Origin: Paramoeba atlantica
Lineage: Eukaryota; Protista; Discosea
Assembly (NCBI GenBank): GCA_977017575.1
Contig: CDRNVI010000163.1
Span: 124,001-188,000 of the forward strand
Reading direction: 5' to 3'
DNA: 64,000 bases
Shown here: one piece after another, positions 1-64,000 of the stretch
Numbering within the stretch: position 1 is the stretch's first letter
Layout of the letters: every line of letters starts with the position of its first letter
The notes under the pieces: generated by a model
The model's database searches: none
Told to the model about the DNA's origin: nothing
Seen by the model: the letters and a program-made list of their open reading frames with translations, nothing else
Made by a program: the position numbers and the translations under genes

Positions 1-127
1 GGTTCACATGTGAAGAAAAAGAATATGATGAAAAATAAAAACATGTTTTTTTCATCGACGATCTGCTACTTCTTTTCCTTTTCTCTTTAGAGCCCCTCTC
101 TTCTCCTTTCAATTTGGGGTACTACAT

Positions 128-1166
128 TTAAAAGAGTGTTAGAAAACAAACAAACAAAATCCTCCAAAAAAGAAAGAAAGAAAGAAAAAAGTACTTGGCA
201 AGGATTTGATCAAGGTCAGATTGAGAAAAAAGAGAAACAATTTTCGATGAGGTTCTCCTTGGATACAAAATTCGACGACTTTTCAAAACTTCAGCACCAG
301 TTTCTCCATCACTTGTTTCTTGTTCTTGGTCACTTTCTTCGTTATCCTTTTCTTCAAGCTTTCTCTTTTTCTTTTTCTCTTCCCTCTCCCCTTTTCTTTT
401 TCTCTTCTTTTTCTCTCCCTTGCTGCTATCACTCTTCCTCTTCCTCTTTCCCTCTTTTTCTGTTGTTTCTTTTCTTTCTTTTCTTTTTTCTTTTTTCTTT
501 TCTTTTTTCTTTTCTTCCGTTTGAGATTGCTGGTAGTGAGAATTCAAACGAGCAAGAACATCAGCATATTGTGATTTAGTTTCAAGCCAATTATCACTGC
601 CAAAATGATTCAGTCAATTTTTGAATTCTCACAAACATAAAAGAAAATAAAATCTCAAAACCTAGTATTTGATAGTTCTGTTCCAAGGCCTGTTCGATCA
701 AATTGTTTTGAGGTCTTGATTCCACTCACCGGACCTTTTTTGAGAAAAAAAAAATCAGAAAAAAACACCCCACCAAAAAAAAAAAAAAGAGTGATGAAAA
801 AAAAACCTTGAAGATTCTTTCCAAGACCACAACCTTCTTTCCAACCCATTTTCAGCATCATTTGGTAACCAAAACCTGAAGTGTCACTGTTTTTTTTTTT
901 TTTTTGGTAAAAGGAAAGGTGTGTTAGTTCCAACCTGCTCTTTCTTGTGGTTGTTGATTTGAAATTTGATCTATTTTGTACAAAATCTTGAAAGAGAGAA
1001 AAAAAAACTTTTTCCATTTGGTATTATTGGGGTCTGGTGACTTGGCCTGTGCACAGAAAGAAGAAATTATTAAATCCCACTCTGAATAAAGCAAAGAAAA
1101 AACTGAAAAGAAAAAAAAAATACCATTTGTTGTTGGTGCTCTTTTCTCGAACTTTTGGTAACCCAT
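128..1166 (-). CDS. PINX1: PINX1/Pxr1-like G-patch nucleolar protein, multi-exon; 3' end uncertain near window start
   Basis: Spliced exons give DPNNTKWKNDTSGFGYQMMLKMGWKEGCGLGKNLQG (G-patch; cf. yeast Pxr1 DPRNTAWSNDTSRFG) and KSRRILYPRRTSSKIVSLFSQSDLDQIL, with a K/E-rich region. Confidence 0.8.
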
Positions 1167-1756
1167 TCTCCTTCAGCAATTGTATAACGAGGCGGGCGAA
1201 CAGTTTCCATAATGTTTTATGAAACAAAAGACAACAACTGCTGCAAAAAAAAAGAGGGAAAAATTTTTCGCTCTTTCGTTGATTTTTTTCGGCGGTTGAA
1301 AAAATCTCTTTTGGTTCGTTTCTCTGTTTCTTTTTCTTTGTTTCTTTTTCGTTTCAAACGGAAACAAGATCCAACTGTTTGTTTCCGGAGATCAGACTTC
1401 TCTCTCTCGAATGTATCGTGTCAAAGTACTTTGACAAACGAACCTCACAAGAGAGCTAGTGAAGATGTCAAGCTGATTCCCGTGAAAGAGAATTCAAGAA
1501 AAGAGCCAACACTGAGATTTCCGTTCTTGGAATCAGAATGATTCAGAATTCGAATGGAATGCTTCATACTCACAGCTCTTGGTTCATTCTTCAAGACATT
1601 TTTTTTGGAGAGAGTAGTCATGCAAACTACCTTTGGATCAAAAACCTCCTTGAACCCCAGATGAATTATTTTTTGAGATTCTTGAAATCAAAAAATTGCT
1701 TCTTCAAAAATGAGGAACCCAAAAAAGAAGGAGAAGCAGAGAATTGAATTTTTTTT

Positions 1757-2808
1757 TTACTGTTGTTGAACAGCAGCAGAGGCAACTCCGTTTAACTGAT
1801 CACGAATTTTGCCAAGACCTTCTAACATGGTAGCCAAGGATGCTTGACTCAATTCAAAGTGAACCACTTCTTTCTCTTCATTACTATCTTCTCCTTCTCT
1901 CTTCACTTCCTCATTTTCAAAAGAGAATGGTTTGCTTTTCCATTCTCTCTGTCGGGCTGTTTCCATTTGTACCATCACACAAGGAATAGACATCTCTTTT
2001 TTTCAAAAAAAAAATAAAAATAACTTTTAAATTCAAATCGAAAAAGAAGAGAAGAAAGAAGGAAAGAAGTTGGCTCACCTGTGACATAATTAGAACAAGT
2101 TTGGACATCAATTCGCCAGTCAAAAGAACTGAGACGAGGGAGCGAAGGGATATTTTGCATTGCCGCCTGACGAAACTGAGGTAACCTCCCAAAAAGAACT
2201 GTTTTGAGATATCAACAGCAGTTTTTCTTATTTTTTTCTTTCTTCCCAACCTCTCTTTGACAAAAATCTACTCAAAGAATACCACCCACTATCTCGTCTC
2301 TTTTTCTCCTTTTACACTCATTTTCCCCAATTTTTTTTAAAAGAGAACCTTGAGTAATCACTTTACGCAATTGTGGGTGAAAATCTTCTGCGAAGAGGAC
2401 ATAGACGTCTTCTGGTGAATCAGCATCATACACTGCTCTCCTGATCAGACGTGTTGCTGTTGCGATGACCTTTTGTTGTTTTTTTTTTCAAAATCAGGAA
2501 AAAGATACATGGATGTTTGTGTGTGAAGAGAAAAAGAGAAAGGAGGAAACCTTTTTTGTTTGCTTGAAATCAACTTCAAAGAGCTCAGACAGCGATTTTA
2601 AGTGTGCAACAGGAAATTCTGAATCTCGAAATTTGAAACAAGCAACCTGCCCAGATACACAAGTGAGTTTTGGTTTTGTTTTTCTTTTCCCTCTTCAAAG
2701 AAAGCTTCTTCTTCCCCAACTCAAAAAAAATATCCAAACCATAAACTCATCAACCGCCTTCTTTGAAGGGGCTTTGACGAGAGCTTCCAATGGTTCAAGG
2801 CCCTCCAT
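1757..2808 (-). CDS. COMMD9: COMM domain protein 9, multi-exon
   Basis: Exons MEGLEPLEALVKAPSKKAVDEF, LFAEDFHPQLRKVITQ, SLPRLSSFDWRIDVQT and FELSQASLATMLEGLGKIRDQL match COMMD9 motifs in order. Confidence 0.85.
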
Positions 2809-3018
2809 CACAAAAAAGAACAAACACAAAAAAAACACAAACTCCAAAAAAAAAACCCCAAAAAGGTCGTATTTTAGAGCCAAATAATTTTTTTTTGGAA
2901 TTTTCTTTCTTTTTTCTTTTTTTTTTTTGATTTCTTTTTTGGTTTTGTTTTTGTTTTGGGAGTGGTGGTGTGAACCTGAACCACTCCAAAACAAAATTTG
3001 TGCTTCCTTTTGAGACGG

Positions 3019-4839
3019 ATGGGTTTGTTGTTGAGAGCTGGGATGTATTGTTTTTGTTTTATCTCTCTCTTCCTCATCATCTTTTTTATTTCTACGTCTT
3101 GGTCTTCTGATCTGGAAAGAGACACTCCACTGAAAACAGACAAACAATCACACTCTTCTGGAATCAAAAGCAAAGTCAAAGGAACTTTTGTTTATTTGGT
3201 GACAAAAGAAAAATCTGTTGACACCGCTTCTTCAAACTCCCATCCTGTTTGGGATTATATTGGAGATTTGATTGTCAGTTTGCGATTTCTCCAATTCAAT
3301 TTTAACAAGAAGTTCATTTTTTTTTTTGTTCAAGATGATTCATCTTTTCGACCCTTCTTCTTTCTTCTTTCTTCTTTCTTCTTTTTTTTTGGTAATTACC
3401 TTTTAAAATTCTGATTCAAGTTTTTAAAAAAAGGTATAAATATCCAGTAACAATTTTTCATGATGGGTTGTCTTCTCAGGTTCGTTTTGACCAAAAAGGG
3501 AAGAAGAAAAAGATGAAAGATGAAATATGAAAGAAAGATGAAAAGGAACTCATTCCTAATTATGTTTTATAAAAGGAAATTGCAAAAATTTTAAAAAAAG
3601 CTGGGGAGATCAGTGATCTGGTTACTTTCCATGAAATTGAATTTGATTTCCCTCGAAGCATGAGTTCTCTTTCTGAAACACAAAAATCTGAGGTTCTCTC
3701 CCCAATTGCCTTCCACTCTCTTTCTCTTTCTTTTCTAATCTTTCTTTTTGTTTTAAATAGTTAAATGGGGACACATGCACAGGAAAACCATGGCACTTAG
3801 ATTATCTTCACATGAATCGGTTCTTTACACTCAAAATGTTCCAACATCCAGCGTTACAAGATTTTGATTATTACATTCGGCTTGATACTGATCTTTTTGT
3901 TAAGGGACAGGTTCTCTTTCCCATCTTCTTTTGTTCATTTCCTCCTCTATTTTCCACAAATTAATGATTTTGGAAATTCTTTCTCTCATTCCTTACCAGA
4001 TCCCATTTGACTTGTTTGAAAGAATGAGAGATCAAGATTTATCTTTCTTATTTTGGAATGAAAATACTGAACCACAGGTTTCGTTTTATTATTCTTTTTC
4101 ACTCCAATTTTTGTTGTAGTTTTTCATTGAGAAGAAATATTGATGTTTTTTTAGAATTGTGTGTATGGACTTGGAGAAGCGACGCAAATTTATGCCAAAA
4201 AGAAAAAGATTCCACTTGGGCAATTTGACGAAAGGGTTTGAAAGAGATTCACTTTTGAGAAAATAAGAAAAGAGGGAAAAAAGGGAGAAGAAAATACCAT
4301 AATTTTTTGATGAAGAATTCTCACTAAAAATTGGTCGTGGTTTTCAGAAAGCATACCATGGATGTTTTGGAGGAGGAAAACTAGGTTTCTTTCAATCAGC
4401 AGAATATCAAAACTATGCTGATTATTTGAATGAACTGGGTGGAATATACCACCATCGTTGGGCAGATCAAGTGATCTATCGAATTGCCCTTCAGGTTTTT
4501 TTCTTTCTCCCCTACCCGTTGAGCTTTTCTTTTTTCTTATAATCACTATTTTTTTTTTTCAAGATGTTTGGGGAAACTGGAGCAGGTCATGTAAAACGAT
4601 GGCCAGAATTAGGGAATTATCTCCAACACAACAAACGATATCCATCTGATCTCTGTGTGATTGCTCCAAAGCATCACAAATGTGCCAAGGATTCATCTGG
4701 AACAGGGATTTCTTTTCGATTGGCCTCTGATTCTTTAAAGATGGAGCCTCGTCATTCGGGAGCCTATGCTAAAGTTTATCCAAAAAGAGAAGAAGAACCA
4801 CCAAGACAGAAAAGAAGACAAGAAAAAGAAGACCTTTAA
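3019..4839 (+). CDS. GT15 (Kre2/Ktr/Mnt1-like) alpha-1,2-mannosyltransferase, type II membrane protein, multi-exon
   Basis: N-terminal TM helix, then DYLHMNRFF, FDYYIRLDTD (DxD) and GGIYHHRWADQVI (cf. GGFYYERWGDAPV). Confidence 0.7.
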
Positions 4840-5150
4840 AAAGTCAAAAAAAGTTATAAAAAAAAATATTATCTTGTTTTATTCTTGAAGGAGGAGTCAA
4901 ATTGAAAAAAATGGTCGATGAATGAGTTCGATGGATGGATGATGCAAGCAAAGAAGAAGAAGAAGAGATACAAAAATCTCACACTGTGATACAAAACTGA
5001 AATTGCGCAAAAAGATACCTTGTGAAAACACCCCCCTTTTTTTTGGCATTTCGTTTTTTTGTTTTGTTTTTTGTTTTGTTTTGTTTTTTTTTTTGGAAAG
5101 GTGAAAAGTTTTGTTTTGTTTCTGACTTAAGGCCTTGTGTCTGTCTGTTG

Positions 5151-8100
5151 ATGTCAGAGTGTAGTGGTGGTAATCCCAGGGATCACCACTTGCCAGCGAG
5201 GAGTAATAGTGGGGAAAGTTACTCCTCTTTCTTTTCTGCCATTTCCCCCACACTCTCCAAAAGTCTAAAAGCAACATCGAATGTTGAGTCTCGGGCAGAG
5301 TCAATCAGAAAAGTTGGGAGAGTTGAGGATGAAGAGAGAAACTTTCTTTCTCCTAAGAAACCACCGAGGTATAAAACAATTCTGAGCCCTGAAAGCCTCT
5401 CTGAGAGTGCCACAGTTGAGTGTCTCCCAAAAAAAGATGAGAGCGTAACAGGGGAAGAAAGATCGAATCAACAAGACCACTTATTTCCAATGACTTCTCC
5501 AAAGAAACCACCCAGACGGAATCAGACAGTAACAAATTCAAAGAGATTCAGTGCCTTTTCTCCCAGACAATCGCCCAACCAACAAGAATTAAGCGCCTCT
5601 TGTCATACCACTCCAACAACAACAACAACAACTCATCATGCAACATTTGTTTCTTCTTCACAACCCCCTCCTCGCCCCACTGTAACACCTTTATTTATTG
5701 AAGAAGATGACCAATCTTCAAACAATTTGAAAATAGGAGGCCCCACCCAAATTTACTCTCTGACTTCTCCCAGGAAGAAATTAAAGAAGAAGGAAAAAGA
5801 GAAAGAGAAAGAGAAACGGATAAGAAAGAGGAGTGTATCTCGCCCATCAGGATCGAGAAGAGGTTCCCATAAGAGATCTCACTCAACAGAACAACATTCT
5901 CTCGTTCTATCAGATGATCCCACTACAAAATCTTCACCTTGTGCTTGTCCTCGCTCTCCTTCTTCAAACCCTTCTTCAAACCCTTCTTCTCCTTCTCCTT
6001 CTCCTTCTCCTTCTCCTCCCCAATCCCCTCTCCAATCTCCTTTCCGTTCTATAAAGAGAAAACAAAAGAAAAATACCAGCTTAATTCAACCAGCAACTCC
6101 GACTCACCTTTCTTCTCCTTTTCAAAAAAAAAGAGTTTCTCATAGAAGGGGAAAGTCTGATTCAATTCGATTGCCTTCACCGGCGCTTCATTTTGAAGTT
6201 TTATCAACTTCTTCTTCCTCTCGCAAGAACAAGAAGAAGATAGTTTTTCCTGTATCAAGCAGCGACATTTCAGAGGTTTTTTAGATATTTTTCTCCTTTC
6301 ATTTGATTTTCTTCTTTTTCAGCCAAGAAATATGAGTGGAGTTCTCATTTTTGATTTAGGAAGAATTGCGTGACATTCGCCTCCCTTCTTCTGTATCCAA
6401 GGAATTCATTTCTCGTTATTATGAAAATCTATCTCAAAACAAAGCTTGTCTTGAATCAATGAAAAAGTTAGGGGTTACAACTCTTGAGACAGAGGTGGAT
6501 CAACAAGAAAAGTTCTCCGAAAAGATGCCTTCTTCTATATCACAAACTTTGAAAGGAATCAAAGATGGTTTGTTTTATTTAGACTTCTTTTTGATTTATC
6601 AATCTCCTTTTCTTCTCTTTCTTCTTTCTTCTTTCTTCTTCTTCTTCTTCTTCTTCTTCTTCTTCTTCTTCTTCCTCTCTCTCTCTTCTCTGTCTTCTCT
6701 TCACTCTTCTTCATCTCTCCTTTCCACCAATTATTTTATTTACCAACCAATTTATTTCAACATCATATAATTTTATCTCTGACAAATTCTTTTCAAAAAA
6801 AAAAAAAAAAGGTTCTCTGAGTTTGGTGACATCGTCCGGGTCTACAGATATGGGTTTAGAGGTGTGGAGGGAATGGAGGGAATTGATTGGTGATATTTTT
6901 TATTTTTTTGACTATTCTTTTGAAGATGGAGAAGGTGGTCATTCTTCGGTTTGACTTTTTTTGTTTTTTTTTGTTTTTTTTTTTTTGTTTTTTTTTTTTG
7001 TTTTTTGTTTTTTGTTTTTTGTTTTTTGTTTTTTGTTTTTTGTTTTTTGTTTTTGTTTTTATTTTTATTTTATTTTATTTTATTTTATTTTATTTTATTT
7101 TATTTATTTTACTTATTTATTTATTTATCTTTCCTGCTTCTTCCTCTCCTTCTTCTTTTATGGCACACACAAAAAAACTTTGTCTCAAAAATATTTTTAA
7201 AAATCTTTAGTGGAGTTTAACTCGACGACACGACTTCAATCGAAGAATTGACCTGCAAGATCGTTTAAAATTTCAAAAGAATTGTACTGTTAGTGATGGT
7301 ATGACGCCCCAAATTCGAAGATCCGAAATCATCAAACCTTTATCAGAATCTCACGCTCCTCTTGGGGTAAATTTTTTTATTTTTCTATTTTCTTCTTTTT
7401 TTTTTATTTTTTATTTTCTTTTTAAAAAGAAATATTTTTTTTTTTATAAAACAGGAACAAGAGAAAAAATGGTTGTCGATGAGTCAATATGCGTATCGGA
7501 CAAGAAAAAATGTTGAACATTCTTTGGCTTTGTTGGATGCTCAAGATAATCACTCTTTTTCTTTTTTGGTTTTTGATGAAGAGGATAATGAAGAGGAAGA
7601 AAGGAAGAAAGAGAAGGAGAAGGAGAAAAGGGAGAAGAAAGGAAAGAAGGAGAAGAAGGAGAAGAAGGAGAAGAGAGAAAAAGAGCGAAAGGAAAAAGAG
7701 GAAGAGGAGGAAGAGGAAGAGAAAGAAAAAGAGAAGAAGAAAGAAAAAAAGGAAAAAGAGAAATCAAAGGAAAAGAAAAAAGAGAAAGATGGGCAAGAAA
7801 GGGAAGAACATAAAGAACAAGAAGAGAAGGAAGAAAATGAGAAAGAGAAAGGAGCAAAAGAAAAAGAGAAAACAAAAGAGAAAGAAAAAGAAAGTAGGGG
7901 AAAAGAAAAAAAAGAGGTTGAAAAGGAAGAACAGAAAGAAGAGAAAGATCTACTATTTCCTCATAAAAAGAAAAGGAGTTTGAAATCAATCATGGAAAGA
8001 AAAGAAAAGAAAAACGAAAAAGAAACTAAATCAAAAGAAAAAGAAGAAGAAGAAGAAAAAGAAGAAAAAGAAGAAAAAGAAAAAGAAAAAGAAAAAAAAG

Positions 8101-10194
8101 AAAAGAAAGAAAAAAAAGAAAGAAAAGAAGGGAAACAAGAAAAAGAAAAAGAAAAAGAAAAAGAAGAAAAAAAAGACGAAAACGAAAAAGAAGAAAAGGA
8201 AAAAGAAAAAGAAAAAAAAGAAAAAAAAGAAAGAAAAGAAAGAAAAGAAGGGAAACAAGAAAAAGAAAAAGAAAAAGAAAAAGAACAAACAACAACAACA
8301 ACAACAACAACAAAAATACCACCACTCTCAACAACAACACAAAAAACACAATCACAAAAAACACAATCACAAAAATCACCACCAAGAAGTCTCTCAAATT
8401 CACCAAGATCATTTTCTCCAAGAACCCCCCGTTTTTTTCATTCTCCTCGTTCTTCATCCAAAGAATCTCCATTATTATCGAAAAAAAAATCTCCTCGTTC
8501 CCCCTCTTCTTCTTCTTCTCATTCTCCTTTTTTATTACACCAATCCACTCCTCAACAATCACAACCACATCCACATTCCCCGCGAATTAGATGGTCTCCA
8601 CACCGAGTCTATTTACCAGAAAGTTCACCACCACAATCACCAACACCTTTTTTTCTTCATTCCCCAAACCAACGGTCAAAGTCACCAACAACAAAATCAC
8701 CAACCAAAAAATCACCAACAAAATCACCAACCACAAAATCGCCAACCACAAAATCACCAACCACAAAATCTCCAACAACAAAATCACCAACAAAATCACC
8801 AACCACAAAATCTCCAACCACAAAATCTCCAACCACAAAATCACCAACAACAAAATCACCACCAACAAAATCTCCGATGATCCAACAACTTCAACAAGAC
8901 AACACAAACTCGACAACAAGATTGATTGTTATCCCACCCACAACATCCAAATATCGAAAGCCACAATTCCTCCCTTCAAAGACACAACTCGATCCATCAA
9001 ATCTCTCCACTGCCTCGATAAATTGTTCATTTTCAAAATCATTTAATCTCTCAAGTGATATCATGTCGGCGACTCTTGCTTCTCTGGCCACAGCTATCGA
9101 GACAGCGGGGGATGATGTTCTTTACTCCACAGACCCTTCTTCAACTCCTTCTTCCTTTACTTCTCAAACATCAACAAATTCCCTCTCTTTAAACTCTCTC
9201 ACTCCAATTGCAGATTGGTCAACCCCTCCAAAAGTTCAAGAAGGAGATCGCTCTTCTCTCAGATTGACTCGTTCAGACCCCACTCTTTCTGATTCATTCT
9301 CTCTCACATCAACTTCCTCTTCTTTTGATTCAGGAAAACCGAAGGTTAATGTTAGTTTGAAAGGGCCTTTGAAGGAAGGAGATGTGTTGGTTCGTTTGTT
9401 CGGAATGAAGGGAGGAGATGGATTTTTTGTTCGGTTTGTTTTTGTTCTTTTCAATGTTTTTTGAGAAGAGTTTTTTTTTTTTCTTGATTTTTTTTTTAAA
9501 ATTTAATTTTAGAGGGAAACTAGTAGCAACTCATGTTTCGATGGAATCAAGTGGTCGAACACCCGGCATTTTTCATCCTTTTAAAGTTTGTTCTCTTGCT
9601 TTTTTCCAATTAAATTCTGTTTTCTCCCCCACCCCCCTTCCTTTTTTTTTTTTCAAACAAAAAAAAAAATAGTGTGCTGCCCAATTTGTGGGAACAGCGA
9701 CAGGGTTCTCCACAGGAATGCAATGTCACGGAGGTTTCTACGATATTTGGCAAAGGATTAATAAGGGATGTTGGGATCAATATGAAATGGACTTTGCTGA
9801 TCTTGTCTATCATCGTTGGAGTGAAGAGAAAGACAAAACAAAGAGAGGGAGGATTGTGTTGGTTGGACACTCGATGGGGGCTTGTCTTGCATCGATTGCT
9901 GCTTATCAACTTATCAACAGATATCCCGAAACACAAACTTCAATCCTTGTTATTACATTAGGAGCTCCATTGTTTGCTCGAAAAGGCTTTAATGATTGGA
10001 TTGAAAGTAACGTAGAAGTGTTAAATATTTCTTTGGTTGGAGATCCCACAATCACATTGCCTGGACTTCCATTTACTGGTTGGAATTCTCCTGGAAGAAG
10101 ACTTTGGATTTCACCACATGGTGTGGAGTTGGAAGAATCTGATCCACACTTTCAGTACTGGGAATTACTTCGATTCTTCCTCTTGCGATTTTGA
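5151..10194 (+). CDS. Large multi-exon protein with a C-terminal class-3 lipase domain and long low-complexity regions
   Basis: Last exon has CHGGF, VLVGHSMG (nucleophile), ITLGAP, GDPTITLP (Asp) and HFQY (His). It joins upstream exons by GT-AG introns. Start codon uncertain. Confidence 0.7.
8685..8875 (+). repeat. Coding 12-15 bp tandem repeat encoding (SPTTK)n
   Basis: About 12 tcaccaacc/aacaaaa units inside ORF 7473-9464. Confidence 0.9.
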
Positions 10195-10362
10195 GATCAT
10201 CTCAAAGAGGAGAGAGAGGGAAGGAACCTTTGGGCATTTTCAAAAAGACATAACAGTATTTTAATAATTATTGGGTCATTCCAATTAATGGCTAAAAAAC
10301 CAAAAACAAAACAAAAGAAAAAAACAGCAAGATAATTAATTTACAATCAAAAAAATTTGTGC

Positions 10363-11334
10363 TCAATCGTCAAGTTGACAACCAAAGCCAGCAAAGATGA
10401 GTTGATGTCCATTCAAATCTTTGACAACAAATTCACGAAATCCCCATGGTTTAACTACCGGTTTGGTAACGATATTGGCTCCTTGTTTCTCATAAAGAGC
10501 ATAAAGTTTATCCACATCTGATACACGGATGTGAAGCTTTGTAGAAGGCACAATTTGTTGTTCTTTTGGGATTTGTGACAATTGGATGGTCACATTCTGA
10601 ACGGACCATTCACCACGAGAAACACTTGCGTGTGTTGGGGGAGTACCAAGAATAAAATCAATTCTGAAGTTTAATTGATCTTGAAAGTATTTGGCACTGG
10701 CTTGGACATCATGGACCATCAAGACAGGTTCGACATGAAAGAATTCAACCTCCTTTGTTGTATCATCATCATCATCATTGTCAATGATTTGTTGTTGTTG
10801 TTGTTGTTGTTGAAAGAATTCTGATTGACGCAACCCCCAAATCCCCATCACATGAGGCTCTTTCTCATGGTCAAATTGTTGAGGAAGACGTCCTTTAAAA
10901 GAAAATCCCAACTTTTGTGCGACTCGCATAGATGGTTGGTTCCTCTCATCAATCCAAAGTTCAATCACTCGAACGTCAAGCTCTTTAAAAACATATCCCA
11001 AGACAGCTTTTGTCGCTTCGACAACAAACCCTTTACCCCAATAATCAGGATGAAGAAGATATCCCATCCCTGGTACACGAAATTGACTGAAGAAATGGAC
11101 TTGTCCAATCACAGTTTCTTGGCCTTTCAGACGAATTCCCCAAAGTTTGGTTTTGTCAACACCGTAATCATGAAATTGCTTTTTTGTTTCAGCAACAGTT
11201 TCATGTTTTGGAGTGGACATAAAACGCATAACAAGATCGTTACTGTAGATGGAATGTAAATCTTCGATATCTCTTTCTTCCATTGGTTTTAAAACGAGAC
11301 GTTCAGTTTCAAGAATTTGCCCATTTTTTGCCAT
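10363..11334 (-). CDS. Intronless fusion of a RimJ/RimL-type GNAT acetyltransferase and a VOC/glyoxalase domain
   Basis: ILETERLVLKP, GYLLHPDYWGKGF and NQPSMRVAQKLGF (Acetyltransf_3-like); then EPVLMVHDVQASAKYF and KPWGFREFVVKDLNGHQL (VOC). PolyQ/polyD linker. Confidence 0.88.
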   Translation of the reverse strand: MAKNGQILETERLVLKPMEERDIEDLHSIYSNDLVMRFMSTPKHETVAETKKQFHDYGVDKTKLWGIRLKGQETVIGQVHFFSQFRVPGMGYLLHPDYWGKGFVVEATKAVLGYVFKELDVRVIELWIDERNQPSMRVAQKLGFSFKGRLPQQFDHEKEPHVMGIWGLRQSEFFQQQQQQQQIIDNDDDDDTTKEVEFFHVEPVLMVHDVQASAKYFQDQLNFRIDFILGTPPTHASVSRGEWSVQNVTIQLSQIPKEQQIVPSTKLHIRVSDVDKLYALYEKQGANIVTKPVVKPWGFREFVVKDLNGHQLIFAGFGCQLDD

Positions 11335-11469
11335 ATCTCTCAGCAGCGAGACCCCAAAAAGAAAGAAAGAAAAGAACCGTCGGCAACTGTCGAAAAAGTC
11401 GAAAACCGCAACGAAAGAAAAATCTGGGGATCTAATTTTAGCATTTTTTTTTTATTCCTTTGTTTCAAA

Positions 11470-14390
11470 TCATTCTTCTCCTTCATATCGTTTTGCTGGT
11501 TTGAGAACAACATGTTTTTCAGAGTCAAGAACCAAATTTTCTGGTCTCTCTAGTGAACCCAAGTTCTTTCTTGTTCGCAACTCTTCTAACGTTTCTTGAA
11601 ACTGATCTCTTGAATTTCCCCATTCTCGATCAGCCACATCTTCCCACAAGACATCAACAATTTGATAATCTATCACCCCATACAATTGACGGAGTTCTGA
11701 GTAAATCCCCAACAATCGAATACATCTCCCATGCCCAACCAAAACAGTCCCTCCTCTAGGTGGGTCATTTTGCTTGCGAATCTCACAAGTTGCTCCTCTC
11801 TTTTTAAATGCACTCACTACAGCCTCAACTGCAAAGGAGGAGCAAATAATTTCCATTTGATAAACAGGTTCAGCCAAACTAGGACTACTTCGCAAGAACA
11901 ACCCATAAAAAACCTTTCGAGCAGTCGGGATAATCTGTCCTCCACCTCGGTGAATTGCATCCGAATGCAAAACCACCTTTGTAATGCGAAAGACGAGACC
12001 TCTCATTGGTTCATGACCAAGAGGCCCCTCTAACATGGCCCACCGAAATGCTGCAAGGATTGAGTCTCGGACCTCTCGAATTGGTTGGGACTCTTCGATA
12101 TCACAAATCAATAAATTACCGTTTGTATGAGCCCAAATTGCGTTTTGGTTTGGTGCATACACCCCCCCCAGCTGCTCCAACTTCTTTTTCCATTCATTCA
12201 AACCTATCCTTTTTTCTTCTTCTTCTCTCTCAGCTCTTTCCAGCATCCTAATCACATTTTCGGGTAATCGGTCTACTTCCATTTCGATCAAGTTATGTCT
12301 GTTGGAGGATTTCGCATAGCACGGGGATGAACACCCATTGATAATCTCTCGATATTCAAGAACCAAAGGAGAGATTTCAATATCAAAAGTGCTGTTCTCT
12401 TGCATAAAGGTTAGAGCCTTTTGAAGACTCTCTTCAGATCTTGCAGAGATGCTATTTTCCATTGTTTGTTCCCACTTGACCATTGGGAAACATCGGGCAC
12501 CGTTTCGAAATAAGTCCATGAATTTTGCCAAATCGCTTGGGGAAGGCACATCCAGAAATCTAGAAACAACTCTTGGAAGCTTTGGGGGTTGAGGCGGGGA
12601 GAAAAAAGAATTTGAACAATTTGGAGAATCACTAATTATTCCTGTGAAAGGAGAAAGAATGAAAAAGAGAGAAATTAATTTTTTTTTTAAAGAAAAATAA
12701 TAAAAAAATCAAACCCTGGACCGATCCTTTGAAAAGAAAAATTTGACCAGCAAAAACCATTCCAATCTCCTCAGGAGAGCTTTTCTCACACACATGAAGT
12801 GAAAAAGAACTGTTCTTCATCTTTTCATTATTAATAAAAAGAGAAGAGGGGTTCGGCAGTGTTGAAGAAAGCTCACCACAAAAAATCCGAGATAATTGAA
12901 AGATTGGGGATCTTTTTGTACACAAAGAGACAAAAGAGCGAGCTAATAATGGTCCCTTTGTTTCACAAGCTCGAATTGCCTGTTTTTTTTTTTTGTTATT
13001 ATTTTTTTACTTTTGAAATTCAAAGAGGGTTGTTTGAAAATGGTTTTGTATTTTTGTGTTTCTATTTCTCTTGATGTGGTGGGATGATCAAATTTTAATT
13101 TTCAAGGGGAGGATTCTGATTGACAATAAAATTTGTACAATAACAAAAGAAAAAGAATAATAAAAAGAAGTAAACCTGAGTCTTTTCATCATCTGGGGGA
13201 CCATTATACAAAATCTCACACCGATATCTTTGCGCAACGGAGGGAGGAGGAATGTAAAGAGTAATGGACGTCAAGATCGCATTCCCAATAGGCATAAACT
13301 CACTCAACATCACCTCTTTCTTCTCAGGGAATGTGAGAGAGAAAGCTTTTATCCCTTGTTCAATGGCTGGTTTATCTTTTGCTTTGATTGCATTGGAAAG
13401 AGATTGTAATGGCTCCAAAATAAATTCTACAAAACCTCTTTTTCCTTGAGTCTCCTTGGACCGGGGTTCCCATTCACTTGTCTCTTCATTGTATGAGAAA
13501 TTTCCCCACAAAAGCTTTTTCAAGTTCTTTTCTTTGAGTTTAAATTTGTTTTCATAAACGTGGACAAATCTATCGAGAGAGAAACCCCAATTCTGTGTAA
13601 GAGAACCAAAGAGAACATTTCCCTTTAAGGGAGAGAAGTGAAGATGTTCCCCCCAATTTGCAAGAATCCCTTCTTCTCTTGCTTGCTCAATTACTTGGTT
13701 CAATTCTTGGATGATTGAGAATATCATTTTGTATCCATTTTCAAGAGAAGAAGGAGAAAGAGAGAAAAGTTGGTCAATGTTGTTAATGAAGAGGATGGGG
13801 ATCACTCTTTGGTAAAGAGATTGAAACAAAGAAGATTTGAGTGTCTGGAGAAAAGAAGCGGAAGGCTGGGAAGAAGAAGAGGGAGAAGAGGAGGAGGGAG
13901 AAGACAAAGGAGAAGAAGAAGAAGAAGAAGAAGAAGAAGAAAAAGAAAAGGTTGGTGATGCGATTAAAAAAGCACCATCAACAAGTGGTAAGAGAGAAGG
14001 AAGATCATCTTGTTCCATTGGATGAACTGCTGTGATTAAAATTGGGTCTGTGCTTTCCTTCTCTTCTCTTTCTTCTTCTCCTTCTTCTTCTCTTTCTTCT
14101 TCTTTTTCTTTTTCTACTTCTTTTTTCTCTCCCCCCAAAAAAGAAAGAGAAGAAATCCCCTTGCCACCAATCTCCAAAGGGCCTTCAAAAACAAAAGAAG
14201 AAGGGGAATGAAAAACATGATCAGTCCCAAGATCACCATCATCCCATCTTCTCTCCAACACGATCGGATATCGGTTCCTTTTCCATCTCCAAAATTGAAA
14301 TGGGAAGAGAGAAAAATCTTCTTCTTCTTTTTGTTCTTTGAGAATGATTATATTTCTCAGTTGCTCAGGTTTGTTGAAATCCTTCATTTT
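11470..14390 (-). CDS. Elongation factor 2 paralog with degenerate G domain (3 or more exons; first exon uncertain)
   Basis: LRNIII, LVDGAFLI, PILFINNID, KGNVLFGS, LWGN, PPSVAQRYRCEILYNGPPDD, AKSSNRHN and VLHSDAIHRGGGQIIPTAR align with eEF2 domains G, II-V. Confidence 0.85.
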
Positions 14391-14556
14391 CTGTTGAGAG
14401 AGAAAAAGGAGAAAACAATCGTTCAACACCTCTCACCAAGAGAAAAAAGGGAAAAAAAGAAGAGAAAAACGGTGTCAGCTTTTTTTTTTTCTTTTTCTTT
14501 ATTTTACAACTAATCTACAATGTCAATGGAGAATGTTTTTCATCTTTTCGTTCGGT

Positions 14557-15270
14557 CTATTTGGCCAGAACGATACTCAAAAGGGAGAGAGGGAGGGTGA
14601 GAATTTGTCCCCTCTTTCTTCCTTGACTGACTTTTACTTGGAACCACCACTGCCATTCGCCATGGGTTTCGGAATAGACACGGGTCTGTGAGGAAACAAA
14701 TCCATACTCAAAGTCACTTTGTTGTGGACAGAAGGACAAATCTCCCCCACCATTCGCTCTTTCCACCTCTTTCGAAAGATTTTGTTCGGTTGAAAGGCGT
14801 TCGATGTTTCTCACTGGGATTACGAAGTCGCCCTCCCCGATCTGGTCCGCCCAACAAACACGTCGCAGAAGTCGGATTTCTTTTGTGGGAAAAGTAGACG
14901 ACTTCTGGTTTTCAAAGAGTAAACTGATTTTGTTGGTATTTGACCAAAGGACAATTCCTAAGTTCCCTTTTGGGCACTTCACAACACTTCCTGGGCAATA
15001 AGAGGTGTGTAAATTTTCGGAATCTCGTTGTTCGTCAAGCTCCAAAAGGTCCACAGAAATATTAAACTTTTGAAGAGGCCCATAGATCCCAGTCGATAAG
15101 AAGACAGTCACAATTTCTTTTCCTTTGGGAGAGAAACGGGTCCAAGATGCAGTTAAACAGTCATTCGGTGTTACCCCACTCGCAATCCTTTTGGTCACAC
15201 GAACATACGAACCGAAGGGGAATCTTGGAGTAGAGGGAGTGGTCATTTCATCAACTTGTTGCTGAAACAT
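14557..15270 (-). CDS. Uncharacterised 237-aa beta-rich ORF with KOW/SH3-barrel-like segments; may be a 5' exon of the EF-2 paralog
   Basis: Non-repetitive ORF with FPFGSYVRV, PGSVVKCPKGNLGIV and GEGDFVIP motifs. Fold call is inference. Confidence 0.55.
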   Translation of the reverse strand: MFQQQVDEMTTPSTPRFPFGSYVRVTKRIASGVTPNDCLTASWTRFSPKGKEIVTVFLSTGIYGPLQKFNISVDLLELDEQRDSENLHTSYCPGSVVKCPKGNLGIVLWSNTNKISLLFENQKSSTFPTKEIRLLRRVCWADQIGEGDFVIPVRNIERLSTEQNLSKEVERANGGGDLSFCPQQSDFEYGFVSSQTRVYSETHGEWQWWFQVKVSQGRKRGQILTLPLSLLSIVLAK

Positions 15271-15937
15271 TTTTTTTCAAACTGAAATATTCTTGGGAAA
15301 TTTTGTAATTCTCTTTCTTTTGACTTCATTTTTGTAAAACAAGTTTGACATTTGACATTGAGGATGACAAATTTCGAGAAGTTTGACAAATATTCTATAA
15401 AAGGAATTCAGGGAAAAAAGAAAATCAACCCAAAACAGGAAAATCAGCATCATTTCTTTGTTTTTCGAATTTTGTCCTGAGAACGAACGTAGGGAAAGGC
15501 AGAGAAAAGACAAACTTGTCAACTTTCTCCCAATTTAATCTTTTTTCCTTCCAAGAATCTCCCAATCTTTTTAATATCTATCGAAGATAAGAAAGATCCC
15601 AGAAAGACTCCATTTTCTCAAAAAGATAGAGAAGAGAGAGAGGGGGGTAAATAGAAGTTACAGGATGATATTATTGTTTTGTGATATTTTGATGAAAACA
15701 GAAAACATTCAAAGATTTGAAAGTAAACTTTTTGCCAATACAAGAAAAGGAAATCATCACCAAAACTTTGTTTGCGGAAAACCTTTGGTCCTGTTTCGTT
15801 TTCCGTGTTTTTTTGTGTTTTAAACTCGAACCAATTTCAGAGAAAAAAATTCTTCTCACGCAGAGAAACACCAGCAAAGTTTTTTCGAATTTTCTTTTTT
15901 TTTTGTTGAGGAATTGAACTTTTCGTTTTGTTGAGTC

Positions 15938-17113
15938 ATGGGGTGTGGTTCGAGTCACAATGTCGATGAATCTGCATACAACAAGAACAAGCAAATCAAC
16001 CGATACTTGAAAGAGAGCAGCCAACCCAACATTTCAGGAAACATCCGCCTTATGATGCTGGGCCACGAACAAAGTGGAAAAACCACTTTTTGTCAACAGT
16101 TGAGAGTGTTATACAGTGAGGAACCATTCTCCAAGGATGAAAAAGAAGTCTATCGTGATCTCATCCACGCCAAAATCGTCTCTGCCCTCACGGGACTCTG
16201 CCGTAAAGTGTTGAACAGCAAGTCCTTTGAATTGCAGGGAGAGAGTAAATTGAGGATAATGAATTTCAAAGAGAAATATTTCAATTTGAGCCCGTCTTTC
16301 AGTCTCACCATACATGCTCGCAAGATGGGGTATAGTCGGACAAGTTACGATGATCTTCGAAATCCTCGCCCAATGTTTTTGATGAATGAGCAGATGATAA
16401 AAGATATTCTCTCACTTTGGAAGGATCCAGTCATTCAAGAATCTTGGCAACACACCACGCTCGATAGCGACGAGCTGATCCCCCCTATTTTGGGATACTT
16501 CATGGACCATTTTCATCGAATCACAATGGTGGAAGAGGACGAGGAGAAAACCATCTCTTACATCCCAACAACAGAAGATATTTTACACTGTGGGTTGAAC
16601 ACCCAAATTATTGAACAGTTCATTTTCCAAATTGACGACCACACCTTTGACATATACGAGTTTGGAGGAATCAAACCAAGAGCACCAGAGCGAGATATCT
16701 TCGAACATATGGCTAACGCAGCTCTTATTCTCTATTTTCTCTCTATGGACACGTATGGCGAAGATAATTCTGAGGGAAACGTGTTTGCCTCCAGACTCGA
16801 GCACCTCGACGAATTTAAAAAGTGCAAACGATTCCACAACACCAAAATCATCCTCTTTCTCTCCAAGTGTGATGTTTTTCGAAAAATCATCGAAGATAAA
16901 CCCCTTTCCTCTGTATTTCCCAAGTTTAAGGGGAAGGATACATACGAGGGAGCGATCGAGTTTGTGAAAGAGAAGGTGAGAGAGACCGTGGGAGAGAGAG
17001 TGGTGTTTGTGATCGAGACGAATTGCATGGATGTTGGGGATGTGAAGTATGGTTTTGAGAGTGTGCTGGGCACTCTACGTCATTTCACCACCATCAAACC
17101 TGCTGTTTATTAG
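15938..17113 (+). CDS. Divergent heterotrimeric G-protein alpha subunit, intronless
   Basis: MGCGSS lipidation site, P-loop LGHEQSGKTT, YIPTTEDIL, EFGG (G3), FLSKCD (G4), TNCMD (G5). Confidence 0.92.
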   Translation: MGCGSSHNVDESAYNKNKQINRYLKESSQPNISGNIRLMMLGHEQSGKTTFCQQLRVLYSEEPFSKDEKEVYRDLIHAKIVSALTGLCRKVLNSKSFELQGESKLRIMNFKEKYFNLSPSFSLTIHARKMGYSRTSYDDLRNPRPMFLMNEQMIKDILSLWKDPVIQESWQHTTLDSDELIPPILGYFMDHFHRITMVEEDEEKTISYIPTTEDILHCGLNTQIIEQFIFQIDDHTFDIYEFGGIKPRAPERDIFEHMANAALILYFLSMDTYGEDNSEGNVFASRLEHLDEFKKCKRFHNTKIILFLSKCDVFRKIIEDKPLSSVFPKFKGKDTYEGAIEFVKEKVRETVGERVVFVIETNCMDVGDVKYGFESVLGTLRHFTTIKPAVY

Positions 17114-17567
17114 TACTAGATTCTCTCAGAGTGTGAGAAGAAAAACAGAAACTCCCAATAATCTTTTTTTCCTCCCAAGAGTCTCCCAATTTTTTTTTCT
17201 GCCAATCTTTTTTCTTTCAGCCAATCTTTTTTTCTCTTCAGTTTTTCTGCGATTGGAGCCTCGTCCCAAACAATTAAGTCTGTTTGTTGGATTATTTTTG
17301 CTAGATCTGATCGAGGTATGAAAATACAGACATCCGAGTTTGAGGGGTGAATTGGAATCTTTTTAGTTCACCGATCTATACTGCTCCTCCATTAATTTAC
17401 TCGAGATGAGTTAGAACGTGAGCTCTTCCAAAAAAGAACCATCCCAAAACCTCCAACCACAATTACAACAACAAATGAACCACCAAAAAAAAAAAGAAGG
17501 AGGAAGAAGAAGAATGAAAAAAAAAAAAAAAAAAGAGGAAAAAGAGGAAGATACAATATTTTTTTTT

Positions 17568-18575
17568 TTATTTTTTCAATTTTTTGCTTGATTGTTTTCC
17601 ACAATTATCACAATGCTTTCGAAAACATTTCTCATAAGAAAACCCAACCGAACAATGCGGACACTGCATCTTTTTTCTCTTCTTTGCCTCTTCTGGTGGA
17701 TTTTCTTCACTCTTTTCTTCTTTCTCCTTTTCCTTTCCTCTTCTCTTCTCTTGTTTATTTTTTAAAACCACTTTGTTCAAAGCAGCATTTTCTGAGGTGA
17801 AAAGAACAGGTGACACATGAAGAGGATGGAACGGGGTCCCATATGCAAGAAGTTTGCTGCTTGATAATCGCAACTCCGAAAATTGAGCATTGTCTTCCTC
17901 ATCGCCTTCTTCTCCATGAGCCTTGAGATGAGGCAACAAACCGGATTCACGATTCGAAAATGTCCTTGGACAGAAAGGACAAAAGAATTCTGGTGCCATT
18001 TTTTTGTTCTTCTGTAACAACATAAGAAATGGAATCACTTCTGTGCTCTTATGAACAACACTAGCTGATTGACTCTTCTCCCACACCATTGGCAAAACAC
18101 CATCTTTAACAGCTTGCAGAGCCAAAATCCCTGCTTCACCATGAGAGCAATTTTTGCTTCGTCCAATTTCGCACTAATAAACCAATCAAAATTAATGATT
18201 TCATTTAATTCATTTTTCAAAAAAAAAAATGAAAAATCTCACACCGTACATTCACCTTGTTCAATTTGACCTTTTCTGGGAATCACCATCGCAGAATGAC
18301 AAGGGGGTTGGGTGAACAGTTGGGCAAACTGAAAAAACAATCTGAAAGTAACCAACCTCTGTTTTGGAAGACCAAAATTGAACCTTTGAGATAAACCCAG
18401 AAGAGAAAAGGCGCATTGCTCGTGTTCGTGGGTACAAAGGAAGCTTGGTACTTTCGCTCTCTGGAACTCGATCAAAAAGGGTGTTTTTTTGTTCGAAATC
18501 ATTTCTTTGTTCCTCATGAAATTTCACTGATGACGGAGTTGATAAAAAGTTATAAAAATTCTCTTGAAGCTGTTT
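17568..18575 (-). CDS. SWIM zinc finger plus two C2H2-like fingers; one frameshift at 18303-18307
   Basis: RAMRLFSSGFISKV...PCHSAMVIPRKGQIEQGECT|CEIGRSKNCSHGEAGIL (CxC-x7-CxH across intron 18244-18174); CPFCPRTF..LLPHLKAH; CPHCSVGF..FRKH. Confidence 0.7.
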
Positions 18576-18617
18576 CTATTCAAAGATTTTTTTTAATTTT
18601 TTTTTTTTGAGAGAAAA

Positions 18618-19856
18618 CTAAAAATAAAAAACAACCTCCCAATCTATTGGAATAGCATCTAACAACCCTTTAAAGAGATCTTTTACTTTCTCGAAAGAGT
18701 GTGGAGATGATAAGAGTGGTGGTGGTAGTAGTGAAGGGGGTGAAAGAGGAGAATATCGTTTAAAGAGATCGCAAGCATGCTTTTTAATAACATCACTGAG
18801 ATCAACTTTCTCTTGGAGTTCAAAAGGTGTAAAAGTCTGACGATTGGCCAAGGCATATGCAATATCAAGAGCAACTTCGCCATGGAGGATGTCATGTCTA
18901 GTCCAGTCACTCTTCCGACCAACATTCTTCTGTGCAGCATGATGTCTGCATTCAACTTGTGCTCGAGCTTTTTGTTGTAAAAAATCATGTTTAACTTGAG
19001 ATGCCAAATACTGTTTTCTACCACAAAGATTGTGTGGTGTTTCAAAAGAGAGCAAGTCTTCACACACCTCCTGATCTTTCTTTGTTTTAAAGAAAACTTC
19101 ACGTATATCAAATCGGCTGCCACCACGATCGAAAATAACAACAATTCCAGCAACATTCTCACACAAAGTACAAGACTCAGTGAAGTAGGGACACTTCTTC
19201 AGCGTCTCAATTTCTTCACTTGCTCCACCAAGAAGTGGGCTTCGATATAAAAAATACCCATCAGGTGCTGTGAAAGCTCCGAGTTTCACCGTATGAAATT
19301 TCTTGAGTTTGGAACTATAGAGAATATTCGTGAGATGAAGGTTTGACCAAGGGTGGTTGGACACAATTATTTCCTTTGGATCAGAGAGGAGACAGAGAAC
19401 TACTTGGTCCTTTCCGTATTTTTCTTCAAGAAAGATTTTCAGATCATGTGGAGTGTGTTTCTCAAAGATTTCCTGAGGAGAAAGAAGACGAAAATAATAC
19501 GGCACCCAAAGAGCAGAAACAAGAAATCCACCATTCTGAACGAGAGTCCGAACCTGGGTTGCAGAACCAACAGGGTAGTCAACAGAAATTTTTTCATAAC
19601 CCACACCCCCAACATAATAGAGAAAGACTAAAAAAAACTCGATCACAGGGGGCACACCACCAGAATTGTTGCGCTGGTGATGGGAGTTAGAAGAAGTCCT
19701 AAAAATTGGTAAGAGGATGTCTTGGTTCAAGGGTTCATGGCGTCTCATAAAATAATTCCATTGTTCTTCTGTGACAAGAGTCTGAAAATCAAATGCCAGA
19801 TCTTCTGGAGTTGAAAAACCACACATTCCTCGAAAAACTCGGCGGTGAACCTCCAT
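18618..19856 (-). CDS. DDE_Tnp_4 (HARBI1/ISL2EU-like) transposase; probable start ATG 19856, frame open to 20120
   Basis: RGMCGF and an HTH-like FLVFLYYVGGVGYEKIS segment; SDPKEI (D1), YSSKLKKFHTVK..PDG..S..GGASEE, IFDRG (D2), ARAQVEC (E). Confidence 0.82.
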   Translation of the reverse strand: MEVHRRVFRGMCGFSTPEDLAFDFQTLVTEEQWNYFMRRHEPLNQDILLPIFRTSSNSHHQRNNSGGVPPVIEFFLVFLYYVGGVGYEKISVDYPVGSATQVRTLVQNGGFLVSALWVPYYFRLLSPQEIFEKHTPHDLKIFLEEKYGKDQVVLCLLSDPKEIIVSNHPWSNLHLTNILYSSKLKKFHTVKLGAFTAPDGYFLYRSPLLGGASEEIETLKKCPYFTESCTLCENVAGIVVIFDRGGSRFDIREVFFKTKKDQEVCEDLLSFETPHNLCGRKQYLASQVKHDFLQQKARAQVECRHHAAQKNVGRKSDWTRHDILHGEVALDIAYALANRQTFTPFELQEKVDLSDVIKKHACDLFKRYSPLSPPSLLPPPLLSSPHSFEKVKDLFKGLLDAIPIDWEVVFYF

Positions 19857-19934
19857 CTGAGATTTTGAGGAAAACGAAGCGATCCCGAAAATTTGGAGAG
19901 ACCAAAACGGCGCAATTTTTTTGGCGAATTCATC

Positions 19935-20643
19935 CAAAATAAAACCTGAGACCTTCTTACAACAGATTGATGAAGCCGCAAGAGAAGCTTTCAATAAATG
20001 GAGAAAAGATGGCCTCCCAGCTGAAATAGAAAAATCAAACATTAATAACCTTTGGTACGCCCAAAAACTACTTAAAAAACTCAGAAACAGCAAAAAAATC
20101 TTCAAAAACAAAGTCAGCAAAAGAATTCATGAAAACCTGCAAGACAAATATAGAGACCTCCCACAATACAGACGAAGGATAAAACTCCTCCCAGAGTTCA
20201 TAGAACAAACCAAAGAAATAATTGAAGATACAATAAGCACAATCGGGTGCCCGATCAATCTTCCAAAGGAAATAGCAACTGGAATCACCAATCCATATTT
20301 AAAAAAACCAAACACACAGAAACTCAGACTACTAAACCCAGAAACTAAAATGGAGGAAAAAGACCCAAACAAAGTCGCTCAACAACTGGGAAATTTCTGG
20401 GAAGGAATCTTTGGAAAGGAAAGACCAAATTCCCAAAAAAAAATGGAAGAACTCCTCGAAGACTACCCCGAAATTTCTCAAGAAGATGATTTTACAATTG
20501 ACCCCAAACTTGTAACAAAAATAATCTCCAAAACAAATAGAACTGGCTCAGGACCAAATGGAATTCCTTTTTCATACTACAAAGCTATGCATGACGAATT
20601 CCCAAGTTTCTGGCCTGATTTCATTGAGGCGGCAATCAGTTGA
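19935..20643 (+). mobile_element. Fragment of a non-LTR retrotransposon (LINE) ORF2, truncated at both ends
   Basis: VAQQLGNFWEGIF and SKTNRTGSGPNGIPFSYYK match the pre-RT and RT-start motif (K-S/A-PGPDGIPxEFYK). A/C-rich composition differs from flanks. Confidence 0.72.
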
Positions 20644-21823
20644 AAACCAAAAAGATTTTCTATGAAACAGCCAAAATTTTTGAAGTCTTTTTGGCCATTA
20701 TTTTAGCCATTTAGTTTTGGCTAAATTGGGAAGGTGAATTTCGAGCGAAAAGAGAGAAGAAAAAAGAGACGCACAAACAGCGGGTGTGGGAGAGAGAGGC
20801 GAGATGAAAGTTGCTGATGGTCTTTCTTGTGAGATGAGGGACCTGAGTGACAGACAATCGAAAGAAGAGAGAAAGAGAGGGAGAGGAGGAGGAGATAATT
20901 GATGAATTTGAGAGTCCTTTTAATTTTTTACCAATGAGAGAAATTTCTTTTTGAAAGATTCGTTTCAACCCTGTCACTTCAGGCAATTCTTCTTTTCTCT
21001 CTCTTTTTTTTTTCTCTCTCTTCTTTTGACTCTGATTTTTTCCATTTCTTTTTTTTTTGAGTCTTGAGAGACTTTTCTCAAACTTTCTTTTGAGCTCTCT
21101 GCCAGCTTTTGCCGATTGATGGGGGTGATATTTCCCCATCTATCTTTCACATCTGGCAAATATTTTAATTTTGGAGATGAAAAACAAATGCGATTGAGAA
21201 TGTAAATTGTTGATTTTTCAGTTTCATTCTTGAATTGAACTTTTGTTGTTGTTTGCTCCTCACATTTTTTTTCCAATGAAAACCCAAACCACACCTTGGG
21301 AGAGAAAAAAAACAAAAAAAAAACAAAAAAAAAAAAAATGCCAGCTTTTGCTGAGGAATGGAAAATTTTTTCTCCTCCATCCATCTTTCACATCTGGCAA
21401 AGATAATTAATTGGTGAAGATTTAAAACCAAACTCTCAAGTGAATATTCCATTCGCGAATGATTTTTGTTTGGAAAGTTGTCCTTCCAAAATTCTGATTT
21501 TTTTAACAACCAAAAAAGATTTGGACAAGAGAAAATTGAACAAGAATATGATTGTGAAGGAGACGAAAAGAGAAAAAAGAAAAAGGAGAAAAGAAAAAGT
21601 TATTTCAGAAAGAAATAATCAAATATCAAACAGGATTGGCCGTGTCAATCTTAGTCATAATGGTCATATATTGTGGTGTCGATCCCATCTCCGCTCTTGA
21701 CCAAATGACAGAGTTCTTTTTCTTTCAATTTCCCTCCTCTCTCTCTCTTTCTTTTAAGATTTATCTCCCACTCTCTCTCATTTTTTCTTTTTCTCAGTAA
21801 TATTTATTATACAGAGCAAAACA

Positions 21824-22416
21824 ATGAAAAATACCAAATTCAAGACTGGGAAGGGATATCTCAACCAAGCCTGGGCTTATCTTAAAAAAGAGGGAGATGA
21901 TGGGAGGCTCGACTTCAAAAGAACCATTTTTGTCGTTTCGGAATGTGAGGGGGGGGGTGCCATTGGAGTCCCATCTGCCTTCTGGTTGGTTTTCCTTTTT
22001 TTATCTTTCTGAAGAAGACGGGAAGGTGCAGTGGAAGCCGTATCATCATTTTCATCAAAATTGACAAGCTTTTCCAGGATTCATTTTTCTCGTGATCCAC
22101 TGAATAGGGGAGGTGGGCACTACTTTTTCGTTGATTCTTGTCGCCGAGCAAATGTTGGCCTTGTTGTGGAAATGGTTCGTTCTGGCATTTGGAGTCGGAC
22201 CATGGGAGGGGAAATCTTTTGAAGATGGATTTGATCACTCTCGTGGAGGATACCACCCAGGCTGCAAATTGTTGGGATGCAGGAGAAATTTCTTCCAATT
22301 CATCCGACCAACATATGGCTGTGAAAGGAAAAGACGCTGCAATCACTGCACACATGAGATATTCCCAAGGAGCATTTGAGCAATGTTATGTCTTCCCTCT
22401 CATCGTTGAAGTATAA
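21824..22416 (+). pseudogene. Disrupted Ulp1/SENP8 (C48 peptidase)-like sequence
   Basis: Across frames: RTIFVVSECEGG/GCHWS, FFVDSCRRAN and TQAANCWDAG, in the order of SENP8 GGTHWS, FFHYDS and AQQNSYDCG. Confidence 0.45.
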
Positions 22417-22776
22417 ACAGGCTGTTATCGAAGGGGAGGCTGCCACTGAGATTGATGATGATGAGAAGAAAAGAAATGAGAAAGCAGAAAAAAGAGAACA
22501 CAAAACTCACCAAAAATGAAACGACACTCACCAAAATAAAGGACTTTTTGTTGGTGTCCCTTTTTTTCGCTGAAACTTTATTTTTGGGAGCCCTCTTTTT
22601 TCTGTTTTTTGGAGAATGTTTTGGTTGAAAGATAATCAGTGAATGTTTTTTGCCATTTTTTTTTCGATTCTTTTCTTTTCAACAAAAAAACAAAAACTTT
22701 TGTTTTTTGAAAAAGAAAAAACTTTCTTTGGTTGTTTTTGAAAAAAGAAAAAAGAAAACTTCACATATCGCCCAAA

Positions 22777-25576
22777 ATGTCTGTCTTGTCGAATTTTTGG
22801 AGTCTTGTTGACGACGAAGAGGAGGAACGAAACCAGAAAGAGACAACTTCTTCTTCTTCGAATGTTGAAAAGAAGAAAACTTCTTCTTCTTTTTCTGCTG
22901 ATGAATATTCTTTGGCCAGGCCTTTGAGTCTTTTGTTTGCGTCTTTTCTTGAATGAGAAATGTGGAAAGAAGAGAGAGAGAGAAACACCTTCGTTTTCGA
23001 GAGAGAGAAGAGAGAAGAGATCAAACGATTTCTTTCTTTCTTCTTTTCTTCTTCTTTTTCTCTTGTGTTGGACATGAGTGAAAAAAAGGTCAAAAGCGAC
23101 TTCACATGATGAAAATATCATTTTCTTCTTCTCATTATTTTCGAGAAGAAGAATAAAAAATTTTGGAACAAAATTACTCCGAAAAATTGGATCTCTTTTT
23201 TTTTTCTTTTTTCTTTGTTTCTTTTCTTTGTTTTCTTTCTTCTTTTTTTTCTTTGTTTCTTTGTTTCTTTTTCTTTCTTTTCATCACTTTTTATCAAAAA
23301 AAAAAAAGTGATGGAGTGGAAAGATGAAGATAGTGAAGTTTGGAATGTGATGGCAAAACCTTTGTTGCAATTGATGAAGAATCTTTCTTCTCATTTTTCT
23401 CAGATCAAGAATTGGAGTTTGAGTCGTTTTACTTCTCTCAAACGAAATGAGGTTTTTCTTTTTTTCTTTTTCTTTCTTTTTTTCTTTTTTCTTTTTCTTT
23501 TTCTTTTTCTTTTGAAATGAAAAATTTAAGAGAAAAATCATTTTCTCTCTTTTTTTTCTCTGATTTCTTTTCTTCTTCTTCAAGATGGAATTGTGTTCAT
23601 TAATTGGTGATTCATTGAGAGAATATTGGGACAATATTTTGCTTTTTACAGTATTTTCTTTTCTTTTTCTTTTTCTTCTTTTTTCTCTTTCCTTTCTTTT
23701 CTTTCTTTTCTTTTCTTCTCTTTCTTTTCTGACTTGAATAAAAATAAATAAAGTCAGAAAAGAAATCAAAAGTCCCACAACTTGATAACCCAACACAAAC
23801 TCATTGGGCAATCTCTTTTCGAATGATTCTTGAGGTAATTTGTGATCTATTTTTTGAAGAAAAGAGAAGAGAGAGAATGGGAAAAGAGAAGAGAAAAGAA
23901 GAAGAGAGAGAGAAAGCAATAACTTTGAAAAAGGGGACGGGAAAAGAAATTGAAGAAGAAAAGAGTCATCAAGCTCGAAAAGCTCTCCTTTTCTTTCTTG
24001 AGGTTTTCTTCTTTTTTTCTATTCTTTTTTTCTTTTTCTTTCTTTTCTTCCTTGATTCATCAAACCACTCCACATTATCAATTCATTTTATGAATGAATA
24101 AAAAGAGAACAACAGAAAAAGAGGGTTGTGAAAGTTTTGTAGGAGAATCATGATTCCGATATTTAATTAATTTGCTCATTATTTATTTCATAATTAATTA
24201 ATTAATTGATTTAATAATAATAATAATAATAAATAAATAAAAGAGAACAACGGAAAAAGAGAGTTGTGAAAGTTTTGTAGGAGAATCACTGCTAAAATAT
24301 TTGAGTTCTCATTTTATTGATCCCTGTAATGCTTTTATTGGTATGACTCCTTCTCATCGTCTCATTTTTGGTTTGTTTTTCTTTCTCATTTTCTTCTTTT
24401 TTTTCTTTTTCTTTTTCTTTTTGCAAAAAAATGTTTGTTGATTTATATAATTTTATTGTTGTTCTCATTTCTGTTATTTTTCTTTTTCTTCTTTCTTTTC
24501 CCAAAATCTTAAACAATCAATAGAAACGGCAAAACCACAAAAATCACTTGCAATAAAAAGTGTACAAGAAACTCAATTCGAAAAAATTCAATCTCTCCTT
24601 ACGGTTTCTTCTCCTTCTCCACTTTTTTTACTTTCTTTCTCTCTTTTCATTTTCTTTCTCTTTTTTTCTCTCTCTCTTTCTCTCTCTCTTCTTCTCTTTC
24701 TTATTCTTGTTGACAGTCTAAGAAAAGAAAAGAAATCAAACTTCGATCAGCTCTTGTCTCACAAAAACGGTTCTTCTCCAATTTTTTTTTTTATTTCTGA
24801 ATTTTCCTGAATTTTTTTTAATAGGGGACGATCGAGAACCGACAATAAGTTTCTCTTCTTTTCTCTTCTCTTCTCTTCTCTTCTCTTCTTGTTGATCCCT
24901 ATTTTCACAATTAATTTTGAATATTGAATACTCTTCTTTTCTAATTCCTTCTTTTCTTTCTTTTTTTCTCCAACATAGAATTTCTCAATTCCAACCACCA
25001 TCAACATCAACATCAACAACAACATCATCAACACCATTATCATCTCTTTTATCGACCTTGCCTTTATCGCCAAAAATGGCAACGACGGCATCAACAACAC
25101 CACCATCAACAATCCCGTTTTTATTATCTTCATCTTCATCTACAACGACAACACCATCTTCATCTTCAACAACAACAACAACAACAACATTACCATCTCC
25201 ATCAACTGCAAAAATCGCATCTCCACTCTCATCATCTATACCAAAAATAAGAGATTTCTCTTCTCCCTCTCTCACTCTCTCTTCTCCCTCCTCTCCTCTC
25301 TCAGCCCTCTCTCTCCTTCCCCTCTCTCCTTCCCCCTCTTCTCTCTCTCCCCCCTCTTCTTCTCCCCTCTCTCCCCTCCCATCTTCCAAAAGAAAAGCAT
25401 TTTACCAAAAGAACAGTTTCCCTCTTCCTTCTTATTCTTATTCTTGTGAGAGAGAAGAACTCTTTCATCTTGAAGAGTTGTTGTGTTTGTGGGCTGAGAT
25501 TGATGATGATGCTTTTTTGGCTTTTCAAGTTCGGAAATGGGTTCTTGAAAAGCGTTTAAGAGAGGTTTTTATTTAG

Positions 25577-25659
<83 letters not shown>

Positions 25660-25785
25660 TTATTATTTATTTATTTATTTATTTATTATTTATTTTATCA
25701 ATTATCAATTATTAATTATTATTCTTTCTTGTAAAATGATAAATATATTTTTGTCTTTTTATTTATTTGTTTGTTATTTTTTGTT

Positions 25786-25816
<31 letters not shown>

Positions 25817-27882
25817 TTATTTTATTTTATTTTGTTCCCTTATTCTGATTTCTTTATTTTTGAATAGAAACATCAAATAACCGGAGAAAGAGAAGAGAAG
25901 AGAGAAGAGAGGAGAGAAGAGGAGAGAAGAGAGAGAAATGAAGAAGGGGAGAGAGATTTGGGCGGAGATAAAAACTTGATGAGGAAAGAAATTTTTTATG
26001 CAAAAGTTCTCTTTTTCTCTTTTTCTCTTTTTCTTTTTTTTTCATTTCTTTTTCTTTTTCTTTTCTCTCTTTTCTCTTTCTCTCTCCTCTCTCTTCTCAT
26101 TGAAATGAAAAGGACGAAGAACATGTGGATCAGGCAATGGAAGCTCTTCTTACTTTACGGTTCTCTCTCTCTCCTTCTCTCTCCCTTCTCTCTTTTCTCT
26201 CCCTTCTCTCTTTTTTATTTTTTTTTGAATTGAATAGGAGAGATTATGCCGCAGATGAAAAATATCAAATGGTTTCTCTTTCTCTTCTCTTTCTTCTCTT
26301 TCTTCTCTCTCTCTCTCTTTCTTTTCTAATCTTTCTTCTCTTTCTCTCTCTTCTCTCAAAGGAGTCAGATAGTGTTTTTGAGACGCTTCGGGTTCTTCTT
26401 CCTTTTTCTTCTTCTTTTGTTTTAAAATTTCTCTCACTTCTCTCTCTCTCTCTCTTTTTTATTTTCCTCTTCTCCCTTCTCTTCTCTCTTCTCTCTTCTC
26501 TCTTCTCTCTTCTCTTGACAGGGAACACTTGTAATAATCCAATTACCAGAAACATTCAAAAAAAGTGACAAACAACTCAAATATTGTTTTGGAAACGCTT
26601 CTCTTCCCTCTCTTCTTCTTGACCTGAGAGAGAGAGAGAGGAATGAAGGAGAGGAAGAGGAGAGAGAGAGAGGAGAGAGAGGGGGAGAGAGAGGGGGAGA
26701 GAGAGAGAGGAAGAAGAGAGAGGGGTTGTTTCTTTTTGGGAGGATATTGTTTGGTTCTGTGGAGAGAGAGAGGGCGATTGTTTCGATTTCTCCTTTTGAG
26801 TTTGGGGGGAAGAGAGAGAGGGCCAGGTGGGCTTATTCTCTTGCTCTTCCTCCTGTTCAAGAGGTTTTTTTTTTTAAATTTTTTTTAATTTTTTTTTTAA
26901 ATTTTTTTTTAATTTTTTTTTTAATTTTTTTTTTTAATTTTTTTTTTAATTTTTTTTTTTTAAATTTTTTTTTCTCTCTCTTTTTTGTTCTCGAAATGAA
27001 GAATGAAAGAATAAATCTTATAATAAAATAAATAAAATAAAATAAAATAAAATAAAATAAAATAAAATAAAATAAAATAAAAAACAAAACAAAATAGGAA
27101 GAGACAGAAATAGAGTCGATGATTGTTGTGGAGGTGGGTCTCCAAAATATTTATCCTTTTTCTTCTTATGGGTTTTTTTATTTATTTTTTCTTTATTTTT
27201 TCTTTTCTTTTTTTCTTTTTTTTCTTTTTTTTTTCTTTTTTTTTTTCTTTTTTTTCTTTTTTTTTCTTTTTTTTTTCATTTTTTTTTCATTTTTTTTAAA
27301 ATTGTTTCTTTTCTTTTTTTTCTCAAGAGAACAAATCGAAGAGCCAAAGTTTACATTTGTAGAAGAGCCTCTTTTTCATGTTTATGAGGTCAATTTTATT
27401 TTATTTTTATTTTTTCCTTTCTTTTCTTTTCTTTTCTTTTCTTTTCTTTTCTTTTCTTGGAATTGTTATTCTCTGTTTTTTTTATTATTATTAAAATATT
27501 CTATTTCTTTCTTGTTTTTCTTCTCTTTCCTCTCTCTCTTCTTTCTCTCTCTCTCTCTCTCCTTTTTCAGATTGCATCAAAAGAGATAAAATGGAGAATA
27601 GGATCACTTTTAAGCCAACAAGGAATTCCCTCTGAATTTTTAATTCAACTCTTTTCCTCGAATAATTCACCTTCTTTTCGTAATGTTTTCTTTTTGTTAT
27701 CAAAATCAAAGAAATAAAGAAGAAACAAAGAAGAAATAAAAAAGAAGAATTATTTATCAAAAAATAAAAATAAAAATAAAAATAAAAAACAAACCAATAA
27801 TCAATAATCAATAATCAATAATAAATAATAAATAAAAAATAAAAAATAAAAAATAAAAAATAATAAATAAAAAATAAAAAAT

Positions 27883-27914
<32 letters not shown>

Positions 27915-30900
27915 TAAAAAAAAACAGCGAAAGATATATTTGAATGTGAATATTTATGTCATCAATTGACCCAAATGGATCGAATTGCTTCTACTCATAT
28001 TACAGAAGTTCTCTCTCTCTCTCTTTCTCTCTTTCTCTCTCTCTTCTCTCTCTTTTCTTTATGTCATCATCGATTACCTCTCTTCTCCTCTCTCACCCAT
28101 TCTTCTCACCATTCCCTTTCTCCCTTCCCTCTCCTCTCTCCCTTTTCTCTCACCCTTTCCCCTCTCCCTCTCCTCTCTCCCTTTTCTCTCCCTCTCTCCT
28201 CTCTCCCTCTCTCCCTTCCCTCTCTCCCTTCCCTCTCTCCTCTCTCCTCTCTCCTCTCTCCTCTCTCCTCTCTCCTCTCTCCTCTCTCCCTTCTTTCTTC
28301 TCTTTTCCAAAAAATAAATAAAATAACAGAAATCAGAATGGGGGGAGGAATTAACTTTGTGGATGAATTGTTCTCTTCTTGCTTCTCTTCAAGCTTTGAA
28401 ATTTCAACGCCAGGTCTTATTTTCTCTTTCTCTCTTTCTTTTCTCTCTTTGTCTCTTTCTCTCTCTTTCTTCTTCTCTCTCTCTCAATCTCTCTTTCTCT
28501 TTCTTTTAGGTTTTCTTTCCTGAGATTGGGATTTACGAGGATGGCTTTCGAAAATATGCTGCTCAAGTCCTTTTCTTTTTCTCTTTTTTTTTTTTTGCTA
28601 TTTTTTGTTTGTTTTTTATTTTGTTTTTTATTTTTTGTTTGTTTTTTGGTTTCTTTTTTTTTGTGTTTGATTCATTTCTTTTCTCTATTTCTCCCTCTCT
28701 TCTTTCTCTCTTCTTTCTCTCTTCTTCTTTTTTCTCTTTCCTCTCTCTTATTAATTAGGTAATCAAATGTGCGACTATGAGATATGAGGGAATTCGGTCT
28801 CTTTTACGTTCAAAAATTGGCGCTGTTGTTCAACATGTTCTCTCTTTTCTCTCTCTTTCTCTCTCCTCTCTCTTCTCTCTAATCTTATTCTTCTTTTTCT
28901 CCTTTCTCTCCTCTCTCTCCTTTCTCTCCTCTCTCTCTTGTTCCTCTTTCTCTCTCTTCTCTCTTCTAAGGTAAATGAGATACTTGATGGAACAGAGAAG
29001 GCAGATCTTACTTCTTGGTGGTTGCAAGAAATTGAGGTTCTCTCCTTTCTCTCTCTCTCTTCTCTCTTTCTTTTTTCTCTCTCTCCTTTCTCTCTCCCTT
29101 TCCTCTCTCTCCTTTTTCCTTTCTCACCCTTCTCTTTTCTCTCCCCTCTCCTCTCCTCTCTTTTCTCCCCTCTTATTCTCTCCTCTCTCTCTCTCTTCTC
29201 TTTCTTTCATTTTAGGATTCCGTGGACTGTTATTTAGAGAGAGAGGGATTGTCATACTCTTTAAGTGATGATTATATTAATCAACCTCTTCAAAATCCTC
29301 TCAAGGTTTTCTCTCTCTCTCTCTCTCTCTCTTCTCTCTTACTCTCTTACTCTCTTTTCTTTCTTTCTCTTTTTCTCTTTCTCTTTCTCTCTCTTTCTCT
29401 GCTTTCTTTTTCTTTTCATCTTTTCACAGAATCCTATTTTTATTAACTCCCTTCTTCTCTTTCTCCCTTTTCCTTCTTCTCTCTTTCTTTCTCTTTTTGT
29501 AGACACAAAAAGAACACAAATTATTAGTTGAAATATTAACCCCAAATAAATCTGATTCTCATTTTCTTCTTCAGTTTGTTCAGGTTTTTTCTTTCTTTCT
29601 TTTTCTCTCTTTTCTCTTTTCTCTCTCTTCCTCTCTCTCTCCTCTTCCTCTCTTTCATGTCTCTCTTTCTATCTTTCTCTCTCCTTTCTCTCTCTCTCAA
29701 ACAATCAAAAACAGGAATTAAAAGAAAGAATTTATATTCGATTAAATTCATATATGAATGATGTCACCGCTGTTTTGGAATTGTTTAAAGACGAAATCTC
29801 TCTTGAGTTTCTCTCTCTCTTTTCTTTCTCTTTCTCTTTCTCTTCTCTCTCTTTTCTCTCTTCTCTTTCTCTCCCTTTCTCTCTTTTCTCTTATCTTTCT
29901 CTCTCTCTTTTCTCCTCTTTCTTTCTTTCTTTTTCTCTTCTCTTTCCCTTCTCTTTGTTCTCGTCTTTTTCTAAATTTCTTTTTGTCAGAAATGAGGATT
30001 CTTCATCTCAGGTTTCTTCTTTCTCCCTTCTCTTCTTTCTTCTCTCTTCTCTCTTCTCTTCTCTTTTCTCTCAAACTGTTTCTCTTTTTTCTTTCTTTTT
30101 GTCTTGGTTAATTTAAAAAAAAATAGAAATGTGTCAAAAGACATCTTTCAAAGATATTTACAAATAGGTTTTTTCTTTTTCTTTTCTAATTTCCTTTTTA
30201 CTAACATCTTTTCTTTCTCTTTCCTTCTCTCTTTCTCTCTAGTATCAAGAGTATCCCAACACTGATGGCAGATTTAAAATATATTCAAGAAATGGAATCT
30301 CTCGAAGAAGAATTTGAAGTTCTTCTCTTTCTCTTTCTTTCTTTTTTTTCTTTCTCTTTTTTCTTTCTTTTCTTTCTCTCTTTCTCTCTCTTTTTCTTAT
30401 TTTTTTCTCATTTTAACATTAATATAAATAGGAAAGAATTAAAACAGGAGAACAAAAGGCAACTCCTCTTCATCTCTCTCATGTTGTTCCTATTTCTGGT
30501 ATTTTTCTTCTCTCTTTTTCTTCTCTCTTTTCACTTTTATTTTTTTCTCTCTTTTTCATATTTTTTCTTCTCTTTCTCTCTTCTTCTCCTCTTCCCTTCC
30601 CTCTCTCTCTTTCCTTTCTCTCTCTCTCTCTTTTCAGGATTAATATTTGGGAGAATAATGATAATAGAACAAGAGTACCAAACTGCACTAGATGTTTGGG
30701 CACCTCATCTTCTTAAAGAAAATCTCTTTCCTTCTCCTTCTCTCTCTTCTTCTCTCTCTTCTTCTACTTCTCTTTCTTCTCTCTCTTCTTCTCGGTTCTC
30801 TTCTTCTCCTTCTTGGCTCTCTTCTACCTCTTTTTCTTCTCTTTCTTTCCCTCCTCAAGAGGAGAGAAGAGATGAGAAAGAGAGAGAAGAGAAAGAAGGA

Positions 30901-33133
30901 GAGAGAAAGAGAGAAGAAAGAGAGGGAATTGTAGAGAGAAGGAGATCAAGGAGAGTTTCAACTGATACACTCAAATTTTTAGAACAATTATTATCAAATA
31001 TTGAAGAGGAAGAGAGAGGAGAGAAGGAGAGAGAAGGGAAGAGAGAAGGGGAGAGAGGAGAGGAGAGAGAGAATATCGAAGAGGATTTAGATATGCAAGG
31101 TTTGGTTTCTTTTATTTATTTATTTTTCATTTAATTTTACTTTCATTTTATTTCAAAAATATTGAAAAAATGATTTTTTTTGATTTATCAATTTTTGAGG
31201 AATCATTTTCAGTTTTAATCTCATTTTTTTATTTTACAAAAAAGGTCCTATTCTCCGTCAACTATTAAATCGAAGTGAAACTTCTTCTTCTCTTCTCCAC
31301 TTAACTGTCAGAAGGTTTCTTTTTCCTTTCTATTTCTCTTTCTTCCTTTTCTTTTTTCCCTCTCTTTTGTGCTGATTTTGGATCCAAAAAGTTCTCGATT
31401 ATTCATAGAAAACCCACAACAACTTTCGGAATCTCTGAACGAACATGGTCACGATAATTCGTCACACCTTCTTCCCCCGCGTCCTTCCATTTCCCCCTCT
31501 TCTCCTCTCTCTTCTCTCTCTTCTCTCTCTTCAACAACTGCTACTTCCCCTCTTTTGTTGTCTCCTCATTCCTATAGCAACTCTCCAATTTCTTCTCTCC
31601 CTTCTTCTACATTCCCTCCTCCTCTTTCTCCTCCTCACTCCTCTCTCCAACCTTCTTCTCCTTCTTTCTCTACACCTTCTTTCTCTTCTTCTTCTCGACG
31701 ACGTTCAAATTCCCTTCCTCGATCTCCCTTCCCTCCTCCTTTCTCTTCTTCTCCAAGAAACCAAGCTTTTCTTTATCCCAACAAAGAAGAGAAACAAAAT
31801 GAGAACGAGAGAAAAAGGATCCAAACAAGGTGGAAAGAGGAAGCGAGAGAGGTGGTGACAGTGGGGAAAACAAAAACAAAAACACCATCTTCAACGGCTA
31901 CAACATCATTAATATCAAGACCAACTCCAACAAATCCAACATCAAGAACAAACAAAATAACAACATCATTAATCTCAAGATCAACACCAACATCTCCAGT
32001 TTTAAAACCAAAAATAGCACCATCACCATTAGCATCTTCTGCCTTCCCAACTCCAACATCAAAACCTAAACTAACATCATCCCGGTCGTCACCATCACCA
32101 CCATCACCAACACCACCACCACCACCACAAACACCAACAACATCATCATCAACGACATCGACAACAAGACCATCATCATCTTCATCACCAACATTAACAA
32201 CAACATCAACAACTTCAATAACAAGACCACCATCACCACCATCACCATCATCAACCTCAAAAAGACCACAACTAAAATACCTTTTTCAAATTAAAAAAAG
32301 ACCAACAGCTCCCTCTCTCTATTCCTCTCAATCCACTCTCTCTCAATCTCTCGTCATCCGCTCTCTCTCTCCCCCTCCTCCCTCTCCCCCTCACTCCTCT
32401 CCCCCTCCACCCTCTGTTTATCAACAAACTAGAGAAACAGAAAAAAGAATAACGGACAAGAGTTTTGATGACCCAATAACCGACCTGACAACAGATATAA
32501 CAATCAAATTAACAACAGATGAGACAATAGATGAGACAACAGACCATTTTATTGAAGACTTTCTTGAAGAACAAAAAACAGACAAAAAAGATCAAACAAC
32601 AGAGAAAGAGAAAAGAGAGAGAATAATAGAGAAATCGACCCCAGGAAGAACATCTCCCCCAGCATGGAATGTTTCTCCCTCTCTGAGAACGCTGGCTTCT
32701 CCTCCTCTCTCTACTTTTGATCCAGGTTTTATTTGTGTTGTTTTGAAGAGTGAGAAAGCAAAAGAGGAAGAAGAGGAAGAAGAGGAAGAAGAGGAAGAAG
32801 AGAAAGAAGAGAAAGAAGAGAAAGAAGAGAAAGAAGAGAAAGAGATTCATTTCTTCTCTTTGTAAAATTTGACAAAAACGAAAATAGTTGAAATGCCTTC
32901 ATCTCCAAAAGCTCGGTTTCTTATTTTCTTTTTATCATTCTCAAAAGAATTTGTTGACTAATGTTTTTATTTTTTTGGATTTGCAGGGAAATTTTTGGAA
33001 GGTCAGGAAAACACAGAGGTTGAATCAATTGTTTTTTTTTAATTTTAATTATTCTTATTTTTTTTATTTATTTTCTTTTTATTTTCAGAAAGAGTGTTTC
33101 AAGAAAAGAACAAAAAATGAATCTGAACCATAA
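22777..33133 (+). CDS. Large uncharacterised gene (more than 25 short exons) with helical regions and S/T/P-rich tracts; could be two genes
   Basis: Chain of non-repetitive exons with GT-AG ends between microsatellite introns, e.g. ELFHLEELLCLWAEIDDD, ELKERIYIRLNSYMNDV, ORF 31369-32865. Confidence 0.5.
25575..25840 (+). repeat. Intronic (TTTA)n microsatellite
   Basis: Long ttatttattt array; representative of many intronic (TTTA)n, (TAAAA)n and (TC)n tracts in the window. Confidence 0.9.
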
Positions 33134-33513
33134 AAAAAAATATGAATATCTGAATTGCCAAATTTCTCTCTTTCTTTTTCTTCTCTCAAAAAAAAATCTT
33201 TTTCATTGAAATGAGGGTCGAGTCTCCAAAGATTTTTTTTTTGAATTTTGAAAGAGATTTCATTTAAAATAGGATGGTTTTAAAAGAAAAGGGAATGGTC
33301 GTGCATTCAGAAAGATGTCTCATCCATTGAGAGGAGGAACTGGGGGTTTTTGAGAGAAGGGGGAGATGTACATCTGGGAAAAGGGGTTGTCTTTTTAAAA
33401 GGGAAGCTTTTCCAATTTCATATTTGTGGATTCATCAATAATTGTTTATAATATTAAAAATGGTTGAACAATTTATTGTTGGGAGACAATGGATGATGTT
33501 TTTCATTTCCCCC

Positions 33514-33939
33514 TCACAACTCAAGATCAACATAATAAAAGGAATCAGGAGAATCAACCCAAATATACTCTGATTCATCCGAGGAAGGAGAATGGGTAGT
33601 AACAACATCATATCGACTGACAGAATTTTGAAAGATTTGGAAGTGAAAAAACCCCACGCCATTTGTATTTGATGTTTCAGCTTGGAAAAGCAACTGAGTG
33701 GCGGAAGCAAAACCAGTCCATGTCTTACACCAATACTCATCCTTTTGCCAACTTCCAGTGGCAACAGAGCGACTATCAGTGCCAACAATAAGATGCCAAG
33801 TCATTGAATCACCTCCACATGCTGAACAAGGTCCAGTTTTGGCGCAAACTTTATAATCATCCAGAGCATTCAAACTGTTTAGAAGGCTCAAGAAGATTGA
33901 GAGGGTTGAAAAGAATGTCAAAACATTCAATTGTGACAT
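33514..33939 (-). CDS. Small secreted protein (141 aa), PLAT/LH2-like, paralog B, intronless
   Basis: Signal peptide MSQLNVLTFF..LNA, then YKVCAKTG..GGDS..LIVG. Shares SVATGSWQKDEYWCK with paralog A. Confidence 0.75.
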   Translation of the reverse strand: MSQLNVLTFFSTLSIFLSLLNSLNALDDYKVCAKTGPCSACGGDSMTWHLIVGTDSRSVATGSWQKDEYWCKTWTGFASATQLLFQAETSNTNGVGFFHFQIFQNSVSRYDVVTTHSPSSDESEYIWVDSPDSFYYVDLEL

Positions 33940-34246
33940 CTTGGGCTCGAAAAATCGGAAAAGAATCAAAGAGAGAAGGTTTGAGAAGGAAGAAGAAGAA
34001 GAAGAGAAGAATCCAAAACCAAAAAAGGAGAGAAGAGAATCGAGAGCGACAAATCTGATCGAGCAACACAACCCAACAGAAATCGGAACAAGAAACAAAA
34101 CAAAAAAAGAGAAAAACAAAGAAAAAAAAAATTAGAAAAAAAATTTTAGGCGCAAAACTCACCCAAAAATAATTGAGGAGGTCGGGAAAAAAAAAATAAT
34201 TCTTTGAAAATTCTTTAAAAATAGATTCATCCATTTAATGGAGTCA

Positions 34247-34684
34247 CTAGACCAAGAGGGAGATTGAATAAAAAGGACCAGGAGAATCAATCCACATATA
34301 CTGTCCTTCATCCGAGGTATTCATTTCGTCAGTACTTGTTGATCTGTGTTTCAACACAGAATTTTTATAAACTTCAAAATAAGTGAATCCAACGCCATCT
34401 GTGTTCGTTGTCTCAGCATTGAAACCCAATGACTTTAAAGAGATAGAGGAAGTAAACCCCGTCCATTCTTTACACCAATACTCATCCTTTTGCCAACTTC
34501 CAGTGGCGACTGAGCGCTGATCACCATCAACATTAATTAACCAAGTCATCGAAGCACCTCCACACGCAAAGCAAGACCCGGAGTGGGCACAAACCTTGTA
34601 ATTGTCCAGGGCATTCAGGCTGTTTATGAGACTCAAGAAGATTGAAAGGCTTAGAAAGAAGGTCAAAACATTCAATCTCAACAT
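34247..34684 (-). CDS. Small secreted protein (145 aa), PLAT/LH2-like, paralog A, intronless
   Basis: Signal peptide MLRLNVLTFF..LNA, then YKVCAHSG..GGAS. Tandem duplicate of 33514-33939. Confidence 0.75.
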   Translation of the reverse strand: MLRLNVLTFFLSLSIFLSLINSLNALDNYKVCAHSGSCFACGGASMTWLINVDGDQRSVATGSWQKDEYWCKEWTGFTSSISLKSLGFNAETTNTDGVGFTYFEVYKNSVLKHRSTSTDEMNTSDEGQYMWIDSPGPFYSISLLV

Positions 34685-34892
34685 CTTGGGAAAAGTCGGA
34701 AAAGGGGCGAGAGGGGAAACGAGAAAGAATAAGAGAGAGAGAGAAAAAAAACGAAGGGAATCCAAAAACGAAGAAAGAAACTTGAAGAAGGAAATAAAGG
34801 GGAAAACAAAAAAAACAAAGAAGGCGAATTGTCAAAAAAATGTGGTGTCCCTTTTGTGGTGTCCCCTCTGATTTTTGTTGTCTGTTTTTTTT

Positions 34893-37800
34893 ATGGCTGA
34901 AACTGAATTGGTTTTGAAGGTAAAAAACTTTTTGTTGTTGTGATCTTTTTTTGAGAGAGAGAGAGAGAGAGAGAAAAGAAAAGTCTATCACTTTTTTTTG
35001 AAAAGAGGGAAAACATCTTCCTGTGAAGAAATTGATATCCTTTTGTCTCGTTTAATTTTTGAATTCTTTTCTTTTTGTTTATTTTTTTATTTTTTTATTT
35101 TATTTTTTTATTTTATTTTTTTATTTGATTTATTTATTTATTTGAGGTGATTGCGCCTTCTTTGAGAGCAGAAAAAGCTGTTCGATTTAAAGCTTCTATT
35201 CCTGTTGTCCAAGTTATTCAGGTTTTCTTCTCTTTCTCTTTTTTCTTTTTTCTTTAGTTTCTTTTTTTTCTTTTTTTTCTTTTTCAAAGACGATTATGTT
35301 TCGATTCTATTTTTTTGAGAGAATAACCCAGAGAACAATTTAATCAAATCTATTTTATTAATTTATTATTCTTAAAAAAAAAAAAAAAAAAAACAAAAAA
35401 GACTGTTGCTCGAAAATTCTTTTTAAAAGAACCAGCCCCAGAATCAAAATGGGCTCTTTACTATCCAAAAGGAAGACTTGGATTGGGAGTTTATTTGGAC
35501 AAATCTGCCACTCTCAAATCGTATGGCTTGACGAATCGTGAAACTTTGGAGGTTTTTTTGTTTTATTTTTTTTTTCTTTGAACTGAAAAGAGAGAGAGAG
35601 AAGAGAAATAACCGAGAGATATCATTGAGAATCATTGATAAAAAAAAAATTCTAGACTAAATCATAAATTATTTGTTATTCAATTAGAAATAATAATAAT
35701 AAGGAAAAGGATAATAAAAAATTTAAATAAACAAAAAAGAAATAAAAAACCTTTTCGTTTGACACCATATTTCTGATATGCCAGGGGGACAAGCTCCGTA
35801 AAAGAAATAATAATTGATCAGTAATAATAAGAAATAATAAGAAATAATAAGAAATAATAAGAAATAATAAGAAATAATAAATAATGATAATAAGAAATAA
35901 GAAATAATAAAAACAAAAACAAAAACAGTTTCGTTTGACACCAATAATGCTATACATTTCCGATGGGCCAGGGGGACAAGCTGCTCTCTTTCGAACTGAT
36001 ATGGATGCTCCTCTTCAAGAGGTTCCTCTCTCTTTCTCTCTCTTTTCTCTTTTTTCTCTTTTTTCTCTCTTTCTCTTTTTCTCTCTTTCTCTCTCTTTAT
36101 CTTTTTTCTCTTTTTTCTCTTTTTTCTCTCTTTCTCTTTTTTCTCTCTTTCTCTCTTTTCTCTCTTTATCTTTTTTTCTCTCTTTCTCTCTCTCTCTCTT
36201 TTTCTTTTCAATTTCTCTTTTATTCTCTTAAAAAAAAACCAAAAAAAAAAACCAAAAAAAAAACCAAAAAAAAACCAATTCAATTTTTTTTTTCAAAAAG
36301 ATATTCAATCGAGTTTGTGCATCTTTTGGGAGAAAACAAAGAGACAAGTTTTGTTTGTGTGTTTGGGGCTCTTCTTCTGCTTTGTCTCTCTCTTTGTCTT
36401 TGAAAGCTCAGCATCTTCATTCTAGTTCTAAATTATGTGTTTGTTTTTTTTTTTTAAATTTTATTTTTTATTTTTTTATTTTTTTCTTTTAATTTATTTT
36501 TCATTTTTTGTTTTTTTTTTTTGTTAAAGTTTCAATTTTGGTTTTGTTTTAAAGATATTTTTGTTTTTATTTTTATTGAATAAAAAAGACAGCTCCAAAA
36601 AAAAGGGAAAAAATTGAAAGCAAAACTTGAAGATCTTCAAAAATTGTATTTCCTTCTTTTTCTTTCTTTTTTTTTTCGCTTTCTCTTTCATTTTCTTTTT
36701 CTTTTTCTTTCTTTTTCTTTCTTTTTCTTTCTTTTCACTCACAGTTAAAAAATAAAGAAATGAACAAACCGAAATGCAAAGAGGGCGCGCTAATTCCGAT
36801 GCAATTGATCTTGAGGTTTCTTTTTCTTTCTTTCTCTCTTCTCTCATTTTCTCATTCTTTCGTTCTCTCATACTCTCTTCTCTCTTCTCTCTTCTCTCAT
36901 CTCTCATCTCTCTTCTCTCATCTCTCTCTCTTCTCTTTCTAATTTTCAATCTTGAAAAACAAAATAGAAAGCGAGGTTTGGTGTGGCGCTCGATGTTGCT
37001 CTTTCAAGAGATTGTACAATTGCTCATGCTGAACTTGATGTCCCTTTTGTTATATCTGATTCAGTTTTCTTTCTCTTTCTCTTTCTCTTTCTTTTCTTTT
37101 TTTCTTTCTCTCTAACTCTTTTATTCAGATTGGATATCTTGAAAAAGAGATAAATACTCCAAATCTTTTCTTTGAAAGTGGAGATTTAAATAATCTTGAT
37201 GATGTTATGAAAATGTATAATGCAGGTTTTTTCTTTTTCTTTTTCTTTTTCTTTTTTATTATTATCCGTTTTTGTTTTTTATTTCGAAAACAAAATTAAT
37301 AAAAAAAAGTAATAATATTTGATTTAATTTTTTTGTTTATTTTATTGGTTGTTATTTCATTCACGATTTTAATGTCAATTCTTCTCTTCTCTTTTCCTCT
37401 TTCTCCTTCTCTTTCTCCCTCCCTCCCTTTCTCCTCCCTCCTCTCTCTCTCTCTCTCTCTCTCCCTCCCAAACAAACAACAAACAACAGGATGCGGAACA
37501 CTAGAACTAAAACAACACACAAAAGACGCGTATGACGTCTGTGATCTTCTCATCTCTTTTCTCGAAAATCTTATTGAACCTCTTCTTACTTATGGTTTGT
37601 TTTGTTTGTTTGTTTCTTTGTTTGTTTGTTTGTTTGTTTGTTTCTTTGTTTCTTTGTTTCTTTGTTTCTTTATTTGTTTTTGTGATTTTTTTGTGATTTT
37701 TTTTGTGATTTTTCTTCTTTTTTTTTTGTGATTTTCTTCTTTTTTGTGATTTTTCTTTTTTTTTTCTGTGGTTTTTAAAATAATAAAATATATTTTTTGT

Positions 37801-40545
37801 TAATAATAAATAATTTTTTCATTAATAAATCAATAAATAAATAATAAATAAATAATAAATAAATAATCATTTTTCAGATCTCATTGCCGCATTTTTGGAT
37901 GTTGGAATGGACCTCGAAATAATAGAAAAAGAGAGGCAGAAAGAAGAAGAAGAGAATCCAAAAGAAGAGAGTAAAGAAGAGAGAGGGGGGGAAGAGAGAG
38001 AGGGGGAAGAGAGAGAGGAAGGAAAGAGAGAAGATGTTGGTGATATTGCGAGTTTTATGTCTGTTCTTCCTTCTGTTAATTTGAGTGTTTTGAAATCGAT
38101 TTGTTTTTTTTTGGAGAAAATTATTGATGCTCATCCTGGTTTTTTTTAATTTATTTTTTTATTTTTTTATTTGTTTGTTTGTTTATTTGTTTGTTTGTTT
38201 ATTTATTTATTTATTTATTAATAATGTATTTCGATTTTATTTCTTTTAATATCTTTCATTTTATTAATATCTTTTTCATTCTGAGTCATTCTAATTTTCT
38301 TTTATCTTTCTCTTTCTCTTTCTCTTTCTCCTTCTCTTCTTTCTCTTTTCAGGTGAGTCTGAAGATTTGGTATCTGATTTAAGTGCGTTATTTGCTCCAA
38401 TTTTTTTTCAAACTAAAAAAGATGAAGATTCTGGCTCTATTCACCTTCACGTTTTTTTTCTTTTCTCCTTTTTTCTCTTTTTTCTCTTTTTTCTCTTTTT
38501 TCTCATTTTTTTCTCTTTTTTTCTCTCTTTCTTTTCTTTTCTTTTCTTTCTTTTCAAAGAAAACAAATAATAAAACCAAATAAAAATAACAGGTCCCAGC
38601 AATGTTTCGTATTTCAAGACTGATGATCTCGGAATGCCATGAAATATTTGATCAAGTTTGTTTTTTGACACTTCCCAAAAGAAATGAGAGAAAATAAATT
38701 GTTAATAATTAAATAAAGAATTAAAATAATAAATAGGAATAAAAAAAGAAGAAGAATTGTAAGAAATAAATCAGAATAGTAAACAAATAAAATTTTCAGA
38801 TAAATAAGTTAATTAAAATAAAATAATACAAAAAGAGAAATCAAAAAAACTCAATAGAAAAGGAAAGACTTCAAAGAGAATAACAATAAACAAACAAACA
38901 AACAAATAAATAAATAAAAATAATAAAATAATAAAATAATTTTATAAAATAACTAATACAAACTAACACAAAAATTAGGTAATAGAAGAAAGACAAAATA
39001 GATCAATAGAAAAGGGAAGACTTCTTGCTGTTTTTGAATTTAATGGAACTGATCCTTCTGAATTGTCTCTTTCTGTTGGTCAAATGATTCGTGTTTTAGA
39101 TCAGAATCCTAGGTTTTCTTCTCTTCCCTCTCTCTCTTCTCTCTCTTCTCTCTCTCTCTTCTCTCTCTCTCTCTCTCTCTCTTCTATTTAAAAGAGAAGA
39201 CTTCTTGCTGTTTTTGAATTTAATGGAACTGATCCTTCTGAATTGTCTCTTTCTGTTGGTCAAATGATTCGTGTTTTAGATCAGAATCCTAGGTTTTTTT
39301 CTTCTCTTCTTTCTCTCTCTTCCCTCTCTCTCTTCTTTCTCTCTCTTTTCTCTCTTTTTCTTTTCTTTCTCTTTTTCTCTCTTCTCTCTCTTTCCCTCTG
39401 GTTGTAGAACAGAATCCTAGGTTTTTCTTTTCTTTTTTTCTTCTCTTTTTCATTTCCTCCCTTTCATTCTCGCCCTTTTTCAACTCACATTTTTTCCTTC
39501 CTATCATTCAGTGGATGGTGGGTCGGGGAAGTCAATGGAGAAACTGGTTTATCTTCTTTCCTTTCTTTCCTTTTTGATTATCCTTCTCATTTCTCTCTTT
39601 CTCTCTCTCTTTCTCTCTCTCTCAGGTTCTTTTCCTGTAACATATTGCGAAGAAATCTCAGTGGCTGAATCTCTTCGTCTCAGCTACCAATCTCGAAAGA
39701 AAAGGGGAAAGAAAGGAGAAGGGAAAGAAGAGGGGAAGGGAGAGGGAGAGAAAGAAGGAGAGAAAGAAGGAGAGAAAGAGGGGGAGGGAGAAGGAGGAGG
39801 GAAAGAAGAAGGAAGAAAGAAGGAGGAGAAAGCAGGAGAGGAGAAGGGGGAGAGAGAAGGGGGAGAGGGGGCAGGAGGAGAAGGGGAGAAAGGAGGGGGA
39901 AAGGGAGAGAGAGAGAGAGAGAGAGAGGGAGAAGGAGAAGGAGAGGGGATAACTGGAGAGGGAGAAAGAGAATGGGGAGAGGGAGAGGGAGAGGGAGGAG
40001 ATTGGGGAGAGGGAGAGGGGTGTTATGAGCAATATGAAGGAGAGGGAGGAGAGGGAGAGAGAGAGGGAGGAGGAGAAGGAGAAGGAGAAGAGGGGTATGA
40101 AGAAGAATGGGGTTGGGAAGAAGAGTTTGAGGGGTATGAAGAAGAATGGTGGGAAGAAGAAGGATTTGAAGAAGGAGAGGGCGGATTTGAAGAAGAGGGG
40201 GAATATGTGGAGGGGGAATATTATCTTGAGGAAGGAGGAGAGGGAGAGGGGGAGAGAGAGGGGGAGAGAGAGGGGGGGAAAGAGGGAGAGGGGAGAGAAG
40301 AAGAGATAGAAGAAGAGATAGAAAGAAAGAAAAAGCTCACAGAAAGAGAGATGGAGAGAAGAGAGAGAGTAAATCAGAAAAGAATTGATTTTTGGAATGT
40401 TTCTGAGGAGTCGCAGTGGGACACAGAAACGGATGTTGAAAAATTGAGAGAATTACTTAAACAAGAAAGAAAATTGAGAATAGAAGCAGAGGAAAGAGAG
40501 AAAGCGATGTGTGTTATGGTTCGAGTTGTTCGACAAAAGAAATAA
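34893..40545 (+). CDS. Talin-F0/F1-like ubiquitin domains + RhoGAP-like domain + SH3 + acidic G/E tail, multi-exon
   Basis: MAETELVLK|[14 protein letters not shown]; [22 protein letters not shown]; [12 protein letters not shown]; [12 protein letters not shown]; [10 protein letters not shown]; [35 protein letters not shown]. Confidence 0.75.
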
Positions 40546-40704
40546 GAAAAGAAAAAGAAAAAGAGAGAGAGAGAAGAGAAACTTCAAAAATTTGTAAATA
40601 ATTCTTTTCAGAAATTCTTTTCGAGAAAGAAAAAAAAGAGAATGAAATTTTTTTTTTAAATAATTCTTATTAAAAAAAAAAAAAGAAAAAAGAATCTTTG
40701 AGAT

Positions 40705-43700
40705 TTAATTTTGTTTATTCTTTGAACCAGAACGCCAGATTGTGACAGCCATCTTTCTGCAAAGAATTGTCCCAAAATATAACAATGGCATCACCTTTTC
40801 ACAAAATTGTTAATTTTATTATTTAATTTTATTTAATATTGAATTAAAATTTTTGTTCATCTTTGTTTGTAATATTGAATTCAATATTATTATTTATTAA
40901 ATTAAAGGAGGAAAAGAAATAGAAAAGAAAGAAAGAAAAGAGAGAGGAGAGAGAGAGAGAGAGAAGAGGAGAGAAGAGAGAGAAAGAAGAGAAGAAAACC
41001 TTAAGACGATAAAATTGACCTTGAAGAAGAGAGAGAGGAGGAGGTTCAAGCATAAAATTTACATTTTGTTCGCTTATTAACGCCAATGGTAACTAAATTT
41101 TTTTATTCATAAAATTTATTGAAAAGAAAGAGAATTAAAAAAAAAAATCCATTTTAATTTTTAATCTTTCTCTTACTCTCTCTTTTCTTTTTGCTCTCTT
41201 CCAATTCTTCTTTCTTTTCTCTCATTCAATTCTTCTTTGTCTTCTCTTCTCTTTTTCTCTTTTTCTCTTTTTCTCTTTTTCTCTTTTTCTCTTTTTCTCT
41301 TTCTTTTATTTATGAAATACCTCAACATTATAAGCATAGAGTGTCCCAGCACTAATACACGTATTGTAAAGCATAAATCTGAAAGAGAGAAGAGAGAAAG
41401 AGAAAAGAAACATTAAAGGCGGGAAAAGAAAAAGAGAGAGAAGAGAGAGAGAAAAGAGAGAAAGAGAGAGAGAGAGAGAAAAGAGAGAGAGAAAAAACCT
41501 TTTCTGAGAACTATCTTGATCTGTTTGTTTAGTACCATCATAATTGTCATCTCTTGGATCAATAATATGAAAATACTGAAAAAAATCATGATCAAAAAAG
41601 AGAAACGAAAAGAAAGAGAAATGAAAATAAAGAAAAAACAAAAAACAAAAAACAAAAAACAAAAAACAAAAAACAAAAAAAACAACAAAAAAAAGACAAC
41701 AAAAAACAAAAACAAAACTCGACTAAAAGAAGCCCACAAAGGAACAACAGCGAGCAATATGATGACACCAAAAAACAAAAAAAAAAACAAAAAAAAAACA
41801 AAAAAAAAACAAAAAAAAAACAAAAAAAAACAAAAAAAAAACAAAAAAAACAAAAAAAAACAAAAAAAAAAAAAACAAAAAACAAAACTCGACTAAAAGA
41901 AGCCCACAAAGGAACAACCGCAAGAGCAATATGATGACACCAAAAAACAAGAATCTTCATCTCGTCCAATTGTGCCATTCCGTGAATTGTAATGTGTTGT
42001 GATGCAGCGTGCTTTTTTTTTTTGAATGGAAAGAGAGGAAAGAGAGGAAAGAGAGAGAAATGGGTCAGGCAAGGAAGGAGAAAGAGGAGAGAGAGAGAGG
42101 GAGGGAGGGAGAGAGAGGGAGAGGAATGAGAAAAGGAAGAGGAGATGGTGAAATGAGAGGAGGGATGAGAGGAGAGAGAGAAGAGAGAAGAGAGAAAAGG
42201 AAAAGAAGATAGCGAAATGAGAGAAGGAATGAGAGAGGAGAGAGAGAGAAAAAAAAACCTCATCAGCATCCTCAGGAATAAAAGATTCTAAAGAGGGAAA
42301 ATGTGAACAAAAAATGTGAACAAAATAAAAAAAAAAATGTGAAAATAAAAATGATCAAATTAGAAGAGAAGAATTTTCTACAAAGAACAAAGAAAAGAAA
42401 GAAAAATAAGAAAAGAAGAGAAAGAAAGAAAGAAAAACCAGGAAAAAGATAAGCAACAGTCATAGCAACAAGATCAAATTGATACATATAAATCACCAAA
42501 TTGAAAAGAAAACACGATCGTCGATAATTTGAACTATTTTTTAAAAAAAATCAAAAAAGTGTCACAACAAAAAGTGTCAAAGATGCCAAAAAAAAAAAGG
42601 AAATTAAAATCAAAGATAAACTTAATATTAAAAAGAATACAATTAGCATGACAAGGAAAAGCCAAATCATAATGATAAAAATAAAAATAAAAATAAATAT
42701 TTTAAATAAAATAAAACAAATTAAATTAAAAACAAAATAAAACAAAATATAAAAAATAATAATAAAACCTTCTAATAAAAACAGCATAAAGAAGAATGAT
42801 AGTAATAGCATGACAAGGAAAAGCCAAATTATAATGATAAAAATAAAATAAAATAAAATAAAATAAAACAAATTAAATTAAAAATAAAATAAAATAAAAA
42901 AATACCTTCTAATAAAACAGCATAAAGAAGAATAATAGTAATAGCATGACAAGGAAAAGCCAAATTATAATGATAAAAATAAATTAAATAAAAATAAAAT
43001 AAATAAAATAAAATAAAATAAAATAAAATAAAATAAAATAAATAAAAATAAAATAAAATAAATTAAAATAAAAAAAAACCTTCTAATAAAAACAGCATAA
43101 AGAAGAATAATAGTAATAGCATGACAAGGAAAAGCCAAATTAACTAAATAGATCCACCCTCTCATCGCTTTATCCACAATTTGCCAAATTTCTGTATTTT
43201 ATTATTTATTATTTTTTGTTTTTTATTTAATTGATTATCCCTTATTTATTATTTCTTTTTTCTTATTTATTATTTATGATTTATTATTTTTCCAAATTTC
43301 TTTTGATGTGTTGAATTTTCCTTTCTTTTCTTTTCTTTTCTTTTAATTCAACCAACAAAAACCATACCAGTAAAGGTTAAAAGAAAAATTGAAGAAAGAA
43401 ACAAATAAGAGAGAGGTTGGTCAGGTTTTGATGGAACCATCTTCGTTTTGAATTTCTATTCTCAAAAAGAATTATTTTTCAGAAAAATAATTTCTGTTTT
43501 TTTTTTTTTTAATTCGAAAAATGAAAAAGAAGTTGAATCAATTTGTTTTGAGATTCATTTTTTTTTCCATTTCCAATAACTTTTTTTCAACTTTGTTTTT
43601 TTGTTGAAAAGAAACAGAAACAGAAACAAATCTCACCTCCCATGTTGCTACCGATGAGTACAACAGGTACCCAAAAACACTTGTAAAGAGAACAAAATCT

Positions 43701-43813
43701 AGAATTCAAAAAATATTTTAATCCACATCCAAAAAAAAGGTAGAGAGGAGAGAAAGAGAGAGAGAAGAGAGAGAGAAACCAAAGGCATTTTGGAGAGAGG
43801 AGGGTTGACTCAT
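40705..43813 (-). CDS. TMEM164: TMEM164-family multi-pass membrane acyltransferase, multi-exon
   Basis: IYLVNLAFPCHAIT (cf. YLLNPCHL), AYLFP, WCHHIALAVVPLW and SEQNVNFMLEPP..GQFYR (cf. TEVNLNNMLCPA..GPWYR). Confidence 0.72.
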
Positions 43814-44117
43814 AACTTGACGCCGGAGAAAAAGAAAAGAAACAAAAAAAAAAACGAAAAAAAAACTTCTTTTTTGAGGGTCTGGGGCCTCTCTTTCTCA
43901 GAGTCACCGTGTTCAATTCTCCAAAAAGATCAAAAAAAATTCTTTTCTGTTTTTTTTATTTGTTTTCTTTTTCCTTTTTTTTTTCTTTTGTTTTTCTGAA
44001 AAGATTCCACCCCCTTCCTCCCAATACTCCCTTCTCTTAACATCATCCCCACAACCAATCCAATCATTCCAATCCTCTTCTCAAACAAAAAAAATCCTCG
44101 TCACCCAATCCAAAGAA

Positions 44118-46592
44118 TCAATGACCTCCCCGATCACTCTGAGGAGAGTAATGGTATCCATAGACAGGAGGAGGATAACCAGACGGAGATTGAGGAGGAG
44201 TTCCACTTCCACTATACATCATAGCAGGATTCACTCCACCTCCGGCTGGGTTCATCCCACCTCTTACATTTGGAGGAGGATATGGTGTGGGGTGGGAAGG
44301 TGATCCTGGTTGCTGTGAGAAAGAGAGGGAAAGAGTCATGAGTTTGAATTCTACACAAACAATAAATTTCTATAAAAAAAAAAGACTCACCCCATAAGGT
44401 TGTGGAGGAACCATCATTGGTCCACCATACATCTGATGGGGAGGAACTCCTCCCCTTGACATTTGATGGCCTCCTGGCGGTCCTCCGCGTGGTAACCCTC
44501 CAGCAGGTCCTCCAGGAGGGTAATCAGGAACCACAAAAGGATATGGTCCCCCTCCTGATTCTCCATATCCTATTTGGAAGGAAGGAAAATGGTGAGAAAA
44601 CCCGGATAATAATTAAATGAAAATTGAAAAATAAAAAAGAATTCAATTTTAAAAACCTGCGCCAGGGTCAGCAGGATGAAAACCACCTCCCGGAAATTGA
44701 GAAGGGACATGTGTTGTTGGCAGTGACTCCAACACATCCAATTCAAAAGGATTGAAATCGTCTGCATCCGCCCTCATTGCCTTCATAGATAACGATAACG
44801 ATTTTGGTTTTTCTTTCTCATCTCCCTCTTTTTCTTCTGATTCTGTTTTACTTGAAGAAGGAGTAGATCCTGATCCACTTGTCTCTGAATCTTTATTTGG
44901 TGATGATGAAGCACTTTCTTCAACCCCTTTCGTTCCTTCTTCTTTCTGGGATTCATCATTTTTCTCTTCCTTTGCAGTCTCCCCTGTCTTAGCTGTTTCT
45001 TGATTTTCATCCTGACGGATAACACCGCTATATAAATCTTCTTCATCCATGTCATTTTGAATCTTTTGTCCTCTTTCTTCTTGTAAATGGACATTCTGTG
45101 TTGAGTAAAAATGAGAAGAAAAAAAAGGAAGAAGAGTGACGAGAGTTTTTGTTGTGAGAAAAACAAAGAAAAGTGCAATTAATTCTGAAGAGGTTTGATT
45201 TTTTTTTTAAAAAAAAAATACTTGGGAAGATTGAGAATAAATTTCTTTGGCGATTCGTTCAGCTTCTGCTTCCTTTTGTCTGTATTGATCACTCTGTTTG
45301 TCCAATGGTGTAGTATAAATTTCCTCCTTTAAAAATGAAATGAGAAAAAATGTGTGTTGTGCACACAACACAAGAAAGAAAGAAAGAAAGAAAAAAAAAG
45401 ATTAAAAATAAGATTGAAAAAAAGATTGGAAAAAAGGGAAAAGAGATGCATTTCCAAACAAACAAACAAAAACCTGAAAAGAAGTTTCAACACCAAAAAG
45501 TTCTTTATTCGCAGAAAATTGATCCCAAGGACCAGAAGAGTCACCACCTTCAATTCCACCACTTAACCAAGTTGCCGAAGTTGCCGAAGTTGCCTCAGTT
45601 GGAGCCCAAGCAACAAGTTCTCTATCTTTTGTTCCTTTCACTCCTTTTGATTTGATTTGATCAAAAATTGTGATTTAATAATAATAATAATAAAATAATT
45701 ATTATTAAAGAATAATTATTAAAATTCGGTGATTTTTCACTTCTTTTTTAAAAATAAATTGATGAGAGAAACAAACCACTAATGGCAGAGTCAGTTAAAA
45801 ATCCACCTCGAAGATCTCTGACTCCTCCTTCTGTTGGTTGCGCTTTCCATCGAACGTCTTTCACTATTTTTTGAATCAGTTTTTTCTGGTTTTTCTTTTC
45901 AATTGTCAGTTTATAAAGAAAAAAGAATAAGACCTTGCAAATGACGAATCATTGATGGCCAAAGAACAAGTGACTCAAGGGGACGTTTCAAGATATCGCT
46001 TTCATCATCTGATTCTTTTTTTGCCATTTTTAATCCAAAGGCCATTCCCTCTTCTCCCCCATATCTCTTTCCTTGGACAGAAACTCCTGAATGGAGAATT
46101 CCCTGAAAGAACAAAAAATTAGAATGAGGTTGAAGAAGATCTTTGTCAGTTTTTCAAAAACAAAACCGAAAAAAAAAAAAAAAAAAAACGCTCACTGAAA
46201 TTGAAATTAGACAAAATATACCTGATAGACAGACCCATCAGAGAGAGAAACAATCACAGTTTGACCAACAAGCAAACAAATAAGTCTTGTCATTCTTTCT
46301 TTGAGCGAAAGTGGGCCTCCTTGTCCTTGTGTTTGACCTTGACCTTTTTTGAGATCATTTGTAATGAGTGGTTCTGTAAACAACTTTTTTTTTGAAAAGA
46401 AGAAGAAAAACAAAAACCTTCAAAATTACCAGGTGGTGGTCGTCCAGAAAAAGAACCTCCACTTCCTTTTCTTTCTGCAGGAGATCCATTGTTTCTTCGA
46501 TCACCACTATTTCTTGGCCCACCACCCGCGACAGGATTCGCATTTCTCCCACCCCTTCGATCTCGTGAGCCTCTTCGATAGGGTTGTGACAT
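44118..46592 (-). CDS. ATXN2: Ataxin-2/Pbp1 homolog (Lsm, LsmAD, PAM2-like motif, P/G/Y-rich tail)
   Basis: RLICLLVGQTVIV..GSVY, FLTDSAIS, WDQFSANKELFGV, EEIYTTPLD, AERIAKEI, HLQEERG..DEEDLYSGV and MRADADDFNP. Confidence 0.88.
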
Positions 46593-46766
46593 AATTTCCC
46601 CTTTATTAAAAAATCGAGAAAACTATTTCTCTTGATCAAATGTCTTTTTGGAAATTTCTGTTTCCGTTTTGAACAAACTGAACCGTTGTGAACTTCAAAA
46701 GTGGAAGAAGAAAGAAAGGCGAAAGGAAGAAAAGAAAAACGGCGGTCGAGTCGGAGAGAAAAAAAC

Positions 46767-46859
46767 GACTGAGTCATTATTGTTTTTTAGACCGTTTATT
46801 TGACTCAGTCAATCTTTTTTAATACTAAGAAAAAAATTCCCCGAAAAATGACTGAGTCA
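46767..46859. promoter_or_regulatory. Three GACTGAGTCA / TGACTCAGTC (AP-1-like) sites in the divergent ATXN2/TLC promoter
   Basis: Copies at 46767-46776, 46801-46811 (inverted) and 46849-46859. Confidence 0.55.
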
Positions 46860-46952
46860 CACAAAAAAGATTCTTCTTTCATCCAAACGACGTAGACAAA
46901 GAAAGAAACAAAGGAGAGAGAGGGTGGGGTGAGAGAAAGAAATAAGAAAGCA

Positions 46953-48158
46953 ATGATGTTTGAAGGATTTCTTCAGCATATGTACAAGAGTGTTGAAGTT
47001 GATTGTGATCAGGATGGGCCTTTTGATTCACTTCAAAAGGAAGCTGTTCTTCGTGTGATTGGAGAAACAGTTGGGGCTGCTTGTTTTTTTGCTGGGATCC
47101 AGTGGGCAAGCAAATCTCTGATTAAAAATCACCTTCCTTCTTTCCTCAAGGTTTGTTGTCCAAAATGATTCCTCAAAAAAGAGAAAAGAAAAAAGGAATT
47201 GGAATGAAACGAAAAACAAAGGGGAAATGGTGTGGAATCTTTCCTTTTTTCTTTTTTTCAATTTTTCAAACCAAAATTTATCCATCAGATGAAAAAGTCA
47301 AGTTTGACACAATTGCCCTCTTATGTGACTTCAACGGTTCATGCAGCAGGAATTGGACTTTGGTCAATCTACAAAGTTTTTTTTTTCTTTTATTTATTTG
47401 CTGCTTTCCTCTTTTTGAACAAAATTGGGACAGATTCGATACTTGAAAGAAGGGGGAAAAGAAATTCTTCCTTTTACTTTCGGATATTTCTGGAATGATT
47501 TCATTCAAGAAAGTTATTTTTTCTCAATTTTTTTTCAAATGATTTTTTTTTGGAAAATTTGTTGAGGGATGTTCTTTTTCTAAATTCTTTCGATTCATAA
47601 TAATATGTTTTTTTAGCTCTTAGTGGAAGCAATAATCCGTCCAATTATTTGCACCATCTCACCGGAATTGCTCTACTCTCTACTGCATTAAATGTAAGCT
47701 TTTTTCTCTTCTTTTCTCTCTCTTTTCTCTCTGTTTTTCTTCCTGTTTTTCCCTTTTTTTTTTCTCTCTGAAGTTTTTTTGGGATTTCTTTTTAGGCTGA
47801 TAGAGCGATTGAACCATTTTTTTCTCAAGTCTATTTGATTGAACTTTCGACCCCCTTCTTGAACGCTCTTTGGATGGCTCGGAATCTCAAAAATCCCAAT
47901 GGAACATTCACAAGAGCCTCATTCATCCTCTTCGCAACAACATTTTTCTTGTTGAGAATTGTCTATTTCCCTTTTGTGTTGTTTTTTTTGTTACCTTCAC
48001 AAAAGAGGGCTTACCGATGGATGGGGAATTGGGGGCGAATGTATGGAATGTACACTTTGCTGGGTCTGCAAATATTTTGGTTTTTCAAAATTATTCGAAT
48101 GTCATGGAGGAAGTTTATCTCCATCGCTCCCATAAAAAAACAAATCTCTCGTGTATAG
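46953..48158 (+). CDS. TLC-domain (TLCD4/TMEM56-like) membrane protein, multi-exon
   Basis: YVTSTVHA, YLHHL, IELSTPFLNALW, FFLLRI and QIFWFFKII. Confidence 0.8.
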
Positions 48159-48346
48159 AGATTTTTGAAGGTGGAATGGAGACAAATTAAAGAGACTTTT
48201 CGTTTTTGGTGCCTTGCCCAAAGAGATTTTCAGACTGAAGATGAAGGTGGAAGATGGAGAAAAAGAACTTTTTATTTTAAAAAAGATAATTTTTTTTGTA
48301 GAATTTTAGTTGTTTTCTTATTGAATCTTAGAGGAGGTCGAGACAA

Positions 48347-48381
48347 AGGTCGAGACACGACGCAGCGTCGTGTCTCGACCT
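48347..48381. repeat. Perfect 17-bp inverted repeat with 1-nt spacer
   Basis: aggtcgagacacgacgc-a-gcgtcgtgtctcgacct, with an extra aggtcgagaca copy just upstream. Confidence 0.9.
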
Positions 48382-48505
48382 CTTCACGAAAAGGCACGGA
48401 AGGGGACACCTTTTGGAGACACCTTTCTCTTTTTTTGTGTCTTTTTTTGGTTAGACCTTTTAAAAAGTTTTGCTTTGCACGGTTCGATGGTTGTTCGTTG
48501 TCCAA

Positions 48506-51500
48506 ATGTTCCACAATATTAACGATGAGGTAAAATGAGGGCCCCAATTTCTTTTTATTTTTTTGAGAGAGGATTTGTTTTTTTCATTTTTTCTGATCAT
48601 TTGTTTTGAAGGATTCGGCAAAGTACAAACGCCGAGCTCGAATCCTCCAGAGGTCTGTTTCCTCACCACACCACGCTAACCTTGAAGAAGAAGCGTTGAG
48701 AAGCAACCAAAAAGTGGCGAGCTCTCGACTTGGAATGTTGCAATCTGTTGATGAGAGTCATAAGACAGAGAAGATAGAGAAAGAAGAGAACCCCCCTGAG
48801 AGTCCAAAATCGTGGAGCGTGAATAGTTTCCCCGCACCTTCAAGTCCTCGAAATCACCGTCCATCACTGAGCCCAAGAAAAGGGCCAAGTCCTTCTTTTT
48901 CTTCTTCTTCTTCAAGTGAAACAACAACAACTGGTGAAGAAGTTCGTCTCTTTCCTTTGGGGAATGTGAATAGTGAGTCGACTGGACCAAAGCTGAGCCC
49001 GAGGGAGAGTGGGGAAGAGAGTGGTGGTGGGAATGATAAATACAGTACAAAGAATGGAAATTGTATCAAGATTAATACAATCATTCCAAGTAACGCAAAT
49101 GGTGAAAGTGATACAACAAGGAAAACAAGTAATGGTGGTGGTGGTGGTGGTGGTGGTAGTGGTTGGACAACTGGTTCGAGCGGTGAAGGTTGGAGTACCT
49201 CCAAGGTGTTTGCTAAAAAGAGCGAGGTTTTAATTGATGAGAGTGGAATGGTTTGGAATTGATTTTGTTTTTTTTTTGTTTTTTTTTGTTTTTTGTTTTC
49301 TCTCTCTCTCTCTCTCTCTCTGTTGTTTTAACCCTTTATACTTTTTTTTTCTGAACTTACAATTTTATTCAGATAACTGCAGGAAGTGTTGAAGGATTGG
49401 TGATGATTCTCATGGAACATCCAAATGCTGTGAATCGTTTTGCCGATATTGGTATTTCATTCTCTTTTTTTTTCTTTTCTCTTTTTTAAAGAATAGGCTC
49501 AAACGATGAGAGTTTTAAATGTCTTTATTTTTTTTTTCAATTTGTTGATCTCTTTCAATTTGAACAGACATATTTTTATTGAACTATTTATCATTCACAA
49601 CTGTGACTTCGCTCCTTTCAATTGTCCAACAACTTTTAAAAAGTCGCTTTTCTTGGGCGAAGGTATCTTTTTCTTGACTTTTAGGAGAGGGAAGAAGGAA
49701 AGATAAAAAAATGAACAATTTTTTCGAGAGAAAAAAAGAAAGAAAAGAAATCTCAGAATAGAGAAAAAAAGAGTTTTTATTTTTTGAGAGTGATTTTCAA
49801 ATTCTTTTCTTGTAGGGTGATCCGATCAAGGCTGATGCGTTGGCTCTTCGTCTTTGTAGTTTTTGTAAACTTTGGATTACTCGTTCAGCAGAGGTTTTTT
49901 CATTCTTACCTCTCTCTTTTCTCTCTCTTTTCTCTCTCTTTTCTCTTTTTTCTCTTTTTTCATTTTTTTTCTTCTTTTTTTGTTTATAAACCCTTTCTGA
50001 GCCCTCCAAACAGACAGATTTCACTTTAGATGAAATGACACAAACAGAAAAATTCATTACTGAAGAAGTATTGAGTGGCCAAGAAGGAGTCACAGGCGCT
50101 CCAGCTCGCGCGATGACCTCAGTCTTAACCAAACTCCAAAGTATCAAGGCAAAAAAACAACAGCAAGAAAGAGAAGAAAAAAAGAAAGAGGGAGGAGGAG
50201 AAGAAGAAGAAGAAGAAAAGAAAGGGCAGGGAGTAATTGAAGGGAAATTAGACGAATCAAATTTTATGATTTCTCAAGTTGTACCAATTGAAAGTCCAAG
50301 AAAATGGGGAGCGGGGGCTGCTGTGGCTTTATTAGGATTGCCAGTAAAAGAAACAGCTGAAAAATTGTGTTTGATTATGCAAAGGTATTTTGCTGCGATT
50401 CGCCCTAAAGAGCTTGCTCGTTGTGCTTGGATGAAAAATCGAGATCAGTCTTCTCCGAATGTTGCGAAGGTTTTTTTTGATTTTGGTGAATGTAAAATTG
50501 AGGAGGGAAGAAAAAAATGAGAAAATGAAAGAGGGAAGAAAAAAGAGGAAAAGAGAGTTAAAAAAGAAAAATCTTCAACCAATTCAAAAACTAATTTTGC
50601 ACAAAAAAAAAAATAGGTGATCGATTTCTTCAATTTAGGAACAAACTGGATTATGACAGAGATTTTATCACATATTCATGATGTGAGTGCTCGTGTTCAG
50701 ACAATAGAGAAATCTATTCATTTGATGAGTACTCTCTTTCGTTTGAATAATTTTCAAGGGACGTTGATGGTTTTGTCTGCGTTGGCACACAGGTGATTTT
50801 TTTTTAATATTTTTTTTTTAAATTTCCTCTTTTTTTTTCAATCTATTTTTAGTTTTTTTCATTTCATTTATACTTTTTAATCTTGGCAAACAGTTCTATT
50901 TATCGATTGAAAGCATCTTGGGCTCGTGTTTCAAAGGATAGAATGGCTGAACTTGAAAGTATGAAAGCTCTCTTTTCCCCCAATCGAAATTGGAATGCTT
51001 ATCGCCAGGTCTCTGTTATTTCTTTAAAAAATCCTTTTTTTTTTCTGGGAATTTTTGTCCCTTTTTTTGACGATTCATTTTCTTTCTTTTTAACAATCAA
51101 AAATGAAAAGGCTCTGGGAGAGTGTCAACCACCCTCAGTACCGTACTTAGGAGTTTACCTTTCTGATTTAGTTTTTATTGAAGACGGAAACCCTGATACA
51201 ATCTCTCCCCCCAATCAAGAACAGCAACCCCAACCTTCCCCACCTACTTCCTCTCCTCTTTCTTCTCTTGGTTCAAATCGATCGCATGCAGAAACCTCAA
51301 TATCTCCTTCCCCTTCCTTCCCTCCTTCTTCTGCTGTCTCTCCACGTCCAAAGACAACAATTGATTCACAGATTAGAAAACTACACTCTCCCACCCATCC
51401 TCCTAGTGGAAGGGGAATTTCGCCCCGCCATGGCGATACTCATGCACAATCAATCTCTCCAAGATTTAGGGATGAGTCACCACTTCAAAGTGCTTCCTCT

Positions 51501-54500
51501 CCCATTATTTCTCCAACTCTGGAATTTACTTCTTGTTCTCCAAATCGCATAACTGACAGCGATGGGGAAGGGAAAGATGATCCACTGAATGAGGAAGCTG
51601 GGTCTCCAACACATTCGTTTCTTTCACATTTAGGATCACGTTCAAGTAGCAAATTTGGCCATCGGTCGAGATCCTCCACTTCTATTGACACACCCAATGG
51701 ATCCACTTCTCCTTTTTCTTTAACATCGTCAACAAAATTATCTACCTCCCCCTCTGATTTCTCCAAACGCGTTTCCCAATCTCTCCGATCCTCTCGTTCT
51801 TCTTGCTCTCCACGTTCCTCTCGTTCTCCCAGCCGTTCTTGTTCTTCTCGTTCTTCCTCTAGTTCTTCCTCTCGTTCCTCTCGTTCCTCTCGTTCCTCTC
51901 GTTCCTCCCATTCTCCCACCCGTTCCTCTCCTCAACCTTCCCTCGAAATTGAGAGTCCTCCCACTTTTTTTGAGAAAAGGATCGCAACAATACAATCACC
52001 AAGACAGCAGCAAGAACAACAGGAACAGGAGGAACAGGAGGAACAGGAGGAACAACAGGAACAAGAGAAACAGGAGGAACAACAGGAACAGGAGGAGAAG
52101 CAGGAACAAGAGAAACAGGAGAAACAGCAGGAACAAGAGAAACAAGAGAAACAAGAGAAAGAACAGGAACAGCAGAAACAAGAGAAACAGGAGAAACAAC
52201 AGGAACAAGAGAAACAGGAGGAACAACAGGAACAGCAGAAACAACAGGAACAGGAGAAACAACAACAGGAACAAGAGAAACAAGGGGAGCAAGAGAAACA
52301 AGAGAAACAACAGGAACAGCAGAAACAAGAGAAACAGGAGAAACAACCAGAACAGCAGGAGCATCAACAGAAGGCATATTCATTGAAACTTCGTCTTCGG
52401 TCTCCTTTTTCAACATCTAAATCTTCTTCGTCTTCGAAAGAGAAGACACCAGTTCCACTTTCTCCTGAGAGATACCGCCCTTTTGGGGGGGAATCTCCTG
52501 TTCTTGTTAGTCTGAAAAGTATCTCTTCGAAGGGTTCAATTGTTTCTCCAAGGGTTTCTCCAAGGAGAGGTGAGGGAACTGGGCGAGTGACTCCTTTTCA
52601 ACTCTCTCCGGCTGTGAGTTCTTCCTTTCCTTCTTCCTCTTCTTCTTCCTCCTCCTCCTCCTCCTCCTCCTCCTCCTCCTCCTCCTCCTCCTCCTCCTCC
52701 TCCCCCTCTTCCTCTTCCTCTACCTCTCCCTCTCTGGCTCTCTTTTTCCCAGATCGTACCTCTCCATCTTCTCCCTCCTCTCCTTCCACGACTTATCCTC
52801 CTCCTTCTCCTTCTCTGCTTTGCTCTCCTTCATTGCCAGACACATATGCACTTGATAAACTTCTTTTTTCTCCCCCTCCTTCTTCTCCCCCTCCTCCCCC
52901 TTCTCCTTTTTCTTCTCCCTCTTCTTCTCCCTCATCTCTCTCTTGTTCTCCTAGTACTCCCTCTCTTCCCCCATCTTCTCTTTCTCTCTCTCCTCTCTCA
53001 AATGCTAATCATTCTGTTTTTTGCGCATCTCCTCGAGCTCGTTCGGCTGGTCGTGCTTTTCTTTCTCAGTCTCGCCATGGTGTTCGTTCTGGTGTTCGTC
53101 CTTCTTCTTCGCCTTCCTCTCCCCCTTCCTCTCCCCCTTCCTCTACTGCAAAGCCTTTAAATTTAGATTGGATCTCAACATCAGCAACATCACCAACCCG
53201 AACAACATCAGCAACATCACCAACCCGAACAACATCAGGAACATCACCAACCCGAACAACATCAGGAACATCACCAACCCGAACAACATCAGGAACATCA
53301 CCAACCCGAACAACAACATCACCAACATCACCAACCCGAACAACAACATCAACAACACCACCACCATCACTAACCCCAACAAGAACAACAATACCTTCAA
53401 CGGCAACAACACCACCAACACCAACACCAACACCAACGACACCAACGACACCAACGACACCAACACCAACGACACCAACACCAACAATACCAACAACGCC
53501 AAAAACACCAACAATGCCAAAAACACCAACAACAACAACCTCGAACCTAGTCTATATCAATTTTACAAAATGGAGAGTATGGGGAAAAGTGCTCTTGGAC
53601 ATGAAAGTTTTTCAAAGTACGCTCTATCAAATGGATGCCACAATGGAAAGTGCACTTGAGTTTCTTGATGCTTTGTCGAGCGCGAAGTTGTTATCAAATG
53701 ATGAGTCTTTTGAGGTTTTTTTAAATTTTTTTTCTTTATTTCTTTATTTCTTTATTTCTTTATTTCTTTATTTCTTTATTTCTTTATTTCTTTATTTCTT
53801 TATTTAAGATTGGTCTTGATATTAAAACTAACGAACTTTTCTCTTTTTACAACAGAGATCACTTGTCGTAGAACCACGAGCGCCCAAACCCCTCCCACCA
53901 GAAAAAGATGAAAAAGAAGAGAAAAAAGAAGAGAAAAAAGAAGAGAAAAAGGAAGAGAGAAAAGACAAAAAATTCGTATTCAAAAAAGAAAGAGTAGTTA
54001 AGAGTCCAAGAATACGATGCTCTACTCGATATTACAATCTTTCGAAAGATCGTCCTCACCCTTCTCCAGGAATCCCTTTTTTCGATTCAGAGGGAGAGTT
54101 AGTAGCAGAATTAGATGATCTTGATTTTCCCCTTGGTGAAGAGATTGGGGAAGAAAAATCTGCTTCTTTCCCCCCTCCTTTCTCTTTTTCTCTTCCCTCC
54201 TCCACTTCTTCTTCTCTTCCTTCCACCACTTCTTCTGCTCTTTCTCGCCCGTTAAGAGAATTTTCTTTCAGAGAAGAAGAGCTTCTGAGTGTCACTCTAG
54301 GAGGAGAAGAGAAAGAAAGAGAAAAAGAAAGAGAGAATGAAAGAGAGAATGAAAGAGAGAATGAAAGAGAAGATGAAGCAGAAAAAGAGAAAGATCAACA
54401 ACAAAAACCATCCAAAGTAGTACACAGAAAAACATCATCAGGAGGATCTTCTTCTTTCTTTATCAGTTCAGGCTCTCAAAAGAGAACCAGAACAAGATCA

Positions 54501-57500
54501 AAGAAAGAGAAGAAACTTGAGGAGAAAAAAGAGTGGGAAGATGAAGGAGAGAAAGGAGAGAAAGGAGAGAAACCCCCCCGTGTTTCTCCTACAGAAGAGG
54601 GGCAGAAAAAAAGGTTTGGTTTTCGAAGACATAACACAAAAGAAAGAGAAGAAAAAAAGTCAATCTCTGTTGGTCAAACCATTCGATCTCCCACATCCTC
54701 TTCCTCTTCTTGCTCCTCCTCCTCCTCTTCTTCTTTTTCTTCTTCTTATATTGGGCTCGCAAATTCCCCTCCTCTGTCACCTCCTTTGTCTCCACAAAGC
54801 AAACCTCTTCCCTCTCGAATCCCAACAGCAACATCTCCTGTCCCTCTCTCTTTCCTCCCTTCTCCTCCCTCTCCCTCTTCTCGTTTTCGGTCTCCTCTTT
54901 CTTTCCGTTCTCTTTCTCCTCTTCCTGAGCAACAGACACAACAACATAATTCTACTATCTTCCCTCGTTCTCCAGTTTTTAGGGAGAACAAGAGAGAGAA
55001 GAGAGAGAAAGCAATTTCTTTTATGTTGGGTGATACTTCTGATAGTCATTATTCTCAGAGTCATTATTCTCTTTCCGCTCCTCTCCATTCTCAGGTTGGT
55101 TTATCTGATTTTTGGTTATCTTATTTCTCTTCCCCCTCTCTTTTCTCTTCCCCTTCCCTCAAATTTCTTCTCTTACTCTCTTGTTAGGTTTCACCTTTGG
55201 GAGGTCATAGAAGAAGACAACAACAACAATTATCACCATCAACATCGGCACGTTCACAAGTTCGATCAGTGCAGACACGTCCACAATCAACTCACCAATC
55301 AAAACCCATCTCAAAGTCACCACAACCACATCGTCAATCTCTTGAATCGTCACACCCGCAATGTCCGGCCTGTCAAACAAATCAAAAATCAAAAAAGAAG
55401 AAAAGAAATATTTTTCAGGAATTTCCATCTTTTTATTCTGTTCCTTTTGAGATGTTGAGTCCTTCTTTGCTTGGACTTTTTTCAACAAATACTTTGTTTG
55501 GGGCTTTACTTTTGTCTCATTGTGTCAGGTTTTTTTTTTGTCTTTTAATCTTTTTTTCTTTTTATTATTTGATTTAATTTTTTGAAACTCAATTTTATTT
55601 GATTCTCTTTTGTTTTTCTTTTTGACCGTGTTTTCAGGTGTATCTGTCAAGCAAGTTTAATTAAGTTGGAAGCGAAGGAGGTTTTAATTTGCTCTTATTA
55701 TTTCTTTTCTTACTTTTTCCTTTGTTATTTTGGTGGCTTTTTTTTCATTCACTTTATTCACATTTTTCCTCCAAAAACAGAAACAAACCTCATTTTGTAT
55801 CCAATCACATTGTCAATCCCACCCCCTCGATCACTTCTTTCTCGCACTCCTTTCTCGCCTCCCCCATATCCCAAATTCCAAACCCCCTCCATCTCCCTCT
55901 CCTTCTTTCACTCCTTCTTCTCCTCAGCTCTCTCACCACTTTCTTCGACAACAATTGTTCGAAAAATGTTCTCTTCTTCTTGAAGGGCTGAAAGAGTGCG
56001 AAATTCCTTCTTCAAAGGAGAAAAAATCTCGTCGGAGTCGATCTTTCACGTCACTTAACCGTCCAATTGACCTTTCTGCTTCTCCTCCTTCTCCTGTTTC
56101 TTCTCTGAGATTAGAAATAAGTTCTATCATTTCTCTCACGCAACAGTATTGCAATCGAGTTGCCAGCGGATATCTTCGCCTCTCAAATGAGAGGAGAAAT
56201 TCTCGTCTCGAAGCTGAGATGCTCCTACGAGAAAAATCTACACCTCTGAGAGGAGAAGGAGAAGAGAGCGGAAGTAGAGAGGGGAAAAAGGGAGAAGGAG
56301 GGAGATCTGGAAGGAAAGGGAGAGAAAAGGGAGAGAGAAAGAAGAGAAAACAATATAAAAAGGGACGATCTGCTGTTATCGAGGAAGATTTTTTCGAGTC
56401 TCTCGCAAAAAATTCCTCTTTTGATGCAATTCCTTCAGAGCATGGGGGGGGGAAAGAGAAAGACAAAGAGAAAGAGAAAGAGAAAGAAAAGGAGGACGAA
56501 AAGGACAAAGAAAAAGACAAGGAAAAAGAGGGAGGGGAGGAGAAAGGAGAGAAAGGAGAGAAAAGAGAGAAAGGAGAGAAAGGAGAGAAAAGAGAGAAAA
56601 GAGAGAAAAGAGAGAAAAAAGAGAAAGAAGAGAAGGGTGAGAAGGGTGAGAAGGGTGAGAAGGGTGAGAAAGGTGAGAAGGGAGAGAAGGGAGAGAGAGA
56701 GGGAGAAGAGAAATGGGAAAAAATTTTGAGTCCTCAAAGAGAGAGCGGGGGAGAAGTGAAAGGGCTTCCAGGACATGCCGTGAGTGATTTTTTGGCTGTG
56801 GGAGAAATTCTTGATTCTCTTTCTTTTTCTGTTTCTAAATTTGATCCTTTTTCTTCTTCTTCTTCTTCTTCTTCCCCCTCTTCTTCCTCTTCTCATTCTG
56901 TTTCTTTCTCCTCTTCCCCCACTCACTCCCCTTCTTCCCCTCCCATTTCTCCCAAACGCTCTCTTACCTCAAACGACACAAACAAATCCTCTATTCTCTC
57001 TCTCTCTTTTGATATCGTGGAAATTGTATCTTCTTTTTTTCATTTTTGGAAAAAGAAAATTCCTTTGCATTCTTTGGTTCCTGAGATGGTTTGTGTTTGT
57101 ACTGTTGAGTTGTTTTGTTCGGTCAATGCACTTCTTCTTCCACAAAAGTGAGTAGTTTTTCTTCTTTCTCTCTCTTTGATTTTGTTTTATTCTGTTCTAT
57201 TTTCTTCCTTTGAAAGTCTTTCTCTTTTTCTCTTTTTCTCTTTCTCACACTCTCTCTTCCCAGATCACCCTCGCAACTCGCAACAAGAAAAGAAGAATTT
57301 ACGACAAAAAAAGAAAAACTCCAAAAAACAATCACCTCATATCTTTACACCACTTGTCCTCTTCTTCTTCCCTCTCTCCACTCTCTTGAAGGGGAAATCA
57401 CTGCTTCTTCTTCTTCCTCTTCCTTCTCTTCTTTCTCTTCTCCTTCTTTCTCTCCTCCTTCTTTCTCTCCCTTGCTTTCTCTTTCTTCTCCTCCTCGAGA

Positions 57501-58434
57501 TCCTCTCTCTGATTTCTTTCTCTCTATTAATGAAGACCTTTTGGGGATGCTGAAAGAAGATAAAGAGAGAGGAGAGAGAGGAAGGATTGGGCGTGGGCCA
57601 CTCGAAAAAATCGTTCGTGAAATGATTCAATCTCTTCTGTCTATTCTTGACGAAAGGAGAGAGGGAAAGGAAGAAGAGAAAGAGGCGAAAGAAGTGAAAA
57701 AAGAAAAAGAAGAAGAGGGGAAAGAAGAAGAGAAGAAAGAAGAAAATGAGGAAAGAGAGAAGAAAGAGGAGAGAGAGGAAAAGGAGGATAAAGGAGAAGG
57801 AGAGGATGGAGAGGATGGAGAAGAGAGAGAAGAATTAATTGATAAAGAGAAAGAAGAAATTAGAGAAGGAAATGATAAGTACAGAAATATTTTGGATTGG
57901 ATTGTCAATAGTAGAATAGGAGCTCCGCAAGTCGAAGAAGGCATTGAGAAAAGAAAAGAGAAAGAAAGGGAAGGAGAAGAGAGAAAAGAAAAAGAAAGAG
58001 AAGGAATTGCTGAATTATTATTCGGAATTTGGATGTTTTTTCCTGCTCTTTTTGTTGAATTATTTCACAATTCTTCTTCCTCTCATTCTCTCTCTTCTTC
58101 TTTTCGTATTAGTGGAGCAGTTTGTCTTATGGCTCTTCAGTGTGCGCTCTCTTCTCTTGATAGCTTTTTCGCTGTTTCTGCGAGTTGTTCTCCTCTTACT
58201 TTAGAGAAAAAGGAGGGAGAAAAAGGAAACGAAGGAAGAAAGGAAGAAAAAGAAAAAAAGGAAGAAAAGGAAGAAAAGGAAGAGGATGAAGTTAAGGGAG
58301 AGAAAGAAGATAAAGAAACAGAAACAAAAAAAGAAACAGAAGAGAATGGTCCCCTGTCTTCTCCACAAATTTGTCTCCAAGCACTAATCAGTTTTGAAGC
58401 GGTTCGTTTGTTATTGAGCCAAAATACGCCATAA
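48506..58434 (+). CDS. Giant RasGEF (REM + CDC25 domains) with a large internal insertion and long C-terminal extension; roughly 2,800-3,000 aa if all exons join
   Basis: ITAGSVEGLV and FLLNYLSF (REM); IRPKEL..W, RLNNFQG, SIYRLKASW, VPYLGVYLSDLVFIEDGNPD...INFTKWR (CDC25). In-frame GT-AG chain continues to ORFs 55730-57151 and 57472-58434. Confidence 0.8.
52005..52370 (+). repeat. Coding Q/E/K repeat (QEKQE-like) within the RasGEF insertion
   Basis: caggaacaagagaaa-like units. Confidence 0.9.
53180..53345 (+). repeat. Coding 24-bp tandem repeat (TSPTRTTS/G)n
   Basis: acatcaccaacccgaacaacatca repeated about 6 times. Confidence 0.9.
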
Positions 58435-58535
58435 AATCCCAAAAAAGAAAAATTGAAATAAATCATCATTTTTTTTAGAAAAAACACACCTTTTATTTCA
58501 AGAAAAAAAGCACAAAAGAAAAACACTCAAGGAAA

Positions 58536-60824
58536 TTAGTTCATTGGAGCAAATGGACCAATCCCATAGTGACGAAGCATATCGCTTTGCTTCAAAATAC
58601 GTTTCCTCTTCTTTTGTCGAACGGTATCGTGAAAGTAAACTTCACCACCATCCAAATTCTGTTTTTGCACAAATCTTTGAGCCATATTGAAAGCAGCCAA
58701 TGGCATATACGTTGGCACGGTGTGTCCAGCTCCTTTGACAGTTGCATAAGAATATTGATCATATTGTTCAACATAACCAACAGTCGCTCCATTCACAAAC
58801 CAAGGACCCCACTCCTTTGTAAGAGTACCATCCAACTCTTTCAAGCAAAAAGTAGTATAAGGACCAGGAACAGTGGCCATATCAACATCACCAGAGTAAA
58901 CAAGAACATGAACATCTGGTCTTTGGCTGAATAAACTTTGATAATAAGGAATTAAAGAGCCATGATCCGCATGGTAATGAAGAACTCCATTGTCACAAAA
59001 GTCCCAGTCACCGTTCGAAGAAACAGGAGCATGAGCGTGGATGGCTGCTTGGACATCAGATCGACTGAGATAAGTCTCCAAAGCTTGATCTCCAGTTGGT
59101 TCCTTTAAGAAAACAGAGAAACAATTTTGTTAAAAGGAGAAAGAGACAAGAAATAAAGAAACAGAGAAGAGAAAAAAAGGAAAAAATGAAAAGGAAAAAA
59201 AACAAAATTACATTCTCTTCAAGAGAAACTGCAAAATCCAAAGTACCATTTCCAGTAATAAAATCTTGAAACAAATCGTCTGTGTCGAGCGAGGGTTGTG
59301 TTCCATTGAAATGAAAAGGTCCAATTTCCTGATAAATTTTTCCAACTTCTTTGTCTGCAGTTGAATAAATGTTCTGACAAGTTTGAGAGGCGCTACTTTG
59401 AGCACAACCTGCCGGAAAGAGATTTGAGTGGTTTCCTTTTTCTTATTTTGGGAGATTGTAAAATTTTTATTTTCAAAAAAAAATCATTTATCTTGAGAAA
59501 AGAAAAGAAAAAGTTGAACCATTTGAATTCCAATCATCAATTGTTGATTGAGAAATAAGTTGATGCCAATAGTAAATATTGATTTGGATGTCTTTTGAGT
59601 TCGTCAAACTATTACAATCAAAAACGGGATTTCCGTTCATTGTCCCTTTAAAAATGAAAAAAAAAACAAGAGTTCAGTTTGACAAATCAATTAAGATAAA
59701 TGGCAAGAGAGAAAAAGAGAGAAAAAGAGAAAAAGAGAGAAAAGGAGAGAAACAAACCAATCAACTGTTTGTAAATATTAGAATCTGGATGATTCAAAAT
59801 CTGGTTTGTCAACATTGGAATATAAACTCCACCATAACTTTCACCAGCCAACCAAGTTGGACGACCAATAAAACGAGGATTTGCTTCCAAAAATCCTTCA
59901 ATGAAATTGTAATTGTCAGCAGCAGCTTGGAAATCATCTACAAGAAAGAAAAAAAAAAGTTAACAAATACCGCTGAGAAAAGGAAAAGAAAAAGGAAAAG
60001 GAAAAGGAAAAGGAAAAGGAAAAGGAAAAAAAAAAGAAAAAAGAAAAGAAGAAGAGAAACCAATCGAATATTCATATCCTTGTTGACCACTATAAGAAAA
60101 ACCAACAGAAGTAGGCTGCTCCAAATAAACAATATTGGCAAAAGAAGTCCATGTAATTTGAGACAAGTCAACTGTTCCATCCAAATTCACATGGAATGGG
60201 CCGTGCTCTGTGAATAACCCTCCTAATCCACTGCATCCTGATTTTTTTGTTTTTTTGTTTTTTTGTTTTTTGTTTTGTTTTGTTTTTTGTTTTGTTTTTT
60301 GTTTTGTTTTAGAAAAATGAGTTTGAGAAATGAGTTTTGCAAAGTTTTTCTTCTTTTATAAAAGTGCTTTTTAAGGTTTAAAAGAAATAGAAATGAGAGA
60401 GAGAGAGAGAGAGAAGAGAGAGAAACCTGGTCCTCCTTGATACCAAAAGATGAGAGGATCAGATTCTGGGGTTGGTCCTTGACTTTCAGTCAACCAATAA
60501 AAATTGTTTCGTTGGTATGTTGTATTCACAACAACATACCCAGTCGAAGAGTTGAAAGGGAAGGGGTTTTGTCCAATGTAATCTGTGTCAAAAGAAAAGA
60601 ATATTTCAGAAAAAGAATATTTCAGAAAAAGAGTGTTTCAATTCTCTCCCCTCTCCCCCCACATTTTCAATCCAACAAAAATTTTCTTTCTTTCAATAAA
60701 AGAAAAAAGAACCAGGCAAAGTATCAGCAGTAACAGGAAAAGGACCACAAAAATCACAGTCACCACGAACACGTTCTCCCCACACAACAACAAACACCAA
60801 AAATACAACAACACTCCTCATCAT
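58536..60824 (-). CDS. Serine carboxypeptidase S10, copy 1, secreted, multi-exon
   Basis: Signal peptide, WYQGGPG, YLEQPTSVGFSYS, GESYGG (Ser), YSGDVD (Asp) and VKGAGHTVP (His). Confidence 0.92.
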
Positions 60825-61026
60825 TGCGGTCCTTGTTGCGGAACAAGAAAGAAAAGTTTGGTTTTAGAAACCCAAAATTTTGTTGTCGAATGCTTTTTTT
60901 TTTTTCGATTGAAAAGAAGAATTTTCGGCAGAAAAGAAAACTTTTTATTGAACAAAACAAAGTGAGTTTTCTCAAGAAAAATAGAATATTCAAGAATTTT
61001 TTTTTATTATTCAAATGGAAAAAACA

Positions 61027-63051
61027 TTAGTTCCTGGAAGCAAATGGACCAATCCCATAATGACGAAGCATATCGCTTTGTCTCAAGACCCTCTTCTTTT
61101 GTCGAACGGTATCGTGGAAGTAAACTTCACCACCATCCAAATTCTGTTTTTGCAAAAATCTTTGAGCCATATTGATCGAAGCCAATGGCATATACCCTGG
61201 AACAGTATGTCCAGCTCCTTTGACAGTTGCATAAGTATATTGATCAAATTGCTCAACATAACCAACAGTCGCTCCATTCACAAACCAAGGACCCCACTCC
61301 TGTGTAAGAGTACCATCCAACTCTTGCAAGCAAGTAGTAGTATATTGACCAGGAACAGTTGCAACATCAACATCACCACTGTAGACCAAAATATGAACAT
61401 CAGGTCTTTGGCTGATCAAAGTTTGATAGTAAGGGATCATTGATCCTGCGTTACGAGCATAGACGAGAATGTCACACTCTTGCCATTCCCCACTTCGGGC
61501 AACAGGGGCATGGGCATGGAGGGCTGCTTGGACATCAGATCTGCTGAGATAAGTTTGCAAAGCTTCGTCGCCAGTTGGGAGCTTTAAGAAAACAAAAAAA
61601 AAAATATTTAGAGAAAGAAAAAAAAAAGAAAAGAAAGAAAGAATAATAAAAAAAAAATTACATTCTCTTCAAGAGAGACAGCCCAATTCAAAGTACCATT
61701 TTCGGTGATAAAATCTTGATACAAATCATCAGTATCAAGAGAAGGTTGAGTTCCATTGAAGGAAAAATCTCCAATTTCTTGATAAATTTGTCCGACTTGA
61801 CTTTGAGCTTCTGTGTAAAGTCTTTCGCAGTGGGTGGTGAAAGTCTCGGCACAACCTACCAAACAAATATTAATTTTAAAAAAGAAAAAAGAAAAAAGAA
61901 AAAAGAAAAAAGAAAAAAAGAAAAAAGAAAAAAGAAAAGAAAGAAAAGAAAATTGGACCAGCTTCATTCCAGTTATCGATGGCAGATTGAGAAATAAGTT
62001 GATGCCAATAGTAAATATTAATTTGGAGGTCCTTTGACTTCAAAGAATCGCAGTCAAAAACGGGGTTGCCATTCATGGTTCCTTTGATAAGCAAAAACAA
62101 ATAAGTACAATCCAAAAAAAAGAGAGTTGGAATTTTTTTTTTTGCAAAAAAAATAATCACAAAGAAAAAGAAGAAAAAAAAAACCAGCAAATTGTTTGTA
62201 AATGTTAGAGTCTGGGTGATTGACGATTTGGCTCGACAACATTGGGATATAAACTCCACCATAACTTTCACCAGCCAACCAAGTTTCACGACCAATAAAA
62301 CGAGGATTTGCTTCCAAAAATCCCTCAACAAAGTTGAAATTGTCAGCAGCAGCTTGGAAATCACCTTCACACACAAAAAAATATCAGAAAGAGAGATCAT
62401 GTGAGAGAGAGAGAGATAAGACAAAAAAATCAAAATTTTACCTGTATGGTAATTATATCCTTCCTCGTTACTGAAAGAGTAACCAACACCTGTTGGTTGT
62501 TCCAAGAAAACAATATTGGCAAAGGAATTCCAGGTCATGTCAGCCAAGTCGACAGTTCCATCGAGATTCACTCGGAAAGGACCGTTTTCTTGGAACATAC
62601 CACTCAAACCACTGCATCCTGTTGAGAGAGACAATTTTAAAAAGAGTTATCGAAGAACAAGAAAAAAGAAACAAAAAAGAAAATGAGAAGAGGAGAAAAG
62701 AAACCTGGTCCTCCTTGGAACCAAAAGATGAGGGGATCAGATTCTGGGGTTGGTCCTTGACTTTCAGTCAACCAATAAAAGTTATTGCGTTGATGGGTGG
62801 TATTAACCACAACATACCCAGTGGAACTGTTGAAGGGGAAGGGGTTTTGTCCAATGTAACCTGGGATAAAAAGTTTCAGTTTCAGTTTCTCTGTTTCAGA
62901 AAAGGGAAAGATTGAAAAGAATGAAAGAGGAGGGCAAACTAGGCAAAGTATCTGCAGTGACAGGATAAGGACCACAGAAATCACAAGCACCACTGACAAC
63001 TTCTCCCCACACCGCAAACACCACAAAGATCGCAAGACCCTTTGAAATCAT
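61027..63051 (-). CDS. Serine carboxypeptidase S10, copy 2 (tandem paralog)
   Basis: Signal peptide, WFQGGPG, FLEQPTGVGYSFS, GESYGG, YSGDVD and VKGAGHTVP; same intron positions as copy 1. Confidence 0.92.
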
Positions 63052-63767
63052 TCGATTTTTGGGAAAAAGCAAAAAAGAAAAAAGAAGAAAAGCGGAGAAT
63101 TTTTTGGATTTGTCATTAGGTGCTTTTGAAAAAAATACTTTTTCTCAATTAACTGATTTTCCAATAAAAAGAATGAAATTTTTTTAATCAAAACCGTCCC
63201 AAAATTCCTTTCAACTTCTATTTTTCACAACTTTTTTCGGGTGGTCATTTTTGCAAAAAAACCCGACAGCGTCGTGAAATTTCAAAGAGGGACCTAAAAG
63301 ATCATTTTTTGATTTTTTGGGAGTAAGAAAAAAAAAGGCAAGAAACTTCCAAAAGGACCCAAAGAAGGATTTTGTGCCTTTCTTTGAAGGAAGCATCATC
63401 ACTCATTCCTCCGAAAAGAATTGAAGACGTTTGTTGGAAGAGAGAGAGAGAGAAGAGTTCGTTCAGTTTCCAAACTTCACACTCCAAATCAACAATTCTT
63501 TGGTTTGGAAAAGTTCAAAAAAAGAAATCTCAAAAAAATCCGAAAAAGGAAAGGAAAGGAAATTTTTGTTTGTTGTTTGGGTTGCGAACATGATGCTGAG
63601 CACCTCAATGCTTTGCCATTCCCCTCGCCACTCATCATTCCCTCCCTTCCCCCAACCCCCCAACCCCCCCAAAACCCTCTCACAATTCTCGCAAACCAAA
63701 ACGGGAGAGTTGTTGCTAACTTTTTTTTTCTTTTGTCATTTGTTTGAGCACAACTTCTTTTCTCGAG

Positions 63768-64000
63768 ATGGCGAATGATATGTGTATGAGTTTGCAGCGT
63801 TCTGTTTCTTCTTCCCCTTATTTTCTGGACCTTTCAAATCGTACAGTTGGTGTGGTGGAGAGAAATGACCAATTAATGATGGAGGGGTACCTTTTGTTCA
63901 ATTCTGGATTCGGAACGTACCTGATTGATGAAGATGGGAGAGTTGTTCACGAATGGGTTTCTCAAATGAAAGTCTTCACTTCTAAATTGGCTGAAAATGG
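63768..64000 (+). CDS. 5' part of an arylsulfotransferase (ASST)-like gene, running off the window; an upstream exon near 63421-63708 is possible
   Basis: Open frame MANDMCMSLQ...EGYLLFNSGFGTYLIDEDGRVVHEWVSQMKVFTSKLAENG, matching the GYxLF..YLIDxxGxVVHxW pattern. Confidence 0.6.
   Translation, partial: MANDMCMSLQRSVSSSPYFLDLSNRTVGVVERNDQLMMEGYLLFNSGFGTYLIDEDGRVVHEWVSQMKVFTSKLAEN

Follow-up and report, generated by a model that had tools for sequence, protein, structure and literature searches.

The minus strand between positions 17,568 and 19,856 of the window (the whole 64,000-nucleotide stretch of Paramoeba atlantica DNA analysed here) raises the question of whether a transposase reading frame and a downstream zinc-finger coding region, which gene callers split into P0001 (342 aa) and a 185-aa ORF, belong to one spliced gene, and what kind of element that gene represents. 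An earlier note had proposed such a gene, and re-reading of the sequence reproduced all of its coordinates on the minus strand, confirming the end of the transposase ORF, both phase-0 introns, the split SWIM motif and the two fingers. Exon 1 (18636–19856, 407 codons) runs from the ATG at 19856 to TGG GAG at 18636 and encodes the part of a divergent PHIS transposase that comprises an HTH-like N-terminal region and the DDE catalytic domain. It is directly followed by GTTGTTTTTTATTTTTAG, and intron 1 (18576–18635, 60 nt, phase 0, A-rich, GTTGTT...AATAG) contains an in-frame TAG four codons in, at 18620–18618. Exon 2 (18245–18575, 331 nt) comprises a linker, in which P-x-x-RA-x-x-L...VQF is conserved, and the N-terminal half of a SWIM-like finger (...GECT), the CxC of which is split by intron 2 (18174–18244, 71 nt, phase 0, GTGTGAG...TTATTAG) to give ECT|CEIGRSKNCSH. 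Exon 3 (17568–18173, 201 codons at 18173–17571 plus TAA) begins with the second half of this finger, CEIGRSKNCSH, and a conserved (I/V)P(F/Y)L motif, and continues with a C2H2 finger (C-x2-C-x12-H-x4-H, 17987–17916) and a C2HC finger (C-x2-C-x12-H-x3-C, 17663–17601), separated by a K/E-rich stretch that is lysine-rich and NLS-like. All of these features lie on the minus strand, and the coding total is 407 + 110 + 201, or about 718 codons.

Searches with the window protein were run exon by exon. Pfam returned no DDE_Tnp_4 (PF13359) match for the exon-1 protein (window:18621-19856(-)), even at E<=1, so the PHIS label was reached indirectly; the close paralog P0002 gave 13.7 bits. With phmmer, the exon-1 protein retrieved 33 relatives, including P0009 (E 1.4e-15), P0014 (4.3e-8), P0026 (1.1e-4) and P0028 (2.8e-4), all of which exceed the DDE_Tnp_4 cut-off of 24.8 bits (25.6, 26.2, 36.3 and 45.9 bits, respectively). 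In an alignment of 15 sequences D159, E162, D243 (DRG) and G245 are invariant, and the E of R-x-x-V-E is shared by the window protein (RAQVEC) and all homologs that extend over this site; the window copy retains an intact DDE triad, its catalytic candidates being D159, D243 and this E. These observations were strengthened by language-model features of the window protein, which point to DDE_Tnp_4, and by the predicted fold of the homolog P0009 rather than of the window protein itself. Residues 1–365 of that model have a pLDDT of about 90 and its C-terminal part is of low confidence; in an Atlas search about 300 residues superposed at 3.2–3.5 Å onto HTH_Tnp_4+DDE_Tnp_4 clusters, and its PDB fold matches were weak, yet all were integrases or transposases. 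By way of HMMER, language-model features, homolog folds and the DDE triad, membership of the PHIS superfamily holds, indirectly, and the label first given to this transposase is borne out. Among the profiles that had been suggested for it, DDE_Tnp_4 missed the window protein and matched its homologs, HTH_Tnp_4 was supported through the P0009 fold, and SWIM stayed below its cut-off. Pfam scans of the window proteins and their relatives found no Myb/SANT, YqaJ or THAP domain, in agreement with the proposed lack of a recognisable YqaJ. A PDB sequence search gave no match for the transposase or for the dioxygenase described below, the word-index protein search returned only the window's own gene call for exon 1 and only itself for the P0009 C-terminus, and a metagenome locus scan with P0009 gave no match.

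That the SWIM/C2H2 exons are joined to the transposase ORF in one gene, with two phase-0 GT..AG introns, is well supported by sequence comparison. In P0009, a 30%-identical homolog of 661 aa, the DDE domain, CxCx7CxH and a C2H2-like finger lie in one unbroken ORF, with CSCPVGQEGCCSH and the finger following the DDE_Tnp_4 domain, and in four more distant homologs (P0028, P0014, P0031 and P0027) the ORF continues unbroken past the DDE domain, across the linker and as far as CxC. Exon 2 aligns to the post-DDE region of all five; its end and the start of exon 3 align to neighbouring columns of P0009, and exon 3 aligns to P0009 residues beyond CSC and, by tblastn, to L025. Homologs with a separate SWIM gene would have spoken against the proposal; the fusion was seen instead (P0009, with the four others reaching CxC). 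The P0028 contig carries a downstream ORF with an IPxL motif and a C2H2 finger, and no poly(A) tail was found on the P0009 contigs. The introns are likewise conserved: L026, a 57%-identical paralog, has both at the same sites and in the same phase (110 and ~110 nt), the site and phase of intron 1 are kept in L002/L027 (59 nt) and L026 (GTAAAG...TGAAG), and the position of intron 2 is kept in L002, L027 and L026. The 33–39% paralog L053 is without intron 2, and QCTCEVGQGSQCSH is contiguous there.

This evidence also bears on a reading with two genes, in which the transposase stops at the intron-1 TAG, a separate SWIM/C2H2 DNA-binding protein is encoded downstream, and the P0009 fusion is lineage-specific. 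Such a reading would be in line with the separate calling of P0001 and the 185-aa ORF and with the two ORFs usual across PHIS groups, as in the Myb/SANT protein of Harbinger and the YqaJ of ISL2EU (PMC4482050). However, no start codon is conserved in exon 2, and in three diverged copies its conserved coding sequence sets in exactly at the acceptor AG and in the phase of exon 1; five distant homologs are continuous across the DDE-to-CxC junction; and, since intron 2 divides the CxC...CxH motif, splicing is needed in any case. We consider two separate genes highly improbable. The in-frame spliced fusion, as originally proposed, is upheld by the continuous homolog ORFs, the intron conservation in L026, the uninterrupted motif of L053 and the constraint on exons 2 and 3; that retention of intron 1 gives the transposase alone is speculation.

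Comparison of the window with L026 gave an overall dN/dS of 0.26, with 0.20 for exon 1, 0.28 for exon 2a, 0.61 for exon 2b (a figure from 19 codons) and 0.42 for exon 3, indicating that exons 2 and 3 are under purifying selection and hence coding. Parts of the region are of low complexity and Pfam is almost silent on it, as would be expected if AT-rich DNA had produced ORFs and GT..AG pairs by chance, but such a locus without a gene is already refuted by the 33 HMMER relatives, by protein-level conservation among paralogs with dN/dS well below 1, and by the confident predicted fold of P0009, and we give it a negligible probability.

The tail of the spliced protein was further examined through its motifs. 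The CxCx7CxH spacing is common to four sequences, namely the window, L026 (CQ|CEVGKGESCSH), L053 (CTCEVGQGSQCSH, contiguous) and P0009. The SWIM profile (PF04434) scored 14.1 bits (E 0.034) against the P0009 C-terminus, below its cut-off of 19.6, and did not match the contiguous ORF of L053. In the window, zf-C2H2_4 reached 22.9 bits (E 1.2e-4; cut-off 27) for the C2H2 finger, the second finger being C2HC-like, and several C2H2 models reached 14–17 bits in L053, below cut-off. A weak exon-3 match in contig C235 (L024) was dismissed because the region is ankyrin-like and of low complexity.

The reading frame of the window copy is broken. Exon 2 has one extra base relative to three paralogs (L002, L027 and L026), which ends the frame ahead of the zinc fingers. 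At 18301–18307 (minus strand) the window has CCCCCTT against CCCCCT in L002, that is, a C5 run (18307–18303) followed by TT, with CCCCCTTG where L002 has CCCCCTG; L027 (CCCTCTG) and L026 likewise are without the surplus base and their frame is open. The proposal that a single surplus base interrupts a frame of some 715 aa therefore stands, given these paralogs and the count of about 718 codons, but its placement in the C5 run does not, as the paralogs' versions of the site do not allow the base to be assigned specifically to the C run. ENA contig L015, distinguished from the window by 7 mismatches and 9 gaps over 12.2 kb, has the extra base too, and the recurrence of this base in a second, non-identical assembly makes the window copy probably a pseudogene. 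Among the other copies, the closest paralog is truncated in C156 and has many stops in L027, L053 has stops and is missing conserved catalytic residues, and L026 has four in-frame stops, all TGA. Recoding of TGA in L026, where two of these codons align with TGG and CGA, respectively, in the window copy, is not supported, because of 20 long window ORFs 9 terminate in TGA, and a CGA>TGA change likewise accounts for the difference between L047 and L048. Each of the four copies found in this amoeba lineage is damaged, with no intact one among them, and the transposase family looks extinct or dying there.

The damage weighs on the suggestion that the locus is a domesticated, functional host gene, in which sequencing error would account for the frameshift, and a cellular role for the constraint and the low copy number. 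The gene is single-copy in genome G000 (one full copy and one fragment only, with a profile search using the subfamily alignment finding the window copy alone), its dN/dS is 0.26 against the distant paralog L026, it retains the complete DDE triad and searches for TIRs gave none, all of which would suit domestication. Against this, the extra base was seen again in the second assembly, all other copies in the lineage are truncated or stop-bearing, recent dN/dS is relaxed (0.55; exon 2a 1.04), the copies occupy different flanks rich in other repeats, and in the window, where the locus lies amid other transposon fragments, the linked partner gene is cut short. With all four copies damaged, domestication is unlikely, and we consider a decayed transposon gene the more probable reading.

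The partner gene, which codes for a TET/JBP-like 2OG-Fe(II) dioxygenase, is represented in the window by a plus-strand relic (17352–17484) of its final ~45 codons (GIFLVHRS...ELERELFQ...). The relic has an internal stop, is convergent with the transposase gene, and is 93.8% identical to L002, in which the minus-strand ORF (2956–4221) is complete; homology to the intact copy ends abruptly at 17352. A dioxygenase gene adjoins the transposase in three diverged copies, C156/L027 (convergent), L026 and L053 (both tandem), as well as in the stub of the window, and among 12 paralogs the L026 dioxygenase is closest to that of C156. The one-gene architecture of the earlier note does not extend to the transposon unit, since this conserved neighbour indicates more than one gene, with the dioxygenase as the second.

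Pfam Tet_JBP (PF12851) did not match the partner protein; in G000 the same profile found four other, larger genes, none from the partner dioxygenase family, and because the subfamily profile finds only the window copy in G000, those TET-like genes do not lie beside relatives of the transposase. In the dioxygenase alignment H220, D222 and H269 are invariant and an R precedes VGIF in 7 of 8 sequences. These residues fit a 2OG-Fe(II) enzyme, and the modelled fold of the complete L002 ORF points to a TET-type double-stranded beta-helix: in Foldseek, the first 13 listed matches are TET2, CcTet and CMD1, NgTet1 ranks 18–26 (E 3e-5 to 4e-4), and these TET-type matches rank above most generic 2OG oxygenases, with identities of 11–15%, TM-scores of 0.35–0.5 and a partner model of moderate confidence (pLDDT 60). 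Atlas features assigned Tet_JBP at 0.95, and a word-index search with the dioxygenase alignment gave no match, K/E-rich words having probably swamped the query.

The ends of the element were sought through its copies. The 5' homology edge lies at 19857–19864 (minus strand), where the window and the 87%-identical L027 paralog part into unrelated upstream sequences. A TIR candidate at this edge, AATCT...GTTCACCG, seemed to be matched in inverted orientation at position 17352, the 3' edge, but was rejected because the latter is a truncation point within coding sequence of the partner gene (GIFLVHRS). Searches around the window copy and in L026 and L027 gave no TIRs, and TSDs were not found either, so that mobility is deduced solely from the several diverged copies in unrelated flanks. 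Copy number is very low.

The window is thus likely to hold a decayed three-exon PHIS transposase gene from a divergent branch with its own C-terminal zinc-finger module and a dioxygenase partner. Its parts would be an HTH-like N-terminus, a DDE RNase-H-like domain, a linker, the SWIM-like CxCx7CxH and two C2H2/C2HC fingers. In canonical Harbingers a separate Myb/SANT protein is responsible for nuclear import of the transposase and for its recruitment to the element termini; by analogy, the fused SWIM/C2H2 tail probably does the job of that partner in cis, and the dioxygenase would oxidise methylated bases on the element, countering silencing, as may be reasoned from TET-bearing fungal transposons. 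The family apparently forms an undescribed branch of PHIS transposases travelling with a TET/JBP-like dioxygenase gene, and its members come from this amoeba lineage and from GC-rich protists represented only by metagenome/SRA contigs. We put at about even the chances of a broader account, in which a scattered PHIS branch replaced its Myb/SANT or YqaJ partner with the fused SWIM+C2H2 module and captured a TET/JBP-like gene at least in amoebae.

If true, this would be the capture of a demethylation enzyme by a cut-and-paste transposon outside fungi, and the repeated dioxygenase pairing would extend beyond fungi the idea of transposon-borne editors of methylation marks; the pairing also hints at repeat-targeting cytosine methylation in this amoeba. 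PHIS transposases are usually described as requiring a separate DNA-binding partner, and the fused branch would offer a natural one-polypeptide version, useful for studying end recognition and for annotating genes missed by family scans. The window locus itself is a dead copy, better annotated as a transposon-derived pseudogene than as two hypothetical proteins.

Transposases of the MULE/MuDR type and their derivatives (FAR1/FHY3, MUSTANG) carry a C-terminal SWIM finger, and they resemble the window family in having a DDE transposase followed by a CxCxnCxH finger in one polypeptide. The window catalytic domain belongs to PHIS, an unrelated superfamily, so that the likeness is one of architecture only, and SWIM membership of the window finger is not established by HMM. 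The partner dioxygenase shares the HxD...H...R pattern with NgTet1 (Naegleria), CcTet (Coprinopsis), CMD1 (Chlamydomonas) and human TET2, its top fold matches (E 3e-5 to 3e-4), and differs from them in its 11–15% identity and in having no Pfam or PDB sequence match.

The closest comparison for the transposase is with the PHIS groups (Harbinger, Nuwa, Pangu, ISL2EU and Spy), with which it shares the core D..E...yS.K..h..K...G..LGG...E ... DRG ... R..VE, an N-terminal HTH region, relatives that pass PF13359, and a homolog fold that superposes on HTH_Tnp_4+DDE_Tnp_4 clusters. Unlike members of these groups, the window protein itself falls under Pfam detection; unlike Harbinger, Nuwa and Pangu (Myb/SANT) and ISL2EU (YqaJ, THAP), the family has a TET/JBP-like neighbour instead; and unlike the surveyed PHIS transposases it carries a C-terminal SWIM-like and C2H2 module (PMC4482050). 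ISL2EU is described in that survey with YqaJ as its second ORF and a DDE+HTH+THAP transposase without SWIM, so that, of the separate SWIM/YqaJ ORF attributed to ISL2EU earlier, the YqaJ part agrees and the SWIM part does not (PMC4482050). PHIS groups are defined by TIRs and TSDs, of which neither was found here; the window family fits none of the groups in the survey (PMC4482050), in keeping with the new lineage that had been suggested as possible.

Rust fungi harbour PHIS transposons that carry TET genes, the lineage 'PHISTA' (PMC12730594). The window family departs from PHISTA in its amoeba host, in a dioxygenase too divergent for Pfam Tet_JBP, in showing no third ORF, in the zinc fingers of its transposase and in a gene orientation that varies between copies, and the comparison is one of adjacent genes. 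Like the TET/JBP fungal transposons, including PHISTA (PMC12730594), it pairs a PHIS-type transposase with a TET/JBP-like gene in several diverged copies.

Re-reading of the open reading frames, junctions, motifs and C run located every sequence feature that the earlier note had claimed for the window copy, a minus-strand gene of three exons. Exon 1 runs from ATG at 19856 to ...TGG GAG (18636), a length of 407 codons, and is followed by GTTGTTTTTTATTTTTAG. An A-rich intron of 60 nt, ending at 18576 with aatag, leads into exon 2, which has an open frame up to ACG at 18245 and a change of frame at CCCCCTT (18307-18301), while a second intron (18244-18174, GTGTGAG...ttattag) precedes exon 3, whose 201 codons end in the TAA stop at 17570-17568. 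In the window copy, the CxC...CxH motif is interrupted between ECT and CEIGRSKNCSH, and a C-x2-C-x12-H-x4-H finger and a C-x2-C-x12-H-x3-C finger lie downstream of it. Short GT..AG introns and a neighbouring G-alpha gene (Pfam, 178 bits) mark the contig as eukaryotic.

The proposal that exon 1 encodes a PHIS-type transposase was borne out, and the protein is a divergent one, as revealed by its phmmer relatives, language-model features, invariant residues and the fold of a homolog. DDE_Tnp_4 was absent from the Pfam matches of the exon 1 protein at E<=1, and a word-index protein search with exon 1 returned solely the window's own gene call. An exhaustive phmmer scan recovered 33 relatives, several of which pass the Pfam DDE_Tnp_4 cut-off (P0028, 45.9 bits; P0026, 36.3; P0014, 26.2; P0009, 25.6), and P0026 also carries a weak HTH_Tnp_4 match. 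Language-model features indicated DDE_Tnp_4 clusters (0.95, 184 features in common). In a 15-sequence alignment, D159 (in LLSDPKE) and D243 (in FDRG) are invariant, and the R-x-x-V-E glutamate is present in every sequence covering that region. The AlphaFold model of P0009 is confident over residues 1-365, and about 300 of its residues align at 3.2-3.5 A with Atlas clusters that carry the HTH_Tnp_4+DDE_Tnp_4 annotation, in some cases together with THAP; its PDB matches are weak and consist almost entirely of transposases and retroviral integrases. The rest of the assembly (G000) contains many canonical DDE_Tnp_4 copies, and a subfamily profile of the window transposase misses them.

That the transposase and the SWIM/C2H2 exons form one spliced gene is very likely from sequence comparison, given continuous homologs, conserved introns, a paralog lacking intron 2 and the coding behaviour of exons 2 and 3, with all homology searches of the window gene run per exon. 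P0009, a 30% identical protein of 661 aa found on two independent contigs, is a single uninterrupted ORF in which a DDE domain is followed by the conserved ...LDAVPRDW motif that closes exon 1 of the window copy, a linker, CSCPVGQEGCCSH and a C2H2-like finger; in exon-by-exon alignment, the last residues of exon 2 and the first of exon 3 take neighbouring P0009 columns. In P0028, P0014, P0031 and P0027, the DDE domain is joined to the CxC through a common P-x-KRA-x-x-L...VQ motif, and the P0028 contig has an ORF further downstream with an IPxL motif and a C2H2 finger. L026, a 57% identical paralog from the same environmental sample and outside G000, keeps both introns at identical codon boundaries in phase 0, with intron sequences unlike those of the window and lengths of 110 and about 110 nt versus 60 and 71. 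L053, a fourth and more distant paralog of 33-39% identity, lacks intron 2 and reads contiguously as ...WSQCTCEVGQGSQCSH..., the same join that had been proposed. Between the window copy and L026, dN/dS is 0.20 in exon 1, 0.28 in exon 2a, 0.61 in exon 2b (over only 19 codons) and 0.42 in exon 3; no start codon is conserved in exon 2, whose conservation starts at the acceptor.

The copies depict a dying transposon family and not a domesticated gene, a status the earlier note had entertained and which is unlikely in view of their frameshifts, stops or truncation and the relaxed recent dN/dS. The break of frame at the C5 run was confirmed: the window copy has one base more in its C5TT run than L002, L027 and L026, and the surplus base recurs in ENA contig L015, which has 16 further differences from the window across 12.2 kb and is therefore another assembly. 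The predicted spliced message would stop 13 codons past the frameshift, ahead of the zinc fingers, and the window copy is probably a pseudogene. Against its closest paralog, selection looks relaxed (dN/dS 0.55; exon 2a, 1.04), and the identity of exons exceeds that of introns by little (88-92% versus 81-86%). L002, a fragment on contig C156 of G000, is 86% identical and starts within exon 1; its counterpart in an environmental assembly, L027, is full length with several stops and two frameshifts. Also from environmental assemblies, L026 has four in-frame TGA codons, and L053 (ENA ctg2401l, 7725-10494) contains stops, has lost the second catalytic Asp (FNHRG for FDRG) and lacks the conserved E162. 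Most in-frame stops of the decayed transposon copies in G000 and the environmental sample are TGA (L026 5227-5229, 5887-5889, 7088-7090 and 7388-7390; L047 versus L048), several lying opposite CGA or TGG of an intact relative, a pattern that looks like transition decay, possibly through CpG methylation, and not like an altered genetic code.

The description as a one-gene element proved wrong, the unit being a pair of a zinc-finger transposase gene and a TET/JBP-like dioxygenase gene. Homology between the window and C156 extends beyond the transposase stop codon as far as 17352, and this stretch encodes, on the opposite strand, the C-terminal end of a protein for which C156 has the full ORF (L002, minus strand, 2956-4221) and of which the window retains about 45 codons with a stop. 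The same kind of gene follows downstream of the transposase gene, on the same strand, in L026 at a distance of about 0.9 kb and in L053 at 1.5 kb (12004-12708, two in-frame stops). The protein has no Pfam match and no PDB sequence match; its family alignment shows an invariant HxD...H and a conserved R, and Atlas features indicate Tet_JBP (0.95). A moderate AlphaFold model (pLDDT 60, pTM 0.61) gave human TET2, Coprinopsis CcTet, Chlamydomonas CMD1 and Naegleria NgTet1 as best Foldseek matches (E 3e-5 to 3e-4), with TET-type matches ranking above most generic 2OG oxygenases. At least 12 intact paralogs without introns, 287-370 aa long, occur in G000 on contigs C137-C201 (L040-L051), none of them detected by Pfam Tet_JBP; several form duplicates of 99% identity whose homology breaks off sharply, and carriage by other repeated elements is therefore probable. 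The L026 dioxygenase is closest to the one adjoining the C156 transposase fragment, which fits joint inheritance of the two genes.

Searches for element ends yielded no TIRs or TSDs, and no inverted repeats were found in L026 or L027. The 3' homology edge of the window copy is a truncation. L027 has the same 5' edge as the window copy (19864), and there an unrelated repeat (1-359; at least 10 copies in G000, 84-96% identity) stops exactly at the 5' junction of the transposase unit. A DNA motif at the start codon, ATGGAG(G)TTCACCG (19856-19843, minus strand, preceded by AATC..AG), recurs from 361 in L027, from 474 in locus L025 and from 36 in locus L054, the distant GC-rich P0009 contigs included; these read it in another frame after a 1-nt difference, so conservation is at the DNA and not the protein level, and either coincidence or a conserved cis site may explain it. 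A 240-aa ORF (19921-20643, plus) lies directly against the 5' end of the transposase gene, on the other strand; it has no Pfam match and one 75% relative on contig C153, and its terminal stretch, ...GSGPNGIPFSYYK..., looks like the beginning of a non-LTR element reverse-transcriptase domain. The intron-less G-alpha gene (15938-17113, plus) lies about 240 bases past the transposon relic, and between it and the dioxygenase stub a short minus-strand frame, ...DLIVWDEAPIAEK... (about 17240-17290), presumably resembles motif II of Pif1/Helitron-type helicases and would be another transposon fragment. Contigs C1-C103 of G000 carry most canonical DDE_Tnp_4 copies and four strong Tet_JBP genes in near-duplicate pairs, and C137-C248, the group that includes the window's contig, shows introns, G-alpha and the family of TET-like genes; G000 may be a composite assembly.

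A C-terminal SWIM-type finger is a feature of MULE transposases, and it is in this finger that the present family resembles them, whereas its likeness to PHIS elements lies in the catalytic core and that to fungal TET-bearing elements in the TET-like gene linked to the transposase. A full-text search for literature on SWIM with ISL2EU or Harbinger gave nothing relevant. The PHIS survey describes two-ORF elements, the second ORF encoding Myb/SANT in Harbinger, Pangu and Nuwa but YqaJ in ISL2EU, with a THAP domain in the ISL2EU transposase and a single ORF in Spy, and leaves SWIM unmentioned (PMC4482050). TET/JBP genes are carried by eleven lineages of fungal DNA transposons, one of which, the PHIS lineage 'PHISTA' of rust fungi, has TA duplications and a third ORF that is not Myb/SANT (2025 paper, PMC12730594). 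On this comparison, the known themes of a PHIS core, a SWIM-type finger and a linked TET-like gene are combined newly here, and in a new host group.
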